64,000 nt of DNA, from NCBI RefSeq assembly GCF_009914755.1, contig NC_060936.1. The stretch is one strand, 5' to 3'. Numbering within the stretch: position 1 is the first letter of the stretch; each line of letters starts with the position of its first letter. The stretch comes from the human T2T-CHM13v2.0 reference genome, Homo sapiens. Both the position numbers and the translations under genes were made by a program. The notes beneath the pieces were generated by a model that saw nothing but the letters and a program-made list of their open reading frames with translations, had not been told where the DNA came from and ran no database searches. Positions 1 to 64,000 of the stretch are shown here, one piece after another.

Positions 1-3000
1 ACTGATGTACTGTATCTCAGGAACACACTATTCTCATAAAATTTACACTAATACACTTTTATTTGAAAGTATCTATATGAAGTATGTCATATGTAAAAAA
101 AGTAAAAAGACAAGTCCGACAGTAACATTCAAGTGGCAGTTATTGTGAGAACTAAAATTGCTAAATGATAGGAAGAAAAATTCCTCAAATTACATTTCTT
201 TTTTCTCTCACATTCAGTGCTGTCTAAACAACAGCAAAAAATCACACATTTTCAGAAAATCTAATTGTATTTCTAAACCATTCCATTCCAGAAAAATCTT
301 TGGCTTTTTTGCCTTATGGTTATTTTAAAGTTTTCAGTGTATCGGGCATACAACAATAATTGTCACTCTATTCTGCCTAATGATAGATTCTTCAACTTTT
401 AAAAAATAAGGAGCAGTTTCTTTCCTGCTTTTTATTTCTTTATACAACTCAGAGACTCAAAGAAGATAATTACAAACAATGCCTGAAGAATGGTTCAGTT
501 AATGTTAATTTATACAACAAACTAATTACTACCAAATGGTAAAAATCACATGTGGAAGTCCCTCTCTCCCACGCACATAACTAAACCAGCAGCCATCTGT
601 CTCAGCTTGGGGAAAGCTCAGGGACACCCAGAGAAGATAAGGAAAAAGGAGGGTGCAGATGCATCGGCTCATTCACCTGCATACCAATCACAAGATCTGA
701 TGACCACATTTCTGAGCATTTAGTACTTTCGGAAAAAGCAAAAAGTAAATACACAGAAAGAAGGTATTCCACATGTGCTTTAATAAAAGTATATGTTGTT
801 CTATAATCATTATCACAGGTAGAAACCTATCTTCAGCAAGTAAGTGCTTATTTTCTTTTAGATAAAAATGACATATTTTAAAACTGTCATTCCTCATCCG
901 TGTACCATTTTGCTACAGAAGAAAGAGCATGCATGCTTGAATTTTATTTAGGAAGTTCATAATTTCTGAGTTCTGGGAAGTGTGTCTGTATTTTAAAACA
1001 GTTAGTAAAATAATCTCTTTAAATATTATAACTATAACTTGGGAGATACTTGCCGAATTATTCTTATTGAAATAACTTCATACATTTTTAAGAGTAAAAT
1101 AATGCTATCAATATTTTGACATTTAATCAGCCTGTCATATGCGGCAAAATAAGGGCGATATTTTTTCATTAATATCACAATGTGAATCTTGACATATAAG
1201 CAATAATGAATTTTCAGACGAAAGAAAAATCTAAATGAGAATTTAAGAGTATTAAAATGCTTTTTCTTTTTATAAATTAAAAGAATATTTATTTATAGAT
1301 GTATTTTGGCATTCAAAATTCCAAATAGAGATTTTAGTGCTTGGTAAGTATTTTTTCAGTAATAAAAAGAATGAGAAAACTAGAAGTAGTATCAATAATG
1401 CCAATTTCCCCTAACATATATCCCCTGTGGAATTAAAAATGTCTTCACATAACATGTGCTGATCTAATTGAAATGGATTCTCTTGCATTGCCCTTCACAT
1501 ACTTGCTGGTAACTAACCTGATTCAGTGATAGACGCCAAAACAAACCCTGAAGCAGTGGCCTATAGGAAACTATACTCTTGCACAATGAGATGTCCCATA
1601 CTGAAGGGTTCCAGACCTTCAATATGAGAGGTTCCTGTAGAAAGCAGTGGAAAAGACTGTACAACAGAGAAGCAGGACCCCAATACTGGAAGTGAGGAAA
1701 CTGAAAAGTTCCCTTGAAGATATTTCTTGAGCTTATTTCATAAAAGTTGACAGATCTTCTACAAAACAATTTTTCTGAAAATTTCCCTGGACGTACACAA
1801 TTTTTCACTTCAATTAACAGATTCTGAATTACTGGAAGCATTTTTTGTTTCTGCTATTTGTCAACTTCTTTTAAGATAACAGTCCCACATTTAGAAAAAC
1901 TGGGAAAGATTATTGTGTTAGCCATTTCTATTAAATGAGCAATTCACAAAGCACGTTAGAGACTGAAGCAAACACTGCAAACATTGTTTTAAATTTCCAC
2001 GCTGCATTTTAATATATAGGAAAAGGTAGAAAAAATGTAACTATCCATTAAAATACTTAAAAAATTCTATTCATTTTCCTTTTTCCTTTTTTATTTTTAT
2101 AAGTTTTTATGCTGATCAACTTTACTCAGGCATATTCTTGAGAAAGCAAGAATATTTTAAAAGTCTAATATTTTGAAATATCTTATTGCCTTTTAAAATA
2201 GGTTAAGAACAGCTATAAACTGCAAAAGAGTTTTCATCCAAAGACTCCTTAAATAATTATTGTGATATTTTCCTTCAAGAAATCTTTATGGAAGGGCCAA
2301 GATTACAATGGTCATTCCTGTTAGAATCAAAGAAGTCACTTTAGAGTTGTAAGGACTTTGCAAATCTCATAATCTATATAAAGCATGCAGGTCAGTTACC
2401 AGCAATTTCCTCCATCTAGCTAGGGGTGGGGGCCATATAAAGGAGGAGAAAATGATAGAAATAAACACCGGATAATTCAAGATTCTAGTAAAAGCTAATA
2501 TTGAAAGTGTCTGTCTTTCATTATTTGGACAAAATTATCACTGAAAGCAAGGTAGACAAATTACTATATAGACCACAAATCTTACAACACGAGATCTTCT
2601 ATTCCGATGTACCAACAACAACCTTTTTTAAAATTTGGATTACCACAGAACACCTAATCAACACCAATAATAAAACTGATAACTGATAAGAGTTCATTAT
2701 TCTTTTCTTCTTTAGGTCCATATGTCTTAAATGGTCCATTGACTTAATAAAAACATTGATAGCTCTAGAATTTCATGCCTGAAAAGAACTACAAAACTTT
2801 TTAAAGTAATTATTTTCAAATAAAGGGAAATGAAGTACTTGTCCAAGATACAGATAATGGCAGAGAAAATGCTACCTCCTAGGTCTTCATAATTCAGTAT
2901 TTTCTCTATTAAATGTCCACTAGGATCAGAGCCAGGAGCCCTTGTGTGAATGGTTCTGGTCGGAGATAGCTTATTCAACCATTTAATTAACTTGTTCAAT

Positions 3001-3066
3001 TAGGAGTCTCTATGCTAGGAACTCTGGATAATGGAATGACTATGACTTTATTGCTGTTCTTTAGGA

Positions 3067-3717
<651 letters not shown>

Positions 3718-5029
3718 AGGACAAGATTTCTTAAGGAAGGCAGGATGGAGGTTTACATCTAGCAGAAAATTCCTGGTAGAGGGGAAACCTGAACTAAATA
3801 GTAAGGATGAATGGCCATCATTCAAATGCAGAGTGAGGTAAAGGCATTGCAACCAGATATCTTAAGCAAATAAAAGCAAGGTGACTAGGAAAAACAGCAG
3901 GCAACTGAGCATTGTTAGAGCAAATGTCATAAAAGGGTGATGCAAGGAAAAGTAGGAAATGAGAAGTGGGACTGGAGAGTTACACAGGAAGTGAGCTCAC
4001 TATGGCTGCAGGTTGACTATGCCCACTTTAATACAGGTCTCTGGGAAACCCAATAAAACATATAGGATGGCACAAATACCACATCACACGCCACTGAGGC
4101 TCTTTTTCCATTCTTGAGAAGATATTAAACAGTTCTACTCTCATATCACTGAGGTTGCTCCTCCATTGTCTTTCCCCTCATGCAGAAATATTTAAAAATA
4201 TAGATTACATTTTAAGAGCCAGCATGACATCTGAACATGTCACTATTAATGTATTACTATTTTGTCCCATATTTGTGTTATATATTTGTGTGTGTTAGAA
4301 TTCAAGCAGTTTTGGTTAAAATTGGGGTTACAGTTACAGAGCAAATAGCATTTTAATGAATTTTGGCTAAGCATATATGTTTTTATTATGGATCAGCACA
4401 TGAATCAAAAATTTACAAAGCTAAGTGTATTTTAGCCCTCCGAGTAAGATTAAGGTTAGGTACCCATTATTATTATTCTTATCATAATCTTGACTCAACT
4501 TTCCAAGCATCTTTCTGCTGGTAGTAAAACAGAGTTCAAGATAATATCCTCTACTCTTTAAAGTAAGTGATGGTTAAAGATGGATAGAGGAAAATCATAC
4601 ATTATATGTCTAGCCTTATTAGTTGCAGCACCCAAAGGAAAGCAATTAAAATATTTTCTTTACAGTTGTAAACTTTTCTCTGGAAGTTGTGAATAAGCAG
4701 AAATGAATAGTTTGAAAATATCCAGATAAGCTGGCATGATGAGTGAAACTACTTTAAAAGAAGTTGCGTCATAGAGAGATAGATCCAGTGAATATTGGAA
4801 TTGTTTTTGCATAAGCACTTAAAGCAAATTGGCTAGACCAGTCATAATAACCATATGACCTAAAAAGTGACATACATAATAAAATGTCTATCAATATGTA
4901 AATATTAATTCATTTTAAAAGATATATAATAGAATGCACTGATTATACATTCGCTTTGGTATGAGTTCCCTCCTCTCTACTTACAGAGCCTCCTGTGCTT
5001 CCTCACTCACACTCCCATTCACCAAAAAT

Positions 5030-5175
5030 AACATAGTTACTCTCCCAAAAGACCACGAACAACTTGAGAACAGGAACTATATCTTTGATTTGTCTTTTCA
5101 TTAACCTATAAAATAACTAGAATATAGTAAGACCTCCATAAATGTTTGCTGTCAGAATGAGAGAATGACTGAATA
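5030..5175 (+). mobile_element. L2 LINE 3' end relic (approximate boundaries)
   Basis: cttgagaacaggaacta...atagtaagacctccataaatgtttgct...gaatga resembles the L2 3' terminus. Confidence 0.5.
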
Positions 5176-5356
5176 GGTGATCACACAAAAAACAAAGGTT
5201 AAAGTTGTAAAGAAAGGAGATATTGACTCCTTCTTGGGCATTTAGAGAGATTTTATACAAGTTGTTAAAACACGAATCATAAGGTAATGAACAAAATAAT
5301 AGAACATAGGACAGAAGTGGGAGTTCCCATTCTGTATTGAGATCCTGATCTGTGTA

Positions 5357-6558
5357 CAGTCATGCATTGCTTAACGACAAGGATATCTTCTGAGAAATGT
5401 GTTAGGTGATGTTGTCATTATGTGAACATCCTAGAGGATCCTTTCACAGACCCAGCTGGTATGTAGCCTACTACACACATAGGCTATAAGGTATGGCCTC
5501 TTGTTTCTAGGGTACAAACCTGTACAGCATGTTACTGTGCTGAATACCGTATGCAACTGTAACACGACTGTAAGTATTTGTGTATTCAAACATATCTAAA
5601 TACAGAAAAGATACAGTAGAAATGAGGTATGAAAGATAAAAAGTGATACACATATATAGGGTATTTACTATGAACAGAGCTTGAAGGACTAGAAGTTGCT
5701 CTGGGTGAGTCAGTGAGTGGCAGGTGAATGTGAAGGGCTAGGACAGGACTGTACACTACAATAGACTGTAAACACTCGATTCTTAGACTAAATTAAATCT
5801 ATAACAAATATTTTTCTTCAATAATGAATTAACCTTAGCTTACTACAATTATTCTACTTTATAAGCTTTTAAATTAATTTTATAATTAATTAAATTAACT
5901 TTTTGACTGCTATAATAACACAGGGTAAAACACACACATCATATAGCTATACAAAAACATATTATTTCCTTATATCCTTATTCTATGAGCTATTTTTCTA
6001 TTCTTAAATTTTTAATTTTTCAAAACTTTTTATACATTTTTGTTAAACACTAAGAAACAAACACACAGGGACTACACGGGGCCAGAATCTTCAATACCAC
6101 CATCTGCCACCTCAGCATCTTATCTCACTGGAAGGTCTTCAGGGGCTATGAGACCCCCCTGTGATCTCCTATGATAACAATGCCTTCTTCTGGAATACTT
6201 CTGAAAAATATGCCTGAGGTTGTTTTACAGTCACCTTGTTTTAATAAGTAGGAGTATACTCTAAAATAACTATAAAAATGATGGCATAGTAAATATATAA
6301 ATCAGTAACATAGCTGTTTATTATCAAGTATTATGTACTGTACATAACTGTATGTGCTATACTTCCAAATGACCAGCAGCACAGTGTTTGCTTACACCAG
6401 CATCACCACAAACTTGTGAATAACATGTTGTGTTACAACCCTACAACAGCTACTATGTCACTAGGCAAAAGGCATTTTTTAGTTCTATTACAATTTTCTG
6501 GGGCCATTGTTATACATGTGGCCTGTTGTTGAATGAAATGTCATGTGGCACTTGACTG
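5357..6558 (+). mobile_element. TcMar-Tigger non-autonomous element, Tigger3b/MER7-like (~1.2 kb)
   Basis: Termini cagtcatgc... / ...gcacttgactg, each flanked by TA; internal gtagcctactacacac...ggtacaaacctgtacagcatgttactgt is typical of Tigger3. Confidence 0.85.
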
Positions 6559-6649
6559 TACTTTCTTTGTGTAAAAACTTGTTCTAGGAAAATATGTTTA
6601 GTTTAGAGATTAAGAGTGAAAAAATTGCTCTCTAAATGTAACTGCAAAT

Positions 6650-9600
6650 TTATTTTTTTTATTCTACTGTAAGTTCTGGGATACATGTGCAGAATGTGCA
6701 GGTTTGTTCCATAGGTATACACGTGTCATGGTGGTTTGCTGCACCCATCAGCCCGTGATCTACATTAGGTATTTCTCCTAATGCTATCCCTCCCCTAGTC
6801 CCCCCACTCCCCGACAGGCCGTGGTGTGTGATGTTCCCCTCTCTGTGTCCATGTGTTCTCATTGTTCAACTCCCACTTATGAGTGAGAACATGCACTGTT
6901 TGGTTTTCTGTTCCTGTGTTAGTTTGCTGAGAATGATGGTTTCCAGTGTATCCATGTCCCTGCAAAGGACATGAACTCATTTTTCTTTTTTACGGCTGCA
7001 TACTATTTCATGGTGTATATGTGCCACATTTTTTTAATCCAGTCTAACATTGATGGGCATTTGGGTTGGCTCCAAGTCTTTGCTATTGTGAATAGTGCTG
7101 CAATAAACATATGTGTGCATGTGTCTTTACAGTAGAATAATTTATAATCCTTTGGGTATATACCCAGTAACAGGATTGCTGGGTCAAATGGTAATTCTGG
7201 TTCTAGATCCTTGAGGAATCGCCACACTGTCTTCCACAATGGTTGCACTAATTTACACTCCCACCAACAGTATAAAAGCGTTCCTATTTCTCCACATCCT
7301 CTGCAGCATCTGTTGTTTCCTGACTTTTTAATGATCACCATTTAACTGGTGTGAGATGGTATCTCATTGTGGTTTTGATTTGCATTTCTCTAATGACCAG
7401 TGATGATGAGCTTTTTTTCATGTTTTTTGGCCGCATAAATGTCTTCTTTTGAGAAGTGTCTGTTCATATCCTTTGCCCACTTTTTGGTGGAGTTGTTTAA
7501 TGTTGTAAATTTGTTTAAGTTCCTTGTAGATTCTGGATATTAGCCCTTTGTCAGATGGATAGATTGCAAAAATTTTCTCCCATTCTGTAGGTTGCATGTT
7601 CACTCTGATGACAGTTTCCTTTGCTGTGCAGCAGCTCTTTAGTTTAATTAGATCCCATTTGTCAATTTTGGCTTGTGTTGCAATTGCTTTTGGTGTTTCA
7701 GTCATGAAATCTTTGCCCATGCCTATGTCCTGAATTGTATTGACTAGGTTTTCTTCTAGGGCTTTAATGATTTTAGGTCTTAGGTTTAAATCTTTAATCC
7801 ATCTTGAGTTAATTTTTGTATAAAGTATAGGGAAGGGGTCCAATTTCAGTTTTCTGCATATGGCTAGCCAGTTTTCCCAACACCATTTATTAAACAGGGA
7901 ATCCTTTCCCATTGCTTGTTTTTGTCAGCTTTGTCAAGGATCAGGTGTTTGTAGATGCGTGGTATTATTTTTGAGGCCTCTGTTCTGTTCCATTGGTCTA
8001 TATCTCTGTTTTCATACCAGTACCGTGGTGTTTTGGTTACTACAGCCTTGTAGTATAGTCTGAAGCCAGATGGTGTGATGCCTCCAGCTTTGCTCTTTTT
8101 GCCTAGGATTGTCTTGGATATAGGGGCTCTTTTTGAGTTCCATATGAAATTTGAAGTAGTTTTTTTCTAATTCTGTGAAGAAAGTCAATGGTAGCTTGAT
8201 GGAAATAGTATTGAATCTATAAATTACTTTGGGCAGTATGGCCATTTTTATGATATTGATTCTTCCTATCCATGAGCATGGAATGTTTTGCCATTTGTTT
8301 GTGTCCTCTCTTATTTCCTTGAGCAGTGGTTTGTAGTTCTCCTTGAAGAGGTCCATCACATCCCTTGTAAGTTGTATTCCTAGATATTTTATTCCCTTTG
8401 TAGCAATTGTGAATGGGAGTTTGCTCATGATTTGGATCTCTTTTTGTCTATTTTTGATGTATAGGAATGCTTGTGATTTTTGTACATTAATTTTGTATCC
8501 TGAGACTTTGCTGAAGTTGCTCATCAGCTTAAGGAGTTTTGGGGCTGAGATGATGGGGTTTTCTAAATATACAATCATGCAATCTGCAAACAGAGATAAT
8601 TTGACTTCCTCTCTTCCTATTTGAATACGCTTTATTTCTTTCTCTTGCCTGACTGCCCTGGCCAACACTTCCAACACTATGTTGAATAGCAGTGGAGAGA
8701 GAGGGCATCCTTGTCTTGTGACGGTTTTCAAAGGGAATGTTTCCAGCTTTTGCCCATTCAGTATATGGGCTGTGGGTTTGTCATAAATAGCTAGTTTATT
8801 GAGTGTTTTAGCATGAGAAGGCCTTTTCTGCATCTCTTGAGATAATCATATGGTTTTTGTCATTGGTTCTATTTATGTGATGGATGAAACCAGCTTGATC
8901 GTGGTGGATAAGCTTTTTAATGTGCTGCTGAATTCAGTTTGCCAGTATTTTATTGAGGATTTTCACATTGATGTTCATCAGGGATATTGGCCTGAAATTT
9001 TCTTTTTTTGCTGTATGTGTTGTTATTGGTCTATTCAGGGATTTGACTTCTTCCTGGTTTATTCTTGGGAGGGTGTATGTGCCCAGGAATTTATCCATTT
9101 CTTCTAGATTTTCTAGTTTATTTCCATAGAGGTGTTTATAGTATTCTCCGATGGTAGTTTGTATTTCTGTGGGATCAGTGGTGATATCCGCTTTATCATT
9201 TTTTATTGTGTCTATTTGATTCTTCTCTCTTTTCTTATTAGTCTGGCTAGCAGTCTATCTATTTTGTTAATCTTTTCAAAAAACCAGCTCCTAGATTCAT
9301 TGATTTTTTGAAGGGTTTTTGTGTCTCTATCTCCTTCAGTTCTGCTCTGATCTTAGTTATTTCTTGTCTTCCGCTAGCTTTTGAATTTGTTTGTGCTTGC
9401 TTCTCTAGTTCTTTTAATTGTGATGTTAGGTTGTTGACTTTAGATCTTTCCCACTTTCTCCTGTGGGCATTTAGTGCTATAAATTTCCCTCTAAATATTT
9501 GCTTTAGCTGTGTCCCAGAGATTCTGGTACATTGTGTCTTAGTTCTCATTGGTTTCAAAGAACTTATTTATTTCTGCCTTAATTTCCTTATTTACCCAGT

Positions 9601-12600
9601 AGTCATTCAGGAGCAGGTTGTTCAGTTTCCATGTAGTTGTGTGGTTTTGAGTGAGTTTCTTAATCCTGAGGTCTAATTTGATTGCACTGTGGTCTAAGAG
9701 ACTGTTATGATTTCCATTTTTTGCATTTGCTGAGGAGTGTTTTACTTCCAATTATGTGGTCAATTTTAGAATAACTGCTATGAAGTGCTGAGAAGAATGT
9801 ATATTCTGTTGATTTGGGGTGGAGAGTTCTGTAGCTGTCTATTAGGTCTGCTTGGTCCAGAGCTAAGTTCAACTCCTGAATATACTTGTTAATTTTCTGT
9901 CTTGTTGATCTAATATTGACAGTGGGGTGCTAAAGTCTCCCACTATTATTGTACTATTATCGTGTTGGAGTCTAAGTCTCTTTGTGGGTCTCTAACTTGC
10001 TTTATGAATCTGGGTGCTCCTGTATTGGGTGCACATACATTTAGAATAGTTAACTCTTCTTGTTGCATTGATCCCTTTACCGTTAGATAATGCCTTTCTT
10101 TGCCTTTTTTGATCTTTGTTGGTTTAAAGTCTGTTTTTATCAGAGACTAGGACTGCTTTTTTTGCTTTCCATTTGCTTTGTAAATCTTCCTCCATCCCAT
10201 TATTCTGAGCCTATGTGTGTCTTTGCACATTAGGTGGGTCTCCTGAATACAGCACACTGATGTTTCTTGACTCTTTACCCAATTTGCCAGTCTGTGCCTT
10301 TTAATTGGGCCATTTAGCCCATTTACATTTAAAGTTAATATTGTTATGTGTGAATTTGATCCTGTCATTATGATGCTAGTTGGTTATTTTGCCTATTGTT
10401 TGATGCAGTTTCTTCATAGTGTTGAAGATCTTTACATTTTGGTTTGTTTTTGCAGTGGCTGGTACCCATTTTTCCTTTTCAAATTTGTGCTTCCTTCAGG
10501 AGCTCCAGTAAGGCAGGCCTGGTGGTGACAAAATTTCTCAGCATTTGCTTGTCTGTAAAGGATTTTATTTCTCCTTCACTTATAAAGCTTAGTTTGGCTG
10601 GATATGAAATTCTGGGTTGAAAATTCTTTTCTTTAAGAGTGTTGAATATTGGTCCCCACTCTCTTCTGGCTTGTAGGGTTTCTGCAGAGAGATATGCTAT
10701 TAGTCTGATGGGCTTCCCTTTGTGGGTAACCCTACTTTTCTCTCTGGCTGCCCTTACCATTTTTTCCTTCATTTCAACCTTGATGAATCTGACGATTACG
10801 TGTCTTGGGGTTGCTCTTCTAGAGCAGTATCTTTGTGGTGTTTTCTGTATTTCCTGAATATGAATGTTGGTCTGCCTTGCTAGGTTGGGGAAGTTCTCCT
10901 GGATAATATCCTGAAATGTGTTTTTCAATTAGGTTCTATTCTCCCCGCCACTTTCAGGTACACCAATCAAACGTAGGTTTGGTCTTTCACATAGTCCCAT
11001 ATTTCTTGGAGGCTATGTTCATTCCATTTCATTCTTTTTTCTCTAATCTTGTCTTCATGCTTTATTTCATTAAGTTGATCTTCAATCTCTGATAGCCTTT
11101 CTTTCGTTTATTCGATTCAGCTGTTGATACTTGCGTATGCTTCACGAAGTTCTTGTGCTATGTTTTTCAGCTCCATCACGTCATTTATGTTCTTCTCTAA
11201 ACTGGTTATTCTAGTTAGCAATTTGTCTAACCTTTTTTCAATGTTCTTAGTTTCCTTGCATTGGGTTAGAACATGCTCCTTTAGTTTGGAGGAGTTTGCT
11301 ATTACTCACCTTCTGAAGCCTACTTCTGTCAATTCATCAAATTCATTCTCCATCCAGTTTTGTTCCCTTGCTGGCGAGGAGTTGTGATCCTTTGTAGGAG
11401 AAGAGCCATTCTGGTTTTTGGAATTTTCAGCCTTTTTGAGCTGTTTTTTCCTCATCTTTGTGGATTTATGTACCTGTGGTCTTTGATGTTGGTGATCTTC
11501 AGATGGAGTTTTTGCATGGTTGTCCTTTTTGTTGATGTTGATGCTATTGCTTTCTGTTTGTTAGTTTTCCTTCTAACAGTCAGACCTCTCTTCTGCAGGT
11601 CTGCTGGAATTTGCTGGGGGTCCACTCCAGACCCTGTTTGCCTGGTTATCACCAGCTGAGGCTGTAGAACAGCAAAGACTGCTGCTTACTCCTTCCTCTG
11701 AAAGCTTCGTCCCAGAGGGGCAGAGCCAGCCGGATCTCTCCTGTATGAGGTTTCTGTTGACCCCTGCTGGGACGTGTCTCCCCGTCAGGAGGCACAGGTG
11801 TCAGGGACCCACTTTAGGAGGCAGTCTGCCGGGAGATCCACTGCTCTCTTCAGAGCCTGTAGGCAGGGAACGTTTAAGTCTGCTGAAGATGCGTCCACAG
11901 CCTCCCCTTCCCCCAGGAGCTCAGTCCCAGGGAGAGAGGAGTTTTATATATAAGCCCCTCGCTGGGCCTGCTGCCTTTCTTTCAGAGACGCCCTGCTCAG
12001 AGAGGAGGAATCTAGAGAGGCAGTCTGGCTACAGTAGCTTTGCCGAGCTGTGGTGGGCTCTGCCCAGTCTGAATTTTCCGGCAGCTTTGTTTAAACTGTG
12101 AGGTGGTTTAAACCGCCTACTCAAGCCTCAGTTATAGCAGATGCCCCTCCCCTCACCCAGTTAAAGTGTCCCAGGTTGACTTCAGGCTGCTGTGCTGACA
12201 GTGAGAATTAGATGCCAGTGGATCTTGGCTTGCTGGGCTCCATGGGGGTGGGATCTGCTGGGCTGGACCACTCGGCTCCCTAGCTTCAGCCCCCTTTCCA
12301 GGGGGAGTGAACGGTTCTGTCTCTCTGGCATTCCAGGTGCCACTGGGGTATGAAAAAAAACTGCAGCTAGCTCAGTGCCTGCCCAAACGGCTGTCCAGCT
12401 TTGTGCTTGAAACCCAGGGCCCTGGTGGTATAGGCACCCAAGGGAATCTCCTGGTCTGCAGGTTGCGAAGACCATGGAAAAAGCATAGTATCTGGGCCGG
12501 ATAGCACTGTCCCTCACGGCTTCCCTTGGCTAGGGGAGGGAGTTCCCTGACCCCTTGCAATTCCCGGGTGAGGCAACGCCCTACCCTGCTTCTGCTCACC

Positions 12601-12752
12601 CTCCGTGGGGTGCACCCACTGTCTAACCAGTCCCACTGAGATGAACCGGGTACCTCAGTTGGAAATGCAGAAATCACCCACCTTCTGCGTTGGTCTGGAT
12701 GGGAGCTGCAGACGGGAGCAGTTCCTATTCGGCCATCTTGCCCGGGGGCCCC
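6650..12752 (-). mobile_element. Full-length but inactivated LINE-1 (L1PA6-8 class), in sense to SOX5
   Basis: GC-rich 5'UTR ending cctattcggccatcttg at ~12740; ORF1 fragments (10479-10928: IIQENFPNLARQ...RISYPAKLSF); ORF2 start MTGSNSHITILTLNVNGLN at 10368; RT fragment ([16 protein letters not shown]...LFAD, 8012-8833); 3'UTR and poly-T at ~6650. Confidence 0.96.
6866..10368 (-). pseudogene. L1 ORF2 (endonuclease/reverse transcriptase) remnant with frameshifts, stops and deletions
   Basis: Split over ORFs 10147-10368, 9259-9751, 8012-8833, 7418-7912 and 7003-7341. Spans 3503 bp versus ~3.8 kb intact; catalytic FADD reads FADC. Confidence 0.92.
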
Positions 12753-13238
12753 TATTATTTTTATTTTATATGTATGTGTTTGTATGCGTGTATTTATTCA
12801 GAAAAATTTCGGAGATCCGACAGAGTTGGCAAAATTTTGTCCTGTGGATAGTATCCACATAGATATAGAAACAGCTATAGGACAGAGATAGATTTAATAC
12901 TACTTTAATTCTATGTTTTCAAAACAACAAATAGATAATATTTTAGAAGGTTTCATATTGTTTGCAATTTAGATAGAACATTTCAAAAGGTATAGTGTAT
13001 AAATATCTATATTATATGTATACTTTAAAACTGACCAATTATTTTTTATTCAAATAGTTTTAATTTAAAAAGCAAAGAAAAAAAATCTGGCAAAAAATTA
13101 AGAACTCTAAGATTTACTATTCCTTTTTACTTAACTAATATTCTTTATTAACTCCTAATTGTAATCCGGTAAGTGAAAAGGCTGTGTCAAAGAAAATGAA
13201 CAATTTCAACTTATCTTGAGTTACACTGTTTCATTTCT

Positions 13239-13526
13239 CTTTTTTTTTATTATACTCTAAGTTTTAGGGCACATGTGTACAATGTGCAGGTTAGTTACAT
13301 ATGCATACATGTGCCATGCTGGTGTGCTGCACCCAGTAACTCGTCATTTAACATTAGGTATATCTCCTAATGCTATCCCTCCCCCCTCCCCCTACCCCAC
13401 AACAGGCCCCGGTGTGTGATGTTCCCCTTCCTGTGTCCATGTGTTCTCATTGTTCAGTTCCCACCTATGAGTGAGAACATGTGGTGTTTGGGTTTTTTTG
13501 TCCTTGCGGTAGTTTGCTGAGAATGA
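13239..13526 (-). mobile_element. 5'-truncated young LINE-1 3' end (L1PA2-4 class, ~290 bp)
   Basis: tatactctaagttttagggcacatgtg...ggttagttacatatg L1 3'UTR; perfect 22-bp TSD tgagttacactgtttcatttct at 13217-13238 and 13532-13553. Confidence 0.93.
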
Positions 13527-15221
13527 GTGTGTGAGTTACACTGTTTCATTTCTAATGATTCCCATGCCACCGAAGGAGAAAAGAATAAATAAAGCAACAA
13601 CGGCTTGTCCTATTGCAGCCCAGAACAAGTATGGCTATAGTTCTCCTTCAAAACTTAAGCAATGAGAAGGTAAAACATGAGCAAACACGTCTAATTCCTA
13701 TCCCATTTACTTGGATATGGATGCTTTTCTCTCCCTGAAAGCTGGAGAGCTATACTATATAAGGACTGACAACTGACCTCCCTTATTTATACTGCACTGC
13801 TCCCAATATGGCAGCCTCCCCGTTTATGTGTTCACTAAGACATGGTATCTTGACACTAATGAAAAATCCTAAAGTACTGGAGCAAGGACTGATGCAAGAA
13901 AATTAGGGCTTAAAAAAAAAAGTAGAGAAGGAAAACAGAACTCCAAATGGGAGAGGGTGCATTTTGTTCATTTATATGGCTTTCTGCTCCCAAGTCTTCC
14001 ACATGACTAATGTCACACTGTGGTATGCAAACCTCTCAGGCAAATTTTTACAGACAAAGCATAACTTCTCCGAAAAGAAAGGTCTAAGCAACAGAGATTT
14101 AATTCCGTGAAACAGTGAATCAATTCTTAACTATTAACACAGTAAATACCATAATAGGAGCACTGTCCTGCTATAATAAACAGACATGCTCAATTATTGT
14201 GTGCTTCTGCAGCTACTGATCTCTTCAGTAATTATACCATGCAATGAGCTCTACGTTGATATTATGTTAATGTGTGGGGAGGAGACAACTTAAATAATAA
14301 TTAAATCAAGACTCAGTATTTCAGTGGAGCTTACATAAGGCCTGAGAACAAATGGTACATTTCTTAGAAGGAGTTAAAAAAGACATCTCGTTATCTGCTT
14401 CTAATTAAAAAGTTTACATATAAAAACTATCTTGAAATTCTAGTCTCTTAACTGTCCATTTCAAACAAATTAAACTGTCTATCATGTTTCATAATCACCT
14501 GTATTTGTCATATTCATAGCAATAAAATCTTCAAAAATTATTTTACATAGAGAATTTACAATAAAAAGAGAATGGTAAATTGAAAACTTTTTCTACAGAG
14601 ACAAACAAAAGGATAAAGTTCAAGAAAAGTTCCTTACCCCTTTGCAGAACTGTCAAACAACTTCTATTGACCAAGAATAGCACACAGTAAACACACCAAA
14701 CAAAAGAAATGATGAAAGATGTATTTACTTGTTCAGGGCCTTTATTTTTCTTTCTATTTCATATACACCCACACTGAACAGTCTGCATTGTGTTAATAAA
14801 TAACCAGCAGCAACTAAGTGAACAGAGGAGGGTTTCGATGTTGCTGTCAGGTACCAGACAGTTGCTTGGCACTGCGGATACAGTTCTCTACATATGAGCT
14901 GCATGCTCACATAAAAGACAGAGGATATAGGTTAATAGATGGATCCTTTAAAATACTAAATGTGATGGAAAGAAAGGGATAAAAAGCAGAAAAGCAATAG
15001 CTTTTTTTTGTTTTTGTTTTTTGAATTGTCTACCTCTTTCAATTTGGGAAGGAGCAAATGAATTTTAAGTACCATGTCCTGCCAGAGCAATATTTCACCA
15101 GATTACTGGCTGTGTTTATTCAGAAATTTGCTGAACTATAACCTCAAACTCTTCAACATTTGGGAATTTATTATTATTTTCAAATGGTTTCTAATGTTGG
15201 CTCTATGATTTATTCCACATA

Positions 15222-15529
15222 TAGTTAACTCTACACATAACAACATGAATGTCAATGACAGACCACGTATACATCAGGGGTCCCATAGATTATAATACCA
15301 TATTTCTACTGTACCTTTTTTATGTGTAGATACACAAATACTTACTTTTTTGTTACAATTGCCTACCATATTCAGTTCAGTAACATACTGTACAGGCTTG
15401 GAGCCTAGGGGCGATAGGCTACACCATCTAGTTATGTGTAAGTGAACTCTATTACGTTTGCACAAGGGCAAAATCACCTAAGGACACATTTCTCAGAATG
15501 TATTCACATTGTTAAGTGATGCATGACTG
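15222..15529 (-). mobile_element. Tigger3a/MER7A-like MITE, opposite orientation to the 5357-6558 element
   Basis: Ends in gttaagtgatgcatgactg (reverse complement of the Tigger3 left TIR); the internal sequence is reverse-complement-similar to 5357-5620. Confidence 0.8.
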
Positions 15530-18500
15530 TGTGTGTATGTGTGTGCACACACACACATGTATGTGTATAAAATTCAGATCTAATTATAAAATTCTAAATA
15601 TATCTTTCTATATCATTTTTTAAAATACAAGAAGAGTGTGAATAACACACATGAATTGGGAATAAACTGCACAAACTCAGAGGTCAGTGTTTTAGAATTT
15701 ACCTTATTTATGACATTTAATACACAAATAAGAAAAATATTGTGTTGTGTCAGTCTGTGCCATTTTCAGTATTCTGAGCTTATACTTCATAAAAGTTTGT
15801 GTTCAAATGTCCTGTGACAGCCCAGAAACAATCACAGTAGAAGTGAACTCATATATATGCAGTTATTATATCATACATGACTTCTATATAATATGTAAAT
15901 AACCTTGGAAGCAATTAATATAAAAGATAGATGAATAGAAGTTGCTTTTCAAATTCAGGACATCAAAAAAAAAAAAAAGCACTTATTCTTAATTTCAAAC
16001 AAGTTCTTCTCCTAAGCCTCCAAAGTTGGTCATCCAAAAAATGAGAGCAAGGAGCACAATCTGGTATTCAAAGATTATCAACATGTAAGATGGGCTATCT
16101 TAATCATCCAAAATGCCCAGGTCATATGCTCATCCTGTTCTGCCCTAGCCTCACTGCTCCTTCACGATGCTGGCCATATTTGTCCTCAACATCAAGAGTA
16201 GTTCAGATGGGTACACTGGGAGTCCTTGAGGTGTCAGAACTCTGGGAGCAGGTGGCAAAGGAAATTCTGAGTGAGCTCTCCACTGACTCTAGTGCTGTCC
16301 ATGCCTTTCCCATAAACAACTCCTATTTAAAAAAAAAAGACCAAGCATCCACTAGAACCAACCCAAACAGGCCTATTTAATTAGGGCAAATGCTTGATAT
16401 CCACTTCTTCATGTTAAACACACAGCCACACAGGCCTAGGAGGTCTGATTAATTTTAATATGCACGGTCCTGACAAGTGCCTCAAGGGTAACTGAGTGAA
16501 AAACACACATGCACGCACAGACACACAAAATCCTCCAGCTAGTCTTGACAAATCTGTTTCAGAAAAATGCTATGTATGCTGCCCAGATTAGAGTGTTACT
16601 ATTCAGCAAGGGCCTGGACCTTTAATGTGAGGGAAAAGAGGCCTCAGAAACAGGTGGCTGGCTCTTCACTCTTGAATAAGTGATATCCCCAAAAGCTGTG
16701 GCACATAAGCAACAAGAGGGACTGGCACATTCTCCTCATGTTTATTTGCAAATGTAGAGTCTGGGTCAATGGGCCTTCTTTAAGTGATCTATGAATTGAA
16801 ACTGAAAGTCTGGATATGCTAGTTTCAGTGAAGGATAAGAAAACAGGTACACCATTTATCTGAGGGACTTAAGAAGTACCAGAAATGCTTGGGTAAAGAG
16901 AGGTTTGGAATGACTTACATAGACCTGATAGTAGACAAACTAATGTATCAGCAGGAATCAAATAGATTCTTTTTTTATTGAGTCAAATAGCCAAATAAGA
17001 AAAGAATGATGGCTTGATTATTAAGAGAAGATGAAGAAAATGAAGGCTATAATCTTAAATATCATTACATTTTGTTAGCAAAAGTACAAGCTCTAGTTAA
17101 AAAGAAAAATAGAAGCTTTCTGGGACAAATGATTTTCTTATAAAGACAACACTGGTACTCAGCTCCAGGACCTGCTATATAAAAAGATTACCAAGCGGAA
17201 TTTCTGAGCCTTTACAATCCAAGCCAGAGGTATTTCAGGAAAATATAATTTCCTATAACACTAATGAAATAAACAATATCAGCATAAACTGCTATGATGG
17301 ATACCACTTGAAAAGGAGATGACAGTGAACAAGTTTCGCTTCAGTGTTGAAAAATTATGAGGCTTCAAACTCAGCTAACTCAGTGCTAAAGTTAAAACAC
17401 TTATTCCTGAAGAAATAGGCTCTACAGCATTTGAGGGTGTCTTCTTGTCCTGACCTTTAAAAAATAAACTCTTTTCTTTATCATCATTTTATGAGTGTCG
17501 ATTTCCATACAGTGGTGCTTTTGAAAAGGGTGCCTGGAGGTTAGACTCTAGCTTGCTCAACAAGAAGAGAGACATTTTTCAGTGACAGACTGCATAGATG
17601 AACACATAGCCACAATGCATTAGGAGTAGCCTCCAACAGCAGCGGGAGTGTGAGGAACAAAACTTAAAAGGGCTCAATTGAAAAGTACCCTTGTTTGTCC
17701 TTCAGTGGAACAGCACTTACAAAGCCTCTTCAACATGTACTTTGTCAAAAGGACAGTGAGTAACTAAACAAAAGCAACTCAAACCTCTGCCAATTAAAGT
17801 ATCTTTAGGCTTTTCCCCTGATCCGTTCACTTTTTATTTTTCCCACCCCATCAAATGCGATTTTAAAACAAGAGTGAATTTCGAAGTGCCCCCTTTGCCC
17901 AATTAATGGATGCTTTGGGATTTTGAACTTAGGAAAGCCGATCTCCATAATTTCCCCATAAAAATAGTAATTAAAAAGTTGGTAAGATTAAGGGGTAAAT
18001 CTGAAGCTCTAGTTTAACTTGCCTGTTGATGTAATATGGTTCAGTTTAATTTCTAAAGGGCTGCTCAACAACAGACATTTAAATTATAAGAACAAGCATT
18101 GTGATTTATAATGTAAACTCAAACATCAAACATGCAATGCCTGTAGGGATGTTCACAAGGCCAAATATCATGCACCAGGGGCCTGTCTTTGCTACAGAAT
18201 AATTACATGTAATTCTGTAGCACAGCACAGATGAAAATATACTGCTAATAATACCTTCTTTAGCACCCATAAAATAAGTCTTAAAACAGGGAAATAAATT
18301 TTATATCTATTTAGAGGATCTAATGGTCTTATAGGTCAAAACATTTGTAAGAAAAATTAAAAAGACATTAACATAATTTCTGTAAAAAATACAAGTATCA
18401 TAGAAGGTGCAATCAATTAAAGTGAATTATTTTTGTGACAGATGCAAATATCAAAACGATAAATGAAACAATAATGTTGATTTTTTTCAAGTTTTAAAAG

Positions 18501-19167
18501 GATAAATAATGAACAATGGATATGTTACTGTTTTGTTCATAAACATCCAGGAATAAACATAAAACTGTCCAATCCAGTCCCACAAATGGTACAGGTGGGA
18601 TTAAGTGGGTGTTTTAGGATATTTGACTCCAAGAATTTGTATTGCATTGCACAGTAGGACAGAGAGGGACGGGTGGGGGAATGTGAATGAAAATCCTGGT
18701 ATTTCCTTTACCCAACAATGGTCTATAGTCTATAGATGATCCTGAGGGTGAAGGCTTGAGGTCTGCCACCATACATACCTTTTGAAACTCATTGCATTAT
18801 TTGCATTAGTTCTCAGAAGAGAACTCTTTTTTTAAAGTCCATACTAAAGGCAATGAACTGCTTCATGTAAAGTAACACTAGGTAAGTTTGGTAATAAGTT
18901 GTGCCTTTAGGGTCTTGAAATATAAAATTGTGAGCAAAGATTATCTGAAGAAGTTCAGGGAAAAAGTTCTAGTTGTTTAAATAATGATAAAGTCTAGTTC
19001 TAGTAGAAACAAAAATTTCACAAATAAATGCAGTTTCTCACACACAAGGAGCACACTCATCATGGCAAAACAATTTTGGAGGTGTAGGCGTCCTGCTCAG
19101 AAGGAAGAACACTGACAGATACAGATGCTAAATAAAACCAAGCATATGTAGGATCTGAAAGGGGAAC

Positions 19168-19168
19168 T

Positions 19169-19213
<45 letters not shown>
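19168..19213. repeat. (CA)n microsatellite
   Basis: About 20 CA units. Confidence 0.95.
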
Positions 19214-19216
<3 letters not shown>

Positions 19217-22200
19217 GCACATGCGCACACTCAGGCACACAAAAGGAAGGAAAAGAAAAAAAGTAAAGTGATGGGGCAGGGGGAATAAACCACGTAAAGG
19301 AAAGCTAAAATCTTAGAAAGTATGAAAATGTGGGCTTCAATTATATTTGTCTTCAGCTCATATTCACATTTACTGTGGAAACAGAAATATCACAAATCCA
19401 ATGTTAAAACTGCCCCTCCTGGTTTCACACTGGTCACAAGTTTCAATTTAATCCCTATTAATTAAAAAAAAAATTTTGGAAAGTTGTTGTTCATTTAGGC
19501 AACTGCCCAACTACATATTTATTTGGGGAAATGTATATAAATAAACTTCAAAGTAACTACCTGTCCTAGGATTTTTATGACTGTTGAGTTCATTATTGTT
19601 CTTGTTCTTGACTACCTATCCTAAATTTCCAGATATTTGCAGCTCTGAATCCGGTGTTTCGGTATATAAAAGTATTCTGGGAAAGGAGCAGATTTTAACT
19701 ACATAATATTAAAAATGTATAAAGGAGAATTATATTGAAATACATAATGTTTCTGGTATATCTAAAGTAACAATGTTTCAAGGTAGCCAGGGTGAAATAA
19801 TGACAATAACTGGTACAATTCCAAGTTGTTTATAATTTACAAAGTACTTTGATATACATCACTTCATTTGTCTCCTTCAACAATCCCCTGATGAAAGTAG
19901 GGCAGTTAGCATTGCCAACTGAGGGCAGATATTTATTATATTAATACAATTATTATAGCAAATTAAAGGCAAGTAAATATATTTTTTTACAACGTAAATT
20001 ACAAGGTAGATGCTCACTTTTAGGCAAAAAAAAAAACCCTTACTTTAAATTAAAATTTGCATTTCCTGCAAATGATGCAAAATTCAAGAACCAAAATAGA
20101 TAAAATTATACCCCAAATATTGCTAAATATCTGTAAATTATCCCTTCAAAATTGATCAGAGACTAAACTACATAGATGTTAAACTATAATCACTTAGTAA
20201 TCAGTGACAGACTCAGGACTGAAACTCAAACACTGAATACTAACAGTCTAATTACTCTTTTTACATTGTGGATTCATTTGAAAGCCAAAGTTGTGGATTA
20301 TCTCCCCAAAAATGTACAAATACATATATTTTCATCATTTTGCAAACAATTTCCAGGATCTATAAAGCCTCTGAAGAAACTCATGAATCCTGAGTCTGGA
20401 AACTCTGCTACCTCTGAGGGAAGCTTGGAAGACTAGAAGGAACAGGAAAGGTCTTAACAGGAACGTTACATTTCTCTCACCGTATCCCCTAAGAAGAACT
20501 AGGAAAGGAGAGGTTGTGGAGGGAAAGATCCAATAATAAAATTGCCCCAATCTGGAGCCCATCATAAGAAATACAAACTGTCTCCCATACCAGCTCTATT
20601 TACCTAGAAAAGGGTGCTTGTCTCCATTATGTTGAAACACTATTAAAGAACAAGTTACAGCTTTAAATTCTAGAACATTTTTCAAAAATCAAGCCAATTC
20701 ACTTCTCACTTTACCTATAGCAATTGAAGAGAATTATTATCTATGGCCACTAATCCATAGGTAACGTTACCATATCTTCTTAGAGAAGTATGCAGTATTA
20801 AAGTCATTTAAAAGATTAATGTAAATATAAAGTTTTCACTTGTATAAAAATCACTTCATGTGTGTATTTCAATTTTATATCTTGGGTATTAAAATATCTT
20901 GCTTTATGACCTAGGAGAATATTTTAACCTCTAAGTCACAGAAAAAAATGAAAAGAAATGATCTTACAATTCAATAAGGATAGGGGTATACATGTCAGAA
21001 GATTGGAGAAGATGGAATAAATGAGTCAAATAGGGAAGGAGGTAAAAGAAGAGTGTGAGGATATATTTAAAAAGAGAAAGGCAGAAATTGTTTAAAAAGA
21101 CAAATTACACCTAGTCAGTTTGTAGGGGAGAGTTAGCAAGGCTACAAAATGTCAATTAGTAGGTTGACTGTCATCCACAGTTAAGAGAAACAAGCACCTC
21201 CAAAGTCCCCAAGTCAAGAACACTTTATTTAGACAATCACATGCTACTGTAGAAGACAGAATGTAAATAAACAATAATAATGTGGTAAGAACTATAGAGA
21301 TGAGTTAGCATTAGCAGTGTAGACTGACTCGAATTCTGACAAAGTTGTTTGAGGATCATTGAGTCTTAAGAAGTGAATAAAAATTCATCAGGTAGGTAAG
21401 ACGGGAAACGACATTTAAGGCAGTGGAACGGCATATAAAACAGCACAGTAATATTAAAAACAAAGAGTGTTGAGAGAACTGCACGTGATTTCACAAGATT
21501 GCATGACAACATGTACTTTGAAGAGTGGTGGAAAATAAAGTTAAGGGAGAACAATAGGGTAGAGTCAGATTACATATGATTTTTTAGTCAATGCTAAGGA
21601 ATTTTTAGCTGATAGTACTTTTGTTCTAATTCAAGTTCCTCCATATAATAACACGAGCAAATCAGTAAGCCTCGTTTACTCATTTTTAAGATAAGAACTT
21701 ATACTAATTTAAGTGTTTTTGAAGATTACATGAAACAGCCCACATTAACACCTGGCAGGAGAGTTGGACATTTGTTAAGGTCTCTCCTTTCCTTTACCCA
21801 AGGCAGCAAGAGGGCAACACTGAAGCAGTAGAAACATTCTTTTCACAAATATTTCACTTCCCTCAAAAGTAAGGAGTTTAACACTGCAGAAGACACTGAC
21901 AAATAAATGGACAGTTTTATCTGAGTAAGGATAACAATGGAGGCAAATAACAGTTCTTAAAGAGGTAAGAAGGTGAAAATAGCTTGGAGGCAAGAAGAAT
22001 AGACTTGTAGATAGAAGGGATGGAAATCAATGAAAAGTGAGTTGTGTCTGTTGTGGTTCTAGGAGGAAGAAACTTAACTGTGTGAATAAGCTGAAATGGC
22101 CATTTCAAAGAGATGCTGAAGGTGACAAAGACATGAATATAGAAAGATTAAAATAAGCCAGTTAAAATATTGTATCTGTAAGGATTTTATTTTAATTGAG

Positions 22201-23004
22201 ATTTCTAACGTTCTTGACATGGTAAAAATTATTTTCACCTAAACTGTAATTAGCCTAAAGTTTGAATGAAAATCAAGTTTAAATCAGACTCCTCAATTTA
22301 ACTGCTGATCCACATTTATGACCACTGCTGGACACCCGGAAGTAGAGAACACAAGACACTGAGGGATAGTCATCTACCTTTACTTATTGGCAAAATTAAG
22401 ATAGTCGGTTGCCTTCGATTTGTTTAAATTTAATGAAATGGTCTTTAAAACTACGATGGTAACACTATTTCTAAAATATAAAAAACAAAAGCGAGAAAAG
22501 AATATCTGAATGTATGATGTAACTGAAAGGGAAAAAAGGAACCTGGACCCATAAATCATGAAATGGATTCTTGCTTTAGATTTAACATCAACTGCTGTGT
22601 GATCTCAGGCATATATATCTCTGTCTTGGTCTCTCTCTTTCTACAGTGAGAATGGAGTCCTAAAATGTATCTATGTTTCACCCAAATATTTAATTCCTAT
22701 TATTCCACAATTATTTCGCCCTCAGACATTTTTCTAAAATGAGTTTTTTCTTAAGGTACCCTCCAAGGCATTATTTTTGAGCAGTAAAAACTGAGTTAAT
22801 CTCCCATTAAAAGTTTTCTGGAAAATTGATCTCTATTGAGGCATAAGAAATTTACTTTAGTAGAAAACTACTGATCACTACTATTATTCAATACTATTAA
22901 ATATTTCAGATAATATATTATTCAATATTTAAAGTTTAGATACACATGTGTGAAATGATAATAGTAAATGATTATTTGGCAAAATCTCTCATTGGAAGGA
23001 ATAG

Positions 23005-23160
23005 CAATAAGTATTGGTTAAGGGCATAGATTCTAGTCTAAGGTTGATTTTAGGCTGAAAAGTGACCCTGACTTGGTCACTTTAAAACATATTTAATTAT
23101 CAGTTGCCTCATCTGGAAATGGAGATAATAGGAATGAGGATATTGAGATCATGTGAATGG
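23005..23160 (+). mobile_element. MIR SINE relic
   Basis: tggttaagggcatagattct...cagttgcctcatctggaaatggagataata matches the MIR core. Confidence 0.65.
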
Positions 23161-24409
23161 TATTCCCTGAAACTGGAATGGCTATACACAGGAGCCCTGG
23201 TTATAAGGTTTTCATCGAGATTGAAAGAAGCATTTTATATAAATTATTTAATATTGCAGTTAATGCATAATATACACTTAATACATGGTAACAATTTATA
23301 TATAGTAATTTATATATTTTAATGCATTTCCCTTCAATACATAATTATATATTCAATGTCTTGATAGAGGAATTATAGAAATTATGTGTCACATAACGTC
23401 ATATTAAATTTCATTGTCACTCTTAACTGTTAGGTTTAATTGCTGAAGACCAACCGATAGACCATAATTATCACAAAATATAATGTAACTATGTTACATA
23501 GGCCAGATATTTAAAACCATGAATAGACCATGCACTTTAGCATCCCATTCAGTTAGAGTGACACTGGATAAATAAGAACAAATAAGAATCAGAGCTTTTT
23601 GTGTAATGACAGGGAAAACTTCTGATAGAAAAAAAGATGCAAGCCAAATATATCAATATATTATTCTCCTATTTATAAGTTGCAAAATATTTTAATTAAT
23701 CACTTGAAAAATAGGCTGGCTAAAATGAAAGAGAGCTGTCTCTTCTTCAACCCATATGCAAATCTAATTTTCTTTGTAACCATTTCACCTCAGTGGCCTC
23801 CTTTTGTATGGTGCACTATTCTTTTCTAACTTCTGAATTTGTGTTAGTTTGCTGTTGGCAGGGGTAAGGTCGGAAATAATATGGACTTTCTATTGAAATC
23901 TGTGTTCCCCACCTCCATGAAAGGAAGCAAAGACATGAATATGGCACCCTCATAATGATTTAGCTGGGGCTTAATGAAATTTTCATCACAACCTGCTGTT
24001 CATTTTAATGGCCTTTGAAAAACAATGGCAAAAATAGCTTGAGGGAAGAAAAGATTTTTCTGTGGCATATATTTGTGAGCTTAACATTTAGTTACATTCA
24101 CTCTATCTTTGCTTCCCTCATAGTCATGATGTTGTTCCCATTACAGAGCTATGAAAATATTTTGTAGTTTTTAGAGTATAAGTTTTTTAGTTATTTTGTC
24201 AGATTTACTCCTAAGTATTTTATTCTTTCTGATACTATGTTGCATCACAGAGCTTTGGAACATTTGTGCTGTACATAGTGTCATTGTCCTGATGCTTAGA
24301 TGATGTAAGGTTTTGGTGACTATTCTCAGGTCAAATCATACCCTTTGATTAATGAAGTCATTGAAGCCAATGTAGCTTACCAGTTGTTGGAAGAGTCGTA
24401 TACATCTCC

Positions 24410-25453
24410 ATATATACATGTGTATATATAATATATTTATATTTATATGATATATAATATATATTTATATAATATATATTTATATTTATATAATATATAA
24501 GATATATTTATATTTATATTTGTATAATATATAAGATATATTTATATTTATATAATATATAAGATATATTTATATTTATATAATATATAAGATATATTTA
24601 TATTTATATAATATATAAGATATATTTATATTTATATAATATATAAGATATATTTATATTTATATAATATATAAGATATATTTATATTTATATAATATAT
24701 AAGATATATTTATATTTATATAATATATAAGATATATTTATATTTATATAATATATAAGATATATTTATATTTATATAATATATAAGATATATTTATATT
24801 TATATAATATATAAGATATATTTATATTTATATAATATATAAGATATATTTATATTTATATAATATATAAGATATATTTATATTTATATAATATATAAGC
24901 TATATTTATATTTATATAATATATAAGCTATATTTATATTTATATAATATATAAGCTATATTTATATTTATATAATATATAAGCTATATTTATATTTATA
25001 TAATATATAAGATATATTTATATTTATATAATATATAAGATATATTTATATTTATATAATATATAAGATATATTTATATTTATATAATATATAAGATATA
25101 TTTATATTTATATAATATATAAGATATATTTATATTTATATAATATATAAGATATATTTATATTTATATACTATGTTTATATTTATATAATATATATTTA
25201 TATTTATATAGTATATGTTTATATTTATATAATATACATTTATATTTATATAATGTACATTTATATTTATATTATATACATTTATATATTTTTATATAAT
25301 ATATATTTATACTTATATATATATTTATATTTATATATATTTATACTTATATACTATATATTTATATTTATACAACATATATTTATATTACATATATTTA
25401 TATTTATATAATATATATTTATATTACATATATTTATATTTATATTATATATA
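24410..25453. repeat. AT-rich minisatellite: 24 copies of a 28-bp unit (taatatataagatatatttatatttata) in 24491-25168, with degenerate AT flanks
   Basis: The single G recurs every 28 nt from 24535 to 25151 (23 units), plus one unit at 24501; four consecutive units carry aagct instead of aagat. Confidence 0.97.
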
Positions 25454-26071
25454 CCCATTTTTCTTTCTTTGTAATTTAGAAAAACAAAGTTCTGTCAACA
25501 TTCTACTATTCTTTTTTATGATACAATTTTTGCTTTGTTACTGTTTTTTTTGGTGATTAAGATCATTGCCTTACTCAAATACATAAATTACTCCTTGATG
25601 CATCTCTCCCATCATTGCAGTTATTAAATAAACGTTCTTGTCATAGCAAATTCTCAATAAAAGTGAGTCTATTTATAGTTTTGTATATTCAAAGTACATG
25701 TCAAAGAATCTTGTGTATGTAAACATCAATGCATCTTAGTGGTTCTATGTTTATGCTAAAATTACCTTTCTGAAACTAACACTTTTAGATGCTTGCTTTG
25801 TGCAATTTATATTCCAATCTTTCATAAATACTACCTCTGTATTTTCTCTTTGTCTTTATTTACCAAGTCACTCCTCAGCTCAGCTTTTAATATATTTGTA
25901 GAGAAGAAAGTACAAAAGGTACATTGTCGTAGGAAATAAAATAAAAACATTCTCATGTTCAGGTACAATAGTGACGTTTCTTTGTGTCTACATTTCCTGC
26001 TATGGACGCGCTATTGCTCTATTTCTTCTTTTATACCCAAGTTGTTCTTACTAGATATTACCCTTTTCTAA

Positions 26072-26423
<352 letters not shown>

Positions 26424-26719
26424 TAAGAAAATTAGGTGGGGGAGGTATCTATCTCCTGTGCTCTTTCCTGTTGGGACTTACTCATGGGGATTGGCATGTC
26501 ATACACTTCCAAATTAAGAGTCTATGTATCCACTTAGAAATCAATATGATACATTGGGGAATACCAAGGCCATATACCATATTTCCATGGAGAACATCAT
26601 CTAAAGCTGAGCCCCCAAAAGCTACTTTTAAAATACAACACATACTCTCACAAAGCTGGTTCTTGGTAGACCTTAGCCCTGAACTCTAAAGGCATCTCAA
26701 ATGAAAATCAAAAATTAAC

Positions 26720-29700
26720 ATGAGAGGGAAACACTTCCTAACTCATTCTATGAAGCTGGCAGTAGCAACAAAAACAGATAAAGACATTACATAAAATGTA
26801 ATGGTATATCTCATAAACATAGATGTAAAAATCCTCAATAAAATATTAACTGATCAAATCCAACAATCTATCAAAATAACTATAAATCATAACCTGGTAG
26901 GATTTATTCCAAGTTTGCAAAGCCTGGTTTGGCATTTTAAAACCATATCAACGGTCTAATGAAAAATAAGCATATATCATATCAATAGATGCAGAAAAAT
27001 ATTTGACAAATTCTAACAATTACTCATAATAAAAACTCTCAGCAAACTAGGAATAGAGTGAGGCCTTCTCAACTTGGTAAAAAAAAAAAAAATTACAAAA
27101 ATCCCGCAGCTAACATCATACTTAATGGTGAGAATTAGATGCTTTCCCCTTTATAATCAAGAACAAGGCAAGGATGTCTCCTCTTACTACTCTTACTTAC
27201 TCAGCATTGTACTGAAACTCCTAGCTAACTCAAGAAGACAAAAAAAAAAAAAAAAAAGAAAGTGCACATCTTTAAAAGGAATAAGTACAACTGTCTTTGT
27301 TTGCAGATGACATGATTGTCTACGTAGAAAATTTCAAGGAATCAGTAAAAACTACTAGAGCTAATAGTGAGTCCTGAAAGGCCAAAGGATGCAAGGGGAA
27401 TATACTACAGTCAATTTCCCATATTTCAGCAACAAACAATTGAAATATAAAATTAAAAAGACAATATAATTTATATTTACATTTAAATTTTTACATCAAA
27501 AAAGAAATAGTAGGTATAAATGTAACAAAGTATGTTTAAGATCTATATGTGGAAAACTACAAAACTCACCAGGAATCATTAAAGATACTCATAAATAGGG
27601 AGACATTTTATGTTCATGAATATGATAACTTGGTATTTTTAAGGTGTCAATTCTTCCCAACATGATCTAGAGGTATAACACAATCCCAATACAATCCAAG
27701 TAAGTTATTTTGTGGATATCAACAAATTGATTCTAAAGTCTACAAGAAAAGGTAACAGACCCAGGACACCAACACAATGTTGAAGAAAAAGTAGAAAGTT
27801 GGAGGGCTGACACTACCCAACTTCAAGACTTATTATCAAGCTACGGTAATCAAGACAGGATGATACTGGCAAGACGATAGACCAACTGATCAATGGAACA
27901 AAATACAGAGGGCAGAAACAGATCCACACAAATACGTTCAATTGATCTTTAGCAAGGAAAAAGGCAAGTCAACGAAGAAATAATGGTCTTTTGAACAAAT
28001 GGTCTTGGAATAATTGGACTTCTATATGCAAAACAAAAACAAATTGAATGAATGCAGACACAGAACTACTTTTTACAAAATTTAACTCAAAAGGGATCAC
28101 AGACCTAAATTGCAAAATGAAAAACTACACTAACTTCAAGAAGACAAGATAGGAGAAAATCTAAGCGACCCTGGATTATGTGATGATTGCTTACAGACAT
28201 CAAAAGCATAATCCATGCAAAACAATTAATAATTAGATTTTATTAAAATTAAAATGTTTATTCCTCAAAAGACAATGTTAAGACAATGCAAACACAAGCT
28301 GCAGACTGGTAGAAATATTTGTAAAACACATTCCTGACAAAGAAGTTGTATACAAAATATACTAAGAACTCTAAAAACTCATTCACAAGAAAATGATTCA
28401 GTTAAATCAAAAAAAGATCTAACCAGGCACTTCATTAAAGGCATATAAGCACACAAAAGATGCTGAACATTTCTTAAAATTAGAGGACTACAAATTAAAA
28501 CAAGGAGATACTACTACACACCTATTTGAATGAATAAAATAAACTGACAATATCAAATTCTGATGAGAATGTGGAACAATAGAAACTTACATTCATTCCT
28601 GGTGGGAATGCAAAATCTGATAGCCACTTTGGAAGATAGTCTGGCAGTTTCTCCCAAGGCTAAAATATAATCTTCTCATAAATTCCAGCATTCACATTCC
28701 CCAATTGGGTTGAAATCTTATGTCCACATAAAAAGCTGCACATGAGTATTAATAGAAGCTTTATTCATAATAACCAAAAGCTGGAAGCAACCAATATGTG
28801 CTTTGATAGGCAAAAAGAATTGATAAAATAGTGGTATATTCATACAATGGAATATTATTTACTGATACAAAGAAATGAGCTATCAAGCTATAAACAGCCA
28901 TGGAAGAACCTTAAATTACTAAGTGACAGAGCCAGTCTGAAAAAGCCCCATGCTGTATTATTCTGATTATATGGTTTTCTAGGAAAGGGAAAACTATACA
29001 TGGTAATAAGATCAGTGATTACTTGGGATTCTAGGGAAAAAAGCGGGATGAATAGGTGAAACAGGATAGTTTGGAGTGGTGAAGGCTATTCTACATGATA
29101 CTGTCAGTGGTAAATGACAATATGCATTTGTCAATGCATACTGCATTATACATTGTACATTTCTATGCATTTGCACATATAAATGTATAATACAACATAA
29201 TAAGTGAGCCTTAACATAAGCAAATTTTAAAAAATCATAGAGGAGTGTGAGGGACACCAGTAAAGAATACAGAACTAGTTTAACTGTGTTAAAAATACAT
29301 GAAACAATTTCACTGAATGGGGTAGGGGAAAAGTAAGTTAGTAAGTTACCTTAGTAACTTTGGAAATGAATGGAATCTGTAAGACTAAAAGCAAAAGGAC
29401 ACATACACTGTTCTCTAGTTGAGAAAGATATTTCCTATGGTAGTAGCAGTTAATTATTCTGATACTCTTCTACATGTATACTAGAACTGAACAATTATAT
29501 AAATTAATGGTGGTTAGTAGGAGCCATATTTCTCACTGTTGGGGTGGAAATGTACAGATCAATAAGAAATGAAGCTGCAATAATCCATGCAAAAAAGGAT
29601 TCCAGTTAGAGACATTAGTAAGAACTCATGTTCAGCTTAATATAGACAAATATAGAAATATTTATAGATATATACATATATAGGTTAGTACACACACATG

Positions 29701-30740
29701 TATTTTCATTGCTCTGTCTGCTCAGAGGCCCTCAAAGGAACGATACGTCAGAAGCAAGGGATATACTCTGCATTCAGATCTTGCATTCTAATATTCTCCA
29801 ATAAAAGGAACCAGAGATTCTTGGAGATATGGATGATTCTAGCACTGGAGCAAGAAATATACAAAATGAATCCCCAATATCTTACAGAGTCAGAAAGAAA
29901 AGAAGTGCTAAACTAATAATAACAATCATTACCACAAGCACAATAGTGGTATTAAATGACACCCAAAATATAAAATAAATATTCGTGAATTCATACTGAT
30001 GTAAAAAATGATTGAATGAAACAATAAATGGTAGAGAAGAGATAAATCTCCCATGTAGAAAAATGCAAATATTATGTAGACAATCCAGGTCTAGTAACAT
30101 AACTCCCTATTCCGTAAGTGTGGCTTGTACAGAGCTCCTCCGCTTCAAACAGTATGGTGTAGAAAGGGGACAGAGAGCAAGTTTATCGTGGAGAAACTTG
30201 CAAAACACTACTTGAGCCAATGATCAAGGCCAACACCAACATTCTTAATTACATAGAAAGTATGTAACTGACATGAGGTGAGAAAGATGGTATTTTACTT
30301 CTGTGGTCTTCCTCCCAAATCTCCAAATCTCATCTGATTGAGACAAACATTAGACAAATTCCAATAGAGAGATATCCTGCAATATATCTGAACAGCACTC
30401 CTCAAAACTCTGAAGGTCATGAAAAACAAGGACATTCTGAGAAGCTGTCACAGCCAAAAAAAGCCTAAGAAGACATGACAACTAAATATAATGTGTTACC
30501 CTTGATGGTATCTTAAAACAGAAAAAGCACACTTGGTGAAAACTAAAGAAGTTTAAATCAACTCTGGACTTTAGTTAATAATAATGTATCAATGTTGGTT
30601 CATTATTTTAACAAATATACCATACTAATGTAAGATGTTAATAAGAGAGGAGACTGTATACGGATGGAATACATGGGAACTCTGTACTATCTGCTTAATT
30701 TTTCCGTAAATCTAAAACTGTTTTTAAAAAAAATAAAGTG
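26720..30740 (+). mobile_element. Ancient LINE-1 (L1MC/L1MD class): ORF2 3' half plus long 3'UTR, antisense to SOX5
   Basis: Degenerate ORF2 (aactcattctatgaagc, tcaatagatgcagaaaaa, tttgcagatgacatgattgtctacgtagaaaa) and an L1M-type 3' end ggaactctgtactatct...taaatctaaaactg. Confidence 0.85.
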
Positions 30741-30789
30741 AATGTATAAATTACAATAGCAAATCATGGCCATACTTCAGAATATTTGA

Positions 30790-31167
<378 letters not shown>

Positions 31168-31207
31168 TAATTCTAAATGAAATAGGAAGCACAATATTTT
31201 AAAAGTA

Positions 31208-31616
31208 CAGATGCTCCTAGACTTATGATAGGGTTATGTCCTTAAGCCCTTTGCAACTTGAAAATATCATTAAGTAAAAAATGCACTTAATTCAGCTAAC
31301 CTACTGAACATCATAACTTAGGCTTGCCTACCTTAAACTTGCTCAGAACACTTATGTTGTTAGTCCACCACAGGGCAAAATCATCTGGCAACACAACGTA
31401 CTGTGGAGTATCATTGTTTACCCTCTTGATTGCGTGGCTGACTGGGAGCTATGGCTCCCTGCCGCTGCCCAGCAATGAGAGAGAGTATCCTACTGCATAC
31501 AGGAAAATATCAAAATTCAAAATCCGAAGTATGGTTTTACTGAATGTGTATTGCTTTTGTACCATCTTAAAGTTGATAAATCTTAAGTGGATCCATTGTA
31601 AGTTGGGGACCATCTG
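31208..31616 (+). mobile_element. TcMar-Tigger MITE, MER47B-like
   Basis: TIRs cagatgctcctagacttatgat / attgtaagttggggaccatctg, TA on the left; internal gcgtggctgactgggagct...gctgcccagca. Confidence 0.8.
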
Positions 31617-31754
31617 CATAAAGCTAATCATAAAAAATTAGCAGAATATATGAAAATAAACACTAAAAAACACATCCTAAGGTTAAGAATCCTATTAACC
31701 TCATATTAACATTATAAGAAAATAAAAATCACCTGCAGCCATGACTTCATGCAA

Positions 31755-31965
31755 AAAATTACAATGCAATCAAGTCTATTAAAATATCAAAAATATCAAA
31801 AAAATTCAGATAAGATATCCCACTTTGCATGTCTGTAACTTCCTACACCTTTCAAAGAGGAAGAAAAAAGTTTTTTAAGTTTAGCATATTTCACAAGTAT
31901 TCTAAACTCAGTTACTGAAGCAGTATAAAAATAATTAAACATTATTGCTGTTTCACACAGGAATA
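31755..31965 (+). repeat. Copy 1 of a ~210-bp local direct repeat (partner 35485-35700)
   Basis: Aligns end to end by eye with 35485-35700 at about 90% identity. Confidence 0.93.
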
Positions 31966-33232
31966 GCTATGACTTCAGGTGATTTTTATTTTCTTCCTTA
32001 TAATGTTTTATGTTTTTAAAATAATTATTATAAAACTGTCTTATTTTTAATATTAGGAAACAATCCACCATTTTAAACACATAAGGTTGTCTGGATCCCC
32101 CTCAACACTGCATTTTTATCTCCATGAGAATAGGAGGACATGTAACAAAATATCCAAAATCTTTGGCTGACAAGAATATCTCTAAAATTCTTTCCAATTC
32201 TCAGATCATGAGAACTGCATAAATTTTAACCAAAATCCAGGTCCCAGTTATGCACTTGGTAGGGAACCAGAAATATTTAATTGTCACATGGCTGTCACAT
32301 ATACAGGATAACAGAATTTTGTGTCAGATATCCTGATAATTTACCAGTGTCCTAACAGACTAGAAATGAGCCCAACTTATTGTTACACGGTATACACGCA
32401 GTGTATTTTTGTTATAAAGTATGTCTGCACATCATTGTTTATTTGTTTTAAATTTCCATCTGATTGAAACAGGAGGCATGTTCTTGTGTGCAGTATGGCA
32501 CCCATGCTTAGGATGGACAGAGGTTTAAATAGGAGTTAGTAAGCATGTGTAACATAAAGGATGATTGTCAATTATGCATAAGTTTGTACAATTTGCAACA
32601 GTTATTTTATTGGCTTGTTTGCTTTAATTTTAAGATTAGTCCATTTGCCTATCACCTGAAGGTTGCTATCAGGAACTATTAAAGAGATTTAGAGGATAAA
32701 ATCTTAAAAGAAAGACTTTCTGGAAGTTGAACAAATAGGAACTTAAGCATATCTAAAAGTTAAAGAATCACTAATTTGTAAGTATATAATAGTCCTAACC
32801 ATATTAATTTTTGACTATACAAGAAACAGGATAAGATGTATTAATGTGTAAAGGTTACAAAATGTAGTGAAATTCTACATTAATCCTCAAGGGGAAAAAA
32901 AAATGGAGAGAAACAAACTAGGCTGCAGATATTTGACAAGCAGGTGACTATTCCCGGCTCTGCTGCCACATTCTATTCTTGAATCTTTTTCATGCAACTA
33001 ATTTACTCATATGTGAAAATAACATCACAACATAAATTAATGATTTAAAAAATTGAGATAGACAGGGCTAAGTGTTTCTGAAAAAAATATACCAACCGTC
33101 TTCATAGCAATAGGTTTCCATCTTGCCCAATTTAACTTTAAGAGTATAAATCAAAAAACAAATCAAGAAATTAAAATCAAAGTATTAAAATCAGGACACA
33201 GCACCAACTTTGTTTTCTCTTCCAGCCTTTAC

Positions 33233-33443
33233 CTTCCGGCTCGTTTTTGATGAGCTCTTCCATTTTCCTCTGCTTCAAGGTGTCAACAACATCAGCTAAA
33301 CTGCCCTTGCGCCGTTCAGGAGTTCCCAGGGCTGTACTAGACAAGGACTCGCCACTCTGTCGCCCACCTTCTTCTGCCTTCTGAGGTGAGGTAGATGAGT
33401 TGTGTGGGGCAAATGAAGACATAACTTTATTGCCATCAACTTC
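33233..33443 (-). CDS. SOX5: Internal coding exon (211 nt, phase 0 to phase 1) of SoxD transcription factor L-SOX5, probably coding exon 3
   Basis: Minus strand reads ttttgctttctctttcag|GAAGTTGATGGC...GAGCCGGAAG|gtaaag, with canonical AG and GT. The translation [70 protein letters not shown] matches my recall of human SOX5 and includes the SoxD-conserved [19 protein letters not shown] motif. The exon number is from recall. Confidence 0.97.
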
Positions 33444-33550
33444 CTGAAAGAGAAAGCAAAATGACAAATAATTGTTTACCTGAAAGAGAGAGCAAAAGGA
33501 CAAATAATTGTTTACCTGAAAGAGAAAGCAAAAGGACAAATAATTGTTTA
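33443..33550 (-). repeat. Three tandem 36-bp copies of the SOX5 exon acceptor region
   Basis: Units 33443-33478, 33479-33514 and 33515-33550. Plus-strand consensus cctgaaagagaaagcaaaaggacaaataattgttta; the first two units each differ from it at one base. Confidence 0.97.
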
Positions 33551-35484
33551 AAATTCAGTAACTTTAAAAAATTGGTTATATGGCTTATTCAGCTGAAAGA
33601 TTAAAAAGTGAAATGTCACTCTGCAAGAGGCAAAGAAACCAAGAAATTTCAAAAAAGAATAAATTCAGTTTTCATGGTAGTACTAGAGTAAGTCAAAGAT
33701 CTATTCAAAGGAGAAACCAAATATGGAGATTCTCTCCTTTAAACTGAGTATAAATGACAATATAGTCCTATACGAAGCCTATATTATTAGATTTGTTTAT
33801 TTTCCTGCTTTTGTTTGAGAGCCTCAGATTTTCTTATGGGTATTAAATGTAGTGATCATTTGTGTTAAACTTCCTGACTTTGTAATATTTAAACAAATAT
33901 CATTACACACAATTTATGTTCATTTTCAGTAGCTGCCTCTTCTTGATAATACTCTAATAAAGTTTTAGTTTTTCCACCTCCCTCTCCTTCTTTTAAGAAA
34001 GCATCCATCACACAGGTTATTTGACATCAGACAAGAATATTCCAAGTTCAATTCTGCCTATGATGAAGACATTTTCAACTTCATTTGTTACATGAAGCAC
34101 AGTTTGTCAACACTCTTTGCTATTTTGTATTTTAATCCTCATTTGCCCTATAAAATAAGGTTTGTTGCAGTTTTTGCTTCTTCATAGTCATGTGGGTATG
34201 TGAATAAAAATAATTTATTGTATGGTTCTAAAATGTAAATATCTTTTTATAGTCTATTGTCATTTTCTCACATATTCTAGCACAAATCTGGTAATTTGTA
34301 TAATATTTGGGGAATATTTTGTATAAAACATATTAAGGTGATTTTTTAGAAATTATCAGGAGGAGTGATAATGAAATGATAAAGAAAAATTAATTTTCTT
34401 ACTTAAAGATTTTCCTTGTATAGTCTCTTACTTCCATAATCCTTTACCTCTCACAAAACAGACATCTTAAACATAAAGCTGTATCCTAAGATCTTTGAGA
34501 CTCACACTAAAAATATTTCTTAATTCTACAACATTAAAAGTTCGCATTAAAATATATTTGAATGTGTGCCTATTTAATATTCAGGATATTAGATTATACC
34601 TGTTTGCACATTTCTTCTCTACCTATTTGAGACACAGTAATACAATCTGTTGACTTCCAAAAAGTAACAAATCACACTGATTGATACTCAATATTTTTAA
34701 GGTTAATGCAATATTTTGGACTAGCTTAAAAATATGCTAACATACTTGGTTTAAAAACCATCAGTGTAATTTTGAAAAATAGATTAAAAATAGATACGTC
34801 AACACAAACATAATCTGTTAATATGTTTTTTTTTGTTGTTAAGATATTAGTGAGTACAGGGACAACAGGCTATGTTACAAACATCAGTTTGTTGCATGTG
34901 GCTGAGGCATGTGGGGAAGGCGAAAAAAAAAATGTGCACAACAGAATCTTCCAAATTATAATTCTAAACCTCAAATGGCTTTCATTTCTCACAAACATTA
35001 CAGAATATGCCTCTGACTAGCACTATGCCTTGAGTGAATATTTTATGGACAAAGTAGCTTATAACATACTTGGATTTAGAAATCAATGTACAAAATGTAA
35101 CAATTACAAACTCCCGCACGTTAAGTGAAGGTACACTTCTGGAATTATTAAAACCTACATAAATATACAAACACATAAACACACACACACACAGAGCCCT
35201 AAAAAGAGCAATCACAAATTCATTCAGTAAATTAATAGGAATGTTTTTATGAATGGTCCATAACACACATTAGCTTAGTTTCATGTGCAAACAGAATATT
35301 GCGAAACCTCTGTACTAATTTTCCACAGAAGATCTTCCTTCTTATTTCTTTCCAGGACCAAAAGCAGAAACATCCCAATGTTAGCTACACTTTGAACATT
35401 TCTGTCTGTACTCTGCTTTCACATTATATGATGACAAACTTTAGAAACAATAATTGGGCAGCTGACCTTTAATTGCCATAATTG

Positions 35485-35700
35485 AAAATTACAATGAAAT
35501 CAAGTCTATTAAAATATCAAAAATATCAAAAAATATCCAGATAAGGTATCCCATTTTGCATATCTCTAACTTTCTACACCTTTCAAAGAGAAAAATAAAT
35601 GTTTTAAAGTTTAGTATATTTCACAAGTATTCTAAACTCAGTTGCTGCAGCAGTATAAAAATAAATTAATTAAACATTATTGCTATTTCACACAGGAATA
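35485..35700 (+). repeat. Copy 2 of a ~210-bp local direct repeat (partner 31755-31965)
   Basis: Shares perfect blocks aatcaagtctattaaaatatcaaaaatatcaaaaaa (36 nt) and atatttcacaagtattctaaactcagtt (28 nt) with copy 1. Confidence 0.93.
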
Positions 35701-36574
35701 TTTATCTTACCACTATTTCACCTGCCTGATTACATTTCAGCCTCTGGCACTGTTAATCTCCTTAACAGTTTTATGTAGTTAACAGCTGTTTCAGTGTGGG
35801 ACACTGTTGTTCATTTGCATGGTGAATAGCTTGTTAAGGAGTGCTAGCACAGTCTTCAGTCAAGGAAATCCTATCTTTTTCAGAGTTCCTTCCCTGGGAT
35901 TGCATTTGTCATACATGAAGTAATGATTCCATGTGTCACTTCACTTTGCTGGCAGGTGAAATCAAGAGAACCAGCTAACATAAGCATAAGTGGTCCAGAC
36001 CAGCAATATCTATTTAATCAAGTTTTGTGAATTCTAAGGGCATACCAGTACTTTGCAAACAAGTTCCCCAAACTGTGATATACGACCTCTAAATTCTAAT
36101 CATAAAAGAGGTCTCTAAACTTTCAGAATAAAGTTGATAATCTTCCTTTGTTATTTTTGAACAAGTTTTGCTTAACCTTACCCCTTTTGTTATCTTTGCA
36201 ACCAATAGAAAAAGGATCTGCCTAACATAGCTGTCCTCATTAAAATATCTTTTTAAAACTGAATTCTTGTTAATTCATTTTAAAGACAGAATATTGCTAT
36301 GAACACGTCGAAAGAAATATTATTTCAACCTTAATATTTAAACTCTATATGATGTGCTAATTAAGAAGAATTAACTCATTTTATAAAAGAAGAGATTATA
36401 TGAAATAACCAGATACATGTGTTTCTTTTATTATTCAAGTGACATTTCATCCTTGACTTCTGGCCTTAAGAAACATGTTATTATGCTTACTTATTGGCCT
36501 TATAAACTGAAATTAAGTTCATACTTAGACACATTACATTAATATTCAATCTATCAGACAGTAATTGATAAGAA

Positions 36575-36812
36575 TGATAGCAAATATTTATTGAATACTT
36601 TGTATTAGGCACTGCGTAAAGTGCTTTACATGTATTAACTCAATCTTCATGGCAAGCCTGATTATAATTTCCATTTCATAGCTGGATAAACTGAGGCAGA
36701 GAGACTGAAGCACAGTATATGCTCAAGGTCACATAACTACCAAAAAGTAGAGTGAAAAATCAGCCCCAACCTATTGGGCTCCAGAGCCCTCATTCTTAAC
36801 CATAGTGCTATT
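36575..36812 (-). mobile_element. MIR SINE
   Basis: aaactgaggcagagag...caaggtcaca...ctccagagccc...cttaacca is the reverse-complement MIR core. Confidence 0.8.
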
Positions 36813-37398
36813 ATACCTCTTTCATCTATGTCTGTATCTACCAATGTTAAGGGTGAACAAGACACTTGTCTTTTTAATAAGTATGAAAATGAGAGGTTTC
36901 CACTGAAATACGTTCAAGTCCTAAAGAAAACAAATGAGATATATGCATTTAAATTAATTAAATCAACCACATTCCAGACTTATAAAGCTCTGTCCATCCA
37001 AATATCTACTGGTTCATGTCATATTTTTTAAAATAAATTTTAATGTTTAAAGAATTATTTAAACCAAATATATAGATTTATATTTCTACATGACTAATCA
37101 GAGTAATGGTACTCAGTAGTCTATGTTTTTATAACTATCTTTATAAAATTTGTGAGCATCTCCAGCATCCTTTCCAGTAAAATTAAGTTTTCAATTTAGA
37201 AAAAAGCTAGTACAGAAGATCTGGACTATCATCAATTAGATTCTCATGAATGCATGTTCAGTAATTTGGGTATTGCATAGAGGTAGCATAAGATGAACTA
37301 CAGATACACAGAGAACGTACTTTGGTGCTCAACAAGTTTTGACATAGTCATGTTCCTCTTCCAGCAACGGGTTGTGATTTATAAAATATCACCAGGAT

Positions 37399-37730
<332 letters not shown>

Positions 37731-38019
37731 ATCACCAGGAGAAGGTAAAACAAAACTTCAAAAAATATCTTGAAAGCTATAATATTTGGCTATTCCTTAA
37801 ATTCCATCAAAAGAGGAAAAAAATATACCTTATAACAAATGTTGAAACTAAATTTCACTACTTGTAATCTCTTCTGCCAAATTAGGAGGTACCAAATTGA
37901 ATTTAGTTATAGAAAAAATATAATTATTGTCTAAAGAGCTCTTTCAATTATTTCTCAGGTTATCTTGATTAAAATAATTTTTCATAAAATGTCTGCACGA
38001 AACCCTAAACCACACTTAC

Positions 38020-38238
38020 TCCTTTGGGACTACCGATCCCTTGAAGATAGCTATAAATGCTATTTTAAACACATATGCACATGCATAAACACACAGACAC
38101 ACACTCATACAATTGCACGCACAATTTCATATAGTTTTACAGAGTTAATTTTATATGTTCATAGTTCCAGTTATGAACCTCCCCTAGGAAATTCGCTATG
38201 AACTCTTATGAACCATGGATTCCAGGTTAAGGAATGTA
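38020..38238. mobile_element. Degenerate hAT-Charlie MITE relic (family uncertain); a similar relic lies at ~20265-20395
   Basis: Ends ccatggattccaggttaaggaat, like a Charlie terminus; internal atatgcacatgc...acaatttc. Confidence 0.4.
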
Positions 38239-39981
38239 TACCTGACCTAAATATATACCTTCATAGAAAAATAATATCAGCTCATCAGTATAGACAATTA
38301 GGTTATTTTAAAAAACCAGTTGCTTGCAAAAGAAAAAAAAAACCTTATCAAGATAAAAGTTTACCCCTTATCAAGATAAAAGTTTATTTAAGGTATATAT
38401 GTTAATATCTTAAAATTTTACTGCTCTAAAGATAAGCATTTAGAAAGAGATACATATTTTAGTTATTCTTTAAAGAGAAATAAATAGGGCAATCATTGTT
38501 TTCTTATTCAGCAATCATCTTGTGATAATATGCACAGAAATCTGAAATACAAGACAGAATTGCTAACTTCTACAAATGAAGTTTGCAATTTTGACAGCAA
38601 GTTTTATCAGCTCAATTTTCCAATATTAATGTTCCTAAAAATGAGATGTAAATATAAAAGAGATACATTGAGGCAAAACCAAGTTTAAAAAACTTGATAG
38701 AAAACACTAAGAAATTTTCTTTCGTTAAGATTATCAAATTAAATACTCTGGGAACAAGATATTGTCAGTTCCCAATACCCACAGAATACAAGTCAGCACT
38801 TACAGACAGACCTCTGAAGAGTGTTTGTTATAGTAATGATTATGGATCAAGTCATCCAATTTAAAGCCTTTCCTTTTGTCTGAAACATAGCTAATTGTAC
38901 TTAGGTCCAGTAGTTCAAAAAATGAAAAATAAGAGAGGTACTTTTGTTTGGGCTATTTCAGTAGTTCACCGAGAGAGAGAGCTTATCACAACTGGTCATC
39001 CTTCTATATTTGAAAAAGCCACTGATAATACCTTTGTAAAACTGACAGATCAGCACTTACAACATCAGGGATCCTTAGTGCCTAAACAACTATAAGGTAC
39101 ACAACTTAAGATTATATATTTTAGATGAGTGGGCCTGGAATCTATCTTGGGATAGGGTCAGAAAGCAACATATATGCATTTTTTAAAGTTCTCTAAAGAA
39201 GTGTGATGATCAGCGGCTAGGTTGGTATGTAGTGGCCTAATCTAGACCACTTACAAGCAAGTTAAGAGCCAAGTTAGTTTTTAAGGAATGCTTATATTAT
39301 ATATATTCAATATTTTCATATGATTGAAATTCTCTGAAAATTAGTATTTTGAATCCTTAGAAACATTTATTCATCACAATATTAAAAATGGATAGAAATT
39401 CTAAAATACTTAAACAGGCATCTGCAACCTTTTTTCTCTATGATCTACGGAAAGCTCTAATTTCCTGAACTAATGAGTTCTAATTTTTTCTAACTTTTAA
39501 AGAACATTGGAAAAACCTTACAAATTAATTTGTGTCTTTAAGGCAGACATAGCACACTCTCGGGGCAGACTGAATATTCTAGACAGTAACAGTCCTCATC
39601 AAGTTCAGGTAAAAAGATTATCATTTTATAAAAATGGCCCCATTATACTTCAAAAATATAATCCAGCCCGTATTTCAAACATTTCTTATGTATTTTGGGA
39701 CAGTGCAAACAGAAGTGAGAACTCTTTAATGTTTTTTTCAAAGCCTAAAAATATAGACTCTTTTAAAGATTGCTATTCAACAGGATGGAAATTCAGCAGA
39801 AGTCTAACTTGGTTTGCATTTCTTTGCCAAGCATTGAGATGAAATGTTAGTTTAGGCTTTTATTTAATTACTAATTAGGAAACTAAATAAATATTTAAAA
39901 GTGTGTTCTTTAAAAAATGCATTCAAATGGTACTAAACAGCAATAAAGAATGATAGCATAGTGACAGGTGATTTTTATAAA

Positions 39982-40156
39982 CATGATTCGCAAACGGTGG
40001 TCCTCAAAATAATGTCATTGGCATCACCGGGGAACACTTTCAACATTTTTCTCAGGCCTCACCCCAGACTTCCTGAATCAGATGTTCAGGAGGTGGAGCC
40101 CAACCAAATCTGAGTTAACAAGCCTTCCATGTGAGACTGAAGTTTGAGAACTACTG
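39982..40156. mobile_element. MER5A-like hAT-Charlie MITE
   Basis: ctcaggcctcaccccagacttcctgaatcaga...aacaagccttcca...aagtttgagaactactg. Confidence 0.75.
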
Positions 40157-41592
40157 TCATAGGAAAAACTGTTAAGAGCTAAGGAGAGAAAAAGAGGCAG
40201 AGAAGGAAAGGGGGGAATGATTAAAAGCTGCAGTGGGGAAGAAAGACATCATTAAAGTAATGGGACAAGAATTTGAGAAGAGTGAGAAAAGGTAATATAT
40301 TCCAGGGAGGAAAAGAAGGATAGTGGGGATGGAGAAGAGTCAGCACACATGCAAAAATTATATATATATATACATATATATATATATACACACACATATT
40401 GTAAAAGAATGACTTTGAATTTTTTAATAGTCATTTTGGCATTTGTTGAAACACGCTTATGTTTCCTGATGTCCTACTAACTATATAGATTAGGAAATCT
40501 CAGATTTCCTAATTCACAAAATTGAATTGTGAAAATAGATTGTTTTTAGAAATGCACCAACATTTAGTTTAAATTTATTAATAATTAGATCTCATTTACA
40601 ATATGAAAATATTATATTTTGTTTTATAAATCACTATCAGATTTACCATCTAATTTAATGATGGTGAATGAAACTGCAAGTTAAGGGCAAATTTTCTGAT
40701 TATCAATAAGAGATGCTATAAATAGGAGAAACAGTTTTAAAAATATCTTTATTTTCATGTAGATGCTGCATGGGCAAAAGTGTCTAACGTGTTTTTTTTT
40801 TTTTTTTTTACCCCAAATGCTCCTTCAGAGTATTTGAAAATATTCCTTCAGAATCACACTTGCTAATAATCTCAGAAATGCTGCATTCAAGAATAAAATG
40901 TATGTTTTCATGTGCTCTCAAAACCTCTTAATAAGCAAAAGTGGCATTTAGAAAATTGCTAATACATTAACTAATAGAACCCGTAAAAACAAAGAACATT
41001 TTGTGCTGTGACAGCCTCATTATCTTCCTGGGGATGATATGTGCTCTGTGTCTTAGTTATGTTTAAACATCTAGCAAATACACTTTAAAACGTTTGATGA
41101 TCTCTTCCCTGAGTGAGCAAAGACCAACCATAAGAGGTGTCTAAACAAAAGTTAGACTACAAATCAAAACATTTTCCTTTTAACATTTGTAATAAATTTA
41201 ACATGTATTGTAACTAGCCACTGATTAGATATAATTTTTCTGTCATTCTCCTAAATCTCTAGAACCTTTTTATTGTCGTTTTTAGTAAACTTGACTAAAT
41301 ATCTATTCACTCTATGTGTCTGAAGGAAGAAATAAGATATAAGGAATTTCTCAAATTTTCATCTGTATTCTGTACCAAAATTTTTAATAGAGTTGCTTAA
41401 GTATAGAAAATTGAGGAAATGACTTACTTTTATCCCACATAGCAATAAATGTAGTTTTTTAATACAGAGCATTCATTCAGTGAAGAAGCTAAACGTTTGC
41501 TAGCACTGCTTATAACTGGAAACTGACTATGTCTTCACTAATAAATAAAATAGATTGTGGTCCTCCCATGCAGTAAAATATAATGGCAGCAA

Positions 41593-41775
41593 AGCAGTAT
41601 AAAGCAGTTGTTAAGAAACTGGAGGCAGAAGTCAGGATATTTGGGTCAAGGACAGGCTCTGTTATTTATAATCTGTATTATACAGTTATATTATACAGTT
41701 ATATATAATTGTATAATCTAGGGCAATTGTCTAAACTCTCTAAGCCTGTTTCCTCATCTAGAAAATGGGATAAGT
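41593..41775 (+). mobile_element. MIR SINE relic
   Basis: gttaagaaactggaggcagaag...ctctctaagcctgtttcctcatctagaaaatggga. Confidence 0.7.
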
Positions 41776-41914
41776 GAAAATTAATTTATATGTATATGAT
41801 TTATCTCCAAAATTTAACACTAACGAAAATAAACTTTTTAAAAAGGAAATATTATTTCATTCACTCTATTTTCTCTTTCATTTATATAATAAAATGTTTT
41901 GAACACTAACTTGC

Positions 41915-42115
41915 AGGGCAGCATAAAGATGGGTTAAGCACAGAGAATTTGAAGCCAAATAGCTTTGGTTCAAATCCTGGTTCCATCATTCACCAGTTGT
42001 GTGACCTTGGACAAGTCACACACATACAAGTCAATCCTTGTATGCCTCAATTTTCTCATCTGCAAAATGGGGATAATATTAGCATCTAATACCTCACTGG
42101 GTTGCTAGAGGATTA
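41915..42115 (+). mobile_element. MIR SINE
   Basis: ggttcaaatcctggttcc...tgtgtgaccttggacaagtca...gcctcaattttctcatctgcaaaatggggataata. Confidence 0.8.
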
Positions 42116-43007
42116 TAAGTTAAAATATAATGAGTTATATGAGCTGGGGTATTACATAAGTTAATAATATGTGTTATGAGCTATAAAATTCATAAAATGG
42201 CAACAAATATTACAAGAGCTATATAAGTGTTTGTTAAAATAAGTGTGCTTCCAGGCATATTAGCCTATAAAGATGAATAAAACATAGAATATACAAAAAC
42301 AAATAAAGAAAAAAAATAGACCCTTTACCAGAAAAGCAAAGAAAAAACATATTAGGAGGAGAAAAGCCCTTTCTTTCATCCACTCTGCCAAATATAGAAT
42401 ATGCCTATACAAGCAGTTTTTATAGTTTTTTCTGCTAAAATCAAACTGTATCCAGGGAAAGATTTTTTTAATAATTTAAAATTTATTTAATGTGGCCCAT
42501 TTTTAAAGATAACCTAATACAAACTTTTCTTTTGTTTTTAAGAGAATAAAAGGTATTCCACAAAATGCCATACAGCATTAGTAGGCTTTTACCTCTGTTG
42601 CATATTCAATTTTCAAATTTCACAGTTTCATGGTTCTCTACAAAGTGATAACTCAGGGAAACAATCAAAGAAAAGATGTTCAGTTACTACTCATTATGAA
42701 ATAAAACTATTAAAAGTGAAAGTTTGAAAAAAATGAAGAGTAATGGATTGTTTGTGATAAATACATGACACCAATTACTTTTTATGTCATGTTTCTATCT
42801 TTCTCTTTCTTTTTCTGAGATGTGCACATCAAGCTTTTTCTTTCTTTGTGAGGACATCAGCACCACTAGACTGTCTGGCAAATAAATCCTTATTTTCTTA
42901 CAGGAAAAATATGAAACAACAATAGTAATACGAGGAAGGATACTATCAAGTACAAATTCTCCATTTTTGCTATTTCTCTCTGCTATGCTCCAGCAGCACC
43001 TTGAAAC

Positions 43008-43733
43008 ACATTCTTCAGGGAATTTCTCTGAGAATTATAAAAGAAAAAGTCTGTAAAACATATGCCTTCTCACTGTATCAGGCTAATTTCATAGCCTAAA
43101 ATCAGTCCGCTCTGTTACGCCACCACACTAGTCTTCCCTTTAAAAAAGAGCTAAAGACCTATTTTTCTATACTAATTAAGACTCTCAATAGAGAACTATG
43201 TTTAGGGCAAAAGAAGCTTTTTGTGAAAGAAGCCTTTAACATGAACTGACATTAGGCAGTGAGTTGAGAAATAAGAAGCACAAGTTTCAGTTCTCAGTCT
43301 AAAAGTAATGGTGAGGTATTAAACAGTCCACAGACTCTTACAAAATTTCCCAACTAGCCAAATTACTTATTCACACTATAAAGCAGAATTTCCTGAACCC
43401 ACTTTAGCGGGCCCATAAGGACCATCCCACAGCACACACAATCACTGAGATAGTCGTTCTTAATGTAAAATATTAGGTTCTCTGCAAAGATTATATTCAT
43501 GTAGTTTACACGAGCAATGCTATACACAGATTTTGTCAGTCTTAGAGTTTTAAAGGACATAAAAAGCACCTTTACATTATTAGGCATTTTCTTGATGAGA
43601 TACACAAAATCTGTTTATTCACTAATGTTTCAGTCAAAATATAGCTACCAGTTTTGGAGTTCTTAAAGGCACTGTTGCAAATGTTCTATGGGCTTTTAAC
43701 AAATAATTCTCAGAGAAATTCCCTGAAAAATGT
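43008..43733. repeat. Segment bounded by inverted repeats (arms 43008-43065 and 43677-43733)
   Basis: ttcagggaatttctctgagaattat (43014-43038) is the exact reverse complement of ataattctcagagaaattccctgaa (43703-43727). Confidence 0.92.
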
Positions 43734-44968
43734 TATTGCTATTTAACATATGATGAAATTAAAGTTCTAAAAGTAGTTTACCCAAAATAATAGTAGGAAA
43801 TGGTAAATTGGAGAATTAAACCTAAGATTCAATTCTAAACTCCTTGCTGTGGTCATCATTAAGCTTCCTCAACTGATTCAGGTGCTGCAAGATATGCCAA
43901 AGGTATAAGAAAATAAAGCTGGTTTTCTCTCTCTTCAAAGAGTTTAAAATTAAATTTGAGAGGCACTGAAATGCACCTGAAATAATTAGTAATCATAACA
44001 ACTATAATAAGTACTAATTTTTAGAGTAGCAAATTATACATGCAAGAGAAGTTTAGAGAAGAGAGAATGCTAGAAATCAAAGAAAAATGGAAAACTTCTT
44101 ATCATAGTACTAATCACACTCTTTTAGGATTGTTCATTTAATTTTCTTTCTATACCATGAAGACAGGGAACATGTCTGATTATTCACACACACACTATGC
44201 CTTGTTATTAATGTTCCATAAATTCATATTGAGTTAATTATTAATTTATTAAATCTTCATGTATAGAGAGTCATTTAGTTTAAGCCTAGAAGAAATAAGT
44301 GAAGAGGAAAAGATACAGAGCATTCCCAGAGGCACCACCCAGGAAATTTTACAGTGCATATACACACACACTACAATGAAGGAAGTGGCTTAACCAAAAG
44401 AAATGAAGAATAATAAATAGAAGACTAATATAGGAGAGTCATTTCATGAAGGGTCATGAAAGTCAAGTAGGGTAGTTTACATTTGACCTAGCAGGCAATG
44501 GAGAACTATTGTTGATCTACAGTGAGTGATTCTATTAAAGTAGCTTGTTAGGAAGATTAGTCTAGCAGTGGTATGTAGAATTAATTGGGTAGAGGAGAAA
44601 GTAAAGATCTCCACTGAATAGGAAACTGTTACCATGACACATATGTGACAATAAAAGGCCTTCCACTAGATTGTAGCAGTGGGAGTTGAAAAGAACCATC
44701 AAATCTATCTGTCATCTGTGATTATCAACTGTTTTGGAAAATAGGTTACACTCAGAAAGGAGCTTTTCCAAACCTTATATATTCAGATTATTTTTGTTCA
44801 CATTCCAGAGTACATTGCCCTTCCCTCTTCATCCATAGCCTGGTGATAGTTACTTCTATAGGGACAATGACAGGAATGTGTAAGGCATATGGAAAAAGGC
44901 TAATAGCCACTTTTAGATGGTTAGATACTCTATACACAATGTGTGATAATCGATGACAGTGTACTTAG

Positions 44969-45281
<313 letters not shown>

Positions 45282-45447
45282 AAGAGTTTTTTTTATTTGT
45301 AATTTAATATGCCTGTATGTGTGTGTGTGTGTGTGTGTATATGCAAGGCAGGTACATATATGTGCACTTTGTTGTTTTTTTGTTTGTTTTTTTACAATGT
45401 ATGTTACTTTCCTATGAGAAGCGCTAAAAAATAATAATAATAAATCA

Positions 45448-47562
45448 CTAATTAAACTTAAGAGCCTCTGCACAGCAAAAGAAACTATCAACACAGTAAA
45501 AAGACAACCTACAGAATGGGAGAAAATATTTGCAAACTATGCATCTCACAAAGGTCTAAAATCCAGCATCTATAAGGAACTAAAATTAACAAGAGAGAAA
45601 CAAACAGCCCTATTTAAAATTGGGCAAGGGACATGAACAAACACTTCTCAAAAGAAGACGCACATGCACCCAACAAGCATATGAAAAAAAGCTCAATATT
45701 ATTGATCACTAGAGAAATTCAAATAAAAACCACAGCGAGATACCATCTCACACCAGTCAGAATGGCTATTATTAAAAAGTCAGAAAGTAACAACAGGTGC
45801 TGGTGAGGTTGCAGAGAAGAGGGAACCCTTATACACTGTTGGTGGGAGTGTAAATTAGTTCAACCATTGTGGTAAGTAGTATGGTGACTCCTCAAAGAAC
45901 TAAAGCCAGAACTACCATTTGACTCAGCAATCCTATTACTGAGTATATACCCAGAGGAATATAAGGCATTCTACAGAAACCTGCATGTGAATGTTCATTG
46001 CAGCACTGTTTACTGTTGCAGAAAGTCAGGGACCCTGAACGGAGGGACCAGCTGAAGCCATGGCAGAAGAACATAAACTGTGAAGATTTCATGGACATTT
46101 ATTAGTTCCCCAAACTAATACTTTTATAATTTCTTATGCCTGTCTTTACTGCAATCTCTGAACATAAATTATGAAGATTTCATTGACATTTATCACTTCC
46201 CTAATCAATACTCTTATAATTTCCTGCACCTGTCTTTAATCTCTTAATCCCATCATCTTCATTAGCTGAGGATGTATGTCACTTCAGGACCCTGTGATGA
46301 TTGCGTTAACTGTACAAATTGTAAAACATGTGTGTTTGAACAATATGAAATCAGGGCACCCTGAAAAAGAACAGAATAACAGCGATTTTCAGGGAACAAG
46401 GAAAGATAACCATAAGGTCTGGCTGCCTGTGGGGTCGGGCAGAATACAGCCATATTTTTCATCTCACAGAGAGCCTATAGATGGACATATGAGTAGGAGA
46501 ACTATCACTGAATTCTTTTTCCAGCAAGGAATATTAATAATTGATAACCCTGGGGAAGGAATGCATTTCCAGGGGTAGGCCTACAGACGACCGCTCTGGG
46601 AATGTTTGTCTTATGCAGTTGAGATAAGGGATGAAATACGCTCTGGTCTCCTGCAGTGCCCTTCAGGCTTACTAGGATTGGGAAATTCCAGCCTGGTGAA
46701 TTCTAGTCAGACCAGTTATCTGCTCTGGAACCCTGTTTCCTGTTAAGATGTTTATCAGGACAACGTGTGCCCAGCGGGACATGGACCCTCATCAGTAATT
46801 CTAATTTCACCCTTGCCTTGTGATCCTGCTCTGCTCCTCTGCCTTCTGATCTTTTATTGCCCTCTGAAGCATGTGATCCCTGTGACCTACTCTGTATTCA
46901 TACACCCCTCCCCTTTTGAAATCCCTAATAAAAACTTGCTGGTTTTGTGGCTCAGGTGGGCATCACGGAATCTGCTGATATGTGATGTCACCCCTGGAGG
47001 CCGAGCTGTAAAATGTCTCTCTTTATACTCTTTCTCTTTATTTCTCAGACCGGCCGACACTTAGGGAAAATAGAAAAGAACCTACATTGAAATATTGGGG
47101 ACTGGTTCCCCCAATAGTTCACAATAGAAAAGACATGGAATTAACCTAAATGCCCATAAATGACTGGATAAAGAAAATGTGGCACAAATATACCATAGAA
47201 TATTATGCAGCCATAACAAAGAATGAGGTCATGTCTTTTGAGGGAATATGAATGAAACTGGAGGCTATCACTGTTAGCAAACTAAAGCAGAAACAGAAAA
47301 CCAAATTCTGCATGTTCTCACTTATAAGTGGAAGCTAAATGATAAGAACTTATGAACACAGAGAAAGAAACAACAGACACTGAGGTCTTCTTGGGGGGAA
47401 ACGGTGGGAGGAGGGAGAGGAGCAGAAAAGATAACTATTGGGAACTGAGCTTAATACCTGGGTGATGCAATAATATGTACAACAAACCTCCATGACATGT
47501 GTTTATCTGTGTAACAAACCTTCACATGTACCCCCAAACCTAAAATAAATTTAAAAAAAAAA
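45448..47562 (+). mobile_element. 5'-truncated LINE-1 (older L1PA, about PA12-16) interrupted by an LTR
   Basis: ORF2 C-terminal region (aattaaacttaagagcctctgcacagcaaaagaaact) resumes after the LTR at 47117; 3' end gtacccccaaacctaaaataaa plus A-tail. Confidence 0.88.
46014..47116 (+). mobile_element. MER11 solo LTR (HERV-K11/HML-8 class ERV), 1103 bp
   Basis: Starts tgttgcagaaagtcagggaccctgaacggagggacc and ends ggttcccccaata; 6-bp TSD gtttac (46008-46013) / gttcac (47117-47122); aataaa at ~46927; internal ~90-bp duplication at 46070-46238. Confidence 0.9.
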
Positions 47563-48195
47563 AGAATGCTAAAAATATGTTCCCAATCCTAGAGACAATT
47601 TGAAAGAAGCAATGATAAGATTAAGCAACTTGAAAATAATAAGAAAAAAAAGAGTCAAAGATAAACATGGTTTTTGCTTGGGAAGTTGAAACAATGATTA
47701 TGGTATTGACAAAAACAGATTTGTTAGCAAACAGAGATAATGTTTTAAATAGAATTGGTATGTCTAGTAAATTTCAATAAGTCCGCCCAACTAAATTAGT
47801 TTATAGCTTGAGCATTAGTCCTGGTTTCTGACCCCAGGACTTTAAGAGATGCCATACAATCTCCCTCAGGAAATTCAATTGTTTGAGATCTTTAAATTTG
47901 TATATGGAACATCTAAAGGTAGATGTGCCTACAAAAGGCAGGTGAAAAAATAAAGGCTGTAAAATAATGACTTATGAAGCATTTATTTCCAGTGAATGAT
48001 TAAATGCACTTCAGGTCATAAGCTCTTCAAGAGTATCCACAGGGAGAAGAGCAAATGGCCAAGCCCTCTTCACCTATGCCTAAAAATGGCAGTTATAAGA
48101 GAGTAACACCTTCTCCTTCACTGACTTGGGTCTGCCCTGTACATTTTTGAAAGTTTATCGTTATTTATAACTAGATTTTGAAACACAAAGTATAT

Positions 48196-48226
<31 letters not shown>

Positions 48227-51039
48227 CCCTGCCAACATAGAAATAATAATGAGCACCTATAGAATATGTCAAACAGAGAGAGAAGTAGGAAAATGAGAAG
48301 GCTCTAGAACAACAAAGTAAGAATCAAAGATTTTAGTTACTCCAGGAAGACTAAAGCGTGACAAAAAGATATCATTGTAAAACTAAGGGATAAAATGAGA
48401 AACGGAAGCAACTTTCCCTTAGTGACAATGAATGGGCTCTCAGAACGCTGAGTTCTTGGTGCTGTGTGTCCTGCCTCTAAAATCCCTGCCACATAAATGT
48501 TAGAATAAAGGGAGAAAATGAAATGTGTCAATATAAAAAAAGTTTTTCAGAATCCTACTGCTGTTTATTGCTTTATTGAGTTGTGACTACAGGTGACAGT
48601 ATTTTCATTCCCATTAAGAAATTACTTTGTCATGGAAACTTGATGAAGTTACATATTGGTGAATATAAAAATAAAATTGCATTTAAGTTATACTAAATCC
48701 TATGGAGTATAAAGAGGAGATAAATAATTTTGAATTTTGGACAGATGTTTCCACTTCTACAATTCTACTGGAATTCCTGTTTTCTGAATATCTTTGGATA
48801 TTTCTGCTATCCCAAAGTGCTCTGGCTTGGTGCTCAATAACCCTTAAAAATGCCGATTGATAATAAAAGTATTTACTCTTTATATTCCCAGATTCAAGAG
48901 AATACAAGCTCTATTTATGTTATAAAGCTACATTGTTTGACTCATGGAGCTCAATTTAAAGAGTCATTTTCTTTAAGTCTCAAACTTACTGAGTCTCAAG
49001 ATGGGAAACAACCAGGTACTGCTATGCCTACCAGCTTTGAGGTGATTCACATTTACAAGCTCCTTACAAAAGTCCTTTGCTATCTATTCATTATACTTAG
49101 CAACATCAAACGGGAAAAATAATTAAAAAGATCCTATTGAACACCTACAGACCTTGAACATAGACAGGGGGTAAACACAAAGACAGAATATTTGGTTACA
49201 AGAGTCACACTTCATCTTTTTAATTAATTATACATTTTTGGGTTTTCTATTATTTCCCTTCTATTCCCTTGGTTCTAACAGAAGTATACACTTACATGTA
49301 TATATTTCATTAAGAGGAAATGAAAGGGTTGTCTTTAGTTAAGATGTTTCCATTCACAGAGACTACACATTTAAAAAATAAATTGCCTGAATAAATTCAA
49401 TTATCTAGAGAAGCAAAGGGAATCACATGCAAATGACATAATATGAAGAGGCCATTCCAACAGCTTCATGTTTATTTTTATTGTTTCAGTCAGTGGAAGG
49501 GAAAAGCTGTCAAAAATTTAACATCTCTTCCTTTTTAAAGGCCCCATGTCTCTGGTACTGAAAATTGCATGAGCAATAATATTGAGAGAAGAAATTTGTC
49601 TACTATTGAAAATAGGAGCAGGTTCAGATTCTCTCCAACTTACCACCAGCACACAAGTGGGCCACCATACTCCTTGGTTGTATTTTGCCTACGGAAAGCA
49701 AAGACTACTTAATCTGAAAGTAGTCCAGATCAATCTGGCCAACGAAGACTGGCTTTAAAAAACAGTGTATCTTAAAAGCAACTAATAAATCCACTTATGT
49801 TAAATTTGCCTAAAACATGACTGTTCTGTCTCTGACATCAGCATTGAAAGTAGTAGGTGCCATATATGACTTTATCAGAAGGGATTCTAGCCTTGTACAT
49901 TCCAACGAATAATAATTTACGTTTTGCCTTATTCTTTCAATCTGACAAAAATAAATGAAGATTTAGGCTGACTTTGTAATAGGTTCTTACTGAAAATCTC
50001 TGGCTTTTTACACTGAATTTACGTGCTACCTGAGTTCTCTTGAAGCGTGAATGTACCAAGTAAATGTGGCATATGTTTGTATTTTCTTGCCAATTCCAAA
50101 TTCATTCATTCAAATCACTCACTGTAGGCCAAATTCTTATCCAATTCCACAGAGCCACCGATTTTCCTAGAAGTGAATAACAGCTTTGTGCAAGGAAACA
50201 GGGATGTCAATAGCAGGTCTGTTGGAAGAACTATGCAACTAGTAGACAGGATAAGAATTTGACCACAGGGTTTCTTGAGTGTGGTAGAATAGAGTTTGAA
50301 ATGATCTAAATGATGAAGCTTTCAACACTTTCACTTGGGGGTCAATCCCAAACCCTGACAATTTGAATACTGCGAATTTTTCATTTTCTACTCAGTATAT
50401 GTCTTTCTTTTTACTTTTTCCATGGCAATATTGTATACTACTTTGACTGTAACATGGGTTAGCTAATTCTTTCCATCTATATATGTGTATTACAATGCTC
50501 TTTATCATGATTAACCTCAGATTGCATTCAGAACCTAAGAATATATTCTGGAAAAAAATTACTAAATTTATTAATGTGACAATCACTATATGATATTTTA
50601 GAACGCTATTTCTTTGATTCTTTCTAACAGACCTATGAGGTAGGAAATATGATCAATGCTTTTACACACAGAGAAAATGAGTTTAAGCCATGGCTTCAAG
50701 TTAAATAACAAACAATTTCAATCCACATCTCTGATTCCTTTGAATGTGCTTTTAACTATTGTGTCATATGGCTTCTCATCGGAATAAAATACTTAATTGT
50801 TTTAATTTTACTAACCTTACTCAATTTTCTCTTTAAAGTTTGTTTTATCCCTATATATGTCATCTCTCAATACCATATGATGTTTCTGATACTCTAGTTT
50901 GGTTTCCTAAGGTACTTAACATCTTCAACTTTCTATACTACTTATAATTGGCTACATCTTACATTTCAATTTTCTTAACTTGTACTTCCAAATGAAAATT
51001 GAGCTATTTTGTCAACTCCTAAATAACATTTTAAACACA

Positions 51040-51041
<2 letters not shown>

Positions 51042-51090
<49 letters not shown>
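51042..51090. repeat. (CA)n microsatellite
   Basis: About 24 uninterrupted CA units. Confidence 0.96.
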
Positions 51091-51095
<5 letters not shown>

Positions 51096-51179
51096 AAATA
51101 AAGTATGGTCACAAAATATGTTAATCATGTCCCTACTTTGTGAAAAGCACTATCCTGAGTCCTAGAAGGAATAAAAATA

Positions 51180-53401
<2,222 letters not shown>

Positions 53402-53814
53402 TGTATACAAACATTTACATACACATGTACACTATGGCATAAGTATAACATAATAGCTATACACACATATGCATATACAAAGGAAAGGTAACTATGTTAA
53501 TTTCAGTAATATATATTTATGATTTGGGCTATGAAAAAAGATTCTAATATATGGATTTTTAAATATATGGAATAGTCTAGATTGTAACTAAAGAGTTTTA
53601 AAGTACATATAATTTGTTATGAACAAGTAGATGTTAGTAATGCGAAAGTGCCCAAAACAGCTCTGTGAGTGTTTTGCCACCAATCCAAATTTAGGAGTAA
53701 GCCTCTGTCACTAGGAGAGGCATCCAGGTCATCTTTAAAACTTCTGACTAGTTAATCTCTTGAATGATGCCTGTTAACACTTCATTTCTTGTCCATTGCC
53801 ATTTCATATCCAAA

Positions 53815-53876
53815 GCAATATTCTCTTTATTGTGGTAGTGTGGAACTGAGCCTACAACGTCTCCAAGATATGCCTA
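53815..53876 (+). mobile_element. Second, isolated Tigger1 right end (~62 bp)
   Basis: gcaatattctctttattgtggtagtgtggaactgagcctacaacgtctccaagatatgccta|ta matches the recalled Tigger1 3' terminus followed by TA. Confidence 0.8.
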
Positions 53877-55254
53877 TAATCTAATAGTGAAATCCAAAGT
53901 TTTTAATAACCTCCTCAATACATTTGAGACTACTGAACAGTACTTTTCCTAGCTTTCTGATGGCCTACCGTCTACTGGTTTTTCATCCTTCTCCGAGGCA
54001 TTGCCAGTTTTCATCTTCAATCCTCTAAAATAAATTTAATGGCCATAACAAGTTCTGATTTGAGCATATAAAGACCTCATTTCTTTCTAATTTCCCTTTT
54101 GGGGATTTGATCTTGACATTGTGTTGCTGAAGATGTTTCTTCAGCTTCCACCTAGCTTTCAGGAAAAACTTGGAACTCTTTGAACAATGTGCACACTCAA
54201 TTTATCTTCACTCTCCACTCCACTTAGTAATATAACCATAAGTCCTTGCTTTCCCCTGGCCATGCGTTCCTTATTTTCTCAACTCCACGCCTCTCCTCAA
54301 AAAACTTCAAGCTTTAAAACATGGCATAGGTTTACTTCCTTGGGGAATTATATGTTCTCAATAAATATGTGTGGAATTAATGACTCTTGAAATTTACAAT
54401 TTCAAATCTCATCTCATATACACAGGTAAGTCTCACATTTCCATCTCATGGAAGAAAGGTTTTAATCACATAGTTCCATTAGTCCATTTTCCACCTAAAT
54501 ATCTCCTATGTCAAACCCAACAATGATAATGTTAACTCAGAATTCTGTCACACAAACCTGTTGTTCTTTTTGGCTTATGTTTCCCCTCCTTAAAGTGCTA
54601 CCAACATTTTCCCAGTCACACAAGATTTAAGCAAAAATCACACTTTTGATCTTAGGCAAGTCTCTTATCCTGTCTGAACTTTAATTTTCCTATCTCAAAG
54701 TAAGAGATACGGACTAACAGACCTCTAAGACCTAATGCCAAGTTTAAAATTCTATGGATCTGTGAGTGGTAAATATATAAAAACACAAGCTGGTAATTGT
54801 GTTACTATTGGTCTTTAATCATTCTAAAACTCTTACTAGAACTTCTTTCTTTAAATACCCCAAATTAAAAAAATCTAGATTTACAATAAGATGAATAAGG
54901 AATTTGTACTACTGCCTGACACTGAAATGAATTAAGTGGGTTGGATCTATCCCCATAGAAAAGAATAGGTCTTTCCTACACACTATGCCACCAAAATGAA
55001 CAGTGATGCCTCTTACTTTGAAAAGCGATCTGTAAATTAAGCTCTAGCTGTGTATAAACAACAAAGATAGTAAAAAAAAAAACAAAAAAACTTCCACATA
55101 CAAAACACTATTAACATAAAAATTATTACCTTTATTGCTAATAATATGAGTAGATAGATTTAAGTAAATACCACCTAGGCAGTTTAACCTCAATCAGAAA
55201 AAAAAATTTAAGGATGTGAAGAAATGACAAAAATCATAACTACCTTTTAATTTC

Positions 55255-55382
55255 CTTCATTTCTTCCTTCCTCCCTTTTTTCTTTTTTCCTTTCCTCTTT
55301 CCCTCCTTCTCTCCCTCCCTCACTCCCTCTCTCCCTCCTTCCTTCCCTCCCTTCTTCCCTGCCTTCCACTTTTTTTTCTTCC
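55255..55382. repeat. CT-rich low-complexity (polypyrimidine) tract
   Basis: (CCTT/CCCT)n-like run. Confidence 0.85.
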
Positions 55383-56846
55383 TTGGTTAAAAAATGTGTA
55401 AAAACATCACCTGCTTTTAATATTAGCTGGTTTAATAAGATTTCCTATTTGACCTTTTTGTACATGCAATGAACTGTTCTATTTCACGGCTCCACTTCGT
55501 ATTTCTAGGGAAGATAAGAATGTTAAGATTTCTTTCTGCTGATTACTCCAACATGCTTAATTATTTATCTAATTTTTCCACCTTCTAACTGGCCTGGGAA
55601 GAATAAACAACTTTAAGGTTCAGAAAAGAATATCAAGCATTTTGAAGCAAGAGCAAATTCATTTTCATACCTGAGTAAGAAAAGTAGCAATATAGGTACT
55701 CATTGTCATTTCTCATACTCTTCAGAAAACCCACTCTTACTTTCCATTCACTTTTGCTCGTGGTAATCTCTATAATTCAACCCTAAGTTATATGTACAAG
55801 TATTTTTCTGACACATAGCAGACCAAAAAATTGTCTGGTCTTAATTCACAGAACTTACTTGACAATTTATGTATTTCACTAAAATACAAATAAGCCAAGT
55901 ACCAGCCAACATCTTGGAGGGATTTTCTTAAACAGAACACCCATATCCCTTCATTCCCACCCTACCCTCGCCTGAACCATGGTTCAATTTTGCTCCCATG
56001 GATTTGGTCTGGAAACAAACCAGTATTAGGCTTTTTTATTCAATGTTTCCTAAAGATACATATTTTGAGTATAAACTAAATAATAAATTGAGTTCATGAG
56101 ATAGGATTTTTATTAAGCAATTCGCATACTCCAAACCTCTTATGACTCCTCAACAACTGTAGATTATAAAGTCCTAATTTTTGATAGCATTCAAGGCCCC
56201 CCAGAATCTGCCCTTCATCTACCTTTTCAACTTTTTCACATTAAAACATAATCTTTCAGGTCAGGCCCATTCTTATAGGCTGCGTAACTTTATGCTCTGC
56301 ACTTCTGTATTTACATCAGTAAAATGGAAATAATGATAGCTTTGCAGAAGGTTGTTAAAGATTACATGACATGATGAATATAAATACTTAACCTAATTCC
56401 TAGCCTACACTTACATTTAGCTAAATGTTATTTCCTTTTTACTAGATTCCTTGAAAGTACACTCTTCATCAAATACATTAACTTGCCTAGTGTTCCACAC
56501 ACATACCCAGAAGTTCCCTGAAAAGACAAAATGTAGTGCAGGTTATATGCTACATAATTTTCACAACATACCTAGAATATCTGTTCCTTATTATAAGCTC
56601 TTTTCCCTCACTTTGCTTGGAATATCTTCCCCTCAATTTCTCTCCACCTCCACACACATTTTCAAATCATATCTATCCTTCATGACTTTGCTTAAATATC
56701 TTAGTTTTTAGGAAGCCTTTCTTCATTTCTACCCTTTCACTGAAACCCCACCAGCCTACCGCCCTACTTCTGAAATTGATCTCATGCACCTCTGTTTTGT
56801 TCTAATCTGTACATGTGTATTGGATGTGTGCCATGGTCCTCTAGAA

Positions 56847-57004
56847 GGATGGTTCTCAAAGCACCAGTCTACAAGATAAGAAGCAGCCCCAGAATGTAAA
56901 TCAGTTCTATCACTAAGTACCCTGCTTAGTTCAGCTGATGTTCTTTTCATACTAAGACTTCCCGATGAAAGAAGTAGCTCAGACCACATTTGTGAGTAGT
57001 ACTG
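56847..57004. mobile_element. MER5-like hAT-Charlie MITE
   Basis: Ends ..tggttctcaaa / tgagtagtactg; perfect 8-bp TSD ctctagaa at 56839-56846 and 57005-57012. Confidence 0.75.
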
Positions 57005-58832
57005 CTCTAGAATCATATGCCAGAAATTTTCTATTCTTCTTCTGTCAGAAAGTATTGTTCTTCCCCCATATACTCCCATGACATATCTTATATCCATTCA
57101 TCTGTAATACTCCCCACAATATTATCACAGCCACAATTAAGACTTTTATGTGTATCCATTTTCCCCACCAGACTGAGTTTCCAGGAGATAAAAATGTGCT
57201 TTTCTCATGTTGAAATCCAATATATTTTATACATAGCAGATATTAAATATTAGCTTAATTAAAATGAGTTCTCTCCCATGTCACTACATTAAAGGACAAA
57301 ACATTTAAGATTTAGATAAAACACGACCTCATTCTTTCCCACAATTTTTTCCTATCATACTGTTACTCAGAATGCCCCTAGGGTCCAAATAGCATTAGAA
57401 AAAGAGTACTGAAGTGAGAGCTAAATATAGGTGATCAGAAAAAGACTAGGGAAGGTAATTGAAAATAAAATAAAGAAGAAAAGGGTACACAGAAGTCTAG
57501 GGTCATAAGTAAAGGAAAAACTGATCTATTTCTCATTGATTTAACACAGTATTGAGAAACCATCTGAAATTCAACTAGAACATTATAGGGATACAGGAAT
57601 GGGGCAAAAGCATAAGTAAGAGTGAAGATTATACCTAATTTCCAAACCTTTCCCCTAAACCAAAGGAAAAAAATATTTTTACTCTCCATTATAAACCTAG
57701 AGGCCTTTCAAATTCTTAACACATTTCCCCAATAAATACCAACTCTATTCTTTTTTCTACACAAGAAAGCACTTAACAAGGCAAATTGTAAGGAGTAATG
57801 TTAGGCTATACCAGATAAGCAATATAGATCCACTTGTATGATCCAACACTGCAGCTGAGTCTACTGAGCTACAAAGTCTACAGTTCTTATCACAATCCCA
57901 TAATAACTATTCAACCTATGTTTTCCCTTTAGCTTTGTAGACCAGGTATTTGCACATAAAAACAAATCTTGGTGCTAAATTGTATTCTAAATTGGATTTG
58001 TGCCATTCCAAGTGGTTTTGAGGTGTTCATATTTCTTAACTAAAACTTCTGGTTGTACTGATCGTTCAAGTTTTTTTCACTATTTCTACTTATGTAAGAT
58101 TTACTATGATGTAGTTTTTTTTCTTCTTCTTCAATAGTTCTGCATAAATGAGACACTTCACTCACTAAGGAAATCTCTTTATAATTATAGGGATCATATG
58201 AAAATCCCGTTATCCACCATGAAAATCTGGTAGCTATTTCAATGTAACAGAAATACTTAACTATGAAGAATTAGATGAAAGGACTACTATCTTTTTTAAA
58301 TTATAAAATAAAACTTTTAAGGTGTATATTTTTCCTCAAAAAATAATGAGCAATAACTGTGAGAAAAATATTTAGAGAAGTTAAATGCCTATGTGCAGCT
58401 CACATATTAAACTAAAAGCATCTCAATTACAAATAATCAAGTTTTCTTTTTGATATTAGCTTTTGACTCTCTTACTGTCTGAATGAAACCACCACCTACC
58501 TATATGTGTAATTGCTACATTTTATGTAACACACAAAATGAATTAACATAGGTCTAAAATGAAAAATAACTTTATCTTTGTTTTGGTCTAGGCAGTAGAT
58601 GAACATGAAGATCAGTTGTTCAATATCAATTCAAGCTACTAAAGGATTGTGATAACAAACTGACCTGTAAATATGAATGAAATGCCAATTTCAGACCCAA
58701 AATGATTAAACATGAAGTGTAAAATAGTGGGTAAGAGGACATGAGAGGAGAAAAAAGGAAACTGGTAGGAGCTACATATAAAAGACAACTTTGTAACACT
58801 TTTTCAAAATTGTTTGTGTTTTATATTACTAC

Positions 58833-59122
58833 CAGGGTTACATCATTACTTTCTTTGGCCCTAAGATTTTTGTTCTTGTAAACTCTTTTTTCCGTAAAAA
58901 TAAATAAATAAATACAACAAAATATTTTAAAATTATATTTTATGACTCCGTTGGTATAAAAACTAATATATTAATATTATGTACCAATCAAAACATTTTC
59001 TTCAACCTCAATGTTCACTTGTTTTCTGTTTCTAAAAGAAATCAAAACAGGATCATGAGACCCTGAAAGTATTATGGGTTCCGGCACTGTGCCTACAGTT
59101 CTTAATGGATAAGTTGGCCCTG
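58833..59122 (-). mobile_element. hAT-Tip100-type MITE (ORSL-like)
   Basis: Termini cagggt... / ...ggcactgtgcctacagttcttaatggataagttggccctg; AT-rich interior. Confidence 0.6.
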
Positions 59123-59187
59123 TCTATAACAATAGAGTTTCTCCCCAACTATCTTTTCTTTCCTGTGATTATTCTAAGAATACTTGA

Positions 59188-59561
<374 letters not shown>

Positions 59562-60459
59562 CATTTATTCTTACTGAATCTTTTGTACATGTTACATTTA
59601 TCTACCACCATACCTTCAACTTACTGACTAACAATTCTACGAGCTTTCACCATCAATACTCAAAAATACAAGCACACATGTCACCAGACTGCTTCCCATT
59701 TCCCAGAAGTTATGGTGTCATTAAAAGATCTGAAAATGTAGTCCCTCTTATGGTTTGATATGAGATAAAGCATTCAAAAAATAGAAAACTATGTTTGTTC
59801 CAGGTAGACACTGGCAGTAAAAATATAAAAAACTAGTTAATTAATTCACATTTAAATATTTGTTTTCCCATGATTTTCTTGGACTGTAATATCACAGAGA
59901 CTTAATATACACTTTTGCAAACATAATAACATTTAGCCAGACCATTTGGTAACCATTTAATATATAGGTTGTGAGTTTTATCAAAGTGACTAATATAACC
60001 TTGATTTTAGATAGTTGGGAAGATCGATGTCTTTGAAAGGATTTTAAAGATTGCATATGGAGAACTACGCAAGAAAAGGAGGCAGCAACTTAGGGAGCCA
60101 GGTTAGCCAGATACACCCTGGATATTAAAAGAGTGATAAACATTCCTGAAAGATCATCTTCATATTCAGTGACTAATTAAAGCTGGACTAGGGAAATAAA
60201 ATGTTTTTCTCTAATTGCGTAGTCAAAATGACCATTGTTCTCAAACTCTATAAACCTACAAAATACAGAAAAGTTTACTTTAATACCTTACTTTCCTTAT
60301 ATGAGACAGCCTTCGCCAAGAAATCATTCTTAAAAGTTACATTATTTCTAGCCAATAAGCAAAAATACTTTTTTTCACTATAACTCAGGCTTAACATTAG
60401 AGTTTTTCATTAAATCATTATCTCTGATCACTCGATTTAAGGGCCAAGAAATGACTGTA

Positions 60460-60735
60460 GGCTGGGCACCGTGGCTCATGAGGCAGACAGATTGCTTGAG
60501 CCTAGGAATTCAAGACTGAAGACCGGCCTGGGCAACATGGAGAAACTGTCTCTCCAAAAAAAAAAGCAGAAAATAAACCAGGCATGGTGGTACACACCTG
60601 CAGCCCCAGCTACTGGGGAGGCAGAGGTGTGAGAATCATCTGATCCCAGGAGGTCAAGGCTGCAGCGAGCCAAGATAGTGCCACTGTACTCCACCCTGGG
60701 TGACAAGGTAAGACCCTGTCTCAAAAGAAAAAGAA
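60460..60735 (+). mobile_element. AluJ SINE with a ~27-nt left-arm deletion
   Basis: ttgcttgagcctagg, aggtcaaggctgcag and agaccctgtctc are AluJ features; degenerate TSD aagaaatgactgta / aagaaataactaca. Confidence 0.92.
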
Positions 60736-62764
60736 AAGAAATAACTACAGTGCCATTGCTGACACCAAAAATAAACCACTTGTTTACATGTTTATAAACT
60801 TTTATTATAAAATACCAGTTTCTGTGTTTTCAGTGCCAAGTATATCATTCTCACCAACCGCTCAATTGTAATTTCTTTTTCATATACACTAAATGTCCAT
60901 CCTATATGCTTCCTTAAATCAAACAGTCTCTATTATTTTTGCTTTAGATTAGAGCATTTTCTTTTCTTTGCCGCAAAGGATATGTAGGAGACTACAGGTA
61001 AAGAATTGCTACCACTGTGAAAAGGGGTATATAAAGATCATGTGAATGATTGTTGTTTAAGAGATTCACAGAGCAGGTTTGAAAAGCCACATGTGGTTAA
61101 CTGGTCATTGTGCTATAAATATTTACCTTCTTTTCAGATAAAAAATTTTTCCAATACTTTGATTATAAAAAACTCACCAGATGGACTTTACTATTGAGTT
61201 ACAGGTTTTCTGGTAAGAATACGGTTAACTGTGAGACTCCTTGCAGTGGGTTTTCTGAATCAAAAAGATATTGAACATTAGGTGCTTCAAAGATGGTGAT
61301 TCACAAAAGTATATTCTCTTGTGTAATAAATCAAGGAATAAAAAATAAGCATGAGAAAATGTATAAAGCCAAATCATACCAGAAAAGGGAAAGATGGGAA
61401 TCATTTATCTCTGGCCTGGAAACCTGAAGACAATTCATTTTCAGTAAGATTTAAAATGGTATTTCCTCATCTAAATTCTTAGGGAAACATTCTCATTAAA
61501 AATAAATTCTAACATTCATTTATTTATGCCTAATAAATTGGCACTATAGCTATTCAAAGAGGAAATAAATCCCAGTGCCATATTTTGTCCTTGGGTAGTT
61601 ACTGCTGATTGTGGACTTGAGGCAATCAAGTTTAGCGACGCACCATACGCAGACCACCGCAACCTTGGTGCTCTTAGAAATCTCTGTGACTTTTGAGGGA
61701 AGCCCAATTAAAGTATTCTCTTTTTAAAATTTCCCTAAAATGAAAGGAAAGGGGAGAGAAAATTTAATGAAAACATAATAGGTTCCATCCAGTAAAGACT
61801 TGTCATGTAATAGAGACATCGGAAATAGTACGGGCAGCAACTTAAAAGAGAATTTAGCCCAAAGCTAGAGTTATAAGAAGAGAGAGAGAGTGAATAGATG
61901 ATCCCAAGATGATGCAGATCCTAAGATGAATTCCAAGAGGCACAGGATGAGGTCATGGAATCTACTGAGTACAAATATACTCTCATGGAGGGATATTTAA
62001 ACCTGAACCGGGACTGGGGAAGTCCTGAGAGAAAGGATTAGTCTCATAAATCATGAAAAACTACCACGACAGATGCTACCTACAGCAAAGTCCTCGATAT
62101 CCTGTATCCATACTGTTTTCCACCTCAAACCACTGAGTACCATAGAAGAAGGGGGAAAGGCAATAGGAATATGCTGAGTGCATACTCACTTATAGCTCAA
62201 AAGACCTCAGGCTTTAATGTGGCCTACGTGGATATTTTAGAACAGTGAGGAATTTAAGAATAGGTCTTCAACTTCCATTGTGTTTCCTAGTGCTGGCCCA
62301 AGGTTATGACCACAAGACAGTGGATTTTCTCTGTGCATCTTAAGACTGTGTGGTTTACCTAATGTCACACCTGTAACTAATAGTTGAGGGGGAGTTTTAC
62401 TCCTCTGTGGAAGTAAAACTAATCTTATAACGAAGCAGGAAGTTTTTCTTCAATAATCGTGAAGTGGAATATTTTGATTCAAAAACAGTAACACATAAAG
62501 AGGCATTATGAAGAGAAATTGTATATTAAACTTGCTAAAAAAATTCAAAGATTAAAGAGAAAACTGTTTGTTTGTATCATTAGGAAAGTTGGCTGCTGAA
62601 AGGTTTTCATTAGAATACCCAAGGACTTCAGGAGATCATTTTAAGTTCCATAATTCTGGCCAAATAACCCCACTGTGTTTTTCCTGATTAAAATGTGTTA
62701 CAATTCTGCAAAAAATCCTTACTGTTTTTTCTTTAGTAAAAAAGTTTCATTATTTTTTCTTCAT

Positions 62765-62860
62765 AGAAAGGAAGGAAGAAAGGAGGGGAAGAAAGAGGAA
62801 GCAAAGGAAGGAAAGAAGGAAAAAAAGGAGGAGGAAGAGAGGAAAGAAGGCAGGAAGAAA
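62765..62860. repeat. GA-rich low-complexity (GAAG)n-like tract
   Basis: Nearly pure purine run. Confidence 0.85.
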
Positions 62861-63096
62861 CCTGATAATATAGTATCACATCAAAGTAATGATAGCAAGT
62901 CTGAATTACCACTGACTTTAAAGAGAACCAGAGATTTTTACCATTAAGTTTGAAGCAATGCTAGGTTGAGATTACACTACTATTACTCTATTAACTACTT
63001 ACAAGAACTGTTTAAGCAGTGGATGCTGAATTTTATCAAAGACCTTTTTGAGAATTTTCATAGAAGATTTCCCCTTCAGGCAGTGAGAATATAAAC

Positions 63097-63307
63097 CAGA
63101 AGTCTGCAAAGACTTTCTGTGAAAGGTAATATAGAAAATATTTCAGACTTTACAAGCTATCGGGCCTCTATTGGAAATACTGTAGCACAAAAGCAGCTAT
63201 AGATACTAAGTAAATGAATTAGTGTGGCTCTGTTCAATAGAACTGTATTCACAAATTTACAAGCAGTGGGCCAGATTTTCCAGCAAGTTGTAGTTTGTTG
63301 ACCCCTA
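63097..63307 (+). mobile_element. MER58A-like hAT-Charlie MITE
   Basis: cagaagtctgcaaa...aaaagcagctataga...gtgtggctctgttcaata...tagtttgttgacccct. Confidence 0.75.
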
Positions 63308-63420
63308 AGATAGATGATGCTAATATACATTTCTTGGTATAAACTTTCCTGGCATTCCCTAAACTAACTCTTTTTAGGCATGGTCTATTAAAAGTATAGT
63401 AAAAGGCACTGATAACTTTC

Positions 63421-64000
63421 TCATCACAGTGAACAGGCAACCTACAGAATGGGAGAAAATTTTTGCAATCTATCCACCTGACAAAGGGCTAATATCCAGA
63501 ATCTACAAGGAACTTAAACAAATTTACAAGAAATAAACAAACAACCCCATCAAAAAGTGGGTGAAGGATATGAACAGACACTTCTCAAAAGAAGATATTT
63601 ATGCAGGCAATAAACATATGAAAAAAAGCTCATCATTATTGGTTATTAGAGAAATGCAAATCAAAACCACAATGAGATACCACCTCATGCCAGTTAGAAT
63701 GGCAATCACTAAAAAAGTCAGGAAACAACAGATGCTGCAGAGGATGTGGAGAAATAGGAATGCTTTTACACTGTTCGTAGGAGTATAAATTAGTTCAACC
63801 ATTGTGGAAGACAGTGTGGCGATTCCTCAAGGATCTAGAACCAGAAATACCATTTGATCCATTTGATCCAGCAATCCCAATACCCATTACTGGGTATATA
63901 CCCAAAGGATTATAAATCATTCTACTATAAAGACACATGCACACTTATGTTTATTGCAGCACTATTCACAATAACAAAGACTTGGAACCAACCCAAATGC
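63421..64000 (+). mobile_element. 5'-truncated LINE-1 (L1PA class) ORF2 C-terminal part, running off the window
   Basis: ORF 63561-63788 reads [11 protein letters not shown]...[14 protein letters not shown]; the DNA is similar to the reverse complement of 7070-7610. Confidence 0.93.

What the first reader, a model, noticed from the sequence alone, without database searches (positions are those of the whole stretch)
33443..33560. Triplicated, in-frame 3' splice site of the SOX5 exon creates two extra acceptors that are also AG|GT junctions
Seen: the pre-mRNA reads [taaacaattatttgtccttttgctttctctttcag|g] three times before the exon, giving three nearly identical polypyrimidine-CAG acceptors 36 nt apart (exon starts 33515, 33479, 33443). 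The unit is 12 codons with no stop, so the upstream acceptors would add [12 protein letters not shown] (+12 aa) or [24 protein letters not shown] (+24 aa), hydrophobic Cys/Phe-rich inserts. Each upstream AG is followed directly by GTAAAC, the AG|GT layout of recursive splice sites. The most branch-point-like motif I see (tactgaa, 33560-33554) lies upstream of the farthest acceptor. Established: the spliceosome usually takes the first AG after the branch point, yet the recalled SOX5 protein uses the third. Inference: either extended isoforms exist, or first splicing at 33515 reconstitutes a donor and the 72-nt remainder (near the minimum human intron size) is re-spliced out. Copy number could be polymorphic and tune splicing of a dosage-sensitive gene (Lamb-Shaffer syndrome).
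Basis: partly seen in the sequence, partly recalled or inferred. Interest (0 to 1): 0.82.

Follow-up and report, generated by a model that had tools for sequence, protein, structure and literature searches.

The report
Triplicated splice acceptor before SOX5 exon
A 36-base stretch holding the whole splice-acceptor signal of one SOX5 coding exon is present three times in a row, and all annotated messages use only the copy touching the exon, so it looks like an old, tolerated tandem duplication and not a proven two-step splicing device.

Summary
Window 33443-33550 holds 3.0 copies of a 36-nt unit (95% match). On the gene's strand each unit ends in a long pyrimidine tract plus CAG|G. Acceptors would start the exon at 33515, 33479 and 33443. 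The extra 36 or 72 nt are in frame and stop-free.

The GT after each upstream AG is simply the repeat junction: the last G of a unit, which is the exon's first base, followed by the first T of the next unit.

By my own weight matrix the three acceptors rank 1, 2 and 4 of 4092 AGs in the window. Yet 39 of 39 RefSeq mRNAs that hold the exon start it at 33443, and 0 of 37 SOX5/SOX6 protein fragments carry the insert.

The rebuilt donor ATG|GTAAAC is weak (9.7th percentile). A 72-nt intron is at the lower limit (24 of 13,224 curated chr12 introns are that short or shorter).

Best reading: an old duplication of a complete acceptor module, with the exon-proximal copy in use. Reads, lariats and other genomes were out of reach. 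It is a new member of a known kind, of moderate interest.

The parts
33515..33550 (-). Distal repeat unit (U1). It equals the consensus of the three units and ends in CAG|G, with the AG at 33517-33516. Its last base, 33515, is the first base of a +72-nt exon.
33479..33514 (-). Middle repeat unit (U2). It has a private T>C at unit position 25, which makes CTCTCTCT. Its AG is at 33481-33480. Its last base, 33479, is the first base of a +36-nt exon.
33443..33478 (-). Proximal repeat unit (U3). It has a private C>A at unit position 17 (33462). Its AG at 33445-33444 is the annotated acceptor. Its last base, 33443, is the first base of the exon.
33233..33443 (-). SOX5 coding exon, 211 nt. It starts in phase 0 with EVDGNK. 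It is the third exon of the MANE transcript NM_006940.6 (exon 3 of 15).
   Evidence: annotation supplied with the finding
33510..33518 (-). U1/U2 junction read as a donor, CAG|GTAAAC. Own donor matrix score 7.49, the 36th percentile of true donors.
33474..33482 (-). U2/U3 junction read as a donor, CAG|GTAAAC. Score 7.49.
33554..33560 (-). TACTGAA, the best branch-site-like heptamer near the array: 5 of 6 positions can pair with U2, with the A at 33555. It lies 39, 75 and 111 nt before the G of the three AGs.
33546..33552 (-). TTTAAAC, the branch-like heptamer of U1 (A at 33547, 4 of 6 pairs), 31 nt before U1's AG.
33510..33516 (-). GGTAAAC, the branch-like heptamer at the head of U2 (A at 33511, 4 of 6 pairs), 31 nt before U2's AG. 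It overlaps the donor-like GTAAAC.
33474..33480 (-). GGTAAAC, the branch-like heptamer at the head of U3 (A at 33475, 4 of 6 pairs), 31 nt before the annotated AG and downstream of the middle AG.
33555..33557 (-). In-frame TGA that closes the reading frame upstream of the array.
33227..33235 (-). Natural donor of the exon, AAG|GTAAAG. Score 7.62, the 38th percentile.

Best explanation
A 36-bp segment that spans the intron/exon boundary by one exonic base was duplicated twice in tandem. Replication slippage or unequal exchange is the inferred cause. The segment holds a complete acceptor module: a branch-like TAAAC head, a pyrimidine tract of about 24 nt, and CAG|G. The pre-mRNA therefore carries three near-identical acceptors. 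The GT behind the two upstream AGs is a by-product of the unit junction. The spliceosome mainly uses the exon-proximal module directly. A branch inside the proximal unit, near A33475, sees the annotated AG as its first downstream AG, and that copy alone abuts the purine-rich exon. The two upstream modules are largely silent pseudo-acceptors that at most give low-level in-frame +12 or +24 aa products. Shown: the anatomy, the site scores and the annotation. Inferred: which branch is used, why the proximal copy wins, and how little the upstream copies are used.
For: The repeat and its exact limits are shown. The junction origin of the GT follows. All 39 RefSeq mRNAs that contain the exon (39 of 40 SOX5 mRNAs) start it at 33443. 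None of the 37 SOX5/SOX6 fragments of 52-165 aa holds any 4-5-mer of the insert. Of these, 15 show the EVDGNK or DGNK start, including one human partial protein joined LPLH|EVDGNK. Each unit has a branch-like heptamer 31 nt before its own AG. A nearest upstream AG within 36 nt is ordinary: 116 of 189 true acceptors, median 32 nt. The rule that the first AG after the branch is taken is quoted in passages of PMC9284458. The exon begins GAAGTTGATGG and holds GAAGGCAGAAGAAGG, whereas an extended exon would begin with 36-72 nt of pyrimidine tract. Two private substitutions in 108 nt point to an age of millions of years, so the array has been tolerated in a gene whose haploinsufficiency causes disease (abstract of PMC11285261).
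Against: By my matrix the upstream acceptors score higher (16.17 and 15.33) than the annotated one (14.33). The best branch-like motif, TACTGAA (5 of 6 pairs), lies upstream of all three, and from it the first AG is the distal one. None of 189 true acceptors examined has an upstream AG within 110 nt that scores 14 or more, so this is an unusual competition. A figure legend in PMC8055015 says upstream minor sites are used more when strengths are near equal. PMC10809524 reports that AGGT sites act as both donor and acceptor 3.1-fold more often than expected. No RNA reads, lariats or mapped branch points were seen. My matrix was trained on only 346 acceptors and 341 donors from gene-dense chr12 tiles.
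Confidence: 0.55

Rival explanations
1. The upstream acceptors are really used at an appreciable level in some tissue or stage. They would give unannotated SOX5 isoforms with 12 or 24 extra hydrophobic residues between the N-terminal exon and EVDGNK.
For: The upstream sites are the two best-scoring AGs of 4092 on this strand of the window. The inserts are in frame and stop-free, so they would escape nonsense-mediated decay. The strongest branch-like motif precedes the distal AG by 39 nt. The published catalogues would miss them by design. TASS clusters need sites within 30 nt. Recursive-site screens drop sites within 100 nt or 75 bp of annotated sites.
Against: 0 of 39 RefSeq models, including 33 Gnomon models among those 39, use them. 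0 of 37 protein fragments hold the insert, although only proteins of 52-165 aa could be seen. An exon opening with a pyrimidine tract is a poor exon start (inference).
Confidence: 0.2
2. Two-step removal. Either the upstream exon is first joined to 33515 and the rebuilt donor then removes the 72-nt remainder, or the 72 nt from the in-situ CAG|GTAAAC at the U1/U2 junction to the annotated AG are removed first as a nested mini-intron. The second route collapses the array to one unit. Because of the repeat phase, all these routes and direct splicing give the same mRNA.
For: AG|GT with a top-scoring acceptor side and a mid-range donor side: 7.49, 36th percentile. These are the two best dual-scoring sites of 198 AGGT on this strand. 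Introns of exactly 70-72 nt do exist among curated chr12 introns. PMC10809524 reports an 8.4-fold excess of introns delimited by dual-specific sites in tandem repeats, 77 of them with a length that is a multiple of the repeat unit.
Against: The rebuilt donor is weak: ATG|GTAAAC scores 4.63 (9.7th percentile) and CAT|GTAAAC 4.17 (8.2th), and 276 and 332 of 3338 GTs in the window do as well. That is at or below the 10th-percentile threshold used for putative recursive donors in PMC6224609. The same paper shows that the exon junction complex represses such rebuilt donors unless they are strong. Only 24 of 13,224 curated introns are 72 nt or shorter, and the 36-nt version is in effect impossible. 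Inside a 72-nt intron the branch-like A33475 would lie only 40 nt from the donor. No RefSeq intron has these ends.
Confidence: 0.12
3. The extra units act as a regulatory platform and not as splice sites. They would offer added pyrimidine tracts for U2AF or PTB-type proteins and U1-binding GTAAAC sites, which raise or lower inclusion of the exon or mask the upstream AGs.
For: There are three pyrimidine tracts in 108 nt. The middle unit's private change makes CTCTCTCT, which I recall as a PTB-type motif. The in-situ CAG|GTAAAC matches the donor consensus from -3 to +4.
Against: No binding or expression data were seen. With only two substitutions, nothing can be said about constraint. The fold of the region is unremarkable: z = -1.13, and 24 of 200 shuffles fold as well.
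Confidence: 0.08
4. The three-copy state is private to this assembly, or is an assembly error, and most people carry one copy.
For: Tandem arrays change copy number easily (discussion of PMC10809524). Other assemblies could not be consulted.
Against: The three units differ by two substitutions, which a recent expansion would not show. At 0.5-1 x 10^-9 per site per year (recalled rates), two changes in 108 nt give 18-37 My, with 95% bounds of 2-134 My.
Confidence: 0.03

Closest known systems
Dual-specific (AGGT) splice sites inside tandem repeats: UBC and VCX3A (Duan et al. 2024, PMC10809524; abstract and sections 6 and 9 read)
   Same: A tandem repeat whose unit carries an AG|GT. The unit length is a multiple of three. 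An added unit could either be spliced out or read in frame. The authors propose such expansions as mildly deleterious evolutionary intermediates.
   Different: In UBC and VCX3A the repeats are coding and introns between the sites are observed. Here the repeat is intronic, has only three units, lies on an acceptor, and no intron between its sites is annotated. The GT here comes from the junction and not from within a coding unit.
Vertebrate recursive splice sites and RS-exons (Sibley et al. 2015, as cited; Blazquez et al. 2018, PMC6224609, passages)
   Same: A strong acceptor is followed directly by GT, so that joining to the upstream exon rebuilds a donor. The host is a long intron (49.6 kb) of a long, brain-expressed gene.
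   Different: Known sites lie deep in introns and divide them into large pieces, and the second step skips the RS-exon and the following intron. Here the sites lie 36 and 72 nt from the real acceptor, the second step would be a 72-nt intron, and the rebuilt donor is weak.
Tandem alternative splice sites, TASS/NAGNAG (Mironov et al. 2021, PMC8055015, passages)
   Same: Several acceptors lie close together at distances that are multiples of three, with frame-preserving shifts.
   Different: A TASS cluster is defined by successive sites within 30 nt, and these are 36 nt apart. TASS arise from consensus degeneracy and not from duplication of the whole module, branch site included.
Intrasplicing or nested splicing, as in the 4.1R gene (one passage of bioRxiv 10.1101/159350)
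   Same: A first internal splice changes which acceptor the upstream exon meets.
   Different: In 4.1R the event is tied to the choice of first exon and has been shown by experiment. Here it is only a possibility drawn from sequence.
Disease-causing tandem duplications across an intron/exon boundary that add an in-frame upstream acceptor (recalled from memory, not checked in any call)
   Same: Duplication of the acceptor gives a choice between two copies and an in-frame insertion.
   Different: Those are recent pathogenic alleles. This array sits in the reference genome and appears old.

Membership tests
Recursive splice site (vertebrate RS-site / RS-exon) | A strong polypyrimidine-AG acceptor is directly followed by GT. 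| tested here: met
   Acceptor scores are 16.17 and 15.33, the 98.6th and 94.8th percentiles of 346 true sites. Both are followed by GTAAAC.
Recursive splice site (vertebrate RS-site / RS-exon) | The donor rebuilt at the exon-exon junction is strong enough to be used. | tested here: inconclusive
   ATG|GTAAAC is at the 9.7th percentile and CAT|GTAAAC at the 8.2th percentile of 341 true donors. This is about the 10th-percentile threshold in PMC6224609. The scores come from my own small matrix and not from MaxEntScan.
Recursive splice site (vertebrate RS-site / RS-exon) | The site lies deep in a long intron and divides it into splice-competent segments. | tested here: not met
   The sites are 36 and 72 nt from the annotated acceptor. 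24 of 13,224 curated chr12 introns are 72 nt or shorter, and 7 are 36 nt or shorter, four of them being 1-2 nt gaps.
Recursive splice site (vertebrate RS-site / RS-exon) | Junction, lariat or saw-tooth read evidence for the intermediate. | not testable with these tools
Published screens exclude sites within 100 nt or 75 bp of annotated sites.
Dual-specific splice site in a tandem repeat | An AGGT core within a tandem repeat, with a unit length that is a multiple of three. | tested here: met
Dual-specific splice site in a tandem repeat | The same site is observed both as a donor and as an acceptor. | not testable with these tools
   No read data. 0 of 39 RefSeq models use either role. The supplementary site lists of PMC10809524 are closed.
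Tandem alternative splice sites (TASS) | Successive same-type sites lie within 30 nt of each other. | tested here: not met
   The spacing is 36 nt.
Minisatellite / VNTR | A tandem array with a unit of 7 bp or more. | tested here: met
   Period 36, 3.0 copies. The unit-size criterion is from the abstract listed.
Minisatellite / VNTR | Copy number varies among people. | not testable with these tools
   The assemblies look-up and reads are off. The one VNTR paper that names SOX5 gives no coordinates.

The most novel reading that the evidence does not exclude
The array is a self-erasing repeat. Because each junction is AG|GT and the unit is 36 nt, the two extra units are removed as a 72-nt piece, either before or after the 49.6-kb intron is joined. 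A repeat expansion across the acceptor of a haploinsufficient gene is thereby made invisible in the mRNA. This would be a living intermediate of the 'expansion buffered by dual-specific sites' route proposed for UBC and VCX3A. It sits in the 31-74-nt gap that both the tandem-site and the recursive-site catalogues leave out, and the +72 site also lies inside it.
Probability: 0.1. Interest if true: 0.6.

Novelty: new member of a known kind. Interest (0 to 1): 0.35.

Why it matters
The array is a natural competition experiment. Three almost identical acceptor modules sit 36 nt apart, and the weakest-scoring one, nearest the exon, is the one annotated. This can test what decides acceptor choice: branch position, exon context, or U1 and PTB occupancy.

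There is also a practical point, which is my inference and untested. Loss of the annotated AG of this exon in SOX5, the Lamb-Shaffer gene, might shift splicing to the copy 36 nt upstream. That would add 12 residues in frame, where a null allele would otherwise be assumed. An 'essential splice site' variant here should therefore not automatically be read as loss of function.

The spacing also falls between the windows of the published tandem-site catalogue (within 30 nt) and the recursive-site screens (at least 75-100 nt away). Absence from those lists therefore says nothing.

Tried and rejected
Protein evidence for the insert. The word search with the 94-aa extended exon could only reach proteins of 52-165 aa. 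It gave 37 hits, none with the insert, which is a weak negative.

Processed-pseudogene fossil of the exon 2/3 junction. SOX5P1 exists on chr8. However, exon 3 as protein and as DNA matches only SOX5 itself, plus SOX6 for the protein. The pseudogene therefore does not hold this junction.

RNA structure that might hide the upstream sites. The fold of 33400-33620 is ordinary, with z = -1.13. The Rfam gathering search of the window gave 0 matches.

Dispersed repeat origin. This is rejected: there is one genomic place and the array is not among the masked repeats.

Literature. 'SOX5' with 'recursive splicing' gave 7 papers. I opened one, and there the two terms are unrelated. The other six I judged from titles and abstract starts only. 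'SOX5' with 'c.232' gave 3 papers, none apparently about this acceptor, judged from the listing only. 'SOX5' with 'VNTR' and 'splicing' gave 10 papers. I opened one, which names a SOX5 intron without coordinates. The SOX5 minigene work I found concerns intron 13. Searches for duplicated-acceptor competition found nothing useful. I therefore found no description of this array in print within these searches. Supplementary tables (TASS list, dual-site list, splicing-associated repeats) are closed and might list it.

A larger training set for the splice matrices could not be had (see below). MaxEntScan, SpliceAI and branch-point predictors are not installed, so my matrix is a stand-in.

In one search my first scoring of the rebuilt donor used a wrong offset and scored a non-GT 9-mer. 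I corrected it, and only one search is used.
Full report
OBSERVATION. The minus strand of the window is the sense strand of SOX5. Reading it shows a 36-nt unit three times head to tail from 33550 down to 33443. Tandem Repeats Finder gives period 36, 3.0 copies, 95% matches, no indels and score 202. The repeat finder gives three in-register copies at 94-97% identity. The distal unit (33550-33515) equals the consensus. The middle unit (33514-33479) has one private T>C at unit position 25. The proximal unit (33478-33443) has one private C>A at position 17. Similarity ends exactly at both array ends. Each unit ends in ...CTTTCAG|G, so AG dinucleotides lie at 33517-16, 33481-80 and 33445-44. The last of these is the RefSeq boundary of the 211-nt coding exon 33233-33443. 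The added 36 or 72 nt translate without a stop as [12 protein letters not shown], or as [12 protein letters not shown] followed by [12 protein letters not shown], in frame with EVDGNK. A TGA at 33557-33555 closes the frame just upstream (read). The only correction is that the three units are not identical.

WHAT THE AG|GT IS. The unit's last base is the exon's first G, and its first base is T. Placing units head to tail therefore writes CAG|GTAAAC at both internal junctions. The 'recursive' layout is a by-product of where the duplicated segment began and ended, and it needs no selection. The in-frame, stop-free property is also unremarkable: 10,379 of 20,000 shuffles of the insert are stop-free in that frame, and one unit length in three is a multiple of three. 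The unit is unique in the genome (one place) and is not among the masked repeats of the window.

GENE CONTEXT. 39 of the 40 RefSeq SOX5 mRNAs contain the exon, and all 39 start it at 33443. The exon is exon 3 of 15 in the MANE transcript. The upstream exon lies outside the window (fetched as L001). It has two annotated donors 105 nt apart...ACAATG|gtaggt and ...TTGCAT|gtgagt. By arithmetic on the coordinates, the upstream intron is 49,597 or 49,702 nt and the downstream intron is 89,680 nt.

SITE STRENGTH. MaxEntScan is not installed. I therefore built log-odds weight matrices from the splice sites of MANE transcripts that fall in 20 chr12 tiles of 10 kb. This gave 346 acceptors, all AG. It gave 343 donors, of which I used the 341 with GT and dropped 2 non-GT donors. 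Percentiles are leave-one-out.

- The three acceptors score 16.17 (98.6th percentile), 15.33 (94.8th) and 14.33 (90.8th), from distal to proximal. They rank 1, 2 and 4 of 4092 AGs on this strand of the window.
- The in-situ junction CAG|GTAAAC scores 7.49 as a donor (36th percentile), close to the exon's own donor AAG|GTAAAG at 7.62.
- Of 198 AGGT on this strand, the two junctions are the best dual-scoring sites.
- Among 189 true acceptors examined, none has an upstream AG within 110 nt that scores 14 or more, and 22 have one that scores at least as high as the true site. These 189 are the acceptors among the 346 whose intron is at least 200 nt and whose 135 upstream bases lie inside a tile.

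The competition here is therefore unusual. One caveat applies: the tiles are gene-dense and richer in G+C than this window.

BRANCH SITES. I used the recalled consensus (yUnAy; UACUAAC pairing to U2) and counted pairable positions for every A in 33600-33456. But each unit also begins with (T/G)(T/G)TAAAC (4 of 6), whose A lies 31 nt before that unit's AG. In the proximal unit this is A33475, five bases downstream of the middle AG. A branch there meets the annotated AG first. An AG-free stretch of only 36 nt is ordinary: 116 of 189 true acceptors have their nearest upstream AG within 36 nt, with a median of 32. Passages of PMC9284458 state the first-AG rule and the depletion of AGs between branch and acceptor. 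The same hexamer GTAAAC is thus a candidate both for U1 (as a donor) and for U2 (as a branch site). Sequence alone cannot say which.

IS THE UPSTREAM PAIR USED?
- Annotation: 0 of 39 transcripts use the upstream sites.
- Proteins: the word search with the 94-aa extended exon returned 37 proteins of 67-163 aa. None holds any 4-5-mer of the insert. 15 show the exon start, joined to LPLH (7, including one human partial protein), to HNTM (1) or to other sequence. The tool can only see proteins of 52-165 aa for this query, so full-length predicted isoforms were out of reach.
- A processed pseudogene could have preserved an old junction, but SOX5P1 does not contain this exon.
- Literature: I found no paper on this array.
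- The published screens are blind here by construction. TASS clusters need successive sites within 30 nt (PMC8055015). Lariat-based recursive-site discovery drops sites within 100 nt of annotated sites and in repeats (PMC10156609). A 2026 preprint requires 75 bp (PMC13105047).
- PMC10809524 reports that 3.5% of all AGGT in transcripts serve as acceptors with more than 10 reads in the Sequence Read Archive, and that dual use is 3.1-fold enriched. Given the scores here, I expect some low-level use.

RE-SPLICING. After a first join to 33515 the rebuilt donor would be ATG|GTAAAC (4.63, 9.7th percentile; 276 of 3338 GTs in the window do as well). From the short upstream exon it would be CAT|GTAAAC (4.17, 8.2th percentile; 332 of 3338). 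PMC6224609 sets its threshold for putative recursive donors at the 10th percentile of real donors. It shows that the exon junction complex represses such donors unless they are strong. The remainder would be a 72-nt intron. Among 13,224 curated chr12 introns, 24 are 72 nt or shorter, with a cluster at 70-72 nt. The 7 that are 36 nt or shorter include four gaps of 1-2 nt. So 72 nt is possible but marginal, and 36 nt is not credible. Because of the repeat phase, a nested removal of the 72 nt from the in-situ donor at the U1/U2 junction to the annotated AG would rebuild a single-copy acceptor. Direct splicing, re-splicing and nested splicing then all yield the same mRNA. Only lariats, nascent reads and the two private substitutions can tell them apart.

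AGE. There are two substitutions in 108 nt. At recalled rates of 0.5-1 x 10^-9 per site per year, this gives 18-37 My, with Poisson 95% bounds of 2-134 My. Gene conversion would make this an underestimate, and elevated repeat mutation would make it an overestimate. The array is therefore unlikely to be private to this assembly and is probably shared with other apes. Copy-number variants may still segregate. None of this could be checked, because other genomes and assemblies were out of reach.

VERDICT. The most likely reading (0.55) is an old tandem triplication of a complete acceptor module, in which the exon-proximal copy is used directly and the upstream copies are largely silent. The rivals are:
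- real +12/+24-aa isoforms (0.2);
- two-step removal (0.12);
- a regulatory platform for U2AF, PTB or U1 (0.08);
- an assembly-specific state (0.03).

As a kind, splice sites multiplied by tandem repeats, with AG|GT junctions and units that are multiples of three, are in print (PMC10809524). This locus is a new member of that kind, with the particular twist that the repeat sits on the acceptor of a disease gene. It does not meet the positional definition of a recursive site or the 30-nt definition of TASS.

LIMITS. I had no reads, no lariats, no other genomes, no standard splice predictors and no supplementary tables. My matrices rest on 346 and 341 sites. The branch scoring rests on a recalled consensus.

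Noticed in passing
L024 1790-1870 (SOX6, minus strand), compared with window 33443-33550: The paralogous SOX6 exon has a single TAG|G acceptor. About 85-140 nt upstream of it lie two copies of an 18-mer (tttatttgtcctactaag) about 47 nt apart. Its 11-mer ttatttgtcct also occurs in every SOX5 unit. This could be chance in T-rich sequence or a shared SoxD intronic element.
   Followed up: no
L001 242 and 347 (chr12:23767041 and 23767146): The upstream SOX5 exon, which holds the start codon, has two annotated donors 105 nt apart: ATG|gtaggt (32nd percentile) and CAT|gtgagt (66th percentile). Most protein fragments from other species use the short form, LPLH|EVDGNK.
   Followed up: partly
window 24423-25453: A large AT-rich minisatellite, 28-nt unit, 37 copies, 87% match, TRF score 1415. 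It lies inside a masked repeat at 24407-25492.
   Followed up: no
window 22522, 61734, 55670, 58664 (minus strand): Other strong splice-like sites lie deep in the intron. There are acceptor-like AGs scoring 14.43 (22522) and 14.02 (61734). There are AGGT sites with good scores on both sides at 55670 (11.66 / 8.04) and 58664 (9.15 / 9.33). These are candidates for cryptic exons or true deep-intron recursive sites.
   Followed up: no
window 33490-33483 (middle unit): The middle unit's private T>C makes an uninterrupted CTCTCTCT, which I recall as a PTB-type binding motif. The proximal unit's private C>A (33462) weakens its tract and makes TTGTCAT 18 nt before the AG.
   Followed up: partly
window 35871-36071 and 39989-40189: Two RefSeq 'silencer' features (MPRA fragments) lie 2.4 and 6.5 kb into the intron upstream of the exon.
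   Followed up: no
window 38343-38386: An exact 23-nt direct repeat, 1.9 copies, 100% match.
   Followed up: no
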